DNA of 64,000 nt from an uncultured Gemmatimonadales bacterium. Its GTDB lineage: Bacteria > Gemmatimonadota > Gemmatimonadetes > Gemmatimonadales > GWC2-71-9. Numbering within the stretch: position 1 is the first letter of the stretch; the number at the start of each line of letters is the position of its first letter. Below the pieces are notes generated by a model. The model was not told the DNA's origin. It saw only the letters and a list, made by a program, of their open reading frames with translations, and made no database searches. Location: NCBI GenBank assembly GCA_963844035.1, contig CAWJMT010000004.1, forward strand, positions 96,001 to 160,000, read 5' to 3'. Shown here one piece after another: positions 1 through 64,000 of the stretch. The position numbers and the translations under genes were made by a program.

Positions 1-626
1 ACGACGCCCATCGACGCCCGCTGCAACTACTGGGGCTCGACGAACGGACCGTCGGGACCGGGGCTGGGCGGGACGGGAGACGCCCTGGTTGTCGAGACCG
101 GCGCGGCGCGCCCCGCGTGGGCGCCCTTCCTCACGCGGTCCGACGCGGACAAGCGGCACCACGGCCACCGTGACAAGCACCATGGCCACGGTCGGCAGAA
201 GTGCCAGCTCGAATTCACCGCGAGCTTGAGCTCCGCCGAGGAGGTGCCGACCAACACCAGCGTCGCCACGGGCAATTCGATCTTCTTCACCAGCGACGGT
301 GACTCCGTGCGGTTCCGCCTCAAGGTCGCCAACATTCAGAACGTGCTGCAGGCCCACATCCACGTCGCCGCCACCGGCGTGAACGGGCCGGTCGTGGTGT
401 TCCTGTATCCCGCCGCTCCACCGGCGGTGCTCATCCCGGGCCCGTTCGACGGTGTCCTCGGGGAAGGCACGTTTACCGCCGCGAACCTGCGGGGTTCGCT
501 CGCAGGGATGACGATCCCCGACCTGCTCGCCCAGATGCTCGCGGGTAACACGTACGCGAATGTCCACACGAGCCAATTCACGGGCGGGGAGATCCGCGGA
601 CAGATCCGTCAGAGGACACATGGTGA
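1..626 (+). CDS. CHRD domain protein, 5'-partial; His-rich linker precedes the CHRD domain; 3' end uncertain
   Basis: Frame +1 is open from base 1 (IDARCNYWGSTNGP...KRHHGHRDKHHGHG). CHRD motifs follow: LSSAEEVP, AHIH..G.NGPVV, YANVHT..F.GGEIRGQI. Read-through to 894 overlaps the next gene, so an indel near 620 is likely. Confidence 0.8.
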
Positions 627-770
627 GGAGCGGACCGCGAGCCGGCCGGGGCGGTGCCCCGGGGTCTCGCCAGCGCCGGGGTTTGTGGGCACCTGCCGGC
701 GCGGAATTGATGACAGGGGTCCGCCGAGCGTACCTTACACTTTCGCCGCAACCGACCTGGAGCCCGCTCC

Positions 771-1064
771 ATGCCCGTCACGGCGAAACTGTCCCGGAAG
801 TTCTACGAGCGGTTCGGCGACGAGCTCACGAATGAGCTCGTGGAGTGGTTCAATCAGGTGGATGCGACGTACAAGTCCGATCTTCGGGAGCTGAACGAGC
901 TCAACTTCAGTCGCTTCGAGGCGAAGCTCGAGGCGGCTGTGGCTCGTCTCGAAGGCGGCTTGCTGGCACGTATCGGCATGGTTGAGGGGCGCCTGACCCG
1001 ACTGACGGTGCTGTTGTGGGCAACGCTCGCCGCCACTCTGATCGGACTCCTCAGGCTGCGCTAG
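771..1064 (+). CDS. Small coiled-coil protein with C-terminal TM helix (DUF1640-like)
   Basis: GGAG before ATG; DLRELNELNFSRFEAKLE coiled coil; hydrophobic tail LTVLLWATLAATLIGLL. Confidence 0.65.
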   Translation: MPVTAKLSRKFYERFGDELTNELVEWFNQVDATYKSDLRELNELNFSRFEAKLEAAVARLEGGLLARIGMVEGRLTRLTVLLWATLAATLIGLLRLR

Positions 1065-1507
1065 CTCCCCACCGTCGCCATACACTCAATCTCCACACGC
1101 GCGCCCAGCGCGAGCCCGCTTCCCGCCACCGTCGAGCGGGCGGGCGGGTCCTTCGGAAAATAGGTCGCGTACACCTCGTTCATTTTTCCGAAGTCCCGCA
1201 TATCCGTCAGGAACACCGTGCACTTCACCACCCGATCGAGCGAGCTGCCGGCGTACACGAGCAGCGCTTTGACGTTTTCGAGCGCCTGCCGCGTCTGGCC
1301 CGCGATCCCGGTGTCGGCGAGCTGCGGCGTCCCCGGCACCAGGCCGAGTTGGCCCGAGAGGTACAGCATGTTGCCGACGCGCACCGCAGGGGAAAACGGC
1401 AACCCGGCCACGCGACCGGGCGGCTGGACCACCTGACGGTCCTGCGCGCCTGCGATGCGAGCGACGGCGACGGCGACGAACAGGAACAACCATACCGCGA
1501 CTCGCAT
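1061..1507 (-). CDS. RidA/YjgF family protein with N-terminal signal peptide
   Basis: PFSPAVRVGNMLYLSGQ, VVKCTVFL, MNEVYATYF, PARS, VEIE motifs; AGGAGG RBS upstream of ATG 1507. Confidence 0.9.
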   Translation of the reverse strand: MRVAVWLFLFVAVAVARIAGAQDRQVVQPPGRVAGLPFSPAVRVGNMLYLSGQLGLVPGTPQLADTGIAGQTRQALENVKALLVYAGSSLDRVVKCTVFLTDMRDFGKMNEVYATYFPKDPPARSTVAGSGLALGARVEIECMATVGS

Positions 1508-1633
1508 ACCGTCTCCTCCTTGGAATGCGCGGCTGAAGCCGCGACTCGGCTCTGCCGCTGAAGCGGCCCGTGTGGTCCGCCCGTTCACGGGCAGGTGCCG
1601 AGCCGCGAGTTCACTCGCGCCAGCGGGGCAAGA

Positions 1634-2831
1634 TCACTCTCGCCCGATGCGGGCCGCAACCATTGGCCACGCCAATGCCAGCGCGCCCGCGGCGGCAGCG
1701 CTGGTAAGGAACGCGAGGGTCGCGCCGTATCGCTGAAATACGGCGCCCAGCGCTACACCGCCGATCAGCGCCGCCATTCCCGTCACCCCGTGGTACGCGC
1801 CGAACCCGCTCCCCTGTCGGGCGCCCGCGAGCTTGGCCACCAACGCCCGCTCGGGGCTCTCGGTGAGCCCGGCCACGACCCCCAAGGAGAGGAACAGCAG
1901 CCACGCCTGCACCGCCGTCTCCGCCACCGCAAACCCGGCGGCGACGAGAGCGTACGCCCCCCAGCCAAGCCACATGGTGCGCGCCGCGCCGATGCTGTCC
2001 GTCAGTGCACCCCCCACGAAGCTCGTGGAGGAGCGCACCACGTGCAGCGCCGCCCAGAGCAGCAATACCGACGCGACTGAGACGCCCATCTCCTGCGCGC
2101 GCAGAATGACGAGCGTCTCGGGCATCCGGAGGAGATAGAAGAAGGAGATGAGAAGGACGGCGGTCGGGCGGACCGTCGGTCGGGCGGTCGGTGGAAGCGG
2201 TCCGATAGCCCGCGGGGGTTCTGGGCTCCTGACCGCCTGACCGCCCGACCGCCCGACCGCCCATCACTGCGAGCACGAGCACCGCCACCCCCGGCACGAT
2301 GCTCGCCGCGATGACGCCACGAACGTCCGCTTGATGAAACGCCAGCAGATACCACGCGACCAGCGGACCAAGCACCGCGCCGAAGTGATCGAGCCCGCGC
2401 TGCAGCCCAAACGCGCGACCGCGCAGCGCCGCTGGGGTCGCATCGGCGATCAGCGCGTCGCGCGGCGGCGTGCGGAGCCCCTTGCCGAGTCGGTCCACCA
2501 CCCGGAGCCCAATCACCTGCCAGGCGGCGCCGGTGAAGGCGATCACCGGCCGCACCACGACCGCCGCGGCATAGCCGAGCACGACCAGCCGGCCGCGGCG
2601 CATGGGACGGTCGGCGAGCCGACCCGACACGAATTTCACGATCGCCGATGCGAAGTCCGCCGCCCCGTCCAACGCACCGAGTGTGACCGCGCCCGCGCCC
2701 AAAACACCCGTGACAAACGCCGGCAAGAGCGGGTACACCATCTCGCTGGCGAAGTCGTTGAGCAGCGAGACCAGCCCGAACAGCTTGACGGTGCGAGGGA
2801 GGCGGGTGGCGGACGGCCCCGCGCTACTCAC
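1634..2831 (-). CDS. MFS transporter (frameshift ~2140)
   Basis: SLLNDFASEMVYPLLP, GRLADR, DRLGKGLRTPPRDALIAD; C-terminal half lies in ORF 1634..2125. Confidence 0.88.
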
Positions 2832-4444
2832 CGAGGTTCAGCCCCCAACGAATCAGCGCGACGGGGAGGCCGCCGTACTGCAGAATCGATGCATGAAAAC
2901 GCGCGAGCGTGAAATCGGCGCCCTGGGCGGTACGATAGTCGTCCCGCAACTTGAGTAGCTCCCTGCGGCCGACGGCGTAGCACAGGGGATACACCGGCTC
3001 GGCGCAGTAGCGTCGCACCTCCGCCTCGGCGTTGGCGCGGTCCAGGTGCGCCACATCCACGAGCTGATCCACCGCGTGCTCGAACGTCATCGCCCGGGTA
3101 TGCAGTCCCACGTCGAGGATGATGCGCACCGCGCGCCACAACAGGTGCACCCGCTGAAAGAAGATCTCCTCCTCCGACGAGTAGAATCCCTCGTCCCCCA
3201 TCATTTCCTCGCAGTACAACGCCCATCCCTCGACCGTGAGCGGCGTCCATACGTACTTGCGCACGGACGACGCCTGTTGCTGCGCGTGGACCAGCTGGAG
3301 ATGGTGCCCGGGGTAGCCCTCGTGCAGGGCGGTCGCCGGGAGCTCGTAGCGGCAATGGTCCCGCAACACGCGCTCCTGCTGTCCCGGGCCCAGCCGGGGA
3401 TCGGGAACGGTCACGTAGAACCAGCCGGTGCGGTCCGTCGAGTAGGGCCCGGGACTGTCGTAGGCCGCGAAGGGAATGAGCGGCCGCATGAACGCGGGGG
3501 TCGGCACCACGTCGAGCGGCGCGTCGGGAATCGCTGCCAGGCCGCGTGCCGCCACGAAATCCCGGGCGCGCGCCATCTCCCGGGCATAGCTCTGCACCAG
3601 CGTCTCGGCGGTGGGATGGTCGGCCCGCAGCCGGTCGACCACCGCATGCCAGCCTCCCCCGTCTTGTAGCCGGCGGGCGCGCGCCGCGAGATCGGCCTCG
3701 ATCTCCTGTTGGAGGTGGTGACCGTAGCGCCACAGCTCCGGCGCCGTGTCGCGCAGCGCGTGCTCGAAATGAAGCCGGAAGTCGAAGTTGTCCTCGCCCA
3801 GGGCGAACGAGTCTGACCCCGTGTCGAGCCACCGGCCCAGGTCGCTCTGGAATGAAGCCAGCGCCGCGACGCTCGCGTTCGCGGCCGCGCCGAGCCGCGC
3901 CGCCAACGCCGGCGACTCGCCGGCGACCGTCGACGCCACCTCCCGGACCAGCTCGGTGCCGGCCTCGGCGACCCGCAGCGCCGTTTCCGCAAACAGGCGC
4001 ACAGGCTCGGTGATCGCGGCGCGCGCATCGTCGAGGAACGCCGGCACGTCCTCGAGCCGGCCGAGCACCGCGGCGGCGCGTTCCGCCGCGCTGCGGTCGC
4101 GGCGCTGCATCAGGACGTGCAGTCCCCCGAGCAGGTGCGCCAGCCAGAAGCCGGGATTCTTTGCCTGCGCGCGCTCCCGCTCGAACCGCCGCAGCGTGAC
4201 GCGGATCTCATTCAGGAGCGCGGTGCGGTCGATCTCCTCGTCGAGCCCGTCGGTCTCCGCCTCTTCGAGCGCGGAGGCGATGGCCCGGAGCGCCGCGAGA
4301 TGGGGGGCGAGCGCCGCGGTGCTGTAGCGGCCGTAGCGGTCGATCGTGCGTCGTGACGCCCGCCTGCGTCGCGGCGACTGGATCGAGACTCCAGCGGACG
4401 TCCCGGTACGAGCGCTCGAGATCCGGAAACGCTCCTAGGGGCAT
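2824..4444 (-). CDS. DUF885 family protein (putative metallopeptidase; frameshift ~4345)
   Basis: HEGYPGHHLQ, EGWALYCE, VRRY, FH..IL..GGLP motifs. Confidence 0.88.
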
Positions 4445-5665
4445 ACGCCCTTCAGCAGCTCGCGGCACTCCTCGTCGGTCAGCACGTGATCGCCGCGCTT
4501 GGCCGCGTCGAGCAGGACCTTGCACGCCGCCGCATCGTCTGCGTCGTAACCGTGCGTCTCGAGCCAGTGCTTGACGTTGGAGAGTCCGGAGAGCGGCGAA
4601 ATCTCGATTTTCTGCGACAGCCCGAGCTCCTCGGCAGGAATCGCGCTATACACGCGATTCGCCAGCCAGTCGTCACCCTTGCGCTTCGCCTTGATGATGG
4701 CGGCCGCGTGCACTCCGGTTCCGGTGCGGAACGCGTCGGCACCGAACACAGGATAGTTGGCGGGGATCGGCAGGCCGACGGCTTGGGCCGCCAGCGCGCA
4801 GTATTCGGGGAGGCGCGACAGGTCCCGCCGGTGCGCGCCCAGCAGGTTCAAGTTGACGAGCAGCAGGTCCATCTCGGCGTTCCCGACCCGCTCCCCAACG
4901 CCGAGGGCGGTAGCGTGGATCCGGTCCGCGCCCGCAGCGATCGCCGTCAGGCAGTTGACCAGGCCGAGGCCGCGGTCGCGGTGGCCGTGCCAGTCGAGCT
5001 TGACGCTCCGCCCGCGGATCACGTCCTGCCGCGCGAACTGCACCAGCGCTCGAACACCTTCCGGCGTCGCGTGACCCACCGTGTCGCACAGGCAGATCCG
5101 AGTGGCACCGCAGTCGATCGCCGCTCCGTACAGGGCCCGCAAGGTCTCGGGCCGGGCGCGGGTCGTATCCTCGGTGACGTACATGACCGGCAGGCCATGC
5201 CCGACGGCGTACGACACCGCTTCTTTCGTCGCCTGGAGCATGTGCTCGAGCGTCCAATCCTCGGCGTATTGCCGGATCGGCGATGACCCGATGAACGCCG
5301 CCACCTCGATCCGGATACCCAGCTCGTCCGCGATCCGCACGATCGGCTCGACGTCCGCAATCACGGTACGCGCCGCGCAATTGGGCGCGATGGGAAGGCG
5401 CTGGTCCCGGATCTCCTGGGCCAGGGCCCGCACGTGCTCGACCGCCCGCGGCCCGGCGCCCGGAAGCCCGATGTTCGCCGCCCCGATTCCGAGGTCCGCC
5501 ATCAGGTGCAGCAGGCGTTTCTTGACGTCGAGGGACGGATCCCGGACGGAAGGGGATTGCAGCCCGTCGCGCAGCGTCTCGTCGTCCAGCTCCACGCTGC
5601 GCCTGGGTCCAATCGAACGCGGGTAAGGCCTGGTTCCAATCGTAGATCAAGGCGCGTTCGTCCAT
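4435..5665 (-). CDS. LeuA/homocitrate synthase-like HMGL-fold enzyme without regulatory domain (frameshift ~5600)
   Basis: DETLRDGLQ, CDTVGHATP, HGHRDRG, GVGERVGN, GVHAAAI. Confidence 0.85.
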
Positions 5666-5754
5666 GAAGAAAGTGTCGCCTGGGGTGGGGGAAGAGGGAA
5701 GGGGGACGGGGGAAGGGTGGAGCAGCATTCTGGAAAACGGCTAGTTTGGCACGG

Positions 5755-6976
5755 ATGAACGACGTGATTGCAAGGCTGTCGGCGCACGAGCGGATTCGCG
5801 CCGCGCGCCATCACATCGAGCGCACCGACGAGGTAACGCTCGCACGCCAGGCGGCCCTGTCCGCGATCCCCGCGCCCACCGGCGCGGAGACGCAGCGCGC
5901 GCGCGCGGACGGCGGAGCTGTTCCGCGAAGTAGGCCTGGGCAACGTCGTGATCGATGAGGTGGGGAACGTACACGGATGGTTGCCGGGGAACGGACAACG
6001 GGCGACAGGGAACGGCTCGGCCCCCGTCGTGGTCGCCGCGCACCTCGACACGGTGTTCGGGCCCGAGGTGCGGGTGGCGGTCGAGCGCCGCGGAGAGCGA
6101 CTGGAAGGCCCCGGTATCTCGGACAACGCACGGGGCCTCACGGCGCTCGTCGCCGTCGCCGACGCCTTGGTGCGGGCCCGGGTCCACACCGCGCGTCCGG
6201 TACTGTTCGTCGCGACGGTGGGAGAGGAAGGGTCGGGCGATCTCCGGGGGGTCAAGCACCTGTTGAACGGGAAGAACGGCGACACCCCCACCCCCGCCGC
6301 CTTCATCGCGCTGGATGGCGCCGGGCTCGAACGCATCGTCCATCGCGCGCTCGGGTCGCGGCGCTACCGCGTGACGTTCCGCGGACCGGGAGGCCATTCC
6401 TGGGCCGCGTTCGGCGTGGCGAACCCCGCCAACGCGGTGGGCCGCGCCATCGCACTGCTCGCCGACCTGCCGATCAAGGCCGAGCCCCGCACCACGTGCG
6501 CCGTCGTCCGGATAGGCGGAGGCACCGGGCTCAACTCCATTCCGCAGGAAGCGTGGGTGGATCTCGACCTGCGCAGCGAGGACCCCAAGGCCCTGGCGCA
6601 GATCGACCTGACCGTCCGCGCTGCGCTCGACCGCGCCGCGGACGACGAAAACCGGCGCCGCGTCCCCGGCAGTGCGGCGCTCAGCGTCCACATCCAGCTG
6701 GTCGGCGACCGGCCCTCGGGGGTCACACCGCGCACCCATCCCCTCGTCCAGGTCGCCGTGGCGGCGAACCGCGCGCTCGGCCGTGACGCCGAGCTGGCCA
6801 GCGCGTCCACCGACGCGAACGTCGCGATCGCGCTCGGCATACCCGCGATCGCCCTCGGCGCGGGGGGCCGCGCAGGCGACGCACATCTCACGACAGAGTG
6901 GTATGAAAACTCGGACGGCGCGTTGGGAGTGCTGCGGGCGTTGCTCGTGACCGCGGCGATGGCCGAGGTGGTGTGA
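5755..6976 (+). CDS. M20/M25/M40 family metallohydrolase (frameshift ~5905)
   Basis: IPAPTG.E, DEVGNV, AHLDTVF, GPGISDN, VGEEG.GDL, GGHSW, STDAN. Confidence 0.9.
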
Positions 6977-7311
6977 CGCGCGCGGCCCCCCTTCTTGCCA
7001 TCGCACTCCTCGCCGGATGCCAGAGCGGCACAGGGGCAGACTCTCCGACACTGATGGTCAACAACGCGAGTACGGTTGCGTTCTCAATTACGGTCGTCTA
7101 CCCGGGCGGTCAGGCCGCGTTCGGCTCCGTCGCTAGTGGGGGGCAGCGCTGCCTTACCCTCCCGGGTTACGACAGCCTGTATGTGGACGTGTCCGGGGGG
7201 CGGGGCACCCCGTGGTTTCATCCTGCACAGTCGTCGGGGTGGGTTCTCACGATCAGCGGGTCGAGCTCCGCCTACCACGTCATTCTCGGGACGGGGAACG
7301 CGTGCAAATAG
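6973..7311 (+). CDS. Hypothetical lipoprotein
   Basis: GTGA overlap with the upstream stop; lipobox LLAGC. Confidence 0.6.
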   Translation: MTRAAPLLAIALLAGCQSGTGADSPTLMVNNASTVAFSITVVYPGGQAAFGSVASGGQRCLTLPGYDSLYVDVSGGRGTPWFHPAQSSGWVLTISGSSSAYHVILGTGNACK

Positions 7312-7328
7312 AATTAGAACGCTCGGAG

Positions 7329-8120
7329 CTACCTCTTCACCTTTTCCTGAAACAATCGCGCCACCCGGACCACGAGGCCCCGCGGCGAGAACCGGATGGC
7401 GAACGGCGTGAGACGATTGAACAGGCCTGGCAGCACCATGCGCTGTCCGCGCATCAATCCCGCGTACCCTGCCCTGGCCACCGTACCCGCATCCATCGTT
7501 ATCCCCGGCAGGTTGAACAAGCGCGTGGTCTGCATGTGGGCTAACGCCTGGAACTCCGTGGGCGTGGGCCCGGGGCACAAGACCGTCATGGTCACGCCGG
7601 AGCCGCGCAGCTCCTCCCCTACCGCCTCAGACAGGGAAATGACGTACGCCTTGGTCGCGTAGTAGACCGACATCAGCGGACCGGGTGGGAACCCCGCCGT
7701 GGAGGCGACGTTGAGTATCCGCCCGCGGCGGCGTGCGAGCATCCCCGGAAGAAAAAGCCTCGTCAGGGCGGTCAGGGCCGTGACGTTGACCTCGATCATG
7801 CGGCGTTCAGTCTCGAGATCGGTCTTGGCGAACGGGCCGAGCTCGCCGAACCCGGCGTTGTTCACGAGGACGTCCACCGCGACCGACGCGGCCGCCAGCT
7901 GGCGCTCGATCTCGGCGGGCGTCGTGGGGTCCGCCAGATCGGCGCCAATCGCCCGGTAACTGATCCCGTGCCGGTGCGCGAGATCGTCCCCGAGGGCCTC
8001 GAGCCTCTCACGCCGCCGGGCCACCAGCACGAGGTCGTAGCCGTCCCGCGCGAACAGCTTGGCGAGCTCCAGGCCGATCCCACTCGACGCGCCGGTGATG
8101 AGCGCCGTTCCGGCCGTCAT
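7329..8120 (-). CDS. SDR family oxidoreductase
   Basis: TGASSGIG, NNAG, YYATK. Confidence 0.95.
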   Translation of the reverse strand: MTAGTALITGASSGIGLELAKLFARDGYDLVLVARRRERLEALGDDLAHRHGISYRAIGADLADPTTPAEIERQLAAASVAVDVLVNNAGFGELGPFAKTDLETERRMIEVNVTALTALTRLFLPGMLARRRGRILNVASTAGFPPGPLMSVYYATKAYVISLSEAVGEELRGSGVTMTVLCPGPTPTEFQALAHMQTTRLFNLPGITMDAGTVARAGYAGLMRGQRMVLPGLFNRLTPFAIRFSPRGLVVRVARLFQEKVKR

Positions 8121-8584
8121 GCCGGGCTCGCCGGGCTCAACGCCCGCACCGCCTCCATCGCTTCCGTGCTGTGACGCGTGACCAGGAGCTGGGAGGAGTA
8201 GATGTGGCGCACGATACCGGCCGGATCAATCACGTAGGTCACGCGTCCCGGCAGAATTCCCAGCGTCTTCTCGACGCCGTACAGCTCGCGCACTGCGCCG
8301 GCACGGTCGCTCAGGAGCCGGAACGTGAGTCCCTCGCTCGCGGCGAAGCGGCGGTGCGACGCCACGGAATCCGAGCTGATGCCGATCACCTCGGCGCCCG
8401 CCTGTTGGAAGTCGTCGTACGCACTCTGGAACGTCCGAGCCTCGATCGTACATCCGGGCGTGGCATCCTTGGGATAGAAGTACAACACGACGGCGGTGCG
8501 GCCCAGCAGCTGCCGCAGCTGCACCGGCTTCCCGTCCTGGTCGGGCAGGGTGAAATCGGGCGCCGCGTCGCCGACCTGGACCAT
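8117..8584 (-). CDS. bcp: Peroxiredoxin (BCP/PrxQ family)
   Basis: VGDAAPDFTL, YFYPKDATPGCTIEA; appears fused to the upstream gene in the ORF track only because of an indel. Confidence 0.9.
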   Translation of the reverse strand: MVQVGDAAPDFTLPDQDGKPVQLRQLLGRTAVVLYFYPKDATPGCTIEARTFQSAYDDFQQAGAEVIGISSDSVASHRRFAASEGLTFRLLSDRAGAVRELYGVEKTLGILPGRVTYVIDPAGIVRHIYSSQLLVTRHSTEAMEAVRALSPASPA

Positions 8585-10162
8585 CAATGCGCCGGCCCCG
8601 CGCCCTGCATCCCCCGGTTGCGATGCATGAGCAGCAGCAGCGGGAGGGACAGCACGAAGACCGCTCCGAAGAGCAGGAACAGCTGTTCGAACGAGAGCAT
8701 CAGCGCCTGCCGTGTCACCATGCCGTCTATCACCTTCAATGCGGCCCCGTCGGCGAGTGCCGGCGGGCGTGCCATGGGCCGTCAGGTTCGCGGCGATCGC
8801 CGCCATCCGCGCCCGTGTCACGTCGCTGTACAGCGACACCTGGGCGATGAGGTCGCCCCGGTGGATCGCCTGGAACCGCTGGAGCAGCGTGGCCGACACG
8901 GCGATCCCGACGCTGCCGCCGAGCTGGCGCATCAGGTTGAAGAGGCCGGTGCCGTTGGGGATCTTGCTCATGGGCAGGTCGGCGAGCGCGAGGTTCGTCA
9001 GGGGAACGAAGATCAGGCCCAGGCCCACGCCGCGGAAGATGAGCGGCCAGAAGAAATCCGCCATGCCGCTCTGCATCGTGAAGTGGCCGTGCTTCCACAT
9101 GGAGAGCGCGAAGATGAATACGCCGGCCATGATGGACAGCCGCGCATCGAACTTGCCCGTCAAGCGACCCATCACCGCCATCGTAAATGCGCTCGCCAGC
9201 GCGCCGGGCAGGATGACGAATCCCGTCTGCTCCGCTGTGAACCCTTGGAGGCTCTGGAGGTACACGGGAAGCACGAACACGGTGGCGTAGAGACAGACGC
9301 CCAGGATCCCCCCGAACACCACCCCCACGGCCAGCTGGCGGCTCGCCAGGATCCGCAGATCGACCACCGGGTGCTCGGTCGTGAGCTCGTGCCACACGAA
9401 CACGATGAGCGATGCCGCGCTGACGAGCCCCAAGGCGGTCACCATCCCTGAGTCGAACCAGTCGAGCCGCTCTCCCCGCTCGAGCATGGTTTGCAGCGTC
9501 CCGATCCCCAGCGCGAGCAGCAGCAACCCGATGTAGTCCACGCGCTCGGCCCGCTGTTGGTAGCCCGAGTTCTGGATGAACGTGAGCGACAGCGCCAGCG
9601 CCAGCATCCCGAGGGGGAGGTTGATGTAGAAGATCCAGGGCCAGCCGAACGCGTCGGTGATGTATCCACCGAGCGTCGGGCCCAGGGTCGGCCCGACCAT
9701 CACCCCCACGCCGAAGATGGCCATCGCCGTGCCGTACTCTTCGCGGGGAAACTCCTCGTACAGAATCGCCTGGGACGTGGCGAGCAGCGCCCCGCCCCCC
9801 AGCCCCTGGATGATGCGCCACACCACGAGCGACTCGAGCGTGTGCGCGTTGCCGCAGAAGAACGACGCGATCACAAAGATCGCGATCGATCCGGCGAAAT
9901 ACCGGCGGCGCCCGAAAAATGCCGAGAGCCAGCCGGTGATCGGCAGGATGATGACGTTGGCCACGATGTAGCCCGTGGACACCCAGGCGATCTCGTCGAG
10001 CGTGGCCCCGAGGTTCCCCATCATGTGCGGGATCGCCACGTTCACGATGCTCGTGTCGAGCAGCTCGAGCACCGACGCGAGCGACACCGTTACCGCGATG
10101 AAATAGCGGTTGCGGTACCGGTCCGGGACGGTGGATGGGACGGGAAGAGCAGCGGTCGCCAC
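8584..10162 (-). CDS. emrB: DHA2 family efflux MFS permease, EmrB-like (frameshift ~8760)
   Basis: LDTSIVNVAIP, WVSTGY, GPTLGG, WPWIFYINLP, RQLGGSVG. Confidence 0.92.
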
Positions 10163-10169
10163 CGACGCC

Positions 10170-11231
10170 TTACCGCGTTTGAATCGTCACGGTGACGCTC
10201 ATCCCCGGGCGCAGCGGGTGGGCGGAGTCCACGGCCTCGGGCCGGATCCGCACCGGGACCCGCTGGACCACTTTGGTGAAGTTCCCCGTCGCGTTGTCCG
10301 GGGGCAGCAGCGAGAACCGCGCGCCCGTGGCGGGCGAAAGGCTCTCGACGTGGCCCGTGGCCCGCAGCCCGGAATACGCATCCACCGTGAACTCGACCGG
10401 GTCGCCGGGCTTCACGTGCTCGATCTGCGTTTCCTTGAGGTTGGCCGTGATCCACACGTCGTCGAGCGGGACCACGCTCATCAGCGGCTGGCCCGGCTGC
10501 ACGAGTTGCCCCACCTCTACCCCCTTCTTGCTCACGACGCCCGAGGCTGGGGCGATGACCCTGGTGTACGAAAGGTTCAACGCCGCCTGGTCCCGCGCCG
10601 CGCGCATCGCGCCGACGCGGGCGTCCGCCGCCAACAGCGCCGCCTGGGCGGCGGCGAGCGCCGCGTCAGCTCCGCGGGCCGCCGTCTCGGCTGCATCCAG
10701 CTGCTGCCTGCTCACGATCTCCTGCTCGGCGAGCGGCCGAAGGCGATCGAGGTCGGCTTGCGCCTTGGCCGCGTTGGCCAGCGCCTGCTCCACCTGCGCT
10801 TCCGCCTGCCCTACCCGCGCCCGGTTGTTGACGCCCGCCAGCGCCACCGCCAGGTCCGCATCCGCCTGGATCAGACGAACCTGGTAGTCGCGGTCGTCGA
10901 GCATGACCAGCGTATCGCCGGCGGTGACGTGCTGGTTCTCGATCACCCGCACGGCGACCACAAAGCCGCCCACCTTGGGGAGAATCGGGATGATGTGGCC
11001 GTCAACCTGCGCGTCGTCCGTCGTCACGTGGGTCCGTCCGAGCCACCAGCGGTGCGCTCCGACGGCCAGCAGGCCGGCGAGCGCCACGCCCATGATCGCG
11101 AAGGCGATGCGGCGGCGGCCCCCGGGCTGCGGGGCGGCTGGGGTCACCGAAGGGCTCATGTCGCGTCGCGCCCCGGGTGTGGGAGCTGTTTCGGGTACCG
11201 GCTTGGCTGTCGTGGCCATGGCATCACTCAT
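10170..11231 (-). CDS. emrA: HlyD family secretion protein, EmrA-like
   Basis: TDDAQV, FSLLPPDNATGNFTKVVQRVPVRI, LRPGMS. Confidence 0.93.
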   Translation of the reverse strand: MSDAMATTAKPVPETAPTPGARRDMSPSVTPAAPQPGGRRRIAFAIMGVALAGLLAVGAHRWWLGRTHVTTDDAQVDGHIIPILPKVGGFVVAVRVIENQHVTAGDTLVMLDDRDYQVRLIQADADLAVALAGVNNRARVGQAEAQVEQALANAAKAQADLDRLRPLAEQEIVSRQQLDAAETAARGADAALAAAQAALLAADARVGAMRAARDQAALNLSYTRVIAPASGVVSKKGVEVGQLVQPGQPLMSVVPLDDVWITANLKETQIEHVKPGDPVEFTVDAYSGLRATGHVESLSPATGARFSLLPPDNATGNFTKVVQRVPVRIRPEAVDSAHPLRPGMSVTVTIQTR

Positions 11232-11249
11232 GTCGTTGGGTGTATCGGG

Positions 11250-12576
11250 TCAATGGAGCGTCTGGGCGACGCCCACGGCGCTCGCCAGCGCCACACGGGC
11301 GACGGCGGCGCGAAACCGGGCGTCGATGTCGGCATCGCGCGCCTCGAGCAGCGACGCCTGGGCGTTGATCACTTCGATGTTGCCGGCGACGCCGGCGGCG
11401 AACCGCTCGCGCGCCTGCGACAGCTCGTCCTCCGCCAGCTGCATCCGCTCGGCAGCGATCGACTGCTGCGCCGCGACCGAGCGAAGCTCCAGCAGGGCGC
11501 CTTCTACTTCCGCGGCGATTTCCTGACGCAGGTCATGCTCCCGCAGCTCCGACACGCTGGCGAGCGCGTGCTGCTCCGCGAGCCGCCCTTCGCGGCGAAA
11601 TCCGTCGAGGATCGGAATGCTCACCGCGACGGCGATCTGCCGCGTGTAAATGGCGCTGGGCACATCCGGGCCGTTGACGCCGACATCGCCCTCCAGGCTG
11701 AGCTTCGGCAGCCGCTCCGCCGCAATCGCCGAACCGGTGGTCCGCGCCGCCAAGCCGCGCGCGACCTCAGCTTTGAGATCGGGGCGCATCGCGACGCCGC
11801 GCGCAATCGCCGAGTCGCGCTCCACCGGGACGTTCGCGGCGGCGAGCCCGCTCGAGAGCGTGTCGGTAAGCTCGATCGGCGTCGTGGGGTCCAGGCCGAG
11901 CGCGCGCGCCAGTTCGAGGCGCGCACGGTCGCTCTGGTTCTGCGCCACGATCAGCGAGCCCCACCGAGACCGCGAGCTGGGTGCGCGCCCGGGTGACGTC
12001 GATGGATGCGCTGACGCCGGCGGCCTTTTGCGCCACGGCGAGCCGCACCAGCTCCGCCGCGATACTCGAATCGGCGCGCCGTGCCCCGGCCGACGCGGCA
12101 GCCCGCGCGGCGCGCAGGTAGGCGACCGCGGCAGCCCGAGCCGCGCCCTCCACGGCCACGCTGCGGTCCGCTCCGCTGCCATCAGCCTGCGCGCGGGCGG
12201 CATGGACGCGCTTGATACTGGCAAAGTCGAACAGCGTCTGCGTCGCCGTCGCCCGGGCGTCAAAGTTGTCGAACGGCCCGATGAGCTCCGGGACCGTCGG
12301 CAATTCAATCCCCAGGGACCGCGAGTTGAAGCTGCGGCTGGCCCACGCACTGCTGAGGGAGAGAGACGGTAACAGGGGGCCTCGGGCCTGGCGCACGCGC
12401 GCCTCCGCCGCGTCCACCTGCAGTCCGGCGATCGCGACGGCCGGCGCCGTCCCCGCGGCCTGACTCACCGCCTGGCCGAAGGAGAGCCGCACCGGCACCG
12501 GGGCCGGCGCCTGCGCCTCGAGCCGCGCGGCGCCCGCGAGGGCAAGCCAAAGAGCCATTCCGTATCGAGCCATCAT
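11250..12576 (-). CDS. TolC family outer membrane efflux protein (frameshift ~11960)
   Basis: Signal peptide; two OEP repeats (LLPSLSL, RLPKLSL; RFAAGV...IEVINAQ). Confidence 0.88.
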
Positions 12577-13250
12577 GCGATCCTATCCGGCTGGGTGGCG
12601 ATGCCGCGAAGGAAGATGCGAACGTGGTGATCGATGTAGCTGGCGACGTCCAGGCCATCGGGCGTGCACAGCGCAAACGAGTGGCGCCAGTTGGCGACGT
12701 GGAGCAGCGGCGCCATGGCGAGCTTGACGGCGATCTTGACGTCGAGCCGGCGGAACTCCCCGTTCTTGATCCCCAGCTCCACGACACTCGCCATCAGGCG
12801 GTGACCGCGGGTGATGACCTCGTCGTAGTAGAAGCGTGCCAGTACCGGGAAGTTGACGGCCTCGGCCATCATCAGCTTGGGAATACCGGACAGACGCGTC
12901 TCCCCGATCAGCTCCCACCATTTCCGCACCAGCTGGCTGAACAGGTCCGCGGCGCTGCCGTGATGCGCCGCCACCATCTCTTCGCCCCGCGCGAAGACCG
13001 GCAGGATCGTCTCGCGCACGACCGCCTTGAAGAGCGCTTCTTTGTTTTCGAAGTAGAGGTAGACAGTCCCTTTGGTCACGCCGGCGCGCCGCGCCACCTC
13101 CTCGAGCTTCGTGGTGGCAAACCCGCGCTCCACGAACACCTCGAGGGCGGCCGCGACGATCTCGGCCGGCCGCGCTTCTTTGCGGCGCTGCCAGCGCGGA
13201 CCCGCGCGGCGCTTCGGTGTCGACTTGCGATGGGAGACGGCGTTGGGCAT
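12573..13250 (-). CDS. TetR/AcrR family regulator
   Basis: VFVERGFATTKLEEVARRAGVTKGTVYLYFENKEAL HTH. Confidence 0.95.
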   Translation of the reverse strand: MPNAVSHRKSTPKRRAGPRWQRRKEARPAEIVAAALEVFVERGFATTKLEEVARRAGVTKGTVYLYFENKEALFKAVVRETILPVFARGEEMVAAHHGSAADLFSQLVRKWWELIGETRLSGIPKLMMAEAVNFPVLARFYYDEVITRGHRLMASVVELGIKNGEFRRLDVKIAVKLAMAPLLHVANWRHSFALCTPDGLDVASYIDHHVRIFLRGIATQPDRIA

Positions 13251-13254
13251 GTCC

Positions 13255-13315
13255 GGAACCTCAAAGGTTAGTTACTGAACAGAGAGTAACTTATTGAGGT
13301 TCCCTGAACCGTCAA
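13255..13315 (-). promoter_or_regulatory. Probable promoter and TetR operator of the efflux operon
   Basis: Inverted repeat AGTTACT-N8-AGTAACT (13270-13291) nested within GGAACCTCAA/TTGAGGTTCC; TTGACG on the minus strand at 13310-13315. Confidence 0.6.
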
Positions 13316-13322
13316 GAGCGGC

Positions 13323-13825
13323 CTAGCGCGCCATGCGCTCCCGGAAGAACGCCATCATCCCGGCGCTGGGCGGCTTCACGTCGATCTGCCGCAGCATGAC
13401 GATCACCTGCCCCCGGTGGTACGACGAGTGGTCCACGGTGTGGAGAAACATCTGGCGGAAGGTGTGGGTGTAGGCTCCCCCGCCGGTGGGCTGGATCGTG
13501 ATCCCGTCCTGCAGCCTGGCCGCGGTGAACCCGGCGAGGAACGTCGCCCGCTCCGCCTCCACCGCCTCCCAGCGCGCCCGGGCCTCGGGCAGGCCGGCGA
13601 GATCCTTCCCCTGCGGGCGTGGCCGGCGGCGGCTTGGCCACCCAGCGAGTTCAGCCAGAGCTGCTCGGCCCACACGATGTGGCACACCGTGCCGTGAATA
13701 CTGCCGAAGCTGCTCTTCAGGTCCCGCGTGTACTGCTCGGCGGGGAGCGCCGTCAGCGCGTCAAAGATGCGGCGGTTGGCCCAGGCGTTGTACTCGAAGG
13801 ACTCACGCACATCCTCTACGTTCAC
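13323..13825 (-). CDS. DinB family protein (frameshift ~13640)
   Basis: YNAWAN, SFGSIHGT..H...AE..W, H.VDHSSYHRGQ. Confidence 0.9.
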
Positions 13826-13850
13826 GCATCCTCCTCTGGTCTGAAGGGTC

Positions 13851-13891
13851 GTCCCCCTCGCCACACGGTGGAGAGGGGTCAGGGGGTGAGG
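13851..13891. repeat. REP-like palindromic element
   Basis: CCCCTCGCCAC-ACG-GTGGAGAGGGG plus TCAGGGGGTGAGG tail; same family as the copies at 41271-41372. Confidence 0.75.
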
Positions 13892-14878
13892 TCAACGCGC
13901 CGCTGCGAGCTCGCCGGCATCGAGCACGCTGCGCTCCACGACCTTTCCCTCGATCACCTGGTTGTCGCCCACCAGCGAGCCGCGCACGGTGGCGCGGTTC
14001 ACCCGCACGTTCTTGCCGAGGATGCTGTTTTCAATCGTGCTGTCGCGCACATCGCTGCCCGTTTCGATCGTGACGTTCGGTCCGATCGTCGCGTCGCGCA
14101 GCGTGACGCCATCCTCGATGTACACGGGGGGCCGGATCGTGACCCCGGGAACGGGCTGCGGCGCCCGCGCCCGGCCGTGCTCCAGCAGATGGTGATTGGT
14201 CTCGAGCACCGTGTCCACCTTGCCGCAATCGTACCAGCCGGTCACCTCGGCCACCTGCAGCTTGCGCCCATGGTCCACCATGTACTGAAACGCGTCGGTC
14301 AGGTAGAACTCGCCGCCGACCCCGGGCGGCCGGCGCATCACCTCCGCGATCCCATCGAACAACGTGCGCCAGTCGCGCATGTAGTACAACCCGATGTTCG
14401 CGAGCCGCGAAATCGGGGTGCTCGGCTTCTCGACGATGCGCGTCATCAACCCATTGGGGTCCGTCACCAGCACGCCGAACCGTTGATAGTCCTCCACGTG
14501 CTTCGCCCAGATGATTCCATCCGCGTCGCTCGTCTGCACCAGCGACATGTCGGCATCGAACAACGTGTCCACGAACACAATGAGCACGGGACCGTCCACG
14601 TACGGCCGCGCCAGGTTAATGGCGCCCGCGGTCCCATCCAACGTTTTCTGCTCGACGAATGTCGCCCGGACGGGGTAATGCTCGACGATGTGGTACTCGA
14701 CGACCTCTTTCAGGTGACCCGTGATGACGATCAACTCCTCGACGTTGAGCCCCTTGAGCGTGTCCATCACGTAGTCCATCACGGGCCGCCCGGCGACCCG
14801 GATGAGCGGCTTGGGGACGCGCTTCGTGAGGGGCAGCAGCCGCGTGCCCTTCCCGGCCAGCGGCACGATGACTTTCAC
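13892..14878 (-). CDS. Sugar-phosphate nucleotidyltransferase
   Basis: LAGKGTRL.PLT...PKPL, IVEKP, WYDCG, C-terminal hexapeptide repeats. Confidence 0.93.
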   Translation of the reverse strand: MKVIVPLAGKGTRLLPLTKRVPKPLIRVAGRPVMDYVMDTLKGLNVEELIVITGHLKEVVEYHIVEHYPVRATFVEQKTLDGTAGAINLARPYVDGPVLIVFVDTLFDADMSLVQTSDADGIIWAKHVEDYQRFGVLVTDPNGLMTRIVEKPSTPISRLANIGLYYMRDWRTLFDGIAEVMRRPPGVGGEFYLTDAFQYMVDHGRKLQVAEVTGWYDCGKVDTVLETNHHLLEHGRARAPQPVPGVTIRPPVYIEDGVTLRDATIGPNVTIETGSDVRDSTIENSILGKNVRVNRATVRGSLVGDNQVIEGKVVERSVLDAGELAAAR

Positions 14879-15229
14879 CTACACCCTCCCATAGCGGTCC
14901 TTCAACCGCACCACGTCGTCCAGGTGCGGCGTAGATGCCTCGAGCAGATCGCTGGTCACGACCGCCTGGAACTGGTGGACCACCTTGGGCTCGATGTGGA
15001 ACGCCTCGCCCTCGCGCAGCGGGCGCTCGATCAGCGTCTCGCCCTGCTGGAAGCGCAGCACGATCTCGCCCTTCAGGACGTAGATCGATTCGTCCTTCTC
15101 CTTGTGATACTGCAGGCTGAGCACGTGTCCCGCCTCGATGTGGAGGATCTTGCCGACGTAGCGGTCGGTGCGCGCCCAGATGACCTCGTGGCCCCAGGGC
15201 TTGTCGACGCGATACGGCACCTCACTCAT
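14879..15229 (-). CDS. Cupin domain protein (mannose-6-phosphate isomerase-like)
   Basis: KPWG.E, LSLQYH..KDE, DDVVRL.D.YGR. Confidence 0.88.
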   Translation of the reverse strand: MSEVPYRVDKPWGHEVIWARTDRYVGKILHIEAGHVLSLQYHKEKDESIYVLKGEIVLRFQQGETLIERPLREGEAFHIEPKVVHQFQAVVTSDLLEASTPHLDDVVRLKDRYGRV

Positions 15230-15800
15230 GCCACCTCCACAGGTTGAAGAATCAGGGACGACGGTGCCGTCACGCAGGCGGTAACACACACGCCGCACCC
15301 GACACATCCCTCCGGATGAAGCACCGGGTGGCCGCCCGCGTCCAGCGCGAGCGCCCGCTCGCCCACCGGACACACCCGTGCGCACACGCCACAGGCGACG
15401 CCCTGAAACGTGATGCACCGGGCCGGATCCAGCGTCAGACTGCCCATGTGGATCGAGGACCAGCCGTCCACCGGCACCACGAGGGCGCCGGTCTCGCACG
15501 CCCGGGCACACGGCATGTCCTCGCATACCACGCACGCCTGCACAGCCGGCTCGATCCACGGCGTGCCGACCGCCAGTCCCGCCTCGGCCGGAGCCTTGAG
15601 TATGGCGTGCACCGGACAGACGGCGATGCAATCTCCGCACCGCGTGCACGTCGCGAGGAACTCGAGCTCGGACGCCGCCCCGGGCGGGCGGAAACACCGC
15701 GCGGCGCCACGCGCCGCGCCGTACGGGCGGTCGCTTCCCGCAGCAGCTTCCCAAAGGCATCCCGGAAAAAGCTGCGCCGGTCGGTCGGGCGGCCGGACAT
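15226..15800 (-). CDS. 4Fe-4S ferredoxin-type protein, NapG/MauM-like (frameshifted)
   Basis: DRRSFF leader; CVVCEDMPCARAC, CGVCARVCP, CVGCGVCVTAC. Confidence 0.82.
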
Positions 15801-18774
15801 CAGAAGCTCGGACTCAAGCTCACCACCCAGCGAAACGCGACCCGGCTGCCGGACGGGGGGTCGGCGGCGCTCAACGTCCACTCGTTCATCTCGATCGGGA
15901 ACTCGAACCGCATCGTCCACGCAAGATCGCCTACTTGGTGCCGCGTGACCACTCCGATCCCGCTGTCGTGCAAATCCGCATAGGTCGCGTCGCTCCCGTT
16001 CGGGGTGGTGGCCACCGAATCTACCAGGCCGAAGTCGACAAACGCCTCGAGCGCCACGTCCCGCACAGCCCCCCGTTCGCGCCGCACGATCGAGCGGCTG
16101 ATCTCCGCGTTCAGGGCCACCGCCCAGCGGCCGCCCAGGTCCGGTCGAAAGGCGCGCAGGCCGGCGCCACCCGGCGAGTGGTAGTAGACCCCCGGACGGA
16201 CGAACAACGCCCCCTCGCTGCGCACGAATGGGTTCGTGAACGTCTGGTACGGGTCGGCGCCGGCCACCATGATGCGGCGCTGTTTCAACGGGTCCGATCC
16301 ACTCAGGTACGCCCCGCCGAACAGCCGCAGCCCCACGCGCGTGCCGAGCCATGCCGGCGCGCGCACGCTGGCCTCCCCGGTGAGACGCGCAAACCCGGCC
16401 AGATCGTAGCTCTTGGAGGACTCCAGCCCGCGTCCGGGATTCCAGTACGCGACGCCGCCGTGGCCCCCCGCCGTCGCGTGAAACACCGTCGCGCCCCGCT
16501 CAATGGTCGTGGTGACGCTCGGCCCCGCCTCGATGGTTCCGCCGTTGTCCCACAACTGGTCGTCGAGGTACTGCTGGTTGGAGGTTGCCATCCACAGGGC
16601 GTCGAACCCGACGTGTGGGTCCGACCCGAAGCTCAGATGACGCCGCAGGGACCGGTCCAGATCCACCGCGACCCCCGCCCGGCCCTCCACGGCCCACGCT
16701 GCAAGCGTGCGGCGCAGGCGCGGGGCGGGCTGTCCCAGGGAGAGGGGGTCCGAGATGCGGAAGTACACGCCCAGGCGATCGGTCGCGTCGCCGGCCGTCG
16801 CCACCGAGCCGAGCAACACGCTGCGGTTGTAGGTCCCGAAGTAGTTGCTCCGTTGGCGGAGGCCCACCGTCACGCCGCCGAAATCGTTGGACCAGATCGT
16901 CGGCATCCAGGCGCTCACCAGCCGGTCGCGCCGCACCATCTCGCGGGTGGGGTTGTCGAGCCGCCATTCCCACGCCGCGCCTCCGGTGACGAACCGTGAC
17001 TCGCGGTTGTTGAGCATGTTCCAGTCATGGGTCCGCCCGCGCGGGTCGAGCATCAGGCGGCCGGGCCGGCGCGCGGTGGTGAACTCGATCCGCTCGACCT
17101 GCGGCTGCCCAGTCGCGCGGGCATAGATCGTGTCGGGGTCGGCGATCTCGACCGGCATCCAGCCGTCGCCACGGCGCTCGATGGTCACTGTGGTGCGCCA
17201 GCGGCCATCTGGCAATTGCTTGCGCGCCACGCTGCGCAGGCGGTAGTCGATCAGCACGGTGCCATGCAGCCATTGCCCGAACAGCCACCCGAGGTCCTGC
17301 CCCGACACTTCCTCCGCCACGCTCCGAAACGCGGTTTCGTCCACGTGCTTGAGTTTCCAGCGGTCGAAGTACGTGCGCAGAATGCGGTGCATGCGCTCGT
17401 CGCCCACGACATAGCGCAGCTGCTCGTAGAACAGCTGCGCTTTCGAATAGGTCATCTCGCCGTACGTCGTGAAGTCGTTGAAGCGATCGCCCACCATCGC
17501 GACGGGCTCGCTCCAGCCGTGCAGATCGAACCAGAGCACATCCGCCTCGAGACCCGGGTACGACGACTCCCCACCCTGGTTCTCGACGAACCAGCCCGAC
17601 TGAAAGCTCGTGAACCCTTCGTCGAGCCAGCCGTCGCGCCACTCGTTGTTGGCCAGCTGCCCCATGGTGTACTGATGCCCCGCCTCGTGTACGATCAGTC
17701 CCATCGAGGCGCTCCCGTCCATGAGCACCATGGGGAATTCGGTGCCGCCTCCCTCGATCCGATGAAGGTTGGTGAGCTGCGGCCATTGATAGCGGCCGAA
17801 CAGCATGTCGAGCCAGGCCAGCGCGGTTTCCGTACGCCGGACCGCCACACCGTTGCCCCACGTCGTGCTGTCCCCGGGCAAATACAGCACGCGTACCACC
17901 GCGCCCCCGGCGCGTCCCTGCTCATAGACGTATCGCGGGTTGAGCGAAAAGGCGAAGTGATGCGTCTGCTCGGCGTAGAAGCGCACGCACTTGCGTCCGG
18001 GGCCGACCTCCCCGCACCGGCTGGAGGATGAATCACCCACCCGGCTGCCCGGCTGCCCGCCTGCCCGCCAGTACCAGTCCCGCTGATAGTCGATGACGAG
18101 CCCCGGATCCGCCTTGGCGCGCTCCCATCCGGGGTCACCCTCGACCGGCACGCCGGTGGCGCCGATGACTTGATCCTCGGCAAGGTCCAGCGTCACGTCG
18201 AACGTGGCGAACTCGCCGTAGAACTCGCCGGCCGGATAGAGCGGGTGATCCTGCCAACCGTATTTGTCGTAGACCACGACCTTGGGATACCACTGCGCAA
18301 AATCGAAGCGCCGCCCCTGGCGCCCCTGGCGACGCGGCAGCGTCGAGGGACGGGCCTGCCAGTCGATTTCCGCAACGAGCGAATCTCCGGGGAGGAGCGG
18401 CCGGGTGAGACGCCAGTGCGCGATGGTCGAATCGGGCGCATAGGGGTAGTCGGGCCGCGCCTCCTCGCCGCCGAGCCGCGCCGCCGTGATGCGCTCGAAG
18501 CCGTAGTCGGGATCCTCGCAGATGCTGAAAGCGATCCTTGCCCTTCGGCGCTGTCGGCCGCCGCCCAGCGGGAACCGGGCCGGAACGCGTTGAGGTACTG
18601 GTGCACGAAAAAGTCGTGCAGGGTATCGGGCGAGTGGTTGACGTAGAGGATGCGGGCGTGGCCGGTCAGCACCCCCGACGGCTCGTCCAGCCGCGCCGTG
18701 ATTCCATAGGTGACCTGCTGCTGCCAGTACGCGCTCGTATCGCACGCGAGCAAATGAAGCAGGAGGGGAAGCAT
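15800..18774 (-). CDS. M1 family metallopeptidase with C-terminal extension (frameshift ~18530)
   Basis: YWQQ..Y.I, GGTEFPM, HEAGHQY, WLDEGF, YSKA. Confidence 0.9.
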
Positions 18775-18821
18775 CGGAGTCGGGAAACTACACTCACGAC
18801 AGCCGGACAGGCAGGCGTCCT

Positions 18822-19592
18822 CTAGTGCGCGCCCAATTCCTCAGGGCGAAACAATACGTCCACCCCCGCGAAGAGGTCCTTCCATATGCCCGTCCCCGCC
18901 CCCATGAGCGCGTACTTCGATATGCCGAACTGGTCGTACAGCATTGGCGCCGGGATGCGCAATTTGGCCAGTACCCGGGTTCCGCCGGCCTCCGGCCAGG
19001 CTCGGACAATGGCGCGCAGTGCGCCCTGCGATCCGTTGGCCTCGAACACGCCTATCGCTGTGGCGAAGAGCGTGTCGGCCTGCCGCGTGACGTCAACAAC
19101 GCTGTCGATCGTGAACCGCAGGGATGGGTTACTGAACGTCCGCAGCAACTTTCGGGCGTAGAGATCACGCATGTCCTCGCCCGTGACCAGCGAGTCCGCT
19201 TGTACCGTCACCTCGCCGTGGACGCCACGCCACGTCACCGTGTCCGGGAGCACCGCCCGACCTGCCACTGCCTGGCGGCAGACGAAACTCACGAGGGGCC
19301 GCGGATAGAACGGCACGTTCACGGTGTCGGGGACATTTGCTTGCCCGGTCTTCGGAGCGCGGAGCGACGGATTGATGATCCAGCCGGAGCTTCGCCCCTC
19401 ACCGGGCCGCCACGAGATCTCTTTGGGGCACGTCGTAGCCCACAGTTGGTTGAAGTGCGGGCTCACCTGCCACCAGGCAAGGCTGGCCTTCTGGTCCACG
19501 ATCCAGACGACCTGCGCCTGCGCATTGACCGCGGCCGCGAACAACCCCGACAACACGACCGCGAAACCGAACAGCGGTAACCGACGCCACAT
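18822..19592 (-). CDS. Secreted hypothetical protein, possibly YceI-like
   Basis: Signal peptide (AVNAQ); SLVTGEDMRD resembles the YceI S..TG...RD motif. Confidence 0.5.
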   Translation of the reverse strand: MWRRLPLFGFAVVLSGLFAAAVNAQAQVVWIVDQKASLAWWQVSPHFNQLWATTCPKEISWRPGEGRSSGWIINPSLRAPKTGQANVPDTVNVPFYPRPLVSFVCRQAVAGRAVLPDTVTWRGVHGEVTVQADSLVTGEDMRDLYARKLLRTFSNPSLRFTIDSVVDVTRQADTLFATAIGVFEANGSQGALRAIVRAWPEAGGTRVLAKLRIPAPMLYDQFGISKYALMGAGTGIWKDLFAGVDVLFRPEELGAH

Positions 19593-19793
19593 GAAGCGAA
19601 TGCTAGCGACCGCGGACACGATTGGGGCGCGCGAATTCTCTGAAGGTTCCTTTCAGGAACGCGCTATCGCCTGCTCGCGCCAATCGGGCACCGCACGCGT
19701 ATTTCCGGCGACGGTCGCGCCACTGTTGTGCCGCAAGTTGGCCCGCCGGCGCGAGCCCCAACGCTCGGCCGGCCAACCCAACAAGGAGGCACA

Positions 19794-21003
19794 ATGAGCC
19801 GGAAAACACTTTGGATCCATGCAGCGGTGGCGTCCCTGGTCGCGAGTGCGTGCAGCGACCGCCCCGTGGCGCTCGCCCCCGATGCATCGATGACCACCGC
19901 ACCCATCGCCGGGGTGCCCAACGACCCCCGAGAAGCGCTGACTCGCAGCCTCGCGCTCGCGCTGCGCAGCCCCATCATGCGGGCCTACATGCGCGCCAAG
20001 CTCCAGACCTCGCCCTTCCGCGAGCAGAAGGTTCAGTTCCAACGCTTCCTCGAGGCCGACGGCCGGCACGCGCTGTTGCGAATCGCCGCCGAGACACGAA
20101 CGCCCGCCGGAGCGGTCGCCCGCACCGCGGATGCAACGATGCCGCTCGAGGTCTATCTCCCCGTGCCGGCACACCGCAGGGCCTGGCTTGGCGACGGGAA
20201 CGTCCTTGTGGCCACGGAGCTGAGGGACGGCGACACCCCGGTCGCGTACGATACCGCAGGGACCCGCTTTCTCCTCAGCCCCGACACCCCCCCGGCCATT
20301 CCCGTGCTCGCACTGGTGCCGGTCGAGACCGATTTCGCGACGCCCCCGAGCGCGATGATGTGCTTGAGCGAGTGTGGCGGGGGTGGGGACGGACCCAACC
20401 AGCCACCACCGCCCCCGTCGGGGCTCTACATGACGCAAGCTCATTTCACACAAACATTTGAGGGTTGGTTGAAGGGCAGTCCTGAATTTGAGGTGCACGT
20501 CCTCGGCCAAAAGGAGCAGACGGATTCGCTGACCGACTATCAGTGCGTGGGTGAGCACCAGGGGGCACCGTACTTCTACGATCAGAACGGCCTGGACTGG
20601 AGCCGGCAGCGTGCTGGTGTTCAGCCAATTCCAGCTGAATGACTATCACGCGAAGCACCCCGGCCAGAACGTCCGCGTCTACGTCGTGGAGGACGACGAC
20701 ACGGCGTGCCAGATCAAGACCGACGGCGTGCAATTCTCGGATGCGCTCGCGGTGCTCGACAGCATCCTGAGCGGGTTCGCGGGCGGGAAGGACACGGTCA
20801 CCGGAGGCGGCAAGCGATTCCGCGCCGCCAACGTGGCGGCCAAGCTCTTGAGTACTGTGGCTTCGCTCATCAACACCAACGACGAGCTGGTCGGCAACGC
20901 CGTCGCCGACAGCATCGCCGGCGAATTCCACCCGAATGCCAACTGGATCGTGAGGGGAGCGAACAACGTCACCAACGGATGGATCAACCTCGAGATGCGC
21001 TGA
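19794..21003 (+). CDS. Hypothetical lipoprotein, possibly DUF3103-like (frameshift ~20605)
   Basis: AGGAGG RBS; lipobox ASAC; EGWLKGSPEFEV, VEDDD. Confidence 0.65.
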
Positions 21004-21028
21004 AACTCTTTTGTGCGGGAGGTCAACG

Positions 21029-21640
21029 ATGTGGCGCGCATACGGATTGGCCATATGGGTGTTCGCCGCGGCGCCGCTCGCGGCGCAGTGGAGCGCCGGC
21101 GTGGCGATCGGGTCTCTTGCGTTCGGCGGCACGTCGATCGACACCGCGACGCCGGGCGATCCCCGCAGGGCGCGCCCCTCCGCAAGCACGAGTTACGACA
21201 TTCGTTTGGAGCGCTACTTCGGGACGATCGGCCTCGGGATCGAAGTGCTCTACAGCAAGAGCGGTGCAGGCGTTGAGTCCGCCGACATCGCAGTCGAGCA
21301 GAAGGGCGTGGCGAAGGTGTATGCGGTAGCGCCCGAGGTGTCACTGCTGGTCGCCAGGCCGGGCCCGGGCGGAGCGCTGCGGCTGCGCCTCGGGCCCTCC
21401 TTTGACCGTTGGGCACTCACCGGTGGCGACACAACCTGGCGGGTGGGTGCGCGCGCCGCGGTCTCTCTGGAGTGGCCGTTGGGCGGGCCGTGGATCGGAA
21501 GATTGCAGGCAGGGGCAGCGGTGAGTGCCGGCGTCTTCGACACGGAGGACCTGCCGCCCGAGTATGCGCGACAGGCAACCTGGCGGCGTGCATTGTCGGC
21601 TGGGGTCGCGCTGCGGCGCCCCGCCCCGCGCCTACTCCGC
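21029..21640 (+). CDS. Putative outer membrane beta-barrel protein (3' end uncertain)
   Basis: GGAGG RBS; signal peptide (PLAAQ); alternating amphipathic strands; ORF runs on antisense into atpH, so the true stop is probably lost to an indel. Confidence 0.55.
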
Positions 21641-22174
21641 GGCGAGCATCCGCCGGCGCATCGCCGTGAGCCGGCGGCGCAGCGAGCCGTCGAACACCCG
21701 GTCGCCCACCCGAACGACGACCCCGCCCAGAATCGCGGCGTCCGCCTGGAAATGGGCCCGCACTTCCTTACCGAGCGCATGGGCCAGCCGGCGGACGATA
21801 TCCTTCTCGAACGACTCGTCCCCCGCGGTCGCCACCGTTATGCCGGCATGGACGCGGTTGAGCTCCGTGTCCAGCAACCGCTGATACTCCACGGCGATCT
21901 CGCCGAGCAACCCTTGCCGCCCGCGCCGTACCACCGCCTCGAGAAACCGCACGAACTCGTCGGGCACCAGCCCGTCCAGGGCCCTGCGGAGGATCGCCCC
22001 CTTCTCGGCCTTGGCGACGCGCGGTGAATCGAGCACGACCGCGATCCGCGGGTCGGATGCAACGGCACCCGCCACCGCGTCGATGAATTCGCCGTAGCGC
22101 TCGGTCTTGCCTGCGTCGTCCGCGGCCTCGAACAGGGCCTCGGCGTAGTTACGGGCGATCGTGACGCTTTTCAT
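21632..22174 (-). CDS. atpH: ATP synthase F1 subunit delta
   Basis: IARNYAEALF, ILGGVVVRVGDRVFDGSL. Confidence 0.96.
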   Translation of the reverse strand: MKSVTIARNYAEALFEAADDAGKTERYGEFIDAVAGAVASDPRIAVVLDSPRVAKAEKGAILRRALDGLVPDEFVRFLEAVVRRGRQGLLGEIAVEYQRLLDTELNRVHAGITVATAGDESFEKDIVRRLAHALGKEVRAHFQADAAILGGVVVRVGDRVFDGSLRRRLTAMRRRMLAAE

Positions 22175-22733
22175 CGCGCCTTCGCGTCATCCCCGAGCTG
22201 GTCGATGTACTGCGTGACCAACCGGCGGTTGGCATCGCTGTCGAGCTTGGCCTCGATCAGCTTGGAGGCGGCGGCGAGAGAGAGATCCACCGCTTCCTGC
22301 CGCACCGTGAGGAGCGCCTTGCGGGTTTCGCTGGCGATCTCCTGGCGCGCGCGCGCCAGGAGCGCCTCCTGCTCCTCGTGGGTCTTGGCGAGCAGCGCGT
22401 CCCGTTCTTTCTGCGCCGCCGCCTTGGCGCGCGCCACGATCTCCTGCCCTTCGGCACGCGCGGCCGTCAACAGCGCCTTCTGCTCCTCGAGCAGGCGCGC
22501 CGCCTCGGCCCTGCCGCGCTCGGCGTCCTCGAGCTGCTGCTGGATGCGCCGCTCCCGCTCCTCGACCGACTTGAGGATCATCGGCCACCCCAGCTTCCAG
22601 AGCAGGCCGAGGAGGATCAGGAAGATGAGGACGGTCCAGAAGGCCATCCCCGTATTGATCGAGAACGGCGAGAACCCTTCCGCCTCCCCGCCGTGGTGCG
22701 CGGCTTCCTGGAGCAGCAGCAGCAGCGCCGGCA

Positions 22734-22734
<1 letters not shown>
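22171..22734 (-). CDS. atpF: ATP synthase F0 subunit b
   Basis: N-terminal TM, WP.I...EERE..I coiled coil. Confidence 0.95.
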
Positions 22735-24200
<1,466 letters not shown>

Positions 24201-24204
<4 letters not shown>

Positions 24205-24473
24205 CCGCCCGGTCCCTTCCCCTCCGCTGCCTTGTCCGCCTTGTCCCGAGCGATGTCGCGCTGGACCCGGTAATAGATGCTCATGAACCCGCCGAATCCG
24301 CCCAGGAACCCGCCCGCGATTGCGAACGCAGGCCGGGTGTGAAGCCACCCGTCTACCAGCCAGCCGAGCGCGCCAAACAACAGGATGGCGAGTGCGAACG
24401 AGAAGCCGGCGCCGACGTACGAGTAGCCATCGCCCAGACCCCGGGCGAACCGATTGCGATCCTCGGTTGGCAT
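24201..24473 (-). CDS. AtpZ/AtpI family protein
   Basis: GWLVDGWLHTRP...G..LG motif; first gene of the atp operon. Confidence 0.85.
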
Positions 24474-24580
24474 GAACGGCCGATAACTTACCCGCTTGTG
24501 AAATATTTCGCAAGCAAACGGACCCACACGCAAACTTATGTGGCGCTTGCGAGTATGATTGAGTAACCTCAAGAACTGTT

Positions 24581-25618
24581 ATGACGCCAGAGCCTTCCCC
24601 CTCCCCCCTTCCCTCGTCCCCGCCTTCGGGCGATGTCGAGCTACTGGAGCGGCTTGCGACCGCCCGGACCGACCTGCTCGCCCAGGTGGGGCGCCGGATC
24701 GTCGGCCAGCAAAGCGTGCTCGACGGGATCCTGACCGCCATTTTCTCGGGCGGGCACGCCCTGCTGCTCGGCGTGCCCGGGCTGGCCAAGACCCTGATGG
24801 TGCAGACGGTAGCGCAGGCGCTGGAGCTCAAGTTCTCCCGGATCCAGTTCACCCCCGACCTCATGCCCTCCGACATCACCGGCACGGAGATCATCGAGGA
24901 AGACACGACCACCGGGAAGCGCGCGTTCCGGTTCGTGCGCGGCCCGGTGTTCGCGAACATCGTCCTGGCCGACGAGGTCAATCGCACGCCGCCCAAGACC
25001 CAGGCCGCCCTGCTGCAAGCGATGCAGGAGCACCAGGTGAGCGCCGCGGGGCAGACGCACCTGCTGCCGGCACCGTTCTTCGTGCTGGCGACCCAAAACC
25101 CGATCGAGCAGGAGGGCACCTACCCGCTCCCCGAGGCACAGCTCGACCGTTTCATGTTCGAGCTGCGGGTGGGCTATCCCTCGAGGGAAGAGGAAGAACG
25201 CATCGTCGAGACCACGACGAGCGACCTGTCGGCGCACGTGCAGCCGGTGCTCACCGCTGAGGACGTATTGGCGCTGCAGCACCTCGTGCGCCGGGTGCCG
25301 GCGCCCAAGACGCTGGTCCGCGCGGCAGTAGCGTTGGCGCGCATGACGCGGCCCACCGACGCCGACGCGCCGGCCTTCATTAAGGAATACGTCGCGTGGG
25401 GTGCCGGCCCGCGCGCATCGCAGTATCTCGTGCTGGGCGCCAAGGCGCGCGCGGCCCTCGACGGCCGCCCGTTAGCCGACTACGACGATCTGCGGAGTGT
25501 GGCATCCGGGGTCCTGACCCATCGGTTGGTGATCAACTTTGCGGCCGAGGCTGCGGGACGCTCCGCGGCGGACATTGTTGAGGACCTGCTCAAGGAGGGC
25601 CGGTGGCTCGCCAAGTGA
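24581..25618 (+). CDS. moxR: MoxR family AAA+ ATPase
   Basis: [47 protein letters not shown]. Confidence 0.95.
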
Positions 25619-26046
25619 GGGCGGCCGCGCTGGCCCTGGCATTGGGCGCTCTGGCGGGATGCGACAATCCGTTCCCGCCTGGGGCGACGGTCCGTGGCAC
25701 CTGGGGTGCCAACAACGCCGGTCTCCTGGCGGACGACACCAGCGCGCATGTCCATATCGGCTGCACCTACGGCGCCATTCATGAGCCGATCGTACTGGAC
25801 ATGAGCAGCCGGTTCGATGTCGCCGGCGAGCAAAACATCACCGCGCACCCCGTCGACCTGGGCATTCTCCATCCTGCTCGCTTCACCGGCTCGATCGATG
25901 GCCGCACCATGACCCTGACAGTCACGCTGACCGATACCGCCGTCACCCTGGGTCCGGTGGAATTGACGTTCGAGAAGGAACCGGTCATGGGCCCATGTCC
26001 GATCTGCTTCGGGAAGCGAGCTACTCGCGTTCGTCCGGTCCGTTGA
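25603..26046 (+). CDS. Hypothetical lipoprotein
   Basis: Lipobox LAGC; overlaps the moxR stop. Confidence 0.65.
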
Positions 26047-26146
26047 CACGGCTCTGAGCTGACCCGCCGAACGGCCGCTAACAGGCGGTCGCAGAAGGTG
26101 TTGACACCCCGTTGATACGCCTGCCTAATAGTGCCAGTCCGCAACA

Positions 26147-29100
26147 TTGCGAGATGACCCTTTGGCTGCGCACCTCCTCCTGTCCACGCTCGGCGCGCCG
26201 CTTCTGTTCGCCAGCTCCGGCGAGCCCGTCAGGTTCCGCACCCGGAAGCATTTCGCGCTCTTGATCAGGCTCGGCCTCGAGAGCGGGCGTCGTTTCAGCC
26301 GCGACTACTTGACCGACCTGCTGTGGCCCGACGCGCCGGCCCGGCAGGCTCGCCACTCGCTCGCTCAGGCCCTGTCGGTGGTGAGGGCCAAGGTTGGGGC
26401 GGAGCATCTCCTCGTGCAGAAGGCCACGGTCGCGCTCGTCGCGGGCGCGGTGGACGTAGACGCGTGCCGCCTGGGCGACGGCCCGGCGGAGGTCCGGGGG
26501 CCCTTCCTTGAAGGGTTCGAGATTCCTGGTGCACCCTCGTTCGAGCAATGGAAGGACGAGTGGCGCGCCAAGCTCACGCCGCGGATCCGCGATGCCCTGG
26601 TGAGACAGATGGACGGAGGGCGGCGCATCGGGGATTTCGCAACCGTCGAGCGCTACGCCCAGGTGTTGTACGAGCTCGACCCGCTGTCGGAGGACGCGGT
26701 GCGAGGCCTGATGGAAGCACGCGCCTGGGCGGGAGACCGGCTCAACGCCTTGAAGATCTGCGCACGGTTCGCGGCCCAGCTCGAGGAGGACTTGGGAGCA
26801 AAGCCGAGTGCCGACCTCGCCCGCATGGCCGCGCTGCTGCGCGAGGGCCGCAGCTCGCTGCCGCGGCAGCCTGACGGCAACGGCGTTCAAACTGGGCCGG
26901 CCGGGCCGGCGCGCCACGAGCGGCGCTTCGAAGCAGAGACGCTGATCGGCCGCGAGACGGAGTTCGCGGTCCTGTACGACAATTGGCTCGAAGTGCGACA
27001 GCGCCGGCCGCGCGTGGTCGTCGTGACCGGGGATCCCGGGATCGGCAAGACCACGCTCACCAACGCATTCGTGTCGACCTGTCAGATGGAGGGGGCGGTG
27101 GTCGCGCGCGCTCAGGCGTATGACGCGGAGCGCGAGCTGCCCTTCGCCGTGCTGGCGGAGCTGGTGCGCCAGCTCGCCCTCCAGCGCGCCATCGGCAGCG
27201 CCGATCCGGACGCGTTGAGCGAGCTGGCGCGCATCGCGCCCGCCGTGTTCGACGCGTTCCCTGGCGTTCCCAAGCCGGTTGACTGGGCGGCCGAAGTGAC
27301 TCCCCTGCGCCTGGCCGACGCCTTTCTCCGGACGCTCGCGGCGGCCGGCGACGAAAGTCCCGTCATCCTCGTGGTGGACGACATCCACGCCGCCGACAAC
27401 GCGAGCGCCGCGATCCTGCACCTCGTGGCTCGGAAGCTCGAGGGCACGCGGCTGCTCCTGGTGCTGGCGGGCCGTTCGAGCGAGCTGCGGACCGCCACGG
27501 CACCGGGCGAGCTGGTCTCCGATTCCTCGACGCAAACCATACAGACGCTTGAGCTTGAGCCCTTGGCACCGGACGCGCTGGAGCGTCTCGCGGCCGCGAT
27601 CGCGTCCAAGGCGGGAGGCACCATACAGGATCTCCCCACCCAACGCATCCTCCGGGCGGCGAACGGCAACCCGCTGGCGCTCGAGCTGCTCACGACGGAG
27701 TGGCTCGCGCACGGGTCGACGTCCTTGCTGGCCGATCTTGGAGGCGCTGAACACTCGCCCGGTGGCGAACATCGGAATCCCGCGCGCGATCGGCGCGGTG
27801 TTCGAGCGCCAGATCCGGCGGCTGCACGCGTCTGCGCGGGCGGCGCTCGATCTCGCGGCGGTGTTGGGCCGCCGGCTCGTCGACTTGCCGCTGTACGACA
27901 TCGTGGGCCTGTCGCCCGCGGCCGCGGGGGAGATGCTGTCGCGATTGCGCGAGGAGGGTTTTCTCCGGGAGATCCACGGTGGGCTCGAGTTCCGGAATGA
28001 GCTGATACGGGCGCAGGCGTACTACGCGGTGGCCGGACCGGCGCGGCAACATCTGCACCGGCGCGTTGGCACGCTGTTGGCCGAGCGGCCGCCTGAGGAT
28101 CGGCAGTCGCTCCAGCTGGAGATCGCGTGGCATTTCCTGAGGGGGGGTGATGGAGTCCTTGCGGTCGTCTACGGATTGGTAGCGGCCGAGGAAGCGATGA
28201 GGATTGGCGCTCCCTATGAAGCACAAGAGATTCTCCAGGCACTCATCCACGAGCCGAAAGCCGAGACACACACCCTACGAATTCAATTGTTGGCCGCGCA
28301 GGCCCTATTGGAGCAATCCAAGGCACAAGCAGCGCTCGACGCACTTAGTGGCCTGGAGAATGTGACCGGAATCACGCCGCCCGTATCAGCGGAGGTCGCC
28401 AGGATGCGCGCGACAGCGCGATATCTGATGAACGAAGGTCCCCCACAAGGGTACGTCGAGGCCGCTCAAAGGGCGCTGATCGCCGCAAGGGAGGTCGGCG
28501 ATCCGGAAATACTCTCCCGAGCACTCTTCGAGTGTGCAAGAGCTGGAGCGGAGGCGGGAGACGAAGCTCTAGTCCTTGAGGCCCAAGCAGAGATCGAACA
28601 TCTCCAGAGTCAACCCGAGGCCGCAAAACTGCCAACCCTGCACTATGCCCAAGCGTTTTGCAGTTCCTTCGTCTTTGAACCCGCGCGTGCGGCCGACTCA
28701 ATGGAAGTTGCCCTGAAACTCCTGATTCCTGATGGTAACCCTAGCGAACTGTCATTCGCGTACAACGGATACGCAAACTGCAAGCTGCAACTCTGTGAGT
28801 TTGAATTGGCCCGCGAGGCGTACGGAAGGGGCCTTGAGTTGGCAAGGAAGGTAGGTGACGACTCTCGAGCGTCGGTGGTCGCGGGAAATTTGTGCGGTGT
28901 GCTCTCGATGATGGGGGACTATTCAGCCGCTGTGAGGGTGGGAGAAGATGGCGTTCGATTTGGTGTCCGATGTCCTAGCCAGCCAGTCCTGATAACATGC
29001 TTCACTAGTTTGGCTGAGGCCCACGCCCTCGCCGGTGACAAAATTCGCGCGATTGACAGTCTTAAGGAGGCACAGGAGTGGCTTCAAAGGAGGCAGAGCT

Positions 29101-29507
29101 GGTCAGCTAATGTTGAGTTCCTCTGTCAGAAAGCGCTCATCGCCCTGTTGATGGGTGACCTGGGCTTGGCTCTGGACACTACGGCCCTGGCGGAAAAGGC
29201 TGCGTGGCGCAGAGAACGAACGGTACCAAACCCTGGAATCCTGGCCAAGCTCCGGATCATGCGAGCGGCCCACGTTTCTGGCTTTGAGTCCGCCTTCGCT
29301 ATCGCGCAGGACGCCATGGCGAGGTTCTGTGGTCACCACCCGTTACATTCTCTCGCGGTGTCGACAGCGATAGTGTGGGTGGAGAACAATGCCGGATGCT
29401 CGCATTCGACCGAAACCCAGAAAGCACTGCAACGTCTCGAAATGCCGGAGTTGCGAGGATATAGAGCCATGCTTACAGCCCAAGGGTTCTTGGCGCAGCG
29501 GGCTTGA
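26147..29507 (+). CDS. Large transcriptional regulator: winged helix/BTAD + AAA ATPase + TPR region (frameshift ~27740)
   Basis: SRDYLTDLLWPD...ARHSL.QALS; DPLSE.AVRGLM (BTAD); Walker A GDPGIGKT; Walker B VVDDIH.AD; GNPL; helical TPR-like C-terminus. Confidence 0.85.
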
Positions 29508-29641
29508 TCCCGTTCCAGGCCCCGTCACCCTTTTTGCCCCGCCCAAGGACCCGCCAATCCACACTACGGCCAAAGTCCCTCAAAGATTATGCGCGACGAC
29601 TAGTGTTGGGCTGCTGGCGGGCAGGTCCGTCGCCTCTTCCT

Positions 29642-31015
29642 TTACGGAATAGGAACGCCTTGCTCCACTGTCGCCCGGGGTTGTCTAGAGGCAGTCGCCC
29701 GCTCGAATGCCGCGGGTCCCGATCGGAATGCGGAAGGAGACGCCTTCGCAACCACGCGACGGATTGCAATCGACCTATTCACTATGTCGGCAATTCTGGG
29801 GTCGAATTGCTTACCAGAGTACTTACGAATCTCCTCAAGCGCTCGGTCAAACGGAAGGGCTTTTCTATAAGGGCGGTCCGTTGTCATCGCATCGAGAGTG
29901 TCTGCCACCATTATGATACGTGCGCCCAGAGGAATTCCTTCGCCCGCGAGGCAGTCCGGATAACCCGTACCGTCAAAGTTCTCATGGTGGTGGCGAACCG
30001 CCTTCTCGATCGGGCCCCGCAAACTCGAAATCGTGGTGACGAGCTCAGCGGACCTCACCGGGTGGGTCTGAAGCAGCGCCTTCTCCTCAGGAGTTAGCCT
30101 ACCCTCCTTGTGAAGGAGTGGAGCGTACTCCTCGTATACTTTGCCAACGTCATGTAGCAACGCAGCAGTGGCAATCTGCTCGACCTGTCGGACCCCAGCC
30201 CCAGCTTCCTTTGCGAGAATTCGCGCGTACTGCGACACGCGCTGCGAATGACCCGACGTGTAGGGATCGCGGGCTTCGATTTGCTTGACCATCAACTCAA
30301 GGAGTTCACGACTCGCCTGTTGTAGCCGAAGGTTCTGTACGTAGACATGTCGAACAATGAAGAGAGGAGCGGCGAGAGCAACCACACCACCAAGCTCCCA
30401 CCGTACGTACATGTACGCCAACACGGCTGGCACTGGCGTGACAAAGAGGTCGTAGACCGCAGAACCGCCGAAGAGCCGGGCCCAAGCCCCAGTAAATCCT
30501 ATGCCCTCAGCCAAAGAAACGACAAAGCTCACAGCGGTGGAACTCGCCACGGCGTACGCCAGGGCGCTCAGAAACACCGCGACAGGTACGAACTCGAACT
30601 CGTATAGGGAAGGGGTGCCTCCAAAAAATCGATAGACCGATGCCGCGAAGCCCAGGGACAGGATTTCCTTGGATGAGTTGAAAACAACCTTTATCCAGGG
30701 CTTCTTCCGAATCAACAGGTCTGCGGTGAAGAACGTTGCCCCACCTATCGCCATTGCCCAGAATGGGCCGAAGAGGAATATGGCAGCGAGGAACGGGATG
30801 AATGCGACCGACATGGTGGCAGTGCCAAGTTGAACGCTGACAAAGCTCATCTCAGCAGCCAAGGCAACTGCAACTATTGCAATAAGACCGTTTGAGAACT
30901 TGCTAGACCAATCCCAGACCTCGCCGTTGCCCGCCACAACCATTGCGACAACAGCGCCGCAAGCGATTGCGGACACGCAAAACTTTAGGAGACGTGATCT
31001 AGTAAGGACGTCCAT
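29642..31015 (-). CDS. HD-GYP domain protein with multi-TM N-terminal sensor (putative c-di-GMP phosphodiesterase)
   Basis: DPYTSGHSQRV, LLHDVGK, HHENFDGTGYP, VADTLDAMTTDRPYRK; about 7 hydrophobic segments; GAGGTG RBS. Confidence 0.93.
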   Translation of the reverse strand: MDVLTRSRLLKFCVSAIACGAVVAMVVAGNGEVWDWSSKFSNGLIAIVAVALAAEMSFVSVQLGTATMSVAFIPFLAAIFLFGPFWAMAIGGATFFTADLLIRKKPWIKVVFNSSKEILSLGFAASVYRFFGGTPSLYEFEFVPVAVFLSALAYAVASSTAVSFVVSLAEGIGFTGAWARLFGGSAVYDLFVTPVPAVLAYMYVRWELGGVVALAAPLFIVRHVYVQNLRLQQASRELLELMVKQIEARDPYTSGHSQRVSQYARILAKEAGAGVRQVEQIATAALLHDVGKVYEEYAPLLHKEGRLTPEEKALLQTHPVRSAELVTTISSLRGPIEKAVRHHHENFDGTGYPDCLAGEGIPLGARIIMVADTLDAMTTDRPYRKALPFDRALEEIRKYSGKQFDPRIADIVNRSIAIRRVVAKASPSAFRSGPAAFERATASRQPRATVEQGVPIP

Positions 31016-31061
31016 CTACCAGCACCTCAAGAGTGCGAGAGAGGGTGGCCCCAAGCTGTCG

Positions 31062-31142
31062 TTACCAACCTACCGAGATGTTTGCCATCAGAACGCGGAC
31101 GACCGCGCCCAACAGCAACGCGAGCAGCTTTAGCGCAAACAT
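31062..31142 (-). CDS. Unannotated 26-aa hydrophobic peptide MFALKLLALLLGAVVRVLMANISVGW
   Basis: ATG 31142 to TAA 31062; AGGAGGTGA RBS ends 6 nt before ATG; lies 46 nt upstream of the HD-GYP start on the same strand. Confidence 0.75.
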   Translation of the reverse strand: MFALKLLALLLGAVVRVLMANISVGW

Positions 31143-31365
31143 AGAGCGTCACCTCCTCACGGGGCCTACGAGACTTGCTCGATAGACTTGGAGTGGCACG
31201 CCTCGCTATGGCGTACCCGACGCTCCGCTCCTCAGCTTTTCGCTCGGCTTCGCTCGGGCAACTACAACCCGGGGCCCCTTCCCTCCTTCTCGTTCACAGT
31301 TCGCAACGTGTTTTGCCCAGCGTGCCAGCTTGCGCACGAGGGTGGGAGAAGAATCGTTGCTACGC

Positions 31366-31966
31366 CTACGCCGCCTTCCGCCTCCGCAACGCTTGGCGCA
31401 CCGCGTCAATGACCGCCGAGACGCCGTCCGCCTTGTTGACGATTGTCCTGCACACCGAGTTTGCGCAGCCGCTCTTGATCCTCGACCTCGATGCCGCCGG
31501 TGATGACCAGCAGCTCGGCGGGGAGTTTGCGCCCCGGCTCGAGCAGTCGCTCGATGATCTGCAGGGCGTTCAAGTCCGGCAACCGGTAGTCCAACGCGAT
31601 CAAGGCCGGGCGCACGCGACCGATGGCGATCAACGCGTCCACGCCGTTCGTCACCTTCACGACGTCCAGACCCAGATCCGCCTTCTCGATCAACCGCGAC
31701 AGCGCCTCGAGGTACGTCCGATCGTCGTCCACCAGGACCATCACGTCCCGCGCGACGGCCTCGTGGAGATCCGACGGCACGCCCATGTCGTGCGCTCGGA
31801 GAAAATTCACGAGCTCGCTCACCTCGACCCGCCGCCGACCCGTGGGCGTCTTGTGACCGCTCAAGAGCCCCTGATCGATCCAGTTTGCAACCGTCGCCGG
31901 CGACACCTGACAGGCGCGGGCCACCCGCTGGGTGCCCCAATAGCGCTTCGTACGTGGCGTATTCAC
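31366..31966 (-). CDS. Response regulator with N-terminal excisionase/MerR-like HTH (frameshift ~31445)
   Basis: VARACQVSPATVANWID.G.L...KTPTGRRRV; receiver VLVDDD, ALDYRLP, ITG, VNK. Confidence 0.85.
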
Positions 31967-32082
31967 AGAACAGGAAATACCGCTAAAACAGGAAGTCCGC
32001 TAGTCCCTTCGGTCTAGACCCCCCGATCTGAGGGCGCTGCTGATCGGGAGAGAAACCTACTAACCTATTCTACTACAACGCA

Positions 32083-32814
32083 TTACCTCCGAGCATCAGA
32101 CCAGCGATTGGTGGCATCCAGGACCGCCAGCACGGCACTGCGCTCGGCGCTCTCCCGGATCTCGCAGGTCCCCGTCAACAACTGGGCCTCGCGGCCCCCC
32201 AACCCATGCACCGCCACCAGCACGAACTTCCGATCGAACGCTTCGATCAATTGGGCGCCTTCCAGGGCCACCGAGTTGTCGGGGAGCAGCTCGTCGAGGC
32301 ACAGCGCGGCCGCCCGGGCCGCCGATTCCACCCGATTCCGCATCGTGTCGGTCCCCTGCTCCTCGGCCTCCGCCTCGCGATCCTCGAACCCCAATCGCAC
32401 CCGCACCAACACGCGCTGCGGCCGCTCGGACGGACGCACCTCGAGACCGCGAAACACCACCACCCGCCGCTTGGCGCGCGTGGCGATCGCTTCCTGATGC
32501 AACGCCTCGATCGGACGGACGTCCGACGTTTGCGCCACGCTGATCTTGCGGTGATCGATCTTGAGCCCGAGCTGCGCCATGAGCGCCGACTCGATGTTGC
32601 GCACCACCTGCTTGGGCTGTACATCGCTCAACGTGAGCACGTGGACCTCGGTCACCTCGCCCTGGGGGCTGACGACGACGCGCGCCGACAGGATCCCCGT
32701 CAGGCTGGTGATCAGGTTCTCGGCTCGCTTCGTGCCCCACGGGTCCGTCGGCGCGAGTGGCAGCGGATCGGACTCGGCGTCCCCCGATAGATGCGACGGC
32801 TTGGAAAACGTCAC
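32083..32814 (-). CDS. Conserved hypothetical protein (IDHRKISVAQ motif)
   Basis: GGGGAG RBS; typical coding composition; KQVVRNIESAL..IDHRKISVAQ, AVLDATNR. Confidence 0.75.
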   Translation of the reverse strand: MTFSKPSHLSGDAESDPLPLAPTDPWGTKRAENLITSLTGILSARVVVSPQGEVTEVHVLTLSDVQPKQVVRNIESALMAQLGLKIDHRKISVAQTSDVRPIEALHQEAIATRAKRRVVVFRGLEVRPSERPQRVLVRVRLGFEDREAEAEEQGTDTMRNRVESAARAAALCLDELLPDNSVALEGAQLIEAFDRKFVLVAVHGLGGREAQLLTGTCEIRESAERSAVLAVLDATNRWSDARR

Positions 32815-32815
32815 G

Positions 32816-34511
32816 TCAGGTCTCCCCCGTTGCGACTCGATTCCGACCCAGTTGCTTGGCACGGTACAGTGCGCGGTCGGCTGCTATCAATACGTCCTCG
32901 TGCTCCGGCCCAAGCTGCGCCTCTGCGACTCCTATGCTAACGGTCACCAGCCCCTCCGGATAGCCCATGCGCCGCCCCAGCGCCTCCACCTGCGTCCGCA
33001 CCTTTTGCGCCACGGCGGTAGCGCCGGGAAGGCCGGTGCGGACCAGTACCATGACGAACTCGTCGCCCCCGTAGCGCGCCGCGAGGTCGGTGGTGCGGAT
33101 CAGCGCCTGGCACTCGCGCGCCGTGCCCCGGAGCACCTCGTTCCCAGCCTCATGGCCGAACCGGTCGTTGACCTGCTTGAAGTTGTCCAGATCGACGAAC
33201 AAGACCACGAACGTCTCCCCCGACCGCGAGCTGCGGGCGGTCTCCGTGGCGAGCCGGTCGCGCAGCACGCGGAACGTGGCCAGCCCCGTGAGGGCGTCGA
33301 TCGCGGCCTGCTGGTGCGCTTGGGTCGCCTCCTTGTCGAGATAGGGGGGGCACGCCTTGAGCGTCGTACGCCCCAGCGCCGCCGCTGCGGCGAACGCCCG
33401 ACAGGTTGCGTATCCGCACGCGCCGCAGTCCCACGGCTTGCCGTTGGACGCCATCCCGATCTGCGACAGGATCTGATCGACCGCCTCTGCCGGAGCCCCG
33501 TGTCCGTTTTGATGGAACGGGAAAACGGCACCCACGCGCACGCCATCCGCGACCGACTCCTCGACGACCGGCAAGCGGGCCCGGGCAGGCTCCGTCGCCC
33601 CGACGATCTCGCGCCTCCAAAACAAACCTTCCGGCGGCCCGATCAACGGGTGGTCAAGGCAGCCATCGCATGGCAGGATGTCGACGAACCCCAGGTCGAT
33701 CCGGTCCACCGCGACGGCACGCGCCAGGGCTTCCAGCTGGGTCAGACCACGCATCTTCCGGAACCGCCGGCTCGATTGGCGTTCCGCCATCAGCACCTCG
33801 AGCGGCAGTCCCCCCGCCGTGCTCCAATGGCGCCGCCGCTCTTCCGGCATCCGGCTGAAATGCAGCGGCTGCTCGAGGGGGCGCACCCCGGCCCGCTCGA
33901 GAATCGTCCCCAATTCCCCGAAGGTGATCGCAGCATCCACGTCCCCTCCCCCCTCAGTCACGCAGACGCCCGGCATAGACCACTGATGTGCCGGGGCCGT
34001 ACATCTGCTTGAGGTAGCGCGCCTCAGCGGCGATCGGGGTTGCCACCGGCGCGAGGTACGGGATCAGCTCGGGGTACTTGGTCCGCACCGTCTCCACGAT
34101 CACGGGACAGGTACTGCGGATCATCGTCCCCCAGCCAGTGTCGTTCCATGCCCGCAGGTACTCCCGGGCGACCAACTCGTCACCCAGGACCCCCCGGTGC
34201 ACCGTACGGAAACCCGCCGCGTAACACGCGTTGACGACCTGTTCGGGGGTGGCTGGATAGAAATGGACGGCGGATTCGACACTCAGGATGATTGTGGCAC
34301 GCCCGCCACACGCCAGCTGATACGCGCGCTCGAAGTCGCCCACGGCGATGATCGCCTCGTGGGGACAGGCGGGAAGGCACAGGCCGCACCGGGTGCACGA
34401 CTCGTCGACGATCCGGACCTTCTCGGCCTCGACAGCGACGGCGTCAGCGGGGCAAACCCGCACACAGGCATGGCACGCCACGCAACTGTCGGGCTCGACT
34501 CTAAAATCCAC
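32816..34511 (-). CDS. Diguanylate cyclase with N-terminal 2x[4Fe-4S], [FeFe]-hydrogenase-like and FeS domains (frameshift ~33975)
   Basis: CVACHACVRVCP/CTRCGLCLPACP; RSTCPVIV...YPELIPYLAPVATP; DCGACGYATC...CPPY; DALTGL, DLDNFKQVND.FGH..G, RYGGDEF. Confidence 0.88.
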
Positions 34512-34623
34512 AACTCGTCCGTTTGAAGGCCTGGGGACCGACGGCAGGGAGCCCTAACATGTTGTCTCGGTCGTACTCTCGCAATGGGCCGTGCCCACGC
34601 GACTTAGGCCGTCTGCGACGGAC

Positions 34624-36120
34624 CTAAACGAGGGCGTACTCCTTCAGTTTGCGGTACAAGGTGCGCTCCCCAATTCCCAAGATCTCGGCCGCCTTGCGGC
34701 GGTTTCCTTTGGTCTCCCGGAGCGCCGCCTCGATGGTCGCCCGCTCAACATCGGCCATGCTCATGCCGCGCCGGTACAGCACGTTGGCATCGGAGGTCGT
34801 TTCGGCGTCAATCGACGTAACCGGGGCCCCCTGGCCAACTTCGATCACCTCGACCCGCTGGGGCCGATCCTCCAAACGACGGCGGAGGTCCTCAACCTGC
34901 AATTTCAGTTCCACCAAACTGCGGAAGATGAACTCCAGCTCCCGCCCCGGGACGTCCCGCCCCGGGCCCAACACCCGCACCGGGAGGCGGGTACCGTGCT
35001 CGCGAATGTCGGCCGGAATGTCGTCAGCGCGGATTTCCCCCTCGGGCGCCAACACCACCATCGATTCCACGAGGTTCCGCAGCTGCCGCACGTTCCCGGG
35101 CCACTCGGCGTTGACGAGGATCTGCAACGCTTCGGGGGTGATGCCGCGGAACTGACGCTCGTGCGCAGCCGCGAACTCGGCGATGAAGCGCCGCACCAGG
35201 ATCGGGATGTCCCCCCGCCGCTCCCGCAGCGGCGGTAGATCCACGTGGAGCACATTGAGGCGATAGAAGAGGTCGTCGCGGAACTCGCCGACGCTGACCG
35301 CTTGCTTGAGCGGCTTGTTCGTCGCCGCGATCACGCGCACGTCCACCCGGATCGGCTGCACGCCGCCGACGCGGAAGAACGTGCGGTCCTCGAGCACGCG
35401 CAGCAGCTTCACCTGCGTCGCCGGCGGCATCTCGCCGACTTCGTCGAGCAGGATCGTCCCCGTGTCCGCGAGCTCGAACCGCCCCAGGCGCCGCTCGGTC
35501 GCGCCCGTGAACGATCCCTTTTCGTGCCCGAACAGCTCGCTCTCGAGCAGCGTATCGGGCAGCGCCGCGCAGTTCACCGCGATGAACGGCTTGCCGCGCC
35601 GCTGCGAGAGGTCGTGGATGCCGCGCGCCACCAGCTCCTTGCCGGTTCCCGACTCCCCCTCGATCAACACGGTGGCGGTGACGGGCGCCATCTGCTCGAT
35701 CTTGACGAGCACTTCCTGGATGGCGGGGGATTCCCCGATGATCCCGGTGCGGTGCTGCAGCTTGCGCCGCTCGATCACGCGGCGAACGGTGGCGACGACT
35801 TCGTCCGGATCGGCGGGCTTGACGATCCACGCCGTGAGCCCGAGCCGGCGCGCGAGCCCGGTCGCATCCGGTTCGGTCGCCTCCACCATGCCGAGCGTCG
35901 AGACCGCGCGATCGTGCGCGAGCGCGATGAGATGGACGGCCGGGGCGTCGTGGAGCCCGCCGGTGAGAATGATGCAGTCCGGGTCCCGGCGCTGCACGGC
36001 GTGCCGCACGTCGTCCAGGGACGACGTCAGCGTCGTCTCGAAACCCGCCGCCTCGAGCTGTGCGTTGACCCGCACGGCGTGCTCGAGATCATCGGTCGTC
36101 AGGAGGATGCGATCGGCCAT
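34624..36120 (-). CDS. Sigma-54-dependent Fis family activator with atypical receiver domain
   Basis: GESGTGKE, ESELFGHEKGSFTGA, WPGNVRQL, Fis HTH. Confidence 0.93.
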   Translation of the reverse strand: MADRILLTTDDLEHAVRVNAQLEAAGFETTLTSSLDDVRHAVQRRDPDCIILTGGLHDAPAVHLIALAHDRAVSTLGMVEATEPDATGLARRLGLTAWIVKPADPDEVVATVRRVIERRKLQHRTGIIGESPAIQEVLVKIEQMAPVTATVLIEGESGTGKELVARGIHDLSQRRGKPFIAVNCAALPDTLLESELFGHEKGSFTGATERRLGRFELADTGTILLDEVGEMPPATQVKLLRVLEDRTFFRVGGVQPIRVDVRVIAATNKPLKQAVSVGEFRDDLFYRLNVLHVDLPPLRERRGDIPILVRRFIAEFAAAHERQFRGITPEALQILVNAEWPGNVRQLRNLVESMVVLAPEGEIRADDIPADIREHGTRLPVRVLGPGRDVPGRELEFIFRSLVELKLQVEDLRRRLEDRPQRVEVIEVGQGAPVTSIDAETTSDANVLYRRGMSMADVERATIEAALRETKGNRRKAAEILGIGERTLYRKLKEYALV

Positions 36121-37262
36121 CAGTACGCGACCTCGGTCCGGCTCAGCCGGCGGCCACCGCCCGGTACGTGCGGCGCGGCACGAATGGGAGCGCCGCGACT
36201 TCGGCTGCCACGCGGTTCCCGCGGACGTCGATCGTGAAGCGCGTGCCGGCCCGGGCCTGCTCCACCGGGAGGTAGGTCATCCCGACGGAGCAGTTGGCGG
36301 TGGGCGTCACGGTGCCGCTGCGGACGACGTCCACTTTGCGGTCGTCCACGTACACGTCGTACCCGGGCCGCGCCACGGCGCGCGGCTCGACGACCTTGAA
36401 ACCGACGAGCCGGCGCTTCACGCCGGCAGCCTTCTGCTGCCTGAGCGGAGCCGATCCCCACGAAATCGGCGCCCTTGTCGAGCTTGACGATCCAGCCGAG
36501 GCCGGCTTCGAGCGGCGTCACAGTGGCATCGATGTCGTGGCCGTACAAGGGATAGCCTGCCTCGAGCCGCAGCGTGTCGCGCGCGCCGAGTCCGCACGGC
36601 ACGGCGCGCCCCTGGCCCACGAGCGCGTACCACAGCGTTTCCAGATCGCCCGCCCGGCAGTACAACTCGAAGCCGTCTTCCCCGGTGTAGCCGGTCCGCG
36701 AGATGAAGCACTCCTTGCCGGCGACCTTCCCCTCGACAAAGTGGTAGTAGGGGAGCAGCTCGATGCCGGCGGGCGTGAGCGGCGCGAGCAGCGCCTTCGC
36801 GCCGGGGCCCTGGACCGCGAGCAGCCCGGTCTCGTCCGAGATGTCGCGCAGGCGCACGTTGGCGCCGCGCTTGTGGGAGACCACCTGTTCCCAGTCGGTC
36901 GCGATGTTCGCGGCATTCACCACGAGCATCAGCTTGTCGTCGAACCGGTACACGACACAGTCGTCCACGAACGTGCCCTGGTCCGTCAGCAGCGCGGAGT
37001 ACTGCGCCTGGCCGGGCTTGAGCGCGCCGACGTCGTTGCAGGTAACGCGCTGCACGAATGCGTTGCGATCGGGACCCGTGACCTCGAACTCGCCCATGTG
37101 CGAGATGTCGAACACCCCGACGCCTTCCCGCACCGCGCGGTGCTCGGCGGCGATGCCCTCCCGGTATTGCACCGGCATCTCGAATCCGCCGAACGGTACG
37201 AGTTTCGCCCCGAGGCTCGCGTGCAGGGCGTAGAGCGGCGTGCGCTTCAAGTCGGTGGTCAA
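36120..37262 (-). CDS. gcvT: Glycine cleavage system aminomethyltransferase T (frameshifts near 3' end)
   Basis: KRTPLY, FDISHMGE, SRTGYTGEDGFE, GLGARDTLRLEAG. Confidence 0.95.
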   Translation of the reverse strand: MTTDLKRTPLYALHASLGAKLVPFGGFEMPVQYREGIAAEHRAVREGVGVFDISHMGEFEVTGPDRNAFVQRVTCNDVGALKPGQAQYSALLTDQGTFVDDCVVYRFDDKLMLVVNAANIATDWEQVVSHKRGANVRLRDISDETGLLAVQGPGAKALLAPLTPAGIELLPYYHFVEGKVAGKECFISRTGYTGEDGFELYCRAGDLETLWYALVGQGRAVPCGLGARDTLRLEAGYPLYGHDIDATVTPLEAGLGWIVKLDKGADFVGIGSAQAAEGCRREAPARRFQGRRAARRGAARVRRVRGRPQSGRRPQRHRDAHRQLLRRDDLPPGGAGPGRHALHDRRPREPRGSRSRGAPIRAAPHVPGGGRRLSRTEVAY

Positions 37263-37280
37263 GGTTCCCTCGCGTCCCGG

Positions 37281-38186
37281 TCAGCCCATCAACGTGGCAA
37301 GTAACGCCTTCTGAACGTGCAGTCGGTTCTCGGCTTCATCCCACACCCGCGACTGAGGCCCTTCGAACACGCTCGTGGTCACCTCTTCCCCCCGGTGCGC
37401 GGGCAGGCAATGCAGGAAGATGGCCCCGGGCTGGGCGAGCTTCATCAACTCCGCATCGACCGTGTACCCCCGGAAGGCGTCGCGGCGGACCGCAGCCTCG
37501 TCTTCCTGCCCCATGGACGCCCACACGTCGGTGTTCACGACGTCGGCGCCCTCGACCGCCTCCTCGGGCGTTTCCGTTATCGTGAGGCACGCACCGGCGC
37601 GGGCCCGCGCGCGCTCAAGCACCGCCCGGTCGGGTTCGAACCCCTTCGGACAGGCGAGCCGCAGCTCGACGCCCAGCACGCCCGCGGCGTCGATCCAGCT
37701 GTTCGCCATGTTGTTCCCGTCCCCGACCCACGCCACCCGCTTGCCTTCCCAGCCCCCCAGCGCCTCCTTGACCGTGAACAGGTCCGCCAACACCTGGCAG
37801 GGATGCAGCAGATCGGTCAACCCGTTGATCACGGGGACGAGGGCACAGCGCGCCAGCTCCTCGGCTTCGCCGTGGTCGAACGTCCGGATCATGATCCCGT
37901 CGACGTAGCGGGACAGGACGCGGGCGGTGTCGGAGATCGGCTCCCCACGGCCGAGCTGGATGTCCTTCGAGGACAGGAACAGCGCCTGACCGCCCAGCTG
38001 GTACGTCCCGACTTCGAACGACACCCGGGTGCGGGTGCTCGACTTGGCGAAGATCATGGCCAGCGTCTTGCCCGCGAGCGGCGTGTCGCGGTAGGCGCGC
38101 TTCTTCATGCGACCCGCCAGGTCCATCAGGCGCCCGATCTCCTCCCTCGTGAGGTCGGCAATCGCAAGAAAATCCCGCTTGGCCAT
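37281..38186 (-). CDS. argF: Ornithine carbamoyltransferase
   Basis: STRTR, HPCQ, DVWASMG, HCLP. Confidence 0.97.
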   Translation of the reverse strand: MAKRDFLAIADLTREEIGRLMDLAGRMKKRAYRDTPLAGKTLAMIFAKSSTRTRVSFEVGTYQLGGQALFLSSKDIQLGRGEPISDTARVLSRYVDGIMIRTFDHGEAEELARCALVPVINGLTDLLHPCQVLADLFTVKEALGGWEGKRVAWVGDGNNMANSWIDAAGVLGVELRLACPKGFEPDRAVLERARARAGACLTITETPEEAVEGADVVNTDVWASMGQEDEAAVRRDAFRGYTVDAELMKLAQPGAIFLHCLPAHRGEEVTTSVFEGPQSRVWDEAENRLHVQKALLATLMG

Positions 38187-38264
38187 GGATTCCCTAGAGG
38201 CAGGTCAAAATGACAGTCCCCGGGAGGATTTTAGCCCGCCCGGGGACCGGTGACAAGGCTGACG

Positions 38265-39787
<1,523 letters not shown>

Positions 39788-39788
<1 letters not shown>

Positions 39789-40327
39789 TACAGCTCCAGC
39801 ACGGTGATGTGGGTGTTGGTGTACACGCAGATCTCCGCCGCGATCTCGAGGGAGCGCTGCACGATCTCCTTCGCCGACAGGGCCGACGCGCTCAGCATCG
39901 CGCGCGCCGCGGCCAGGGCGTAGGTCCCACCCGAGCCGATCGCGAGGACGCCGTCGTCGGGCTCGATCAGCTCGCCCGAGCCGCTGATGACATACCCGTG
40001 CTCGCGGTCCGCGACGACGAGCAGGGCCTCGAGCCGGCGCAGCACGCGGTCGGAACGCCAGTCCTTGGCCAGCTCGACCGCGGCGCGCGGCAGGTTGCCG
40101 GGGTAGCGCTCGAGTTTCTCCTCGAATTTCTCGAACAGCGTGAACGCATCCGCCGCCGCGCCCGCGAATCCGGCCAGGATCTTGCCTCCCTTGAGGGTGC
40201 GGACCTTGTTGGCGTTCGCCTTCATCACGGTGTCGCCGATCGTGACCTGACCGTCGCCCCCGAGGGCGACGTGCGAGTCCCGGCGAACGCACAGGATGGT
40301 CGTGCTGTGAATGCTTGGAAAGCTCAC
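39788..40327 (-). CDS. hslV: ATP-dependent protease subunit HslV
   Basis: TTIL, GDGQVT, AIGSGG, ICVYTN. Confidence 0.97.
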
Positions 40328-40343
40328 CCGCCAGGTCCTTTCG

Positions 40344-41258
40344 TTAGGCCCGCGGATGGGCCCGATGGTACACCTTCTTGAGTCGCTCCACAGAAGTATG
40401 AGTATACACCTGCGTGGTGCTCAATGAGGCGTGTCCCAACAGCTCCTGCACGGCGCGCAGGTCGGCCCCCGCATCGAGCAAATGCGTCGCGAAGGAGTGT
40501 CGCAGGGCGTGGACGTGAAGATCGCGGCCGCGCGCCAGCTCGCCGAACAACCCCTTCATCGCCAGCTGCACGCCGCGTGGCGTGAGACGGCGGCCGCGCT
40601 GGTTCAGAAAGATGGCGCGTCGATCGCCGGCCGTTACGCCGAGCAACGCGTCACGGTGGCGATAGTAGCGCCGTAGCGCGGCGCCGGCCGGACCTCCGAT
40701 CGGCACGATGCGCTCCTTCCGGCCCTTGCCCCGCACCTTGACCTGGTCCGACACCAGATCGACGTCCGCTTCGTTCAAGCCGGCAAGCTCCGACAGGCGC
40801 ACCCCGGCCGAGTAGAAAATTTCGAGCATCGCCAGGTCGCGGGCCTGTTTGAAACCTCCCGCCGCGGCGCGGTGCTCCGCCGCCGAGAACAGCATCGCGA
40901 CTTCGGCCCGATCGAGATGGGTCGGCAGGGTGCGGGGCAGCTTGGGTGTGCGGGCGGCCTTCGCCGGGTTTACCTCGATGCCATGCGCGAGGTTCAGGAA
41001 CCGATAAAACGTGCGCAGCGCCGACAGGGCGCGCGCGATGGAGCGCTTCCCCAGCCCCTGCTGCTGCAGCGCGCCGAGGTAGCCCCGGATCGCCAGCCGG
41101 TCAACGCCGGCCCAGCGCCACGGTCCCGCGTAGAAGCGCCCGCAGAACTCGGCGAAGTTCGTGACGTCCCGCGTGTAGGCCGTGACAGTGTGGGGCGAGT
41201 CGTTGCGCTCCTTGGTGAGGAATGCGACGAACTCGGCGATCTCCTGTGCGCCGGTCAT
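40344..41258 (-). CDS. xerC: Tyrosine recombinase XerC
   Basis: [29 protein letters not shown]; synteny with hslVU and trmFO. Confidence 0.9.
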
Positions 41259-41270
41259 GCTCTCCCCCGA

Positions 41271-41372
41271 CCTCACCCCCTGACCCCCTCTCCACAACGT
41301 GGAGAGGGGGAACGACATCTACACGTTCGTCCCCCCTCTCCGCATTGGCGGAGAGGGGGTCAGGGGGTGAGG
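41271..41372. repeat. Inverted pair of REP-like elements (BIME-like)
   Basis: CCTCACCCCCTGACCCCCTCTCC-N7-GGAGAGGGGG at 41271-41310 and its inverse at ~41330-41372. Confidence 0.8.
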
Positions 41373-42673
41373 CCAGCCGCGTCGCGAACACGTCCATCTC
41401 CGCCACCGCCCGCTGGATCAGGAGATCCCGCCGTTTCGTCTTGTCCTTCACCGGCCGGTCCAGCGGTTCGAGCAGGCCGAAGTTGGCGTTCATCGGCTGG
41501 AAATGCGCCGGATCGGCTTCGCGCAGGTAGCGGTACAGGGCGCCCAACATGGTGGTGGGCGGCGGCACGAGCGGATCCTCGCCCGCGAGCAGGCGCGCCA
41601 GGTTCCTCCCGGCGAGCATGCCGGTGGCCGCGGACTCCGTGTACCCCTCGACCCCCGTGAGCTGACCCGCGAACAAGACCTGCGGGTCGTCCCGGGTCGA
41701 GAGATGGGGTGTGAGCGCCTGCGGCGCATTGATGTACGAGTTGCGGTGGATGCTGCCGTAGCGCAGGAACTCCGCGTGCGCGAGGCCCGGGATGAGACGC
41801 AGCACGCGCTGTTGCTCGGCGATCCGCATCCGCGTCTGAAATCCCACCAGGTTCCACATCTGCGCGGCCCGGTCTTCCTGGCGGAGCTGCACCACGGCGA
41901 ACGGGATCCGGCCGGTGCGGGGGTCAGGGCAGGCCGACGGGCTTCATGGGCCCGAACCGCAGCGTGTCGCGGCCGCGACGCACCATTTCCTCGACCGGGA
42001 GGCAGCCTTCGAAGTAGGGTGCGCGATCGAAGTCGTGCTGCGGTTCGTACTGGTCGGCGCTGCCGAGCGCCGCGAGCAGTGCATCGTACTCGGGCTCGGT
42101 GAGCGGGGCGTTCAGATAGTCGTCGCCGCCGCCCTTCCCGTAGCGGGAGGCGCGGAACAGCAGCTCGTGGTCGAGCGAATCGGCCGCGACGATCGGCGCG
42201 ATGGCGTCGAAGAAGGCGAGCGCCGCCACGCCCAGCCGCTGCGCCACCGCCTGGCCGAGGGCTTCGGAGGTCAGCGGACCGGTGGCGATGACGCCGGGCG
42301 ACGGAAGGTCCGTCACTTCCCCGCGCACCAGCGTGATGAGGGGGTGCGCGGCGATGCGAGTCTGGACCGCTTCGGCAAACACCGCCCGGTCCACCGCAAG
42401 GGCGGAGCCGCCCGGAACGCGAGCCCGATCGGCGGCCTCCAGTACGACGCTCCCCAAACGCCGCATTTCGGCCTTGAGCAGGCCGTGCGCGGTCGTTAGC
42501 TCCTCGGACTTGAAAGAGTTGCTGCAGACGAGCTCGGCAAGACGATCGGTCTGGTGTGCAGCCGTCATGCGGACCGGTCGCATCTCGTGCAGCGTGACGT
42601 CGACGCCCCGCTCCGCCAGGGCCCACGCCGCTTCGCTCCCTGCGAGTCCGCCTCCGACGACTACGGCGGTCAG
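41360..42673 (-). CDS. trmFO: tRNA (uracil-5)-methyltransferase TrmFO (frameshift ~41925; both ends approximate)
   Basis: [55 protein letters not shown]. Confidence 0.93.
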
Positions 42674-45220
42674 GTCGCGACCGACTCCGCCGGAGCGCCT
42701 TCCAGGAGCGGTTCTTCGTGCAGACACTTCAGACACTTGCGATACGCCCCCGTCGCCTTGGTTTTCTTGTGCTCCATTCCCAGGTAGCCGCAGTTGGGGC
42801 AGATCTCGGGCACGGGGCGATTCCAGACAGAGAAGTCACACTCGGGGTAGCGCAGGCACCCGAAAAAGTTGCGTCCTTTCTTCGTGCGCCGCTCGGCCAG
42901 ATCGCCCACGGTGCACTTCGGACACTTGATGCCGAGCGGCACCGGGCGCGTGTGCTTGCACTTGGGATAGGTGGTGCACGCCAGGAATTCGCCGAATCGC
43001 CCGGTCTTGATCACCATGGGCGACCCGCACTCCTTGCAGATCTCGTCCGACGGCCGGTCGGGGACCCGGTCCTTCTTGAGTGACCTGGTGAAGGTGCACG
43101 GGTCGGGATAGTTGACGCACGCGATGAATGGACCGAAGCGGCCGCTCTTCAGAATCACGTGGCTCGCGCAGAGCGGACACCGCTCCTCATCCAGCTTGGA
43201 CAGAGTCGTGCGTGTCCCGGATCAGCTGCGGCATGTCCACCGCCGCCAGCGCCGTCGAGAACGGGGTCCAGAACTCCGCGAGCACCTGCTGCCAGCCGAC
43301 GTCGCCTTCTTCCACCTTGTCGAGCTCGGACTCCATCAGCGCGGTGAACCCCACGTTGAACGTGTCGGGGAACACGCGCAGCATGATGCGACACACGGTC
43401 TCGCCCAGATCCGTCGGCGTGAACCGGCGATCCTTGGTGGTGGCGTACCATCGTGCCTGCAGCGTCGAAATAATGGTCGCGTACGTTGACGGGCGTCCGA
43501 TGCCGAGGCGCTCGAGCTCTTTCACCAGGCTCGCCTCGCTGAAACGCGGCGGCGGCTCCGTGAAGTGCTGGCTGGGCGTGATCTTTTGGACAGCGACCCG
43601 ATCACCGGCAACCAGGACGGGGATCGGCGCCAGGTCCTCGAGGCTCTTGCCCTCCTCCGGCTCATGCGCCTCATGGTAGAGGACGTGGTAGCCGTCGAAC
43701 AGCACGCGTGAGCCCGTGGCCCGGAACAGACAGCGGCCGAGATCGAAGTCCACGGTCGTCGTCTCGTACTGCGTCGGTGTCATTTGCGAGGCGACGAAGC
43801 GTCTCCAAATGAGCTGGTAGAGCTTGAACAGGTCCGCTTCCAGGTACTGCTGCACATCCTCGGGACGCCGCATCACCTCGGTGGGCCGGACCGCTTCATG
43901 CGCGTCCTGCACCCGCGACTGTGCCCCCTTGGTGCTGCCGTACACGTTCGGGATCTCGGGCAAGTATCGCTTGTCGAACTGCGCGCCGATGAACTCGCGT
44001 GCCTGGGTGATCGCGGAATCGGCCACGCGGACGGAATCGGTCCGCATGTAGGTGATCAAGCCGACCTGCCCTTCCGCGCCGACTTCCTGGCCCTCGTAGA
44101 GGCCCTGGGCGGCGCGCATGGTCCGCTTGGCGGAAAACCCGAGCTGCTTGGCGGCTTCCTGCTGCAGGGTGCTCGTCGTGAAGGGGGCGGACGGGCGCTT
44201 CTTGCGCTCCTTGCGCGCCACCTCCGTGACGACGAATGGGACCTTCAGCGCCTCGTCGACGATCGCCTGGGCGGTCGCGGCGTCCTTGATCTCGGGCTTG
44301 TGCCCGTCGAGCTTGTGGAGCCGCGCCTGGAATGTCTGGCCGTCCTTCTCGAGGTCGGCCTCGATGGTCCAGTACTCCTGCGCCACGAACTTCCGGATCG
44401 CATCCTCACGCTCGACGATGAGCCGCAGCGCCACGGTCTGCACCCGTCCGGCTGACAGCCCCGTCTTCAGACTCTTCCAGAGAATCGGCGACGCCTTGTA
44501 GCCCACTAAACGATCGAGCACGCGCCGCGCCTGCTGGGCATCGACCTTTTTCTGGTCGATGTCCACCGGATGGGCAAGCGCCAGGGCGACCGCGTCCTTG
44601 GTGATCTCGTGAAACAAGACGCGCCGTACGTTCGGGCCATTGCCGACCTGCTCGGCGACGTGCCAGGCGATGGCCTCACCTTCGCGGTCGGGGTCGGTCG
44701 CGATCAGTACGCGGTCCGATACCTTGGCGGCCTTCTTGATCTCCGCGAGCGTCTTGGTCTTGCCCTTGATCGTGACGTACTTCGGGACGAAGCCATGCTC
44801 CACGTCGACCCCAAGCTCGCGCTTGGGAAGGTCGCGCACATGGCCCACGGTGGCCTTCACCGTGTACCCCTGCCCGAGGTACTTCCCGATCGTCTTCGCT
44901 TTGGTGGGAGACTCGACGATGACCAGCGAGAGGCCGTGGCCCGCGCCATTCCCGCCGGTGGTCCCCTTGGCGCGGGACCGCCGCTTGGGCTTGGCGTCGG
45001 CCTCAGCCGGCGGGGCCTCCGCCTCGGTTGCATCCGCAACCTCGGGCGCAGGCTTGGCGCGAACGCGGCGCTTCGGCTTGGGCGTCGCTTCGACCGGCGG
45101 AGCAGAGGCTTCCGCCCCCGCCTTCGCGCGCGAACGGCGCTTGGGCTTGGTCTCGGCCGGGACCGGCGAGGCTTCTATGTCCGTGGCGTCGAGCTTCACG
45201 CCGTCTTCGTTAGCCATCAC
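42670..45220 (-). CDS. topA: DNA topoisomerase I with C-terminal zinc ribbons (frameshift ~43190)
   Basis: [35 protein letters not shown]4 zinc-finger repeats. Confidence 0.96.
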
Positions 45221-45256
45221 GCATCAACCTTTCATCAACAGACGCGATCGGCATCC

Positions 45257-45779
45257 TTACCATCCCGCCTTGGTTTGCGCAAGCCTGACCACATCCGCCG
45301 CGACCTGCGCCGCGGTCTTACGATCGGTGTCAAGTTTCTCGTGCGCCAAGGCATACGATGCGTCACGCTCCTTGAGCAGCTGCCGCATCCGCTCTGTGGG
45401 ATCATCACCTCCCATTAACAACGGGCGGGTTCCCTCGGACCCGGCGCGGCGCGCCGCGGTGTCGGCCCGGGTGTGGAGATAGATCACCAGCGCCCGCAGT
45501 TTCGCAGCCGTCGATCGCGCCCGGCTGGGCGGCCCACCCGCCGCCGCTGGCGATGATGGCCGGGTCGTGCGTGAGCGTCGTCTCCATCTCCTGGCGCTCG
45601 AGGGTGCGGAACGCGGCTTCGCCTTTTTCGGCGAAGATCATCGTGATCGGCTTGCCTTCGCGCCGCACCAGCACCGCATCGATGTCCACGAACGTCGCCT
45701 GTAACCGCTCCGCGACCAGACCACCCACGGTGGTCTTCCCGGAGCCCGGGAGTCCCACCAGCACGACGTGCCGCTTCAC
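45257..45779 (-). CDS. aroK: Shikimate kinase (frameshift ~45500)
   Basis: GLPGSGKT, GEAAFR, SGGG, RPLL. Confidence 0.92.
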
Positions 45780-46954
45780 GACGCTGCCCCTTGCGGCGCG
45801 CGCGTGCGCAGCTGAGCCTGGTATCCGTCGAAGTTGCGTTTCATCTCGCTCAATGAGTCTCCGCCGAACTTCTCGAGCATCGCCTCCGTGAGCATCAGCG
45901 CCACCATCGTTTCCGCGATGACGCCCATCGCGGCGACGGCGGTCACGTCGGACCGCTCCGACTGGGCCTGCGCCGGACCGCCCGTCTTGAGATCCACCGT
46001 GCGGAGCGGCGACATCAACGTGGAGATCGGCTTCATCGCCACGCGGGCCACCAGCGGCTCCCCGGTCGTCATGCCGCCTTCCGTCCCCCCGGCGCGGTTC
46101 GTGGCGCGGCTCAGGCCCGGCAGGATCTCGTCGTGCACCTCCGAGCCCTTGCGGCGGGCCGCTTCGAACCCGAGCCCGAGCTCGACGCCCTTGACCGCCG
46201 GGATGGACATGAGCGCCTGCGCCAGGCGTCCGTCGAGCTTGCGATCCCAGGAGATGTGGGACCCCAGACCGACCGGAAGGTTGAGGCCGACCACCTCCAC
46301 GACGCCCCCCAGCGTATCCCCGGCCGCCTTGGCCGCGTCGATCAGCGCGATGATCTCGCGCTCGGCCTCGCGGTCGAGGCAACGAATGGGGCTCGCATCC
46401 GCGGCCTCGTTCAACGGGGTGGGGAGCGGAATGGGGACCTGCGCGCGCACGCCACCGAGCTCGATCACATGGCTTCCGATCTCGATGGCGAACTGCTCGA
46501 GCAGCAGCTTGCAGACGGCGCCGCATGCGACGCGCGACACCGTCTCGCGCGCGCTCGCACGCTCGAGAATATCCCGCGCGTCGCGGCGGTCGTACTTGAG
46601 CGCGCCGGCCAGGTCGGCGTGTCCCGGGCGCGGGCGGGTGACCTGGCGGCGCCGTTCCGCGCCCGGGGCGTCCGCCTCGGCCGCCATGACGTCCTGCCAG
46701 TGCTCCCAGTCGCGGTTCCACACCAGCATCGCGATCGGCGAGCCCAGCGTCTCGCCCGCGCGCACGCCGGCGAGCCACTCGATCTGGTCGGATTCGATTT
46801 TCATGCGCGCCCCGCGGCCATAGCCGCCCATGCGGCGCTTGAGCTCGACGTTGATGCGATCAGCGGAGACGGGCAGTCCCGCGGGGATCCCTTCGAGGAC
46901 CGCCACCAGTCCCCGTCCGTGCGATTCCCCCGCGGTCGTAAAGCGAAAAGTCAC
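45776..46954 (-). CDS. aroC: Chorismate synthase
   Basis: TAGESHG, RPGHAD, ERASARET, MKPISTL, ERSD. Confidence 0.97.
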   Translation of the reverse strand: MTFRFTTAGESHGRGLVAVLEGIPAGLPVSADRINVELKRRMGGYGRGARMKIESDQIEWLAGVRAGETLGSPIAMLVWNRDWEHWQDVMAAEADAPGAERRRQVTRPRPGHADLAGALKYDRRDARDILERASARETVSRVACGAVCKLLLEQFAIEIGSHVIELGGVRAQVPIPLPTPLNEAADASPIRCLDREAEREIIALIDAAKAAGDTLGGVVEVVGLNLPVGLGSHISWDRKLDGRLAQALMSIPAVKGVELGLGFEAARRKGSEVHDEILPGLSRATNRAGGTEGGMTTGEPLVARVAMKPISTLMSPLRTVDLKTGGPAQAQSERSDVTAVAAMGVIAETMVALMLTEAMLEKFGGDSLSEMKRNFDGYQAQLRTRAPQGAAS

Positions 46955-47039
46955 CGTGTCTGCAAAGCCTCCGATAACACGCGAGCCCGACCTACCGTCG
47001 GGCTCGCACCTGTGCCGTTCCTTCTTACCCCGCAATTCG

Positions 47040-49616
47040 TCACGGGCTGTGGCGTACCTGGTTGAACCGCGGCGGCGCCGGGTTCGGGTTCGGGAAGACC
47101 GGCAGTCTCACCATGACGAGCCCGCGCCCTGTGACGCCGAACAGCAGCTGATTCCCCGCCAGGTCCCTCGCCACACGCAGCGGCCCGGTGATCGGGTCGC
47201 GCACCGGGATGGAGCCGATGAGGTTGTAGAAGAACGTGTCGAACACCAGGATGTTCCCGCTCGGGTCCGCCGCAAAGGCGACGCGGAGCGTGGAATCCCG
47301 CGTCCCGCCCAGGCCGGTGGTGCCGCCTTGCCCCGCCGCGAAATCGTGGAAGTAATTCATGTCCATGCCCGGCGCGCCCACCGGAGCCGGCGAGATTCCC
47401 TTCAACCGCAGGCCTTCGTCGAGGACGTAGATCGAATCGGCGCGGACCAGGTTCGTGCCGCCGTTGAAGTTCGTGGCGATCGCCGCGACGTGCACGCCGG
47501 TGTTGGAGATGAAGTCGCGCACGTCCACGGCCGGCGACATGCCCAGGTCCAGTTCGTTGAAGCCGTAGTCGGCGGGACCGTTGACCGTGTCGGGCGACGT
47601 GTAGCAAGCGCCCGGAATGCCGTAGGCGACGCTCGGATTCAACGTGCTGACGCCGTGCTTCAGGGAGTCCCTGGTCGTGTAGGACATCACGCGCCGGTAC
47701 GCCTCGCCCGCATTGCCGCCCTCGCCCACGAATGCGTGAGTGAAGTTGCCGGAGTTGCGCGCAAAGGTGGAGTCCCCCATCCCGAAGGTCGAGAAGTTGA
47801 TCGTCACCCCGGCGCACGCCGAGAGGATGACCTGCGTGTCGTTGTAGGGCCGGCCGCGGCGCATCACAATGCGCAGCGTGTCCGTCACGTCGCTCGCCCC
47901 CTGGCCCCCGATCTCCCAGAAGAAGTGCCCGAACAGCCGCCCGTTGTCCGCCGGGAACGTCAGGGCGTTCGTGTTGATCAACTTCTCCATCCGCAGCGTG
48001 CCCCGGCCATTGAAGGGCGAGCTCGAGCTCGCCGTCGGTGTCGTCGAGTAGACGGCGAATATCGAGTCGGCGTGGCACAACGGCGGCGTGGAGCCGGTGC
48101 TGCACACCGTGGCGAGGTACTGCGGCCGGTCCGACAGGTCGTGGATCAGGATGTGTGCGACGTAGACGCCGCCGGCGACCTGGACCACCTGGTACTTCTG
48201 AACCTCGTAGTTCGGCAAGTCCTGGCGCCAGCGCAGCCGCCGCGCGGCGACGTCGATGACCGAGAACTCGGTGCCGCCTGCGTCCGCCACGACGATCGAG
48301 TCCCCGTAGTTCCCGATCGTGTCGCGCGGCCACAGCGCGATACCCCAGGGCTGCGGGCCCGCAGTGGGGATGCCGCTGGCCACGAAGGAGGTGTTCGCGA
48401 CCTGGAAGACTTCGACGCGCGACAGCGGCGTGTTGGTCAGATACAGCTCACCGCGGGTCGCGTTGAAGATGGCGTCCGCCATCTTGCCGCCCTGCGGGAA
48501 ACCGCGCGACACACCGGCGACGACCTGGGCCGAGTCCGCGCGCGCCGTGCCATTCGACGATGCCATTGACCGTGGAGAACGCGCGGTTGACCGCCATCGA
48601 TGCGTCGAAGGCGTACCCACCACCCGCACCGTCGGCGGGAAGGCAGTGATCGCACCAAGGTTCAGCGAGAACCTGCGCGACATGTCGGTCGGGTTGCCGG
48701 CGACGGGTACGGTGCCGAACGTGAGCACCGAGCTGTCGGACGCGAGGCGCACCAGGAACCCGATCCGCGTGATCGCGCTCGGATCGGTCGCGTGCACCGT
48801 GATCGTGTCGGTCGCCTCGACACGGAACGTGACAATTGTCGGTCACGGAGGGCGGCGTGACGTCGTTCGCCGCGGACAGGATGGAGACGACCACCGTCCC
48901 GCTGGTGGACCGCGGCGGTTCCGCGTCCTCGGCGAAACCGGTGATCGTAAACGTCCCGGTGGTCGCGATGACGACCACCGAGTCGATGAAGTCGACGGTC
49001 GGCGGGAACGGGATCGCGAACGAGATCGAGTCGCCGGCCGACGTCTGTTGACGCCGCCACCGGCCGACGATCCATCCCACGCGCTGGATCCCCCCGTCTG
49101 CTCCGCGTGATGTGGATCGGGACGTACCTGCCCTGGGACGCGAGCGCGCCGGGCGCCGGGGACAGCAGCACGACGCTCAGCGCGTTGACGTTGTCCAGGA
49201 AGATGACGAGCGTGTCTTCGGCGTAATTCCCGATACCGTCGGTCGCGCGGCCGACGATCGTGATGAGGCCGCCGGCGCCCGAGTTCGCCGGGAACACGAG
49301 GTTCACCGGCAGCGTCACGGCCGGCAGGGTCTGATTGAAGAAGATGGTGTCGGTGGTATCGATCAGGCCGCCCGAGAAAGATGAGGCGGATGTCATTGAG
49401 CGCCAGATTGTCGGTCGCGCTCACCGTGAAGTGCATGCCCGACGCGATCTTCTGCGTGTCGATCGCCGGCGGCGTCTTGCCGCTGGTGAGGCTGATCGTC
49501 GGTGGGATAAGGTCGGGCTGGAAGCCGCCGGGTGAGCGCGACGATTCGCACGCCCAACCGGCCAGCGCCAAGACGACGCCCACCCACGTTATCGCGACCG
49601 CTCGTCCGTGTAGCAT
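47040..49616 (-). CDS. Large beta-rich lipoprotein, Ig-like repeats plus propeller-like C-terminus (several frameshifts)
   Basis: Lipobox GWAC; repeated D..PP.../A.D motifs; Thr/Val-rich; split across ORFs 48843..49634, 48662..49396, 48448..49080 and 47040..48797. Confidence 0.65.
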
Positions 49617-49630
49617 ATGCGCTCCCGGCG

Positions 49631-51549
49631 TCACTTCCCGGCGCTGGGCGTCACCAGGTCGTCGATGATGTGCGGCGTAATGAGGATCAGGAGGTCGCGC
49701 CGCGTTTCCTGCTGATTGGTGAATCCGAACAACTTGCCGACAATGGGCAGGTCTATAAGAAACGGTATTCCGGTCTTGGATACCGTGACCTCAGTCACGG
49801 TCAAGCCGCCAATAACGGCCGTTTCGCCGTCAGAAACGAGGATCTGGTTGTCCGCCTGCTGCGTCTGGAACGTGAACCCGATGTCCACCGATGCCGGCAC
49901 CACGTTCGAGCGCTCGGCATGCACCTCCATCAGGATCTGCCGGTTCGCGGTGACGTGCGGCGTGACCCGCAGGTTGATACCGGTCTGCTCGAAGCTCACC
50001 GTGGCGGTCGGCGCGTTCGCGACGCCCGCGCCGCGCTGGCGTCGATCACGCGGATCGGCACGCGGTCGCCGACGAGGATCTGGGCCGGCCGGTTGTCGAG
50101 CGTGGTGATCGTCGGCTCGGCCTGGATGTCGTCCAGGGACAGCGACTGCAGCGCCTGGAGGAACGCCGTGAGATCGAAGTTCCCGATCGCGGTGGAGAAG
50201 ATGAGGTTCAACGCGGGATTGATCACCGCCTGGCTCGCGTTGCCGGTCGCCGAGAGCGAGTTCCCGCCGAGGTCCACGATGGTCTGATCCGCCGAGTAGA
50301 ACTGCGTCGGAACCGATCCGGTCGGCACGCCGTTGGGATTGGGGGCCCCCGGCGCGGCCGAGGACGGAATGGGACGCTGGACGAGCGAGTTGAAGAACTG
50401 CGTCTGCGAGCCCAGGTCGTACTTGACGCCCATCTGCTCGATGTCCGTCCGGTCGACGAAGATGATCTTCGCCTGGATCGATACCTGCGGCGTGCGGATG
50501 TCGAGGCCGCGGACGAACTGCTCGATGTCGTTGATGCGGTTGCGGGTGTCGGTGATGACGAGCGCGTTATGACTCGTGTCGGCCACCACCTTGCCGCGCC
50601 CGCTCGAGACGATCGACTGCACCGCCGGCACGCAGCGACGTCGCCTTCGCATAGTTGATGCGCACCAACCGGGTTTCGACCGGTACGGTCGAGTCGGCGC
50701 GTGCAAAGTCCGCCTTGTCGAGCACGTTGATGATGCCGCCTTCCAGAATCTGGTACGTGAGCCCCTGCGACTCGAGCACGGCCGCGAACGCGAGGTCCCA
50801 CGGCTGATTCTTGATCTCGGCGGTCACCTTGCCCCGCACATCCTTGCCCACGACGATCGTGCGGCCGCTGAACGCCGCGAATCCCGCGACCACGTCTTCG
50901 ATGTCTGCGCCGTCCCACCGGACCGTGATGCGCGGTGCGGGCGATTGGGCGCTCTCGATGGCGTGCGCCGCCAGATACTGGTTGACGACGATCGGGTCCG
51001 GGCTGAACTGCCGGCTGAGGACGGATTGGAACCCGCTCATGGGCGCGGGAGCGGACTCCGCGAGGACCATGACGCCTTCCTCCGGCTCCACAGGCGGTGA
51101 CGAGGGCAAGGGCACGCTCGCCACCGCCTGACTCGACCACGGGTCGAACGCGGCGCGGTCCGTGCTGAGCTCGATCCGGACCTGCTTGTCACCGCGCTTG
51201 ATCTGATAGTCCTTCAACGCGTCCAGCTCGATGACGATGCGGACGACATCGGGCCGGAACTGCGCATAGCGGACGTTCTTGATCCCGCCGCGATTCCGAC
51301 CGTCGTACAACATCGTGCGCCCAGCAGACGCGCGCCCGTGAAATCGATCACGAGGCGGGCGGGATTGCTGAGCGTGAAGTCCTGGATCTCCACCGCGCCT
51401 TGAAGGTCGACGACGACCGCGACCTTGCCCGGCGCCGGAAGGACACTGACGGCCCGTACCCCACCGTCCTGTCCACCGCCTGCGACTGCGAGGGCTCCGG
51501 GGGCCGCGACGAACAGTCCGAGCGCGGCGATGGCAGCGATGTACTTCAT
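49631..51549 (-). CDS. pilQ: Type IV pilus secretin with AMIN domain (several frameshifts)
   Basis: FTLSNPARLVID, NALVITD, LD....QVSIQAKI, GINLRVTP, GIPFL.DLPIVGKLF, LLILITPHI. Confidence 0.92.
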
Positions 51550-51981
51550 GGCATCTCCTCTCGCTTCGCGAGCTGCAGACTCTCTTGCCGCTCGAAGCCG
51601 AATTCCTGCACCGTAAACACGATTTCCCGTGGCCGGATCTGCGTCACCTTGAGTCGTCCCATGACGTCGCCGGCCTTTGCCCGATACCGCTTCCCATTCG
51701 TGACGTCGCGCATGACCGCGACACTGCGTACCGGATAGCGCTGGTCATAGTAGATGCCCACCAGCTTGAGATCCGTCAGGAGCGGCCGGATGTCCCCCGA
51801 CTTGAGCAGCGAGACGAACGGATCCCGCCCTCCGCCCTCGTACGCGAACACCTCGCGCACCAGCGCGACCGACGCGGAATCGCGGTGCGTCGTGTCCGGC
51901 GCCGCCGCCTGGGCCGCGAGCGCCCGCCGCCGCGAGCCAGGCGAGACCGAACGCCCCGAAGGACCACGTGGTCGTTCTCAT
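51546..51981 (-). CDS. PilP-like pilus assembly protein (frameshift ~51870)
   Basis: Y...GRDPF.SL, LKLVGI; lies between pilO and pilQ. Confidence 0.75.
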
Positions 51982-52598
51982 TGCTTGGCGCCGGGCTTCG
52001 CCACCGGCCTGACCGGCGGCGGCGACTTGACGAAGGTCCGCACCGCCAGATTCACCTGGAGCAGCGTGCCCAGCGTGTCGTTCAACAGCCGCTGCGCGCC
52101 CTGCGAGGCCGGCTTCACCACCACGTCCTGCGGCACGACGATGCGTGGCAGGCTGGCGATGTCGGACAGGTACTCACCCAGCTGATCGTAGTGCCCCATG
52201 ATCTCGAGCTTGTACCGGTACGTGTCGAACGGCGGTCCGGGCTCGACCGGCATGGGCTCGATCCTCCCGATCGTGACGCCGCGCACCTTGGCCCGCGTGG
52301 ACATGTCGTCGATCATCGCCGGCACTTCGTTCTGCTCCGGCACCAGGCGCCGCATCAAGCCGAGCATCGAGCGGTAGCGCTCCACCTTCTGCCGCAGGTC
52401 TTCCATCGTGCCCGCGGCCAGGTCCTTCTTGGCCCGCTCGACGATGGTGCGCAGGCTGTCGATCTGCTGCGATGTGGCCGCGATCTGTTTGCTCGCCCCG
52501 TCGTAGTAGTAGTTCCAGAACAGGTAGCCACCCCCGAGCGCCATGAGGGTGAGCAGCATCATGACCTGGCTTCGTTGATCGCTGGGGAGCAGGGCCAC
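51978..52598 (-). CDS. pilO: Type IV pilus biogenesis protein PilO
   Basis: TM and coiled coil; LVP.QNEVP; G.Y.QLG.YLSDIASLPRIV. Confidence 0.9.
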   Translation of the reverse strand: MALLPSDQRSQVMMLLTLMALGGGYLFWNYYYDGASKQIAATSQQIDSLRTIVERAKKDLAAGTMEDLRQKVERYRSMLGLMRRLVPEQNEVPAMIDDMSTRAKVRGVTIGRIEPMPVEPGPPFDTYRYKLEIMGHYDQLGEYLSDIASLPRIVVPQDVVVKPASQGAQRLLNDTLGTLLQVNLAVRTFVKSPPPVRPVAKPGAKQ

Positions 52599-52601
52599 GG
52601 G

Positions 52602-53294
52602 CTACCTCAGCGACTGGGAAAGGGGGGCCGTGTGGATGTACACGGAGTCGGCGACGCGATACCGCGCCGTCACGCTGAACGCGGTCACCGGCCGGTCCTG
52701 CTCCACCACGGTCTGGGAGCTCGCCGGAACCACCTCGGTGAACCAGGGCGACGCGGACAGCTGGCGCAGGAACGTCGTGTACGCCTGGATGTCCACGGTG
52801 CTCCCCGTGACGGTGAAGCGCACGGCCGGGGCTGCGGCAGCGGCGCTCGTGTCGGGCGGAGCATTCGGCGAAGCAGGCGCCGTCGCGACGGCGATGCCGG
52901 TCAGCCAGCTGTACGGTGGCAGCGCCTTGGTGATCTGGTCGAGAATGTGCGGCCACACGTAGCGGTCGCTGTCGATCCGGCGGATGACCGTGATCTCCGC
53001 CAGCAGCGAGTCGCGCATCTTCTCCGACTGGCGCTTCTGCGCGATCACGGCGTCGAACCGCTGCTTCTCCACCTGCACCTCCTGCAGCCGGGAATTCAGC
53101 ACCGCGAGCCGCGCCTTGCTGGTGACGAACAGCGCCCCGGCGCCGACGAGCAGCAGCACCCACGACGCGCTGGCTGCGAGGAGCCAGGGGTTCGTGACGC
53201 TGGCCAGCAGCGCCCGGAAATCCGGAAGCTTGAGCTTGAAGCCGGCACCCGGCGCCGCGCGTTTCTTGCCGGGTAGGAGATTTATTTCAATCAT
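52602..53294 (-). CDS. pilN: Type IV pilus biogenesis protein PilN
   Basis: IEINLLP, TM, LP..SWL, L..SPWF. Confidence 0.92.
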   Translation of the reverse strand: MIEINLLPGKKRAAPGAGFKLKLPDFRALLASVTNPWLLAASASWVLLLVGAGALFVTSKARLAVLNSRLQEVQVEKQRFDAVIAQKRQSEKMRDSLLAEITVIRRIDSDRYVWPHILDQITKALPPYSWLTGIAVATAPASPNAPPDTSAAAAAPAVRFTVTGSTVDIQAYTTFLRQLSASPWFTEVVPASSQTVVEQDRPVTAFSVTARYRVADSVYIHTAPLSQSLR

Positions 53295-54344
53295 GAAGTG
53301 CGCCTGAGCGCGAGGCCCACCGACAGCATCAGGAGCGGCGCCAGCTCATCGACCGACACGGCCTCGAACACCGAGTCCCGCACCTTGAGCCGCTGCAACG
53401 GACTCGCCAGCTCGACCGGTACCTTGAGCCGCTCGGCCAGCGCTTCGTTCAGCCCCGGGATCCGGGCGCCCCCACCGGTCGTAAACACCCCGCTCAACCC
53501 ACCCGCCGAGCGCGAGGCAGTGGCCAGAAACGCCGCCGCCCGCTCGACGCCGACCGCGATTTCGTCGCCCCGAGCCTCGACATAGCCGGCCAGGTCCGCA
53601 GTTCGCCGTCCGGCCCTGCACCACCTGCTCGGACGCCTCCGCCGAGAGCCCCTTTTCCCGCTGCAGGTCCTCGCGGAACCGCCGCGTACCCACCGAGAGA
53701 TCCCGCGTCAGGACCGGCACGCCGTCCTCGAGGACGTTCACGTTGGTCACTTCGTGGCCGATGTTGACGAGCCCCACCACCCCCTGCATGGCGTCGGGAT
53801 GGTTCAGCTCGAAGGCGTTGTGGATGCCGAAGGCGTCCACGTCGATGATCGCCGGCTGCAACCCCGCTTCCTTGAGGAGGCCTACGCGGCCTTCCACCAG
53901 CTCCCGCTTGGCGGCGACCAGCAGCACGTTCATCTGAAGCCCGTCAGCATCCGGGTCGAGGATCTGGAAATCGAGCTCCACGTTGGCCATGTCGAAGGGC
54001 ACATGCTGCTCGGCCTCCCAGCGGATCACTTCGCGTGCATCCGCTTCCTTCATACGGTCCATCTGGATCTTCTTGACGATGACGTCGCGCCCCCCGACCG
54101 CCGTGACTACGGACTTCTGCTTCACGCCCGCCGTGGAGAACAAACCCCGAACCGCCTCCGCCACGATGCCGGGGTCCATGACTTCCCCTTCGACGATGGC
54201 ATCGGTCGCGACTTCCGTCGTGGCCACTTTGATGAGCTCGGGTTCGCTTCCGGAATGGTCGATGACGACCAGCTTGATGATCCCGGAGCCGATATCCAGC
54301 CCAACCGACGTTTTCTTGCCGCCCAGCAGGCCAAAGAGAGCCAT
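53291..54344 (-). CDS. pilM: Type IV pilus assembly protein PilM (frameshift ~53590)
   Basis: VGLDIGS..IK, EAEQHVPF, VLLVAAK, TGGGA, VGLALR. Confidence 0.94.
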
Positions 54345-54464
54345 TGCAGCCTAAAGTTAGAGACAGAGGGGGCGAGGGCAAACTACAGTAAGGCTGGGCC
54401 CTTATCCTGTCAAGCCTCGAACCTACACGAGATTGGATAGCGAAACTACCTTGGTGACAAACAC

Positions 54465-55583
54465 TTAAGGCACATCAGGAAGGCCAACCCATCCGCGCGT
54501 CCGCAACATCTCTGCCGATGCCACCGTCTCCAACGCCTTTGAAATCGCGCACTTAGAGTACGTCACCTCAAGCAATCCCCCGGTAACACCCTGCAGCACG
54601 ACACTGTCCTCGACGAGCACTGCTCCCATGAACGCGGTGGCTCGCAGCGGGTCTGCGATCACGGTGAGGCCACCGCGGATCAGCGCCACACCATACCACT
54701 CGAGGCCGCCGCGTACCACTAGGCTCCCGTCCACCAACAGAATCCCTTGCCCCGCGATTCCATTCACCGTGGCGTCACCAGTGACGGACACAACGGGGAA
54801 GTGATTGCCACATGGATAGTTAGGTCCCCTGCCGTCGCCCCAGTTCGTCACGACAGTTTCGTCGCACCGCCCAGCCACCACGACGGGCCCGATGTCACTG
54901 CCGAAGGTTCGCCCGGCGACCGTGTGGGTCGCCCACGCGGCGAGCTGGCTGTTGGTGATGCCTTCGAGGGTGGCCGCGCCACCTGGGGCCTGGACGCCGG
55001 CCTGTTGGCTGTCCGGCGGGCCACAGGGCCCCCATCCCGTCGGGACGTGATCGGCACCATCCACCCTAACCGGGCCCGAGAGCCGGACCCCTTTGCCAGC
55101 CGTTAGGGCCGCCTTGACCCCGGACGCTACCGGCCGAACGTGCGCCACCACGCCAACGTGCTGCCGTACCTCCCCGCCCCTGCCCCCGCCCCCACCGGGC
55201 TCCGGCATCGGCGACGACGAGTCACGCCCGACGATGGTGATGAGATACAGCTCGCCGTTCAGCTTGTAGACGTGGCCCCCGTAGGCTCCGGTCTTGAGTG
55301 CGGCGACTGTCCAGGCGCCAGGGTATCCGTCGGGCACGGCAACCGAGTCGAGGGGAAGCGCGGCACTGCGATTGTAGATCGTAGGATCCCAGGTGCGGAT
55401 CACGGCAGCGGCGCCCTCCTCCGCCACGCCGAAGGCGCGCGGGACGCGGCGCATACTCTCCCCCATGCGCGCCTCCTGAACGCCGAGGAAGCTGACGGTG
55501 GCGGCGAGGACCCCCACTAGCACCAGCACCCAGAGTGCCATGGCCAGCGCCATGCCGCGCTCACCGCGAGCGGTGCCGGTCAT
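54465..55583 (-). CDS. PilX-like minor pilin (set 2)
   Basis: ERG|MALAMALWVLV type III signal lacking E5; C-terminal G.GILLVDG.L beta repeats. Confidence 0.75.
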   Translation of the reverse strand: MTGTARGERGMALAMALWVLVLVGVLAATVSFLGVQEARMGESMRRVPRAFGVAEEGAAAVIRTWDPTIYNRSAALPLDSVAVPDGYPGAWTVAALKTGAYGGHVYKLNGELYLITIVGRDSSSPMPEPGGGGGRGGEVRQHVGVVAHVRPVASGVKAALTAGKGVRLSGPVRVDGADHVPTGWGPCGPPDSQQAGVQAPGGAATLEGITNSQLAAWATHTVAGRTFGSDIGPVVVAGRCDETVVTNWGDGRGPNYPCGNHFPVVSVTGDATVNGIAGQGILLVDGSLVVRGGLEWYGVALIRGGLTVIADPLRATAFMGAVLVEDSVVLQGVTGGLLEVTYSKCAISKALETVASAEMLRTRGWVGLPDVP

Positions 55584-56407
55584 CGCCGTGGGTTGTTCCG
55601 CAACGCGACCCGGGTCACCAGGCTGTCCGTCGCCAGCGTCGTGCGGCCACGCACCCGCAGCTCGACCGCCGCGACTGCAGTGGGTACGGTCGTCGGCGCC
55701 CCGGTGCGATCGAAGTAGGTGAGCGTCAAACCGCTTGGGCCAGCGAGTGGCCCGAGCAGCGGCTGAACGGTGCTGCCGGCGCGCTGCTGTCCCAGGTACC
55801 ACTGCATGTCCGCCCCCGAGCGGTATGAGGCATAGGTCACCGTGGCGAAACCACGCAGCGGCGATCCGTTCGTGAAGCCAGCGCCGGCCCCGGCCAGCCG
55901 CAGCAGCAATTCATAGCCCGGTCGCGCGCGATCGGCGTCGGGACAATCCTGGTTCGTCGCTGCGAGGACAAGGCCGCGCAGCCAATCGTCGTCGCTCCGG
56001 ACTGCTGGATCTCCTTCGTGGTAGAGCAGGACCGAGTCACCGGCCTCGAACGAGCCCCTAGTCCCGAAGAATGGCCGCTCCCGTACGCGCAGGGTGAGCA
56101 GACCGGCAGCGCCGCTGCTCGGGCACCGTGCAGAGAAACGCCACCTGCTCCGTCGCCCGCAGGGTGATCGACGTGGCCGACATGGCGGTGATATCGGAAT
56201 CGGCCGCGTCGAGCTCCCGGAGCGCCGCCGGCAGGATGGCTACGCCGCGCGGAGGTTTTGTTGCACCGCGGCCCGCTCGGCCTGCGCGAGGTATGCACGC
56301 TGGCTCGTCCACAGACCGCGGAGCAACCCGGCGGCCACGACGCCCAGCAGGGCGAGCGACACGAGCAGCTCGATCAGCGTCAGTCCTCGCCGGTCTAGGG
56401 CAGGCAC
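55580..56407 (-). CDS. PilW-like prepilin (set 2; multiple frameshifts)
   Basis: RRG|LTLIELLVSLALLG at the 5' end; ends DSLVTRVALRN. Confidence 0.7.
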
Positions 56408-56772
56408 GAGATCTCGGTCTCGAGGCTGTCACGCCGCCACGCGCCCGTCGCGGTGCGGGACCTGGTTTGCAGTACGATCCACCAGTGCCCCTTCCCGGCG
56501 TCCACGAAGCGCCAGCTGAGCGAGTCGATCGGCACGCCGTTCGCGAGGTGAACCTCCAACCCCGGGACCTGAGAGGCGCAGGCGGTGACGCGCAGCCGCT
56601 CCAGGCGCTGCGTGGCGAGGGTGGCGGCCAGAGCAGCGTGGCGGCCGCGGGCGAGCATCCGGGTGACCGCGGCGGTCGTCGAAAGCAGGGCCAGGAGCCC
56701 CACCTCGAACAGGACGACCGCCACCATCAGCTCGACGAGGGTGAAGCCACGCTGGGAAGGGACTGTCGACAT
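56395..56772 (-). CDS. PilV-like prepilin (set 2)
   Basis: QRG|FTLVELMVAVV. Confidence 0.82.
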   Translation of the reverse strand: MSTVPSQRGFTLVELMVAVVLFEVGLLALLSTTAAVTRMLARGRHAALAATLATQRLERLRVTACASQVPGLEVHLANGVPIDSLSWRFVDAGKGHWWIVLQTRSRTATGAWRRDSLETEISCLP

Positions 56773-56921
56773 GCCGGGAGTATGCGGCGCTCGCGCCGGG
56801 ACTCGGGTACCAAACGAGCGCAGCCCGTCACCGGGCGTTGCATGACAAGAGCGGCCTGAGCTTCGGCGTGACGCCGAAACCCAGGCCGCTCAGGTGTTAC
56901 CGACCCCGCGGTGCTAGCAGG

Positions 56922-58839
56922 TCATGGACTCGGAGTGAGCAGCGGCCAATACGTGGCGATGTTGAACCCCGTCGGCTCGATCTCGTAGTAGTGCCCGGCC
57001 GCGAAGTGGCCCGTCGTCGGGAAATACGGCGGCGGGTTGGTCGCTGCGCACGCGTCGTAGGAATACCGCTTCATGTTACCCGTACCGCCACCGGTACCCA
57101 CCGCGCCGCGCGTTTGCTGAATGACGCCACCCGTCAGGTACAGACAGCCGCGTCCCCAGGCGTTGGTTTGGCATGGCTCGGCCGTTTTCGTGCCCAGGTC
57201 GTGGTTCTCCACCGTGAAATTGCTCGAGGGCGAGCAAGACCCCCTGGATGAACTCGTCCGGAGAATCATCCCACGTGGCGTTGGTACCCCCGCCAATCGG
57301 GGGAAGGGGGTTGTTGATCAGATTGTCGGCGACAACGATGTCCGTGCCGCTGAACAGGCCCAGCATGTCCCGGTTGGCACTGGGACACGGGATGCCCAAT
57401 CCGGGGCTCGAGGCGTAGAGGATGTCGTCCGCGATGATGATGTTGTCCGTCGCCGCCAACGTCATCTGGCCACGCAGCACGCCGCTGACCGCCACCTTGC
57501 CGGTCACGAAGATCACCCCCTTGAAGTTGGGGTTGAGCGTCCGGGTGATGGGCCACAGGTACGCCGCATCCCCGGGGCAGAGGCGGACTCTGGGGCAAAC
57601 AATTCCGCTTGGTTGTAACGCTCGGGCTCACGGCGCCCGCCCAGGGCACCCACTTGCCGATGGAGTCGCACGGGGTCGTCAGCGCACGTGGCACCGGTCC
57701 CCGTGACGCCGAGGAGGAGCACGTTCTTCGTGGCGGTCCAGTCGTTCAGCATCTCCGACCCGCCCAGGTAGCAACGGAGGTTGGTGCCGTGCGTCAGGGC
57801 CCACGTCACGCTGTCCTGCGCAGTCGAGTTGCCGTACGGCGTGTGATGGGCGAACGTCTTGAAGTACGTGTGGGCGCCAGCTCCAGCGGCCGATATGTGA
57901 CCGCAGTTCCGGGATTTCTTGATGCCCGCCCGCGCTATACGCTCCGTACGTTCCGCCGGTGTCCGCCACCACCCACCAGGCATAGTTCGCCGGAGTCGTC
58001 CTGGTCACCTGGTAGACCCTCATGAACCCTTCGTCGATGCCGTCGAGTTTTCCGTCGTTGTTCAGGTCCACCGCGACGAATTCGATCCGGGTCGTCGCCT
58101 GCCCGACGGCCCCCCCCGTCGTGCTGGTGATGTCGGTGCCGCCCGTCGTCGCCTGGACCTGGAGCTTGGTGAGATCGGCGGTCTGCGGGAACGCAATCAA
58201 GGGCGCATTCTCTTTGTATCCCTGCTTGAAGATCGTGGGCAGCGTCTTTTGCCCGCTGATGGTTCCATGGGTCGCCACCGGGCCCCAGAACGTGATGCCG
58301 CCCGAGTTGATCGAGATGTTGTCGTTCGTGAACACCGGCCCGAAGATCTGGTCGCCGGAACCGAACTGAATGCTCCCCTCGGAGTTGGTGAAATACGCGT
58401 ACTTGGCGAAGCTCTCCTGGAAGATCTCGCCGCGGCGGATCACCCGGTCGCCCTGCGCGTTCTGCACCACCGACACCGCGCTGCCGAACACGCCGAACTG
58501 GCCGGTTGAAATACCGATCGGCCCGACGTACGTCCAGCGCTTGATGTTCGGGATCACGGCGCCGGCGGCATTGTAGACCGCCACACCGTTTTCCAGAACC
58601 TTGTACCCGGTGTCCGGGTAGTTCGTCTTCGCCGCGTTGACCATGGAGCGCGCTTCCTCCAGTCCCGCGTCGGCCGTCTCTTCCATGACGCTCATACGGG
58701 TGTGAAAGACGGAGATCAGGCTGGTGCTCGACCCGAGCAGGGCGGCGCCGGCCGCGATGGCCGCAATGGCCAGCACGACCAACAGCACAACCACCAGCGC
58801 GATGCCTCGCTCGTTACGCAATGCCGCATGGGACGTCAT
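56922..58839 (-). CDS. Large PilX-like minor pilin (set 1; frameshifts)
   Basis: ERG|IALVVVLLVV; FAKYAYFT; GPVFTN; GGVIQ...G.VG; YSYD...PPPYFP. Confidence 0.78.
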
Positions 58840-58850
58840 AGAAACTCTCC

Positions 58851-60014
58851 TCAAGGAGCTGTGGTGATGAGACTGGATGCCATCGGAGACAGCGACGGCG
58901 TGCAATCCTGCGCCGCCAGGGCGTAGTAGTACTGAAGTCCTGTCGCCACCCCGAAGTCCACGTACTGGTACGTGGCCTGTCCGGACGGGATAGCTGATGA
59001 TCGGGTCGCCCCAATCGGGATTGATGGACTGGCGGCGCCAGAGCACGTAGCGCTCGATGTCCTTCTCGCCGCCGCTCTCGTCGGTCCCCTTGGCCCACGT
59101 GATCTTGATCGTCGCGGGCATGACGCCGGGCACGGACACCGGGGTGACGCCCAGGCTGCGGCGGGTCACCGCACGACCTGCTGTTCGCGAGCCCCGCGTT
59201 GGGGAGCAGGATCATGCGCGAGATGGTGCGCTTCCGCTCGGCGGTGCCGGTGCGGCCGTTCGAGGCCGTGAAGTTCACCCGCACCGCGCGCAGGCTGTCG
59301 ATGAGCGCGATACGCCCCGGTGTCGCCCGGGGACAGATGGATCTTGACGCTGTGCATCAGCGGCAAGGCAGCCGCGGAGTGCAGCACGATCGACGCCGGC
59401 GATCCCAGCGGCGTGATCTGCCGGTAGTACTGCAGGAACGGGGTGGTCCCGGTCTGCAGGATGTTCCGCGCCACGACCTCGGGCGCGCTGACGTTGATCT
59501 TGCGGTACAGCAAGTAGTCGTCCGTGCGGGCGGTCGTCGTGTCCAGCGCGAAGTAGAAGATGATCGTCTCCGCCCCGCTGTTCAGGCCGCTGACCAGGTA
59601 CGACGTGTCCGGGTACCCGAACGACGTCCCCGGCAGCGTGTACTTCTGCGACTGGGTCAACGCCAGGACGGTGCTGTCGGGCGCGTCGGGATTGTAGTAG
59701 ACCGCGAACACGTCGCCCGCGGTGTTGGTCCAGTAGTTCGCGTTCATCGCGACGACGGTGTTGCTGGCGTAGATGAGCTGGGGCTGCGCATCCGTGGTCC
59801 CCGCCCCGGCCGTGCGCAGATCCTTCTCCATCTCGTTCAGGATGTAGCGCGTGTTCTGATACATCGACACGCGCTCGCTCCCCAGCGCAAAGCCGCGGCT
59901 CTGCGCCTTCAGGAAGGCCAGCGTCGCGCCCATGACGAACGAGAACACGAGCAAGGCCAGCATCATTTCGACGAGCGTCATGCCGCGCTCGCCGTCCCGC
60001 CGAATGTCGATCAT
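58851..60014 (-). CDS. PilW-like prepilin with FN3-like C-terminal domain (set 1; frameshifts)
   Basis: ERG|MTLVEMMLAL; DLRTAG; C-terminal ITW...Y.LWR segment. Confidence 0.75.
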
Positions 60015-60385
60015 GGCGCCGCCACCGTCACCGTCCGCGCGACCGAAGCCGTCAATCCCGGCCCGGTCACCGTCACGGTGATCTTTTTATAGTCGTTGGA
60101 GCCCGTCGTCGTGCGGATGATCTGCGTCACCCGCTGGAACCCGGGCAATGTTGGGAAACTCGTCTCCGTCGTCGCGTACAGACTGTCGAGCGTGACATAG
60201 TTCGGATCGGTCCGGATCTGATCGAGCCGGTCGTTCACGAGCTGCATGGCCGCTTCCTGGCGATCGCTGACCGCCGCGATGTTCGCCGTTTTCCCCGTCA
60301 TCGTGACCAGCCCCACCATGACGACCAGCAGGATCGTCAAGGCCACCACGACTTCGATCAATGTGAATCCGCGTGAATTGGCCAT
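60011..60385 (-). CDS. PilV-like prepilin (set 1)
   Basis: SRG|FTLIEVVVALTIL; YKKITVTV. Confidence 0.85.
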   Translation of the reverse strand: MANSRGFTLIEVVVALTILLVVMVGLVTMTGKTANIAAVSDRQEAAMQLVNDRLDQIRTDPNYVTLDSLYATTETSFPTLPGFQRVTQIIRTTTGSNDYKKITVTVTGPGLTASVARTVTVAAP

Positions 60386-60387
60386 TG

Positions 60388-60955
60388 TCAGAACGCCCTC
60401 ACCCAGGTGGTGCCGTTGTACCGAGACCAGGAAGCCCGGCCGGTCGCGCGATCGAGCGTGATGGCGCGCGCATCTTTGGCGTACGACGCGTAGTTCGCTG
60501 CCGCGTTTCGAGATCAGGTAGAATCCCGCCGGCTCGCTCGCGCTGCCATCGCGGTGGAACACCAGGGCCTTGTAGCCCTGCACGGTCTTCGTGAACGACA
60601 GCGGACCGGCGCCGATCTGCGCCAGCGCCGTCGCTGAGCCTTTCCCGTACACGATCTTGTCGCCCAGCGGAATCGACCGGACCCGCTCACCGGCCTCCAC
60701 CGTCCCGTTGTTGTTCCTGTCCTCGTGCACCCGCAGCGCCTGCTTGGCCGTGTCGAACATCACGATGATGTCGTGCTGCTTGGCGATCGACTGCCGCTCG
60801 AGGGCCAAGAGCTGCATTCCGGTGCCCTGCATGGCGCTCTCGACCTGGTACTTGGTCACGTCGATCTTCGGGGCCGCGAACGCGACGATCATCCCGAGAA
60901 TGATGAAAACCACCAACAGCTCGATCAGTGTGACACCACGACGACCTAGGCGCAT
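60388..60955 (-). CDS. FimT/GspH-like prepilin (frameshift near 3' end)
   Basis: RRG|VTLIELLVVFIILG..AP; D.NNNG...GE; LVFHRDGSA. Confidence 0.83.
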
Positions 60956-60985
60956 AAGAAATCCCCCATTTGCCTCGCCACGTAG

Positions 60986-61000
60986 GCAGGTCGCATGCCA
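60986..61000 (-). promoter_or_regulatory. Putative sigma-54 (-24/-12) promoter for the minor pilin operon
   Basis: TGGCATGCGACCTGC with exact GG-N10-GC spacing, 30 nt upstream of ATG 60955. Confidence 0.7.
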
Positions 61001-61069
61001 TGAATTAACATGCGTAGTGACAATGACTTGAGTGAATTGGACGCGCCGCTCGCGGGCGCAAGATCCCGC

Positions 61070-61093
61070 ACTAGTGCAACTCGTTGCACTAGT
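61070..61093. promoter_or_regulatory. Perfect palindrome, candidate enhancer (UAS) for a sigma-54 activator
   Basis: ACTAGTGCAAC-TC-GTTGCACTAGT, 70-93 nt upstream of the -24 element. Confidence 0.55.
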
Positions 61094-62443
61094 CGAGCTG
61101 GTACTGCCTGAGCTTGTAGAAGAGCGTCCGCAGGCTGATCCCCAACCGCTGAGCCGCGTCGCGCCGGCTGCCGCCGGTCGCCGCCAGCGCGGCCGCGATG
61201 GTGCGGCGTTCCGCCGCCTCCACCGCCTCCTCCAGCGTTCCCGGCATTGCCATCGGACCGGGGCGCACGCCGGAGCGGCCGCGCGCGCCTCGGGCCGGAA
61301 ATGGTCGGGCTCGAGCACGGTCGCGTCCGACAGTACCGCGGCCCGCTCGAGCGCGTGCTCGAGCTGGCGAATGTTGCCGGGCCATTCCTGCTGCTCCAAC
61401 CACGCCAGGGCCGCCGGACTGATCGAGAGACGACGGCCGAAGCGGTGCGCCAGCCGCGCCACGAAGTGCCGCGCCAGCGGCGCGATGTCTTCACGCCGCG
61501 CGGCGAGCGGCGGCAGGTGAATCGCGACCACGTTCAGCCGATCGAACAGGTCCTCCCGGAACCGGCCGGCCGCGGCGTCGCCCGCCAGGTCGCGCGCGGT
61601 GGCCGCGAGCAGGCGCACATCCAGACGTCGCGTCCGCTGGTCGCCGACGCGGCGGATCTCCCCCTCCTGCAGGACGCGCAGCAGCTTCGCCTGGAGCGCC
61701 AGCGGCAGCTCGCCGATCTCGTCCAGCAGCAGGGTGCCGCCGTCGGCCTGCTCGAACAGGCCCGGCCGGTCTCCCGCCGCACCCGTGAATGCACCCTTCA
61801 CGTGACCGAACAGCTCGGACTCGAGCAGCGCATCGGGAATGGCCGCGCAGTTCACGGCGACGAACGGCTGCGCGGCGCGCGGGCTGGCGCGGTGAATCGC
61901 CTGCGCGATGACCTCTTTCCCCGTCCCCCGCTCGCCGGTGATGAGCACGGTGGTGCGGTGCTCAGCCACGCGGGCCACGAGGGCGAGCGCCTGTTTCATC
62001 GCCGCGCTCTCGGCGATGAGGGCGCGGTTCACCGGACTGCTGTCGAGCTGTGCTTTGAGTGTCGCGACGGTGTGGCGAAGCCGCTCCCGCTCCTCCGCCT
62101 TGCGGAGGGTGAGGACCACCTCGTCGGGGCGGAACGGCTTGGGGATGTAGTCGTACGCCCCTTCCTTCATCGCGGCGAGGGCGGACTCTTCACCCCCGTA
62201 TGCGCTCATCATGACGATCAGGGCTGCACCTCCCGCATCCTTGTACGCGCGCAGGAACTCGAGCCCGCCCATCTCCGGCATCCGTACGTCGCACAGGATC
62301 AGATCGAACGGCTCGGCCATTGCGCGCGCGAGCGCCTTGGCGCCGTCACTCTCCGACGTGACCGAGTACCCGGCGTCCGCCAGCAGCAGGCCGAGCGACT
62401 GGCGCAGGCCCGGCTCATCGTCCACCACCAGGACTCGACTCAT
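61089..62443 (-). CDS. Sigma-54-dependent response regulator, PilR-like (frameshift ~61260)
   Basis: [25 protein letters not shown], Fis HTH. Confidence 0.92.
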
Positions 62444-63585
62444 GCGTCGTTACGCCTCGCGCGATCAGCGGCCGGAAAGAACATCTTGAATGCGGCTCCA
62501 CCCTCCCGCGCGGTATCGACCCACACGACGCCCCCCATGTCGTCCACCGCTCGGGCGACGATCGCCAGGCCGAGCCCGGTGCCGCGGCCCGGCTCCTTGG
62601 TGGTGAAGAACGGATCGAAGATGCGCTCGCGATTCCCCGCGGCCACCCCCGGTCCCGAGTCGGCCACGAACAGCAGGGCCCCAGGCTCACCCAGCGCGAA
62701 ATCCGCCCGTCCCGGGCGGCGCTCGAACCCGCGCTGGAAACCAACCGAACCGTGGTCGGTCTCGCGCCGCGGCGCGGCGCGGCGTTCGTACTCCCACCCC
62801 CGCGCACCCAGTACCACCACCCCTTGAGGAGTGGCGTCCACGGCGTTCAAGACGAGGTTCACGATCACCTGCTCCAGGAGATGGGCGCGTCCCAGAATCT
62901 GAGGCACGTCCGGGGTGACTTCCACCGCGGCCGAGACCGCCTTCAGAACCCCCTGAGCGCTGAGCAGGGCATGGGCGCCCTGTAAGATGGTCCCGGGGTC
63001 GAGGGGGACCAGAGCTTCCTCCTGCGGCCGCGCATAGTCCAGGAGGCTGCGGACGATCCGGTCGATCCGGTCGATCTCCCGGCCCAAGCCGGCCACCACC
63101 TCCGGATCCGCGCCACGGCGCCGCAGCACTTCGACGTAGGTGCCCATCGCGCCCAGCGGGTTTCCCACCTCGTGCGCGATCCCGGCGGCGAGCCGCCCCA
63201 CGCTGGCGAGTTTTTCGGTGCGGACGAGCTGGCTCTGGGCGTCGAGCAGGTAGTCCGTCATGCGGTTCAAGCGCTTGGACAGCATTTCGAAGTCGCGGGT
63301 CTCCGCCTCTTCGGCGCGGGCTCCGAGATCTCCGCCGGCCACCGCATCGGCCACCGCGACGAGTCGCTCGACCGGGCGCAGCACCAGCCGGCCCACCAGG
63401 TAGCGCCCGAAGAAAATGAAGACGATCACGTCGAGAGGAACGACGGTGAGAACGAAGGGAAGCGCACGATTGGGGGCGAGGGCGGTGACCAGGACGACCG
63501 TCACAGCTCCGAGCAGCAGGGCGGTGGCGGCGAGGAACGCCAGGTTGAAGAGCAGCTCGGTACGCAGCGACGGCTTGGAAGCCAT
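62440..63585 (-). CDS. HAMP-domain sensor histidine kinase, PilS-like by context
   Basis: Two TM segments, [34 protein letters not shown]. Confidence 0.92.
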
Positions 63586-63597
63586 GACGCCACAATA

Positions 63598-63631
63598 CAA
63601 GAAAAGAGCGGCGGGGAAAGCCCCGCCGCTC
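63598..63631 (-). terminator. Intrinsic terminator downstream of the pilin gene
   Basis: 11-bp stem GAGCGGCGGGG/CCCCGCCGCTC followed by TTTTCTT on the minus strand. Confidence 0.8.
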
Positions 63632-63653
63632 CCTGACTACCCAGCCGACCTGC

Positions 63654-64000
63654 TTACTGGCAGACCGGCGCGCCCTCAGGCGACGCGGCCGAAGCCGGAG
63701 CCGTCGGCGTCACGGCGCCGATGTAGATGCCGCAGCTCTTCGACGTGTTGGTGTTGGTGACGTTCACCGTCCAACCCGCCTGCGTACCCGTACCGGTCGT
63801 CACGGTGCCCAGCGTATTGCCGGTCGTCGTACAGAACGAGACCGAACCCGCCGGCGCCGGATTGGCGCACGACACGGCCGTGGTGTACTTGATCGAGTCG
63901 GCGAAATACGCCTCCTCGGCGGTCACCAGGTTGCGCATGTCGGACTTCATGGAGGCGATGTACGCCTTTTCCTTCGTGTTGGCGAACTTCGGGATCGCGA
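63654..64000 (-). CDS. pilA: Type IV major pilin, 5'-partial
   Basis: AIPKFANTKEKAYIASMKSDMRNL...EAYF; four Cys in the C-terminal domain. Confidence 0.85.
   Translation of the reverse strand, partial: AIPKFANTKEKAYIASMKSDMRNLVTAEEAYFADSIKYTTAVSCANPAPAGSVSFCTTTGNTLGTVTTGTGTQAGWTVNVTNTNTSKSCGIYIGAVTPTAPASAASPEGAPVCQ

Follow-up and report, generated by a model that had tools for sequence, protein, structure and literature searches.

In a 64,000-nucleotide stretch of DNA from an uncultured Gemmatimonadales bacterium, the window of this study, GC content falls in the middle of a regulator gene and stays low across a neighbouring membrane-sensor gene and a small peptide gene. An earlier note on this DNA proposed that homologous recombination between conserved flanks exchanges the sensor half of the regulator, the membrane sensor and possibly the peptide together, in the manner of the agr and comQXP pherotype cassettes. 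Is the block exchanged between strains in this way? Or, is it the trace of one recent import? And if it is exchanged, which of its parts belong together? The features concerned are as follows, in window coordinates.

26147..28151, plus strand: conserved half of the regulator, with winged HTH (Trans_reg_C), BTAD, STAND-type ATPase (AAA_16) and arm, from profile matches; left flank of the cassette
28130..31315, no strand: low-GC block, GC 0.577 against 0.679 outside, from a two-change-point fit
28152..29507, plus strand: the regulator's TPR half, which varies between loci and is modelled as an all-helical TPR superhelix (pLDDT 94)
29642..31015, minus strand: MASE9-HD-GYP gene, 457 aa, with a MASE9 membrane sensor (residues 46-218) and an HD-GYP domain
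31062..31142, minus strand: peptide gene, 26 aa, MFALKLLALLLGAVVRVLMANISVGW, a real gene whose hydrophobic conserved leader has Ala as its last residue and is followed by six variable tail residues
31144..31278, minus strand: conserved leader, a predicted structured RNA without a Rfam match, forming the right flank of the cassette
31409..31966, minus strand: HTH-receiver response regulator, a flank gene that adjoins the leader only in the window's close relatives
32083..32862, minus strand: orf32, a conserved protein, encoded upstream of the leader in three families of the Gemmatimonadales and two Firmicutes records

The low-GC block and the regulator gene

The limits of the block are those of the best two-change-point fit to GC across 24-36 kb, and the window's lowest-GC 2.95-kb stretch is this block. 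The hand counts from which it was first proposed (46, 30 and 26 GC in samples of 60) proved exact on recount, and a low-GC block that starts mid-gene is confirmed at 28,130-31,315, with its onset within the regulator gene. The fall sits at the start of the TPR part, directly behind an LEIAWH motif. Within the regulator gene GC3 drops from about 0.86 to 0.61, and in the HD-GYP gene it is 0.62. The block does not have the marks of an integrative island: the genes scanned on both sides matched no integrase or transposase family, as had been noted for its edges, there is no tRNA in the 64-kb window, and no long terminal repeat bounding the block was found.

The layout and the low GC3 are common to relatives from three families across the Gemmatimonadales. 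Low GC is therefore an order-wide trait of the cassette and not the sign of one recent import from a low-GC donor. Its persistence is probably best accounted for by alleles that are old and diverged, seldom recombine internally and would so escape the force keeping the remaining genome GC-rich.

The regulator combines winged HTH, BTAD, a STAND ATPase (Walker A GDPGIGKT, Walker B LVVDD) and TPR, the SARP-STAND-TPR architecture of AfsR/MalT-type regulators. As in those regulators, the DNA-binding, ATPase and C-terminal TPR sensor parts lie in a single chain; unlike in them, strains here differ by exchange of the TPR half, and the DNA-binding and ATPase half remains with the host. This assembly alone has the gene out of frame, through an extra base at about 27,738. 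The base is probably an assembly error, because it is missing from contigs of three of the four sequencing runs compared and related loci read through in frame. The response regulator gene likewise carries an extra base, at 31,449, that is missing from two contigs of run X1.

Near-identical strains hold divergent cassette versions between conserved flanks

Both flanks were measured at 92% identity or above in one species group only, that of loci L115 and L164. Here the flanks are 95-99% identical at the nucleotide level, and the TPR, HD and MASE9 parts 75%, 72% and 56%. The uniform divergence across the locus that had been named as speaking against exchange was thus not observed. In the same pair dS is 0.03-0.20 in the flanks and 1.3 or saturated within the cassette, whose edges lie just within the TPR part and within the peptide gene, six codons ahead of its stop. 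In four more near-conspecific groups, each with one flank at 93% or above and different peptide ends, MASE9 is 57-64% and the TPR part 50-63% identical in nucleotides.

Contigs from two studies (P1 and P2) match the window at about 95% up to 28,152 and then continue into a common new sequence; runs X6 and X8 yielded no piece at this junction. On the right the edge is at about 31,080, within the peptide gene, so that the exchanged tract ends slightly short of the GC block. The collapse of identity expected near 28.15 kb and its recovery near 31.1 kb are accordingly both found. Among seven aligned pairs the right edge coincides with the boundary between peptide leader and tail in four, and lies earlier in the peptide gene in three. 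The peptide had been proposed as a possible part of the exchanged block; its tail is included, which amounts to its last codons only.

Near-identical strains therefore hold highly divergent versions of the cassette between conserved flanks, and the proposed exchange is borne out by the L115/L164 pair, by the four further groups and by the contigs that switch allele at 28,152. We infer homologous recombination as the means. Local hypermutation was rejected as an account of the divergence: same-type alleles of close strains have a dS of 0.01-0.07, no more diverged than their flanks, and the dN/dS of the TPR part is about 0.1 in most same-type pairs.

The peptide tail and the MASE9 sensor

The peptide product is hydrophobic and 15-28 aa long across loci, and in the window its variable tail occupies 31,082-31,065. 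The 94 peptide variants carry 54 different five-residue ends, with a common pattern: position -7 is Ala in 88 of 94 variants, position -5 is Gly or Ala in 79, and the last residue is Trp, Leu, Ile or Phe in 90. Ten different codon strings encode the end GLVGW, and 13 different ends were found on one and the same peptide leader. The leader varies, down to 10 residues, yet the last five residues are constant within a type. These coding sequences show the action of purifying selection on both tail and leader.

In the set of loci holding all domains, the nearest MASE9 relative has the same peptide end in 23 of 23, the nearest TPR in 13 and the nearest ATPase half in 8. Over all eligible loci the nearest MASE9 has the same end in 47 of 54, where chance would give 2.6. 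On the MASE9 tree the peptide ends need 7 changes, the fewest possible. Because the end predicts MASE9 so much better than the TPR or the ATPase half, we take tail and MASE9 to be a specificity pair, with the TPR half often swapped alongside and not locked to it. The match with MASE9 is independent of host lineage, judging by the ATPase half and the trees, although tight linkage confounds it: part of the matching comes from linkage alone, because 30-70 nt separate tail and MASE9 gene, and the counts are not independent because the loci are related.

The MASE9 domain (PF20972, 26.9 bits against a cut-off of 24.3) lies N-terminal to the HD-GYP domain. The HD, HHExxDGxGYP and RxYR motifs are intact in the window protein and mostly invariant among 41 homologues, and the defining motifs of MASE9-HD-GYP proteins are given as HD, HHExh(D/N)GxGYP and RxY(K/R) in the main-text passages of the paper on them (bioRxiv 10.1101/2021.11.05.467447). 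From its motifs and its modelled fold the protein is predicted to be a c-di-GMP phosphodiesterase. It shares the pair of MASE9 and HD-GYP, with its defining motif, with Thermotoga maritima TM1467 and Streptomyces venezuelae HdgA. According to the same passages MASE9 is an orphan sensor domain whose ligand is proposed to bind within the membrane. The main text of that paper names no ligand, does not contain the words 'peptide' or 'Gemmatimonad', and in these passages has nothing of the upstream peptide, leader and allele exchange found here. Our MASE9 model weakly resembles ligand-binding ECF S-components (E 0.05-0.2), a match that is not significant by E-value.

A pherotype-like reading and its alternatives

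What does the pair do? The reading that we favour, and think rather probable, is of a polymorphic, pherotype-like cassette whose peptide tail is read outside the cytoplasm by the matching MASE9-HD-GYP protein. Cleavage after the conserved Ala would free the short C-terminal tail, which would be exported from the cytoplasm, bind a pocket of the matching MASE9 and switch the fused predicted phosphodiesterase. The tail would thus act between cells, with the leader RNA controlling translation of the peptide. Several points weigh against this reading. The linkage and relatedness already mentioned weaken the matching counts, the locus holds no dedicated processing or export gene, and a hydrophobic tail could remain tethered. 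Both flanks are conserved at 92% or above in a single measured species group, and the S-component match falls short of significance. Moreover, the near-conspecific pair L085/L173 differs by one tail residue with MASE9 still at 83% nucleotide identity, and related ends occur together in 4 of 14 multi-member MASE9 clusters.

Could the peptide instead stay uncleaved in the membrane, as a micro-protein that binds the MASE9 of its own cell, with the two co-evolving and being exchanged for another reason, such as escape from phage or a rival's toxin? The hydrophobic, short product and the lack of a processing gene would suit this, and matching between tail and MASE9 is to be expected of any physical partners. 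However, a purely internal pair gives no obvious cause for 54 ends or for different types within one species, and a leader that varies and shortens beside five fixed residues is what a precursor and its product would look like. We consider this alternative unlikely.

The fuller version of the earlier proposal makes the TPR half, inside the cell, and MASE9, outside it, recognise the same peptide, so that the three parts form one specificity unit. The TPR part did differ together with the peptide end in five of five near-conspecific groups in which both were measured, the regulator and the convergent HD-GYP gene co-occur in 32 of 32 and 46 of 49 loci with sufficient sequence, and the nearest TPR shares the end more often than the ATPase half does. 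Many TPR proteins also match the TPR model, the peptide-binding Rap and NprR being two of them. RRNPP peptide receptors pair with precursors of the Phr, PapR, NprX or SHP type, and the present locus resembles them in having a cytoplasmic regulator with a TPR superhelix next to a small precursor that is variable in its last five to seven residues. Unlike in RRNPP systems, the regulator has BTAD and a STAND ATPase, its TPR fold matches them no better than unrelated TPR proteins (11-14% identity), the superhelix not being specific to RRNPP, and the TPR type does not follow the neighbouring peptide type. At 55% identity the TPR halves of 66 loci fall into 32 clusters, and peptide ends are mixed in 9 of 10 multi-member clusters. 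GLVGW loci have TPRs only 31-50% identical to each other, the TPR tree rejects a clade made up of these loci (p-AU 8.6e-6), and seven GLVGW TPRs share convergent residues in 3 columns against a null mean of 2.0, none above chance. Three leader loci have no regulator beside the HD-GYP gene, and in two Firmicutes loci one is neither annotated nor seen there. The locked three-part unit is therefore not supported and seems improbable. The linking of the two convergent genes holds as co-occurrence, and a direct functional link is not supported. In our favoured reading the TPR half, travelling in the same tract with many alleles of its own, is probably not the receptor that defines peptide type and probably senses a separate or broader cue. 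Binding of the HD-GYP C-terminal tail by the TPR was rejected, since similarity of that tail goes with the TPR at a rho of 0.32, below the 0.49 for the ATPase half.

The leader RNA has AGCG(G/A)A repeats (31,256-31,219), a hairpin with compensatory changes (31,217-31,195) and a predicted stem (31,194-31,190 with 31,156-31,151) that masks the Shine-Dalgarno of the peptide. No Rfam covariance model matched it at the gathering score. The leader and the same core occur also in two Firmicutes. The orf32 product, which has no family match in Pfam, NCBIfam, PDB sequences or Atlas, is a candidate binder of the leader. TRAP (PF02081) was rejected as binder of the repeats, being encoded in 0 of 41 genomes with a positive B. 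subtilis control, and the regulator HTH is disfavoured, as the repeat spacing varies from 12 to 17 nt and Firmicutes leader loci lack the regulator. DUF5317, a neighbour in two Firmicutes records, is found in 0 of 41 genomes, and we found no open-access paper on it. There is no sign of a regulon of such leaders: the sole other pattern match in the genome falls within a coding region. Behind the peptide stop, a GGGGCC/CCCTC stretch is a possible pairing partner of the next ribosome site.

That pairing, and a peptide set in a leader that masks its own ribosome site 30-70 nt ahead of the HD-GYP start, would fit a role as a mere regulatory upstream ORF: translating it would open the start of the HD-GYP gene, and its tail would track MASE9 through linkage alone. 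Within a type the residues of the tail are kept in spite of many silent changes, and the tail has the fixed pattern given above, which makes this very unlikely. The block is hardly a recent low-GC import, mutation hot spot or assembly chimera: its GC edge is sharp, the assembly carries indel errors, the same contig ends, far from the window, in 44 kb at 29% GC, and no compared contig spans 28,152 with the window's own allele, but relatives from three families share its genes, order and low GC3, the nearest relatives of its HD-GYP protein are in its own genus and family (70-72%), and same-type alleles of close strains do not exceed their flanks in dS.

How does the favoured pherotype-like cassette compare with known ones? 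In staphylococcal agrBDC a block of peptide and receptor sensing end is polymorphic, with several types in one species. Bacillus comQXPA pherotypes are defined by the same polymorphic layout, a block of peptide and receptor sensing end between conserved sequence, with several types per species and edges within genes (PMC6334282). The likeness drawn earlier to these systems holds as a pattern, there being several peptide types per species exchanged between conserved flanks. Unlike in them, the receptor is a MASE9-HD-GYP phosphodiesterase where they have a histidine kinase, the locus contains no gene for a modifying enzyme, its host belongs to a diderm phylum and the peptide gene is preceded by a structured leader. 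The genes scanned in and beside the block matched no comQXPA or agr family, and the locus does not belong to ComQXPA or Agr by homology, lacking the histidine kinase and modifying enzyme. Among the open-access papers listed by our searches we found no published description of the cassette.

Through the cassette, strains of these soil bacteria probably have private signalling dialects; such dialects are known mainly from Gram-positive bacteria. It seems to us an evenly balanced matter whether the whole of a wider picture holds, in which MASE9 domains make up a new receptor class for peptide pheromones, a tail of five or six residues cut from a micro-protein controls c-di-GMP directly by way of a membrane phosphodiesterase, the leader RNA and its binding protein are common to phyla, Gemmatimonadota have many-dialect quorum or kin recognition, and a second swappable sensor, the TPR half, is wired to transcription. 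The locus provides candidate MASE9 ligands, together with naturally occurring pairs, both cognate and non-cognate, such as those of GMVGL and GTYQI within one species, so the question of the MASE9 ligand is testable with cheap synthetic peptides. If the favoured reading is true, it would add a peptide-receptor class with c-di-GMP output, and would bring pherotype-like polymorphism to the Gemmatimonadota, an abundant diderm soil phylum.

Composition and gene content of the cassette

The low-GC block extends from 28,130 to 31,315, with a GC of 0.577 against 0.679 outside. The GC computed along the window agrees exactly with the three hand-counted samples of the earlier note, and the drop lies inside the regulator gene, where GC3 falls from 0.86 to 0.61; the HD-GYP gene is at 0.62. 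The edges are free of integrase and IS, as had been noticed: the neighbouring genes scanned on both sides match no integrase or transposase family, no tRNA was found in the window, and no long repeat was found bounding the block. Across related loci the median GC3 is 0.62 for the TPR half (38 loci), 0.64 for HD (32) and 0.64 for MASE9 (29), against 0.86–0.91 for five flank genes and 0.79–0.83 in the regulator's conserved half. In some lineages the low-GC zone extends deeper into the ATPase half, and at two loci (L089, L090) the HD domain has returned to 0.92–0.94. Because low GC3 is common to relatives' cassettes, it is a lasting cassette trait and gives no date for an import.

The regulator has winged HTH, BTAD, STAND ATPase and TPR domains. 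The convergent gene joins MASE9 to an HD-GYP domain with its motifs intact, by the definition in bioRxiv 10.1101/2021.11.05.467447. Upstream of this gene, at a distance of 46 nt, is a peptide gene of 26 codons that has a good ribosome site. Searches with the ATPase half found 60 loci, all except three titled Gemmatimonadota. The expected co-occurrence of regulator and HD-GYP gene is borne out: the latter is convergent in 32/32 of these loci with at least 2.5 kb downstream, and in the metagenome set (at least 120 loci matched, 80 with long flanks) TPR is present in 46/49 loci whose sequence extends 2.3 kb or more past the leader RNA, counts from sets each picked through one part of the locus, which therefore give no phylum frequencies. 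MASE9 is found in 59 of 121 Gemmatimonadota genomes, and gene order is kept in three families. Along the regulator, pairwise identity averages 0.60–0.84 to residue 650 (one bin 0.42), 0.51 at 651–700 and 0.27–0.47 beyond.

The TPR half is modelled as a TPR superhelix (pLDDT 94). Its matches include OGT, LGN, Rap and NprR without distinction, all at 11–19% identity, which gives no specific indication of a ligand. For the HD-GYP model the matches are solved enzymes of that family (E 1e-9); the weak ECF S-component matches of the modelled membrane part (E 0.05–0.2) may serve as a lead only.

Several other arrangements were seen. Three loci (L102, L130, L170) have the leader RNA but no TPR regulator adjoining the HD-GYP gene, and in L102 the HD part also appears truncated. 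Next to the cassette there is another variable site: the interval between moxR and the regulator, on the regulator's left, differs by several kb among L003, L004, L005, L020, L035, L036, L038 and L042. The source genome has three distant paralogues of the ATPase half (29–33%), on contigs C26, C34 and C37.

Allele exchange between conserved flanks

L115/L164 is the sole species group with both flanks at least 92% identical and different alleles (four pairs passed, two of them same-allele). Identity is 96–97% in the ATPase half and 95–99% in the three right-hand genes, against 75% in TPR, 72% in HD and 56% in MASE9; dS is 0.03–0.20 outside the cassette, and within it 1.3 or saturated. Four more groups, taken at 93% or more in one flank, differ in peptide end (the last five residues); their MASE9 is at 57–64% and their TPR at 50–63%. 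Same-end pairs have MASE9 at 79–100%. A pair differing at a single tail residue still has MASE9 at 83%. Exchange between conserved flanks, as the earlier note proposed, is thus shown. Identity collapses near the TPR start (~28,152) and recovers inside the peptide gene. The left edge is near the TPR start in L115/L164, L027/L180 and L145/L174, and ~850 nt earlier in L135/L169; the right edge is at the boundary of peptide leader and tail in 4/7 aligned pairs and earlier in the gene in 3/7.

Contigs of two sequencing runs from two studies (X1, X5) match the window at ~95% up to 28,152, then continue in frame into a common different sequence (12/30 letters identical to the window, hand count). No compared contig spans 28,152 with the window's own allele, so this particular assembly may have joined two strains at that point. 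A 203-nt X1 contig equals the window over the peptide gene (31037–31219); the main X1 flank contig has another TPR allele, and the two are not linkable. The regulator's extra base at ~27,738 is absent from contigs of 3/4 runs and related loci keep a continuous frame, which makes an assembly error probable. Single extra bases at 26089, 27738 and 31449 are missing from close strains' contigs; with other split-looking genes in the window, this makes indel errors in the source assembly likely. Outside the window, the terminal 44 kb of the same contig (C4, ~411,600–455,400) has 29% GC in a 67% GC genome and is probably a mis-join or contaminant.

Peptide ends and the parts of the locus

A peptide ORF was called in 108/109 metagenome loci with room (two frameshifted-looking ones were dropped). 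There are 94 distinct peptides and 54 distinct ends. Ala is at -7 in 88/94, Gly or Ala at -5 in 79/94, and the last residue is Trp, Leu, Ile or Phe in 90/94. Thirteen ends occur behind one identical peptide leader, GLVGW is encoded by 10 different codon strings, and the leader part has pS 0.59 and pN 0.27. A 15-residue peptide (L105, L150, L157, L174) has a normal tail, GLVSW, on a 10-residue leader.

Agreement of peptide end with each part of the locus. Nearest-relative counts follow near-duplicate removal (86/95 loci kept) and overstate independent evidence, because kin share alleles and the tail adjoins MASE9. Trees are quick trees.
Part	Same-end nearest relative, eligible loci	Same, 47 loci with all four parts	Tree changes for eight ends
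MASE9	47/54	23/23	7 (the minimum)
HD	33/52	13/23	9
TPR	17/35	13/23	9
ATPase half	8/23	8/23	11
Right flank genes	6–9 of 22–26

Is the cassette swapped as one unit? The earlier note's proposal stands in part. TPR, HD-GYP, MASE9 and peptide tail lie in one exchanged tract (75/72/56% in L115/L164), but TPR is not locked to the end (13/23). The tree comparison is likewise divided: the MASE9 tree fits the ends at the minimum of 7 changes, and the GLVGW clade, a group chosen after the identity tables were known, is present on it (support 86, not starred) and compatible with the HD tree (p 0.64), but is rejected on the TPR (8.6e-6) and ATPase-half (1.1e-5) trees. Multi-member clusters have a single end in 10/14 cases for MASE9 versus 1/10 for TPR. 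The TPR half travels in the exchanged tract but sorts apart from MASE9 in the longer run; crossovers may occur in the conserved HD domain between the two.

The leader RNA and a possible peptide signal

Upstream of the peptide gene lie the following features.
31144–31278, minus strand: predicted leader RNA, made up of AGCG(G/A)A repeats, then a hairpin, then a stem that covers the Shine-Dalgarno
32083–32862, minus strand: orf32, highly conserved (4935 homologues in one search; no family found)
32816–34511, minus strand: Fe-S sensor (ferredoxin/[FeFe]-hydrogenase-like) then GGDEF, in two overlapping ORFs, 1.8 kb from the phosphodiesterase locus

The last is likely, from its domains, a redox-linked diguanylate cyclase. 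The orf32 C-terminus may be LeuA-regulatory-like; no search confirmed this. The leader hairpin has two-sided changes in 5/8 pairs, and 96.6% of cells pair versus 33–55% with slid partners, in a structure drawn from the same sequences. The outer stem has no covariation within the set examined, and Rfam has no matching family. A conserved GGGGCCCC (31278–31271, minus strand) before the leader RNA and a GGGGCC/CCCTC stretch (~31,052–31,040, minus strand) after the peptide stop could pair mutually or with the ribosome site of the HD-GYP gene; this would couple both genes.

A peptide lies behind such a leader in at least 19/30 phylum-wide MASE9 loci. In a Natranaerobius record an orf32 homologue precedes what reads in the DNA as a similar leader and peptide, and MASE9-HD-GYP and DUF5317 come next; DUF5317 was not found in 41 Gemmatimonadales genomes. 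Read by eye, a Subdoligranulum record appears to share this layout with differing paired letters.

No description of this system was found in the literature searched, which consisted mostly of papers open without subscription; the supplements of the MASE9 paper could mention neighbours. We lean, with some confidence, towards a peptide signal. The leader RNA would control translation of the precursor, in which cleavage would follow the conserved Ala; the tail would arrive at MASE9 from the non-cytoplasmic side and there set the phosphodiesterase activity, and with it the c-di-GMP level. The main rival, in which the peptide would be a tethered membrane partner rather than released, appears unlikely. 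The peptide comes in many types, a single species can have several of them, and they are exchanged along with the putative receptor, here MASE9, as comQXP types are with theirs (PMC6334282). For this reason we prefer the reading in which the peptide signal would act between cells.

Follow-up and report, generated by a model that had tools for sequence, protein, structure and literature searches.

A Trp-ended small peptide encoded within a predicted structured RNA upstream of MASE9-HD-GYP genes of Gemmatimonadota: a candidate ligand for the MASE9 sensor

Which signal does the membrane domain of a MASE9-HD-GYP protein perceive, and could that signal be encoded directly beside it? The question is raised by a locus in the window analysed here (the whole stretch of 64,000 nt from an uncultured Gemmatimonadales bacterium), in which an ORF of 26 codons precedes a gene for a membrane domain fused to an HD-GYP domain (Table 1). 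A sequence-only reading had proposed that this ORF has a near-perfect ribosome-binding site, that its product resembles a signal sequence with a short Trp-ended tail, and that the peptide or its tail is the partner of the membrane sensor. The ORF was confirmed at its coordinates, with a gap of 46 nt between its stop (31062) and the ATG of the MASE9-HD-GYP gene (31015), as was its strong Shine-Dalgarno (SD) sequence, AGGAGGTGA, which lies at 31157-31149, 6 nt upstream of the ATG. GGAGGTG followed by an ATG occurs 90 times in the window's own genome and 29 of these occurrences open ORFs of 12-45 aa; as the ORF of the window is the only one of the 29 to end in Trp, a chance occurrence is unlikely. 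Twenty-two disjoint pairs of small ORFs gave a dN/dS of ~0.25 (leader 0.27, tail 0.23), the nucleotide differences by codon position being 49/27/98, with 98 of 174 at third positions. A search of Pfam and NCBIfam with 107 family peptides returned no match below E 0.01. On these sequence grounds the 26-codon ORF is a real, and unannotated, coding gene.

Table 1. Features of the small-ORF/MASE9-HD-GYP locus, in positions of the window
Feature	Position	Strand	Remarks
Convergent BTAD-AAA-TPR (STAND) regulator	26147..29507	plus	carries a frameshift at about 27740-27760 in the window
Coiled linker and HD-GYP domain (aa 241-415)	29642..30319	minus	catalytic motifs preserved; Tyr252 in place of E185
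MASE9 membrane domain (aa 1-232)	30320..31015	minus	fold resembling NikM/ECF S-components, with eight segments
SD-like GAGGTG of the MASE9-HD-GYP gene	31023..31028	minus	small predicted hairpin just 3' of P0
P0 3' arm	31041..31059	minus	begins just after the peptide stop codon
Small ORF, 26 aa, MFALKLLALLLGAVVRVLMANISVGW	31062..31142	minus	ATG at the 31142 end; stop ends at 31062
Small-ORF product: amphipathic leader (~aa 1-20) and variable tail NISVGW	31062..31142	minus	
P1 (31226-31219 with 31150-31143), P2 hairpin (31217-31195), P3 (31194-31190 with the SD)	31143..31226	minus	
SD AGGAGGTGA of the small ORF	31149..31157	minus	ATG follows after 6 nt; part of it predicted to pair in helices P1/P3
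Repeated GAGCG(G/A) motifs	31221..31255	minus	candidate protein-binding sites
P0 5' arm, long-range helix closing the RNA	31264..31285	minus	duplex of -42 kcal/mol with the 3' arm
Conserved upstream protein	32083..32790	minus	no Pfam match; low-confidence model

A first set of homologues comprised 41 Gemmatimonadota loci, four of which begin inside the gene, and an SD-led small ORF was found just upstream in all of the 37 MASE9-HD-GYP loci with upstream DNA. From a search of 301 Gemmatimonadota genomes, 120 loci were taken among the matches listed (150 of 296) and 118 were scored, the contig end being too near in the other two; a small ORF of 9-45 aa with an SD match of at least 6 nt precedes 115 of these 118 homologues among the matches listed, and at 94 of the 118 the product is hydrophobic and has a Trp among its last three residues, close to the kind of ORF that the sequence-only reading had suggested looking for. 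The opposite strand of the same DNA served as a control and contained 21 SD-led small ORFs over the 118 loci, not one of them hydrophobic with a near-terminal Trp (0/118). The exceptions in this survey are L127, L174 and L181, which are without an ORF, and L120 and L115, which are probably false picks. A 25-aa peptide is encoded at all 17 Chloroflexota-type MASE9 loci that have 300 nt or more of upstream DNA; in that survey no ORF was called at L075, at L051, which has 251 nt of upstream DNA, or at L047, which has none. The MASE9-HD-GYP gene is also preceded by a 34-aa ORF with a weak SD in Nonomuraea gerenzanensis and by a 28-aa ORF in Natranaerobius thermophilus, both absent from the PLSDB gene tables, which are incomplete. 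No small ORF was found at the 14 HD-GYP loci without a MASE9 profile match, 12 of which have ample upstream DNA. Comparison across these loci indicates that the small ORF has been conserved together with the MASE9 sensor and evolves under coding selection. Later family analyses used 144 non-redundant loci, picked for having an ORF call.

The gene downstream (29642-31015, minus strand) encodes a protein of 457 aa, whose nearest named homologues belong to the Gemmatimonadales, and is the single MASE9 match in its genome (84% complete). Pfam matches to MASE9 (PF20972; aa 46-218, E 5.5e-6, 26.9 bits against a cut-off of 24.3) and HD_5 (aa 241-408) were found, and metal and substrate residues could be aligned to those of PmGH (4MCW): H256, H288-D289, K292, H318 and H343-H344-E345, followed by G351-Y352-P353, D372 and R381-x-Y-R384. 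The HHExxDGxGYP and RxY[K/R] motifs are both present, in keeping with the earlier description of an intact HD-GYP domain joined to a multi-segment membrane domain beside the small ORF. In the 4MCW alignment Tyr252 takes the place of E185, which assigns the domain to the binuclear class; the available text of 10.1101/2021.11.05.467447 associates replacement of E185 with a binuclear centre whose reaction usually, though not always, ends at pGpG. The domain is predicted to degrade c-di-GMP and its product is likely to be pGpG. The MASE9 profile matches 135 of the 144 homologues at E<=0.1. Two of the loci counted above as HD-GYP without a MASE9 match, L078 and L080, may carry a divergent MASE9.

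An AlphaFold model of the MASE9 domain, built from a 49-row alignment (pLDDT 89), matches NikM (4m5b; Z 13.9, rmsd 3.5, 191 residues aligned, model 7-213 to chain 6-214), FolT (5d0y; Z 13.2, rmsd 2.9, 154 aligned) and many vitamin S-components (Z 10-13) and contains the six-helix core, bearing in mind that a Z of ~13 among helical bundles can come from a common arrangement. No PDB chain matched the MASE9 profile below E 0.4. Conserved polar positions are S69, N113 (invariant), K116 (Q in the family), S158 (N in the family), D189 and R222. In TtNikM2 the S-component pocket faces outward and is plugged by the protein's own nine-residue N-terminal loop, which contacts His67 and Asn109 and lies near Met113, Ala150-151 and His190 (PMC3945884, in the text available). 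Judged from the aligned ranges, and not from a residue-level alignment, S69, N113, Q116, N158 and D189 would sit at similar sequence positions to these NikM pocket residues. Basic stretches occur at the N-terminus and at aa 57-68, 103-109 (K+R 3.2 vs D+E 0.2), 168-184 and 220-232, and acidic ones at aa 31-39 and 132-143. Because of this positive-inside pattern, and because the HD-GYP domain must be inside, the pocket side of MASE9 is predicted to be cytoplasmic, inverted with respect to the transporters; a pheromone would therefore need to be re-imported or to act from inside. DSSP assigns aa 194-249 of the model to one unbroken helix, and we thus infer the final hairpin of MASE9 from the sequence.

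The peptides of the 144 loci are 14-35 aa long, mostly 23-27 aa, and 131 of them have a Trp within the last three residues. Their leaders are amphipathic (moment 0.28, vs 0.17 when shuffled), 73 of 119 exceeding the 90th percentile of their own shuffles. Lys or Arg is found in residues 2-5 in 18 of 119 peptides and in mid-helix in 69, and the longest uncharged run is at most 16 in 115. The window's peptide has R16 inside its hydrophobic stretch and Leu at -3 relative to A20; Phe stands at -3 in 27 of 57 junctions of Ala with Asp, Glu or Asn. The n-, h- and c-region rules fit jointly in nine of 138 distinct peptides, that of the window not among them (a rule-based assessment, not SignalP). A Sec/SPase I signal peptide is not supported for Gemmatimonadota, as a basic n-region, an unbroken h-region and small residues at -3 and -1 seldom occur together, and the earlier impression of a signal sequence did not hold in this phylum. 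The Chloroflexota and Natranaerobius peptides look closer to signal peptides. With the basic N-termini seen in Chloroflexota and Bacillota, the tail would end up outside, on the side away from the predicted pocket, unless it is cleaved and re-imported.

MASE9 changes fast, being 62% identical in 35 pairs in which the upstream protein is 93% and the HD-GYP domain 85% identical. Co-variation was measured on 100 loci with all parts, giving 254 close-host pairs with an upstream-protein identity of at least 75%. The partial r of tail against MASE9 was 0.67 with both flanking genes controlled, again 0.67 with the leader controlled, and 0.36 with HD-GYP controlled too; before controlling, tail against HD-GYP stood at 0.65, almost equal to tail against MASE9. 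The leader gave an r of 0.25 with MASE9 and the tail a partial r of 0.02 with the TPR region of the STAND regulator. Within-cluster permutations reached 0.49 at most (0/1000 at 0.67), and the p-values should be considered with caution as the compared pairs are related and significance is overstated. The covariation of peptide and membrane domain that the sequence-only reading had asked after was thus found: among close hosts the last ~6 residues follow MASE9, and not the leader, the flanks or the TPR region. Tail and MASE9 lie merely 26-56 nt apart, so that co-transfer contributes to the correlation. Nine loci have one leader in common; in two of them the tail reads D-x-L-x-W-x, and the MASE9 domains of these two are 79% alike mutually and 26-32% alike to the rest. 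Finer tail classes match finer MASE9 classes. The DNA of L016 and L088 is nearly identical from 30 nt upstream of the ORF through codon 19, after which the tails differ and the MASE9 domains are 26% alike; since the identity stops at ~codon 19, the switch lies inside the peptide gene. In the protein tree L013, L016 and L018 fall far from their host clade, among sensors whose peptides mostly extend past the Trp. Where the peptide runs on past the Trp or ends in WW, the sensor has Gly68 in 72 of 73 cases, as against four of 58 among the others; a size rule for Gly68 was not significant on the tree (two of five independent pairs concordant, none discordant, p 0.5). Mutual information with the tail columns is richest in the 57-71 lid loop (5/14 columns at z>3), and is noisy, the outer loop and 6/169 HD columns being hit too.

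The ORF is embedded in a conserved, covarying element that is predicted to fold as RNA and is absent from Rfam (window positions 29300-32200 gave two matches far under the gathering scores, and 16 loci gave one tRNA only). The elements follow one another as P0 5' arm (~-120), GAGCG repeats, P1, P2, P3 (which pairs with the SD), ORF and P0 3' arm. At least three copies of AGCG[GA] occur in 131 of 138 leaders, vs 0/138 control stretches inside the MASE9 gene. In a 26-row alignment of P1-P3, 97.5% of cells are paired and 6/20 pairs have compensatory changes; the number of cells changed on both sides was reached by none of 500 shuffles and exceeded the slid controls too, in a test on 26 close rows from which the structure itself was derived. 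The P0 arms differ completely between clades of Gemmatimonadota and keep their complementarity, the duplex energy over 138 loci being -34.4 kcal/mol for cognate arms, -26.2 for non-cognate arms and -23.7 for the control, and at 92 of the 138 the cognate arm ranks within the top tenth. P0 is lacking in the 12 Chloroflexota loci tested, where cognate and non-cognate energies are equal; terminator-like hairpins were seen by eye after the ORF at these loci. The SD of the small ORF has a predicted mean unpaired probability of 0.28 over 138 loci, and its median strength is -14.7 kcal/mol vs -5.75 for that of the MASE9 gene. No conserved sigma-54 site was found upstream of the small ORF, and neither a sigma-70-like site nor a terminator on the minus strand at the locus; TRAP (PF02081) had no match in the genome, which is only 84% complete, while a B. 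subtilis control scored. All eight RNA runs examined (of 11 with matches) have contigs on the element. Near-identical contigs of X3 (31049-31261), X4 (31058-31248), X8 (31074-31245), X9 (31058-31272) and X11 (31048-31245) correspond to the inside of P0, that of X5 extends to 31007, and X1 and X2, whose tables are identical and were counted as one data set, span 31128-31319. These contigs, which are unstranded, come from RNA runs only and were chosen by search, so that uncovered parts carry no meaning, place the element in RNA libraries and give a weak hint of a discrete RNA between the P0 arms.

The genes around the pair were compared by Pfam, and comprise HTH-REC, the upstream protein without a match, FeS-GGDEF and STAND. 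Wherever 1.5 kb or more of DNA lies upstream, the upstream protein is present (133/133 loci); in its single-sequence model (pLDDT 49) the N-terminal domain resembles cation-efflux C-terminal domains (Z ~9), the LeuA fold is not among the matches listed for this low-confidence model, and its Atlas matches are to Gemmatimonadota clusters only. Of the recurring neighbours checked, none was a dedicated exporter or protease. Three PF00496 matches and one OPT-family gene in the genome would make peptide import possible.

Because its last residues change together with the sensor domain across Gemmatimonadota, the tail is likely to be the ligand of MASE9. The reading that we favour, and consider reasonably probable, is that the tail is the cognate MASE9 ligand, reaching the cytoplasm-facing pocket and gating HD-GYP, and that the RNA determines how much peptide is made and may provide a translational link with the enzyme gene. 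With P0 as its closing helix, the RNA of ~250 nt would be a stable message, from which the strong SD of the small ORF would yield peptide in excess over enzyme, in an amount set by P1/P3 pairing. The amphipathic leader would act as a membrane anchor or export handle, and a disposable one, as its length is free (peptides of 14-35 aa). The free C-terminal tail would enter a pocket lined by S69, N113, Q/K116, N/S158 and D189, like the terminal loop of NikM, either directly, with the leader anchored in the membrane, or once it has been exported and re-imported; this would be relayed through the last helix and the coiled linker to HD-GYP, whose product is likely pGpG, and tail-sensor pairs would form specificity groups. 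The original proposal of a peptide partner for the membrane sensor therefore retains its core, which the conserved ORF, the coding selection and the co-variation of the tail support, and loses its Sec-type signal-peptide route.

Part of the evidence could also be accommodated by control in cis, in which a ribosome at the stop codon of the small ORF would unwind the 3' arm of P0 and free the start of the MASE9-HD-GYP gene, the RNA leader sensing a signal. P0 is kept in Gemmatimonadota despite fully different sequences, its 3' arm has the first predicted pair 0-2 nt past the stop in 111/132 loci, the gap from stop to start is tight (median 36 nt), and the best MASE9 SD overlaps the 3' arm in 79/132 loci, 48 of these with an SD of -5 kcal/mol or stronger; the SD of the small ORF is itself predicted to be paired. 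However, such control would leave unexplained why the tail alone tracks MASE9, why the leader is amphipathic and why a Trp end is so common; the 12 Chloroflexota loci without P0 still keep the peptide, and in the window the MASE9 SD lies outside P0. We therefore think this an unlikely explanation of the whole, and a role of the RNA probably coexists with the ligand role. In MgrB-PhoQ and SafA-PhoQ a small hydrophobic protein acts on a membrane sensor, and the peptide could similarly be an uncleaved membrane subunit packing on MASE9 in the bilayer by its helix and not its tail, which its hydrophobicity and its usual length of 23-27 aa would suit. The description of MASE9 suggests ligand binding within the membrane (10.1101/2021.11.05.467447, in the text available), and NikM/CbiM depend on small extra membrane proteins (available text of PMC3945884). 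Specificity, however, would reside here in a short variable C-terminal tail, and helix length is free: the correlation of the leader with MASE9 is weak, peptides of 14-16 aa have leaders of as few as 8-10 residues, an uncharged run longer than 16 is rare among the peptides, and the 15-aa and 24-aa peptides of L021 and L022 stand beside MASE9 domains that are 72% identical. A subunit of this kind appears improbable.

The convergent STAND regulator offers another receptor, whose TPR domain would bind the peptide in RRNPP fashion with MASE9 a mere neighbour. Its gene lies downstream in 105/117 loci with at least 3.5 kb, and its TPR region is hypervariable (48% identity, vs 79% for the N-terminal part in the same comparison) and takes part in the GC dip; yet this region varies independently of tail and MASE9, and peptides are kept beside MASE9 genes without a STAND match to the window query, Chloroflexota loci included. 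Co-variation (tail against TPR, 0.02) rejects the TPR domain as the peptide receptor, and we give this reading hardly any credence; the regulator is a conserved neighbour and would be a candidate only for a part in the peptide circuit. Type I toxin mRNAs are silenced through 5'-3' pairing and SD occlusion, and a small amphipathic peptide with a predicted occluded SD and a 5'-3' long-range helix might likewise be a toxin- or modulin-like membrane-active product of a silenced message, the enzyme being immunity or bystander. Against this, one leader copy was found in the genome, fixed beside a signalling enzyme, the leaders are weakly charged and often too short, and the 107 peptides searched lacked a database match, which makes a toxin very improbable.

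Within the favoured reading, with the tail as ligand of MASE9, the balance is about even between cell-to-cell signalling (export, trimming and re-import) and action in the producing cell alone. More far-reaching, and held only as a tentative possibility which we rather doubt, is a new peptide quorum-sensing system of several phyla, diderms included, in which a structured small RNA gives a pre-peptide that leaves the cell, is trimmed and is taken up again, the Trp tail binds in an inverted S-component and switches a c-di-GMP phosphodiesterase, and tail and sensor are exchanged together as pherotypes via a breakpoint within the peptide gene. RRNPP/RRNPPA systems (Rap-Phr, PlcR-PapR, Rgg-SHP, ComR-ComS) comprise a soluble TPR receptor, a pre-peptide and a cytoplasmic receptor site. 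The present locus resembles them in its tiny gene beside the receptor, its leader and variable C-terminal tail, its proposed specificity groups and its predicted cytoplasmic-side site, but differs in a membrane, S-component-like receptor in place of a soluble TPR protein, in a predicted output through a c-di-GMP phosphodiesterase, in its diderm host phylum and in an ORF embedded in structured RNA; the co-varying partner is MASE9 and not the adjacent TPR protein, which sets the locus outside RRNPP. AgrD has an amphipathic leader and ComX a Trp near its C-terminus, and these features, with a membrane receptor and a hypervariable peptide-receptor pair, are shared with Agr and Bacillus ComQXP, whereas here the pocket is predicted to be cytoplasmic and the receptor output is HD-GYP and not a histidine kinase; the neighbours in the window include neither a histidine kinase nor an adjacent gene of AgrB or ComQ type, and the locus is not one of these systems either. 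The proposed peptide signalling would work like RRNPP or Agr but belongs to neither. The fold of aa 7-213 is shared with NikM/CbiM and ECF S-components, and in NikM the pocket is filled by a terminal peptide loop (PMC3945884, text available); in contrast, MASE9 is predicted to be inverted, has an extra C-terminal helix to the enzyme and is without the metal-binding N-terminus of NikM. With no ECF module seen near the window locus and the pocket side predicted inside, it is probably not an S-component of the ECF transporter type, which has an outward pocket and an ECF module.

The enzyme family is known, and MASE9-HD-GYP phosphodiesterases such as TM1467 of T. maritima and HdgA of S. venezuelae have the same domain pair with eight membrane segments. 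HdgA is described as membrane-bound and poorly expressed, and no MASE9 ligand is named, in the available texts of 10.1101/2021.11.05.467447 and PMC6205966, which, supplements aside, make no mention there of a small ORF or RNA; the word 'peptide' does not occur in the main text of the former. For the peptide and the RNA upstream of MASE9 no paper was found (coverage being thin for subscription journals, and supplements aside). Membrane HD-GYP enzymes such as HdgA gave no mutant phenotype, possibly for lack of a signal (PMC6205966, in the text available). A gene-encoded candidate ligand of 6-7 residues, with natural cognate and non-cognate pairs, opens the question of the MASE9 ligand to synthetic peptides. 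The locus further contributes an RNA motif that Rfam lacks, and suggests that a transporter binding fold has been reused, flipped, as a peptide sensor. If the peptide acts between cells, peptide quorum sensing would reach a diderm phylum of the soil, and both its receptor fold and its output would be ones that were not found for such signalling in the literature searched; and if the quorum-sensing reading is true, the orphan MASE9 domain would gain a ligand, and kin-specific peptides would be linked directly to c-di-GMP.

The terminal tryptophan of the peptide is not obligatory, as in one clade of MASE9 loci (L088, L091, L092, L094, L096, L097 and L098) this residue is replaced by isoleucine, leucine or phenylalanine. 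The Chloroflexota-type loci (L042-L068) encode peptides of 25 aa, in which the N-terminus is basic and the junction rich in Gly; a terminator-like hairpin lies between the peptide ORF and the MASE9 gene, and a sigma-54-type activator is found downstream in most of them. Three of these loci (L046, L049 and L050) carry an additional SD-led hydrophobic ORF of 10 aa about 75 nt before MASE9. A peptide ORF was also found on a plasmid of Natranaerobius thermophilus (L202), where the MASE9-HD-GYP gene is apparently divided between two annotated ORFs and has DUF5317 pieces after it. Beyond the HD-GYP fusions, a related MASE9 domain is fused with PAS, histidine kinase and receiver domains in one protein (P0065), and one genome contains two MASE9-HD-GYP matches (G004:C48 and G004:C45), the second of which is at a contig end.

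Features of the window and of the Natranaerobius plasmid locus
Feature	Position	Strand	Remark
BTAD-AAA-TPR STAND gene	26147-29507	+	Split in the window by a frameshift near 27740-27760
MerR-type HTH + receiver protein	31366-31966	-	Window copy apparently frameshifted near 31450
Conserved Gemmatimonadota protein, no Pfam family	32083-32790	-	Lies 5' of the RNA wherever the locus sequence extends far enough
Ferredoxin/hydrogenase-like FeS domain + GGDEF fusion	32816-34511	-	Window copy frameshifted near 33975
28-aa peptide ORF and MASE9-HD-GYP gene, N. thermophilus plasmid NZ_CP144220.1	L202:1334-2756		Peptide ORF not listed in the incomplete PLSDB gene table; it lies 5' of the MASE9-HD-GYP gene

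The several frameshifts suggest that there are assembly errors in the genome from which the window derives; the homologous C-terminus of the HTH-receiver protein is found in a different frame, and FeS-GGDEF is a single ORF of about 590 aa in another locus (L003). The protein without a Pfam family is a candidate for binding the GAGCG repeats of the RNA, and its N-terminal domain, in a low-confidence model, has a fold like that of cation-efflux C-terminal domains (Z about 9).

Over 28200-31200, GC content falls from about 68-70% to 53-60%, a dip which takes in the MASE9-HD-GYP gene as well as the TPR region and is consistent with a block that was recently exchanged. The TPR part of the STAND protein is hypervariable between near-identical hosts, as seen in the pair L178/L189 (33% for the TPR versus 97% for the N-terminal part), and this variation is independent of the peptide. 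The TPR part may sense a separate, fast-changing input. FeS-GGDEF is found 5' of MASE9-HD-GYP in 71 of 144 loci, within the DNA available for each; many Gemmatimonadales loci therefore have a diguanylate cyclase upstream of the phosphodiesterase.
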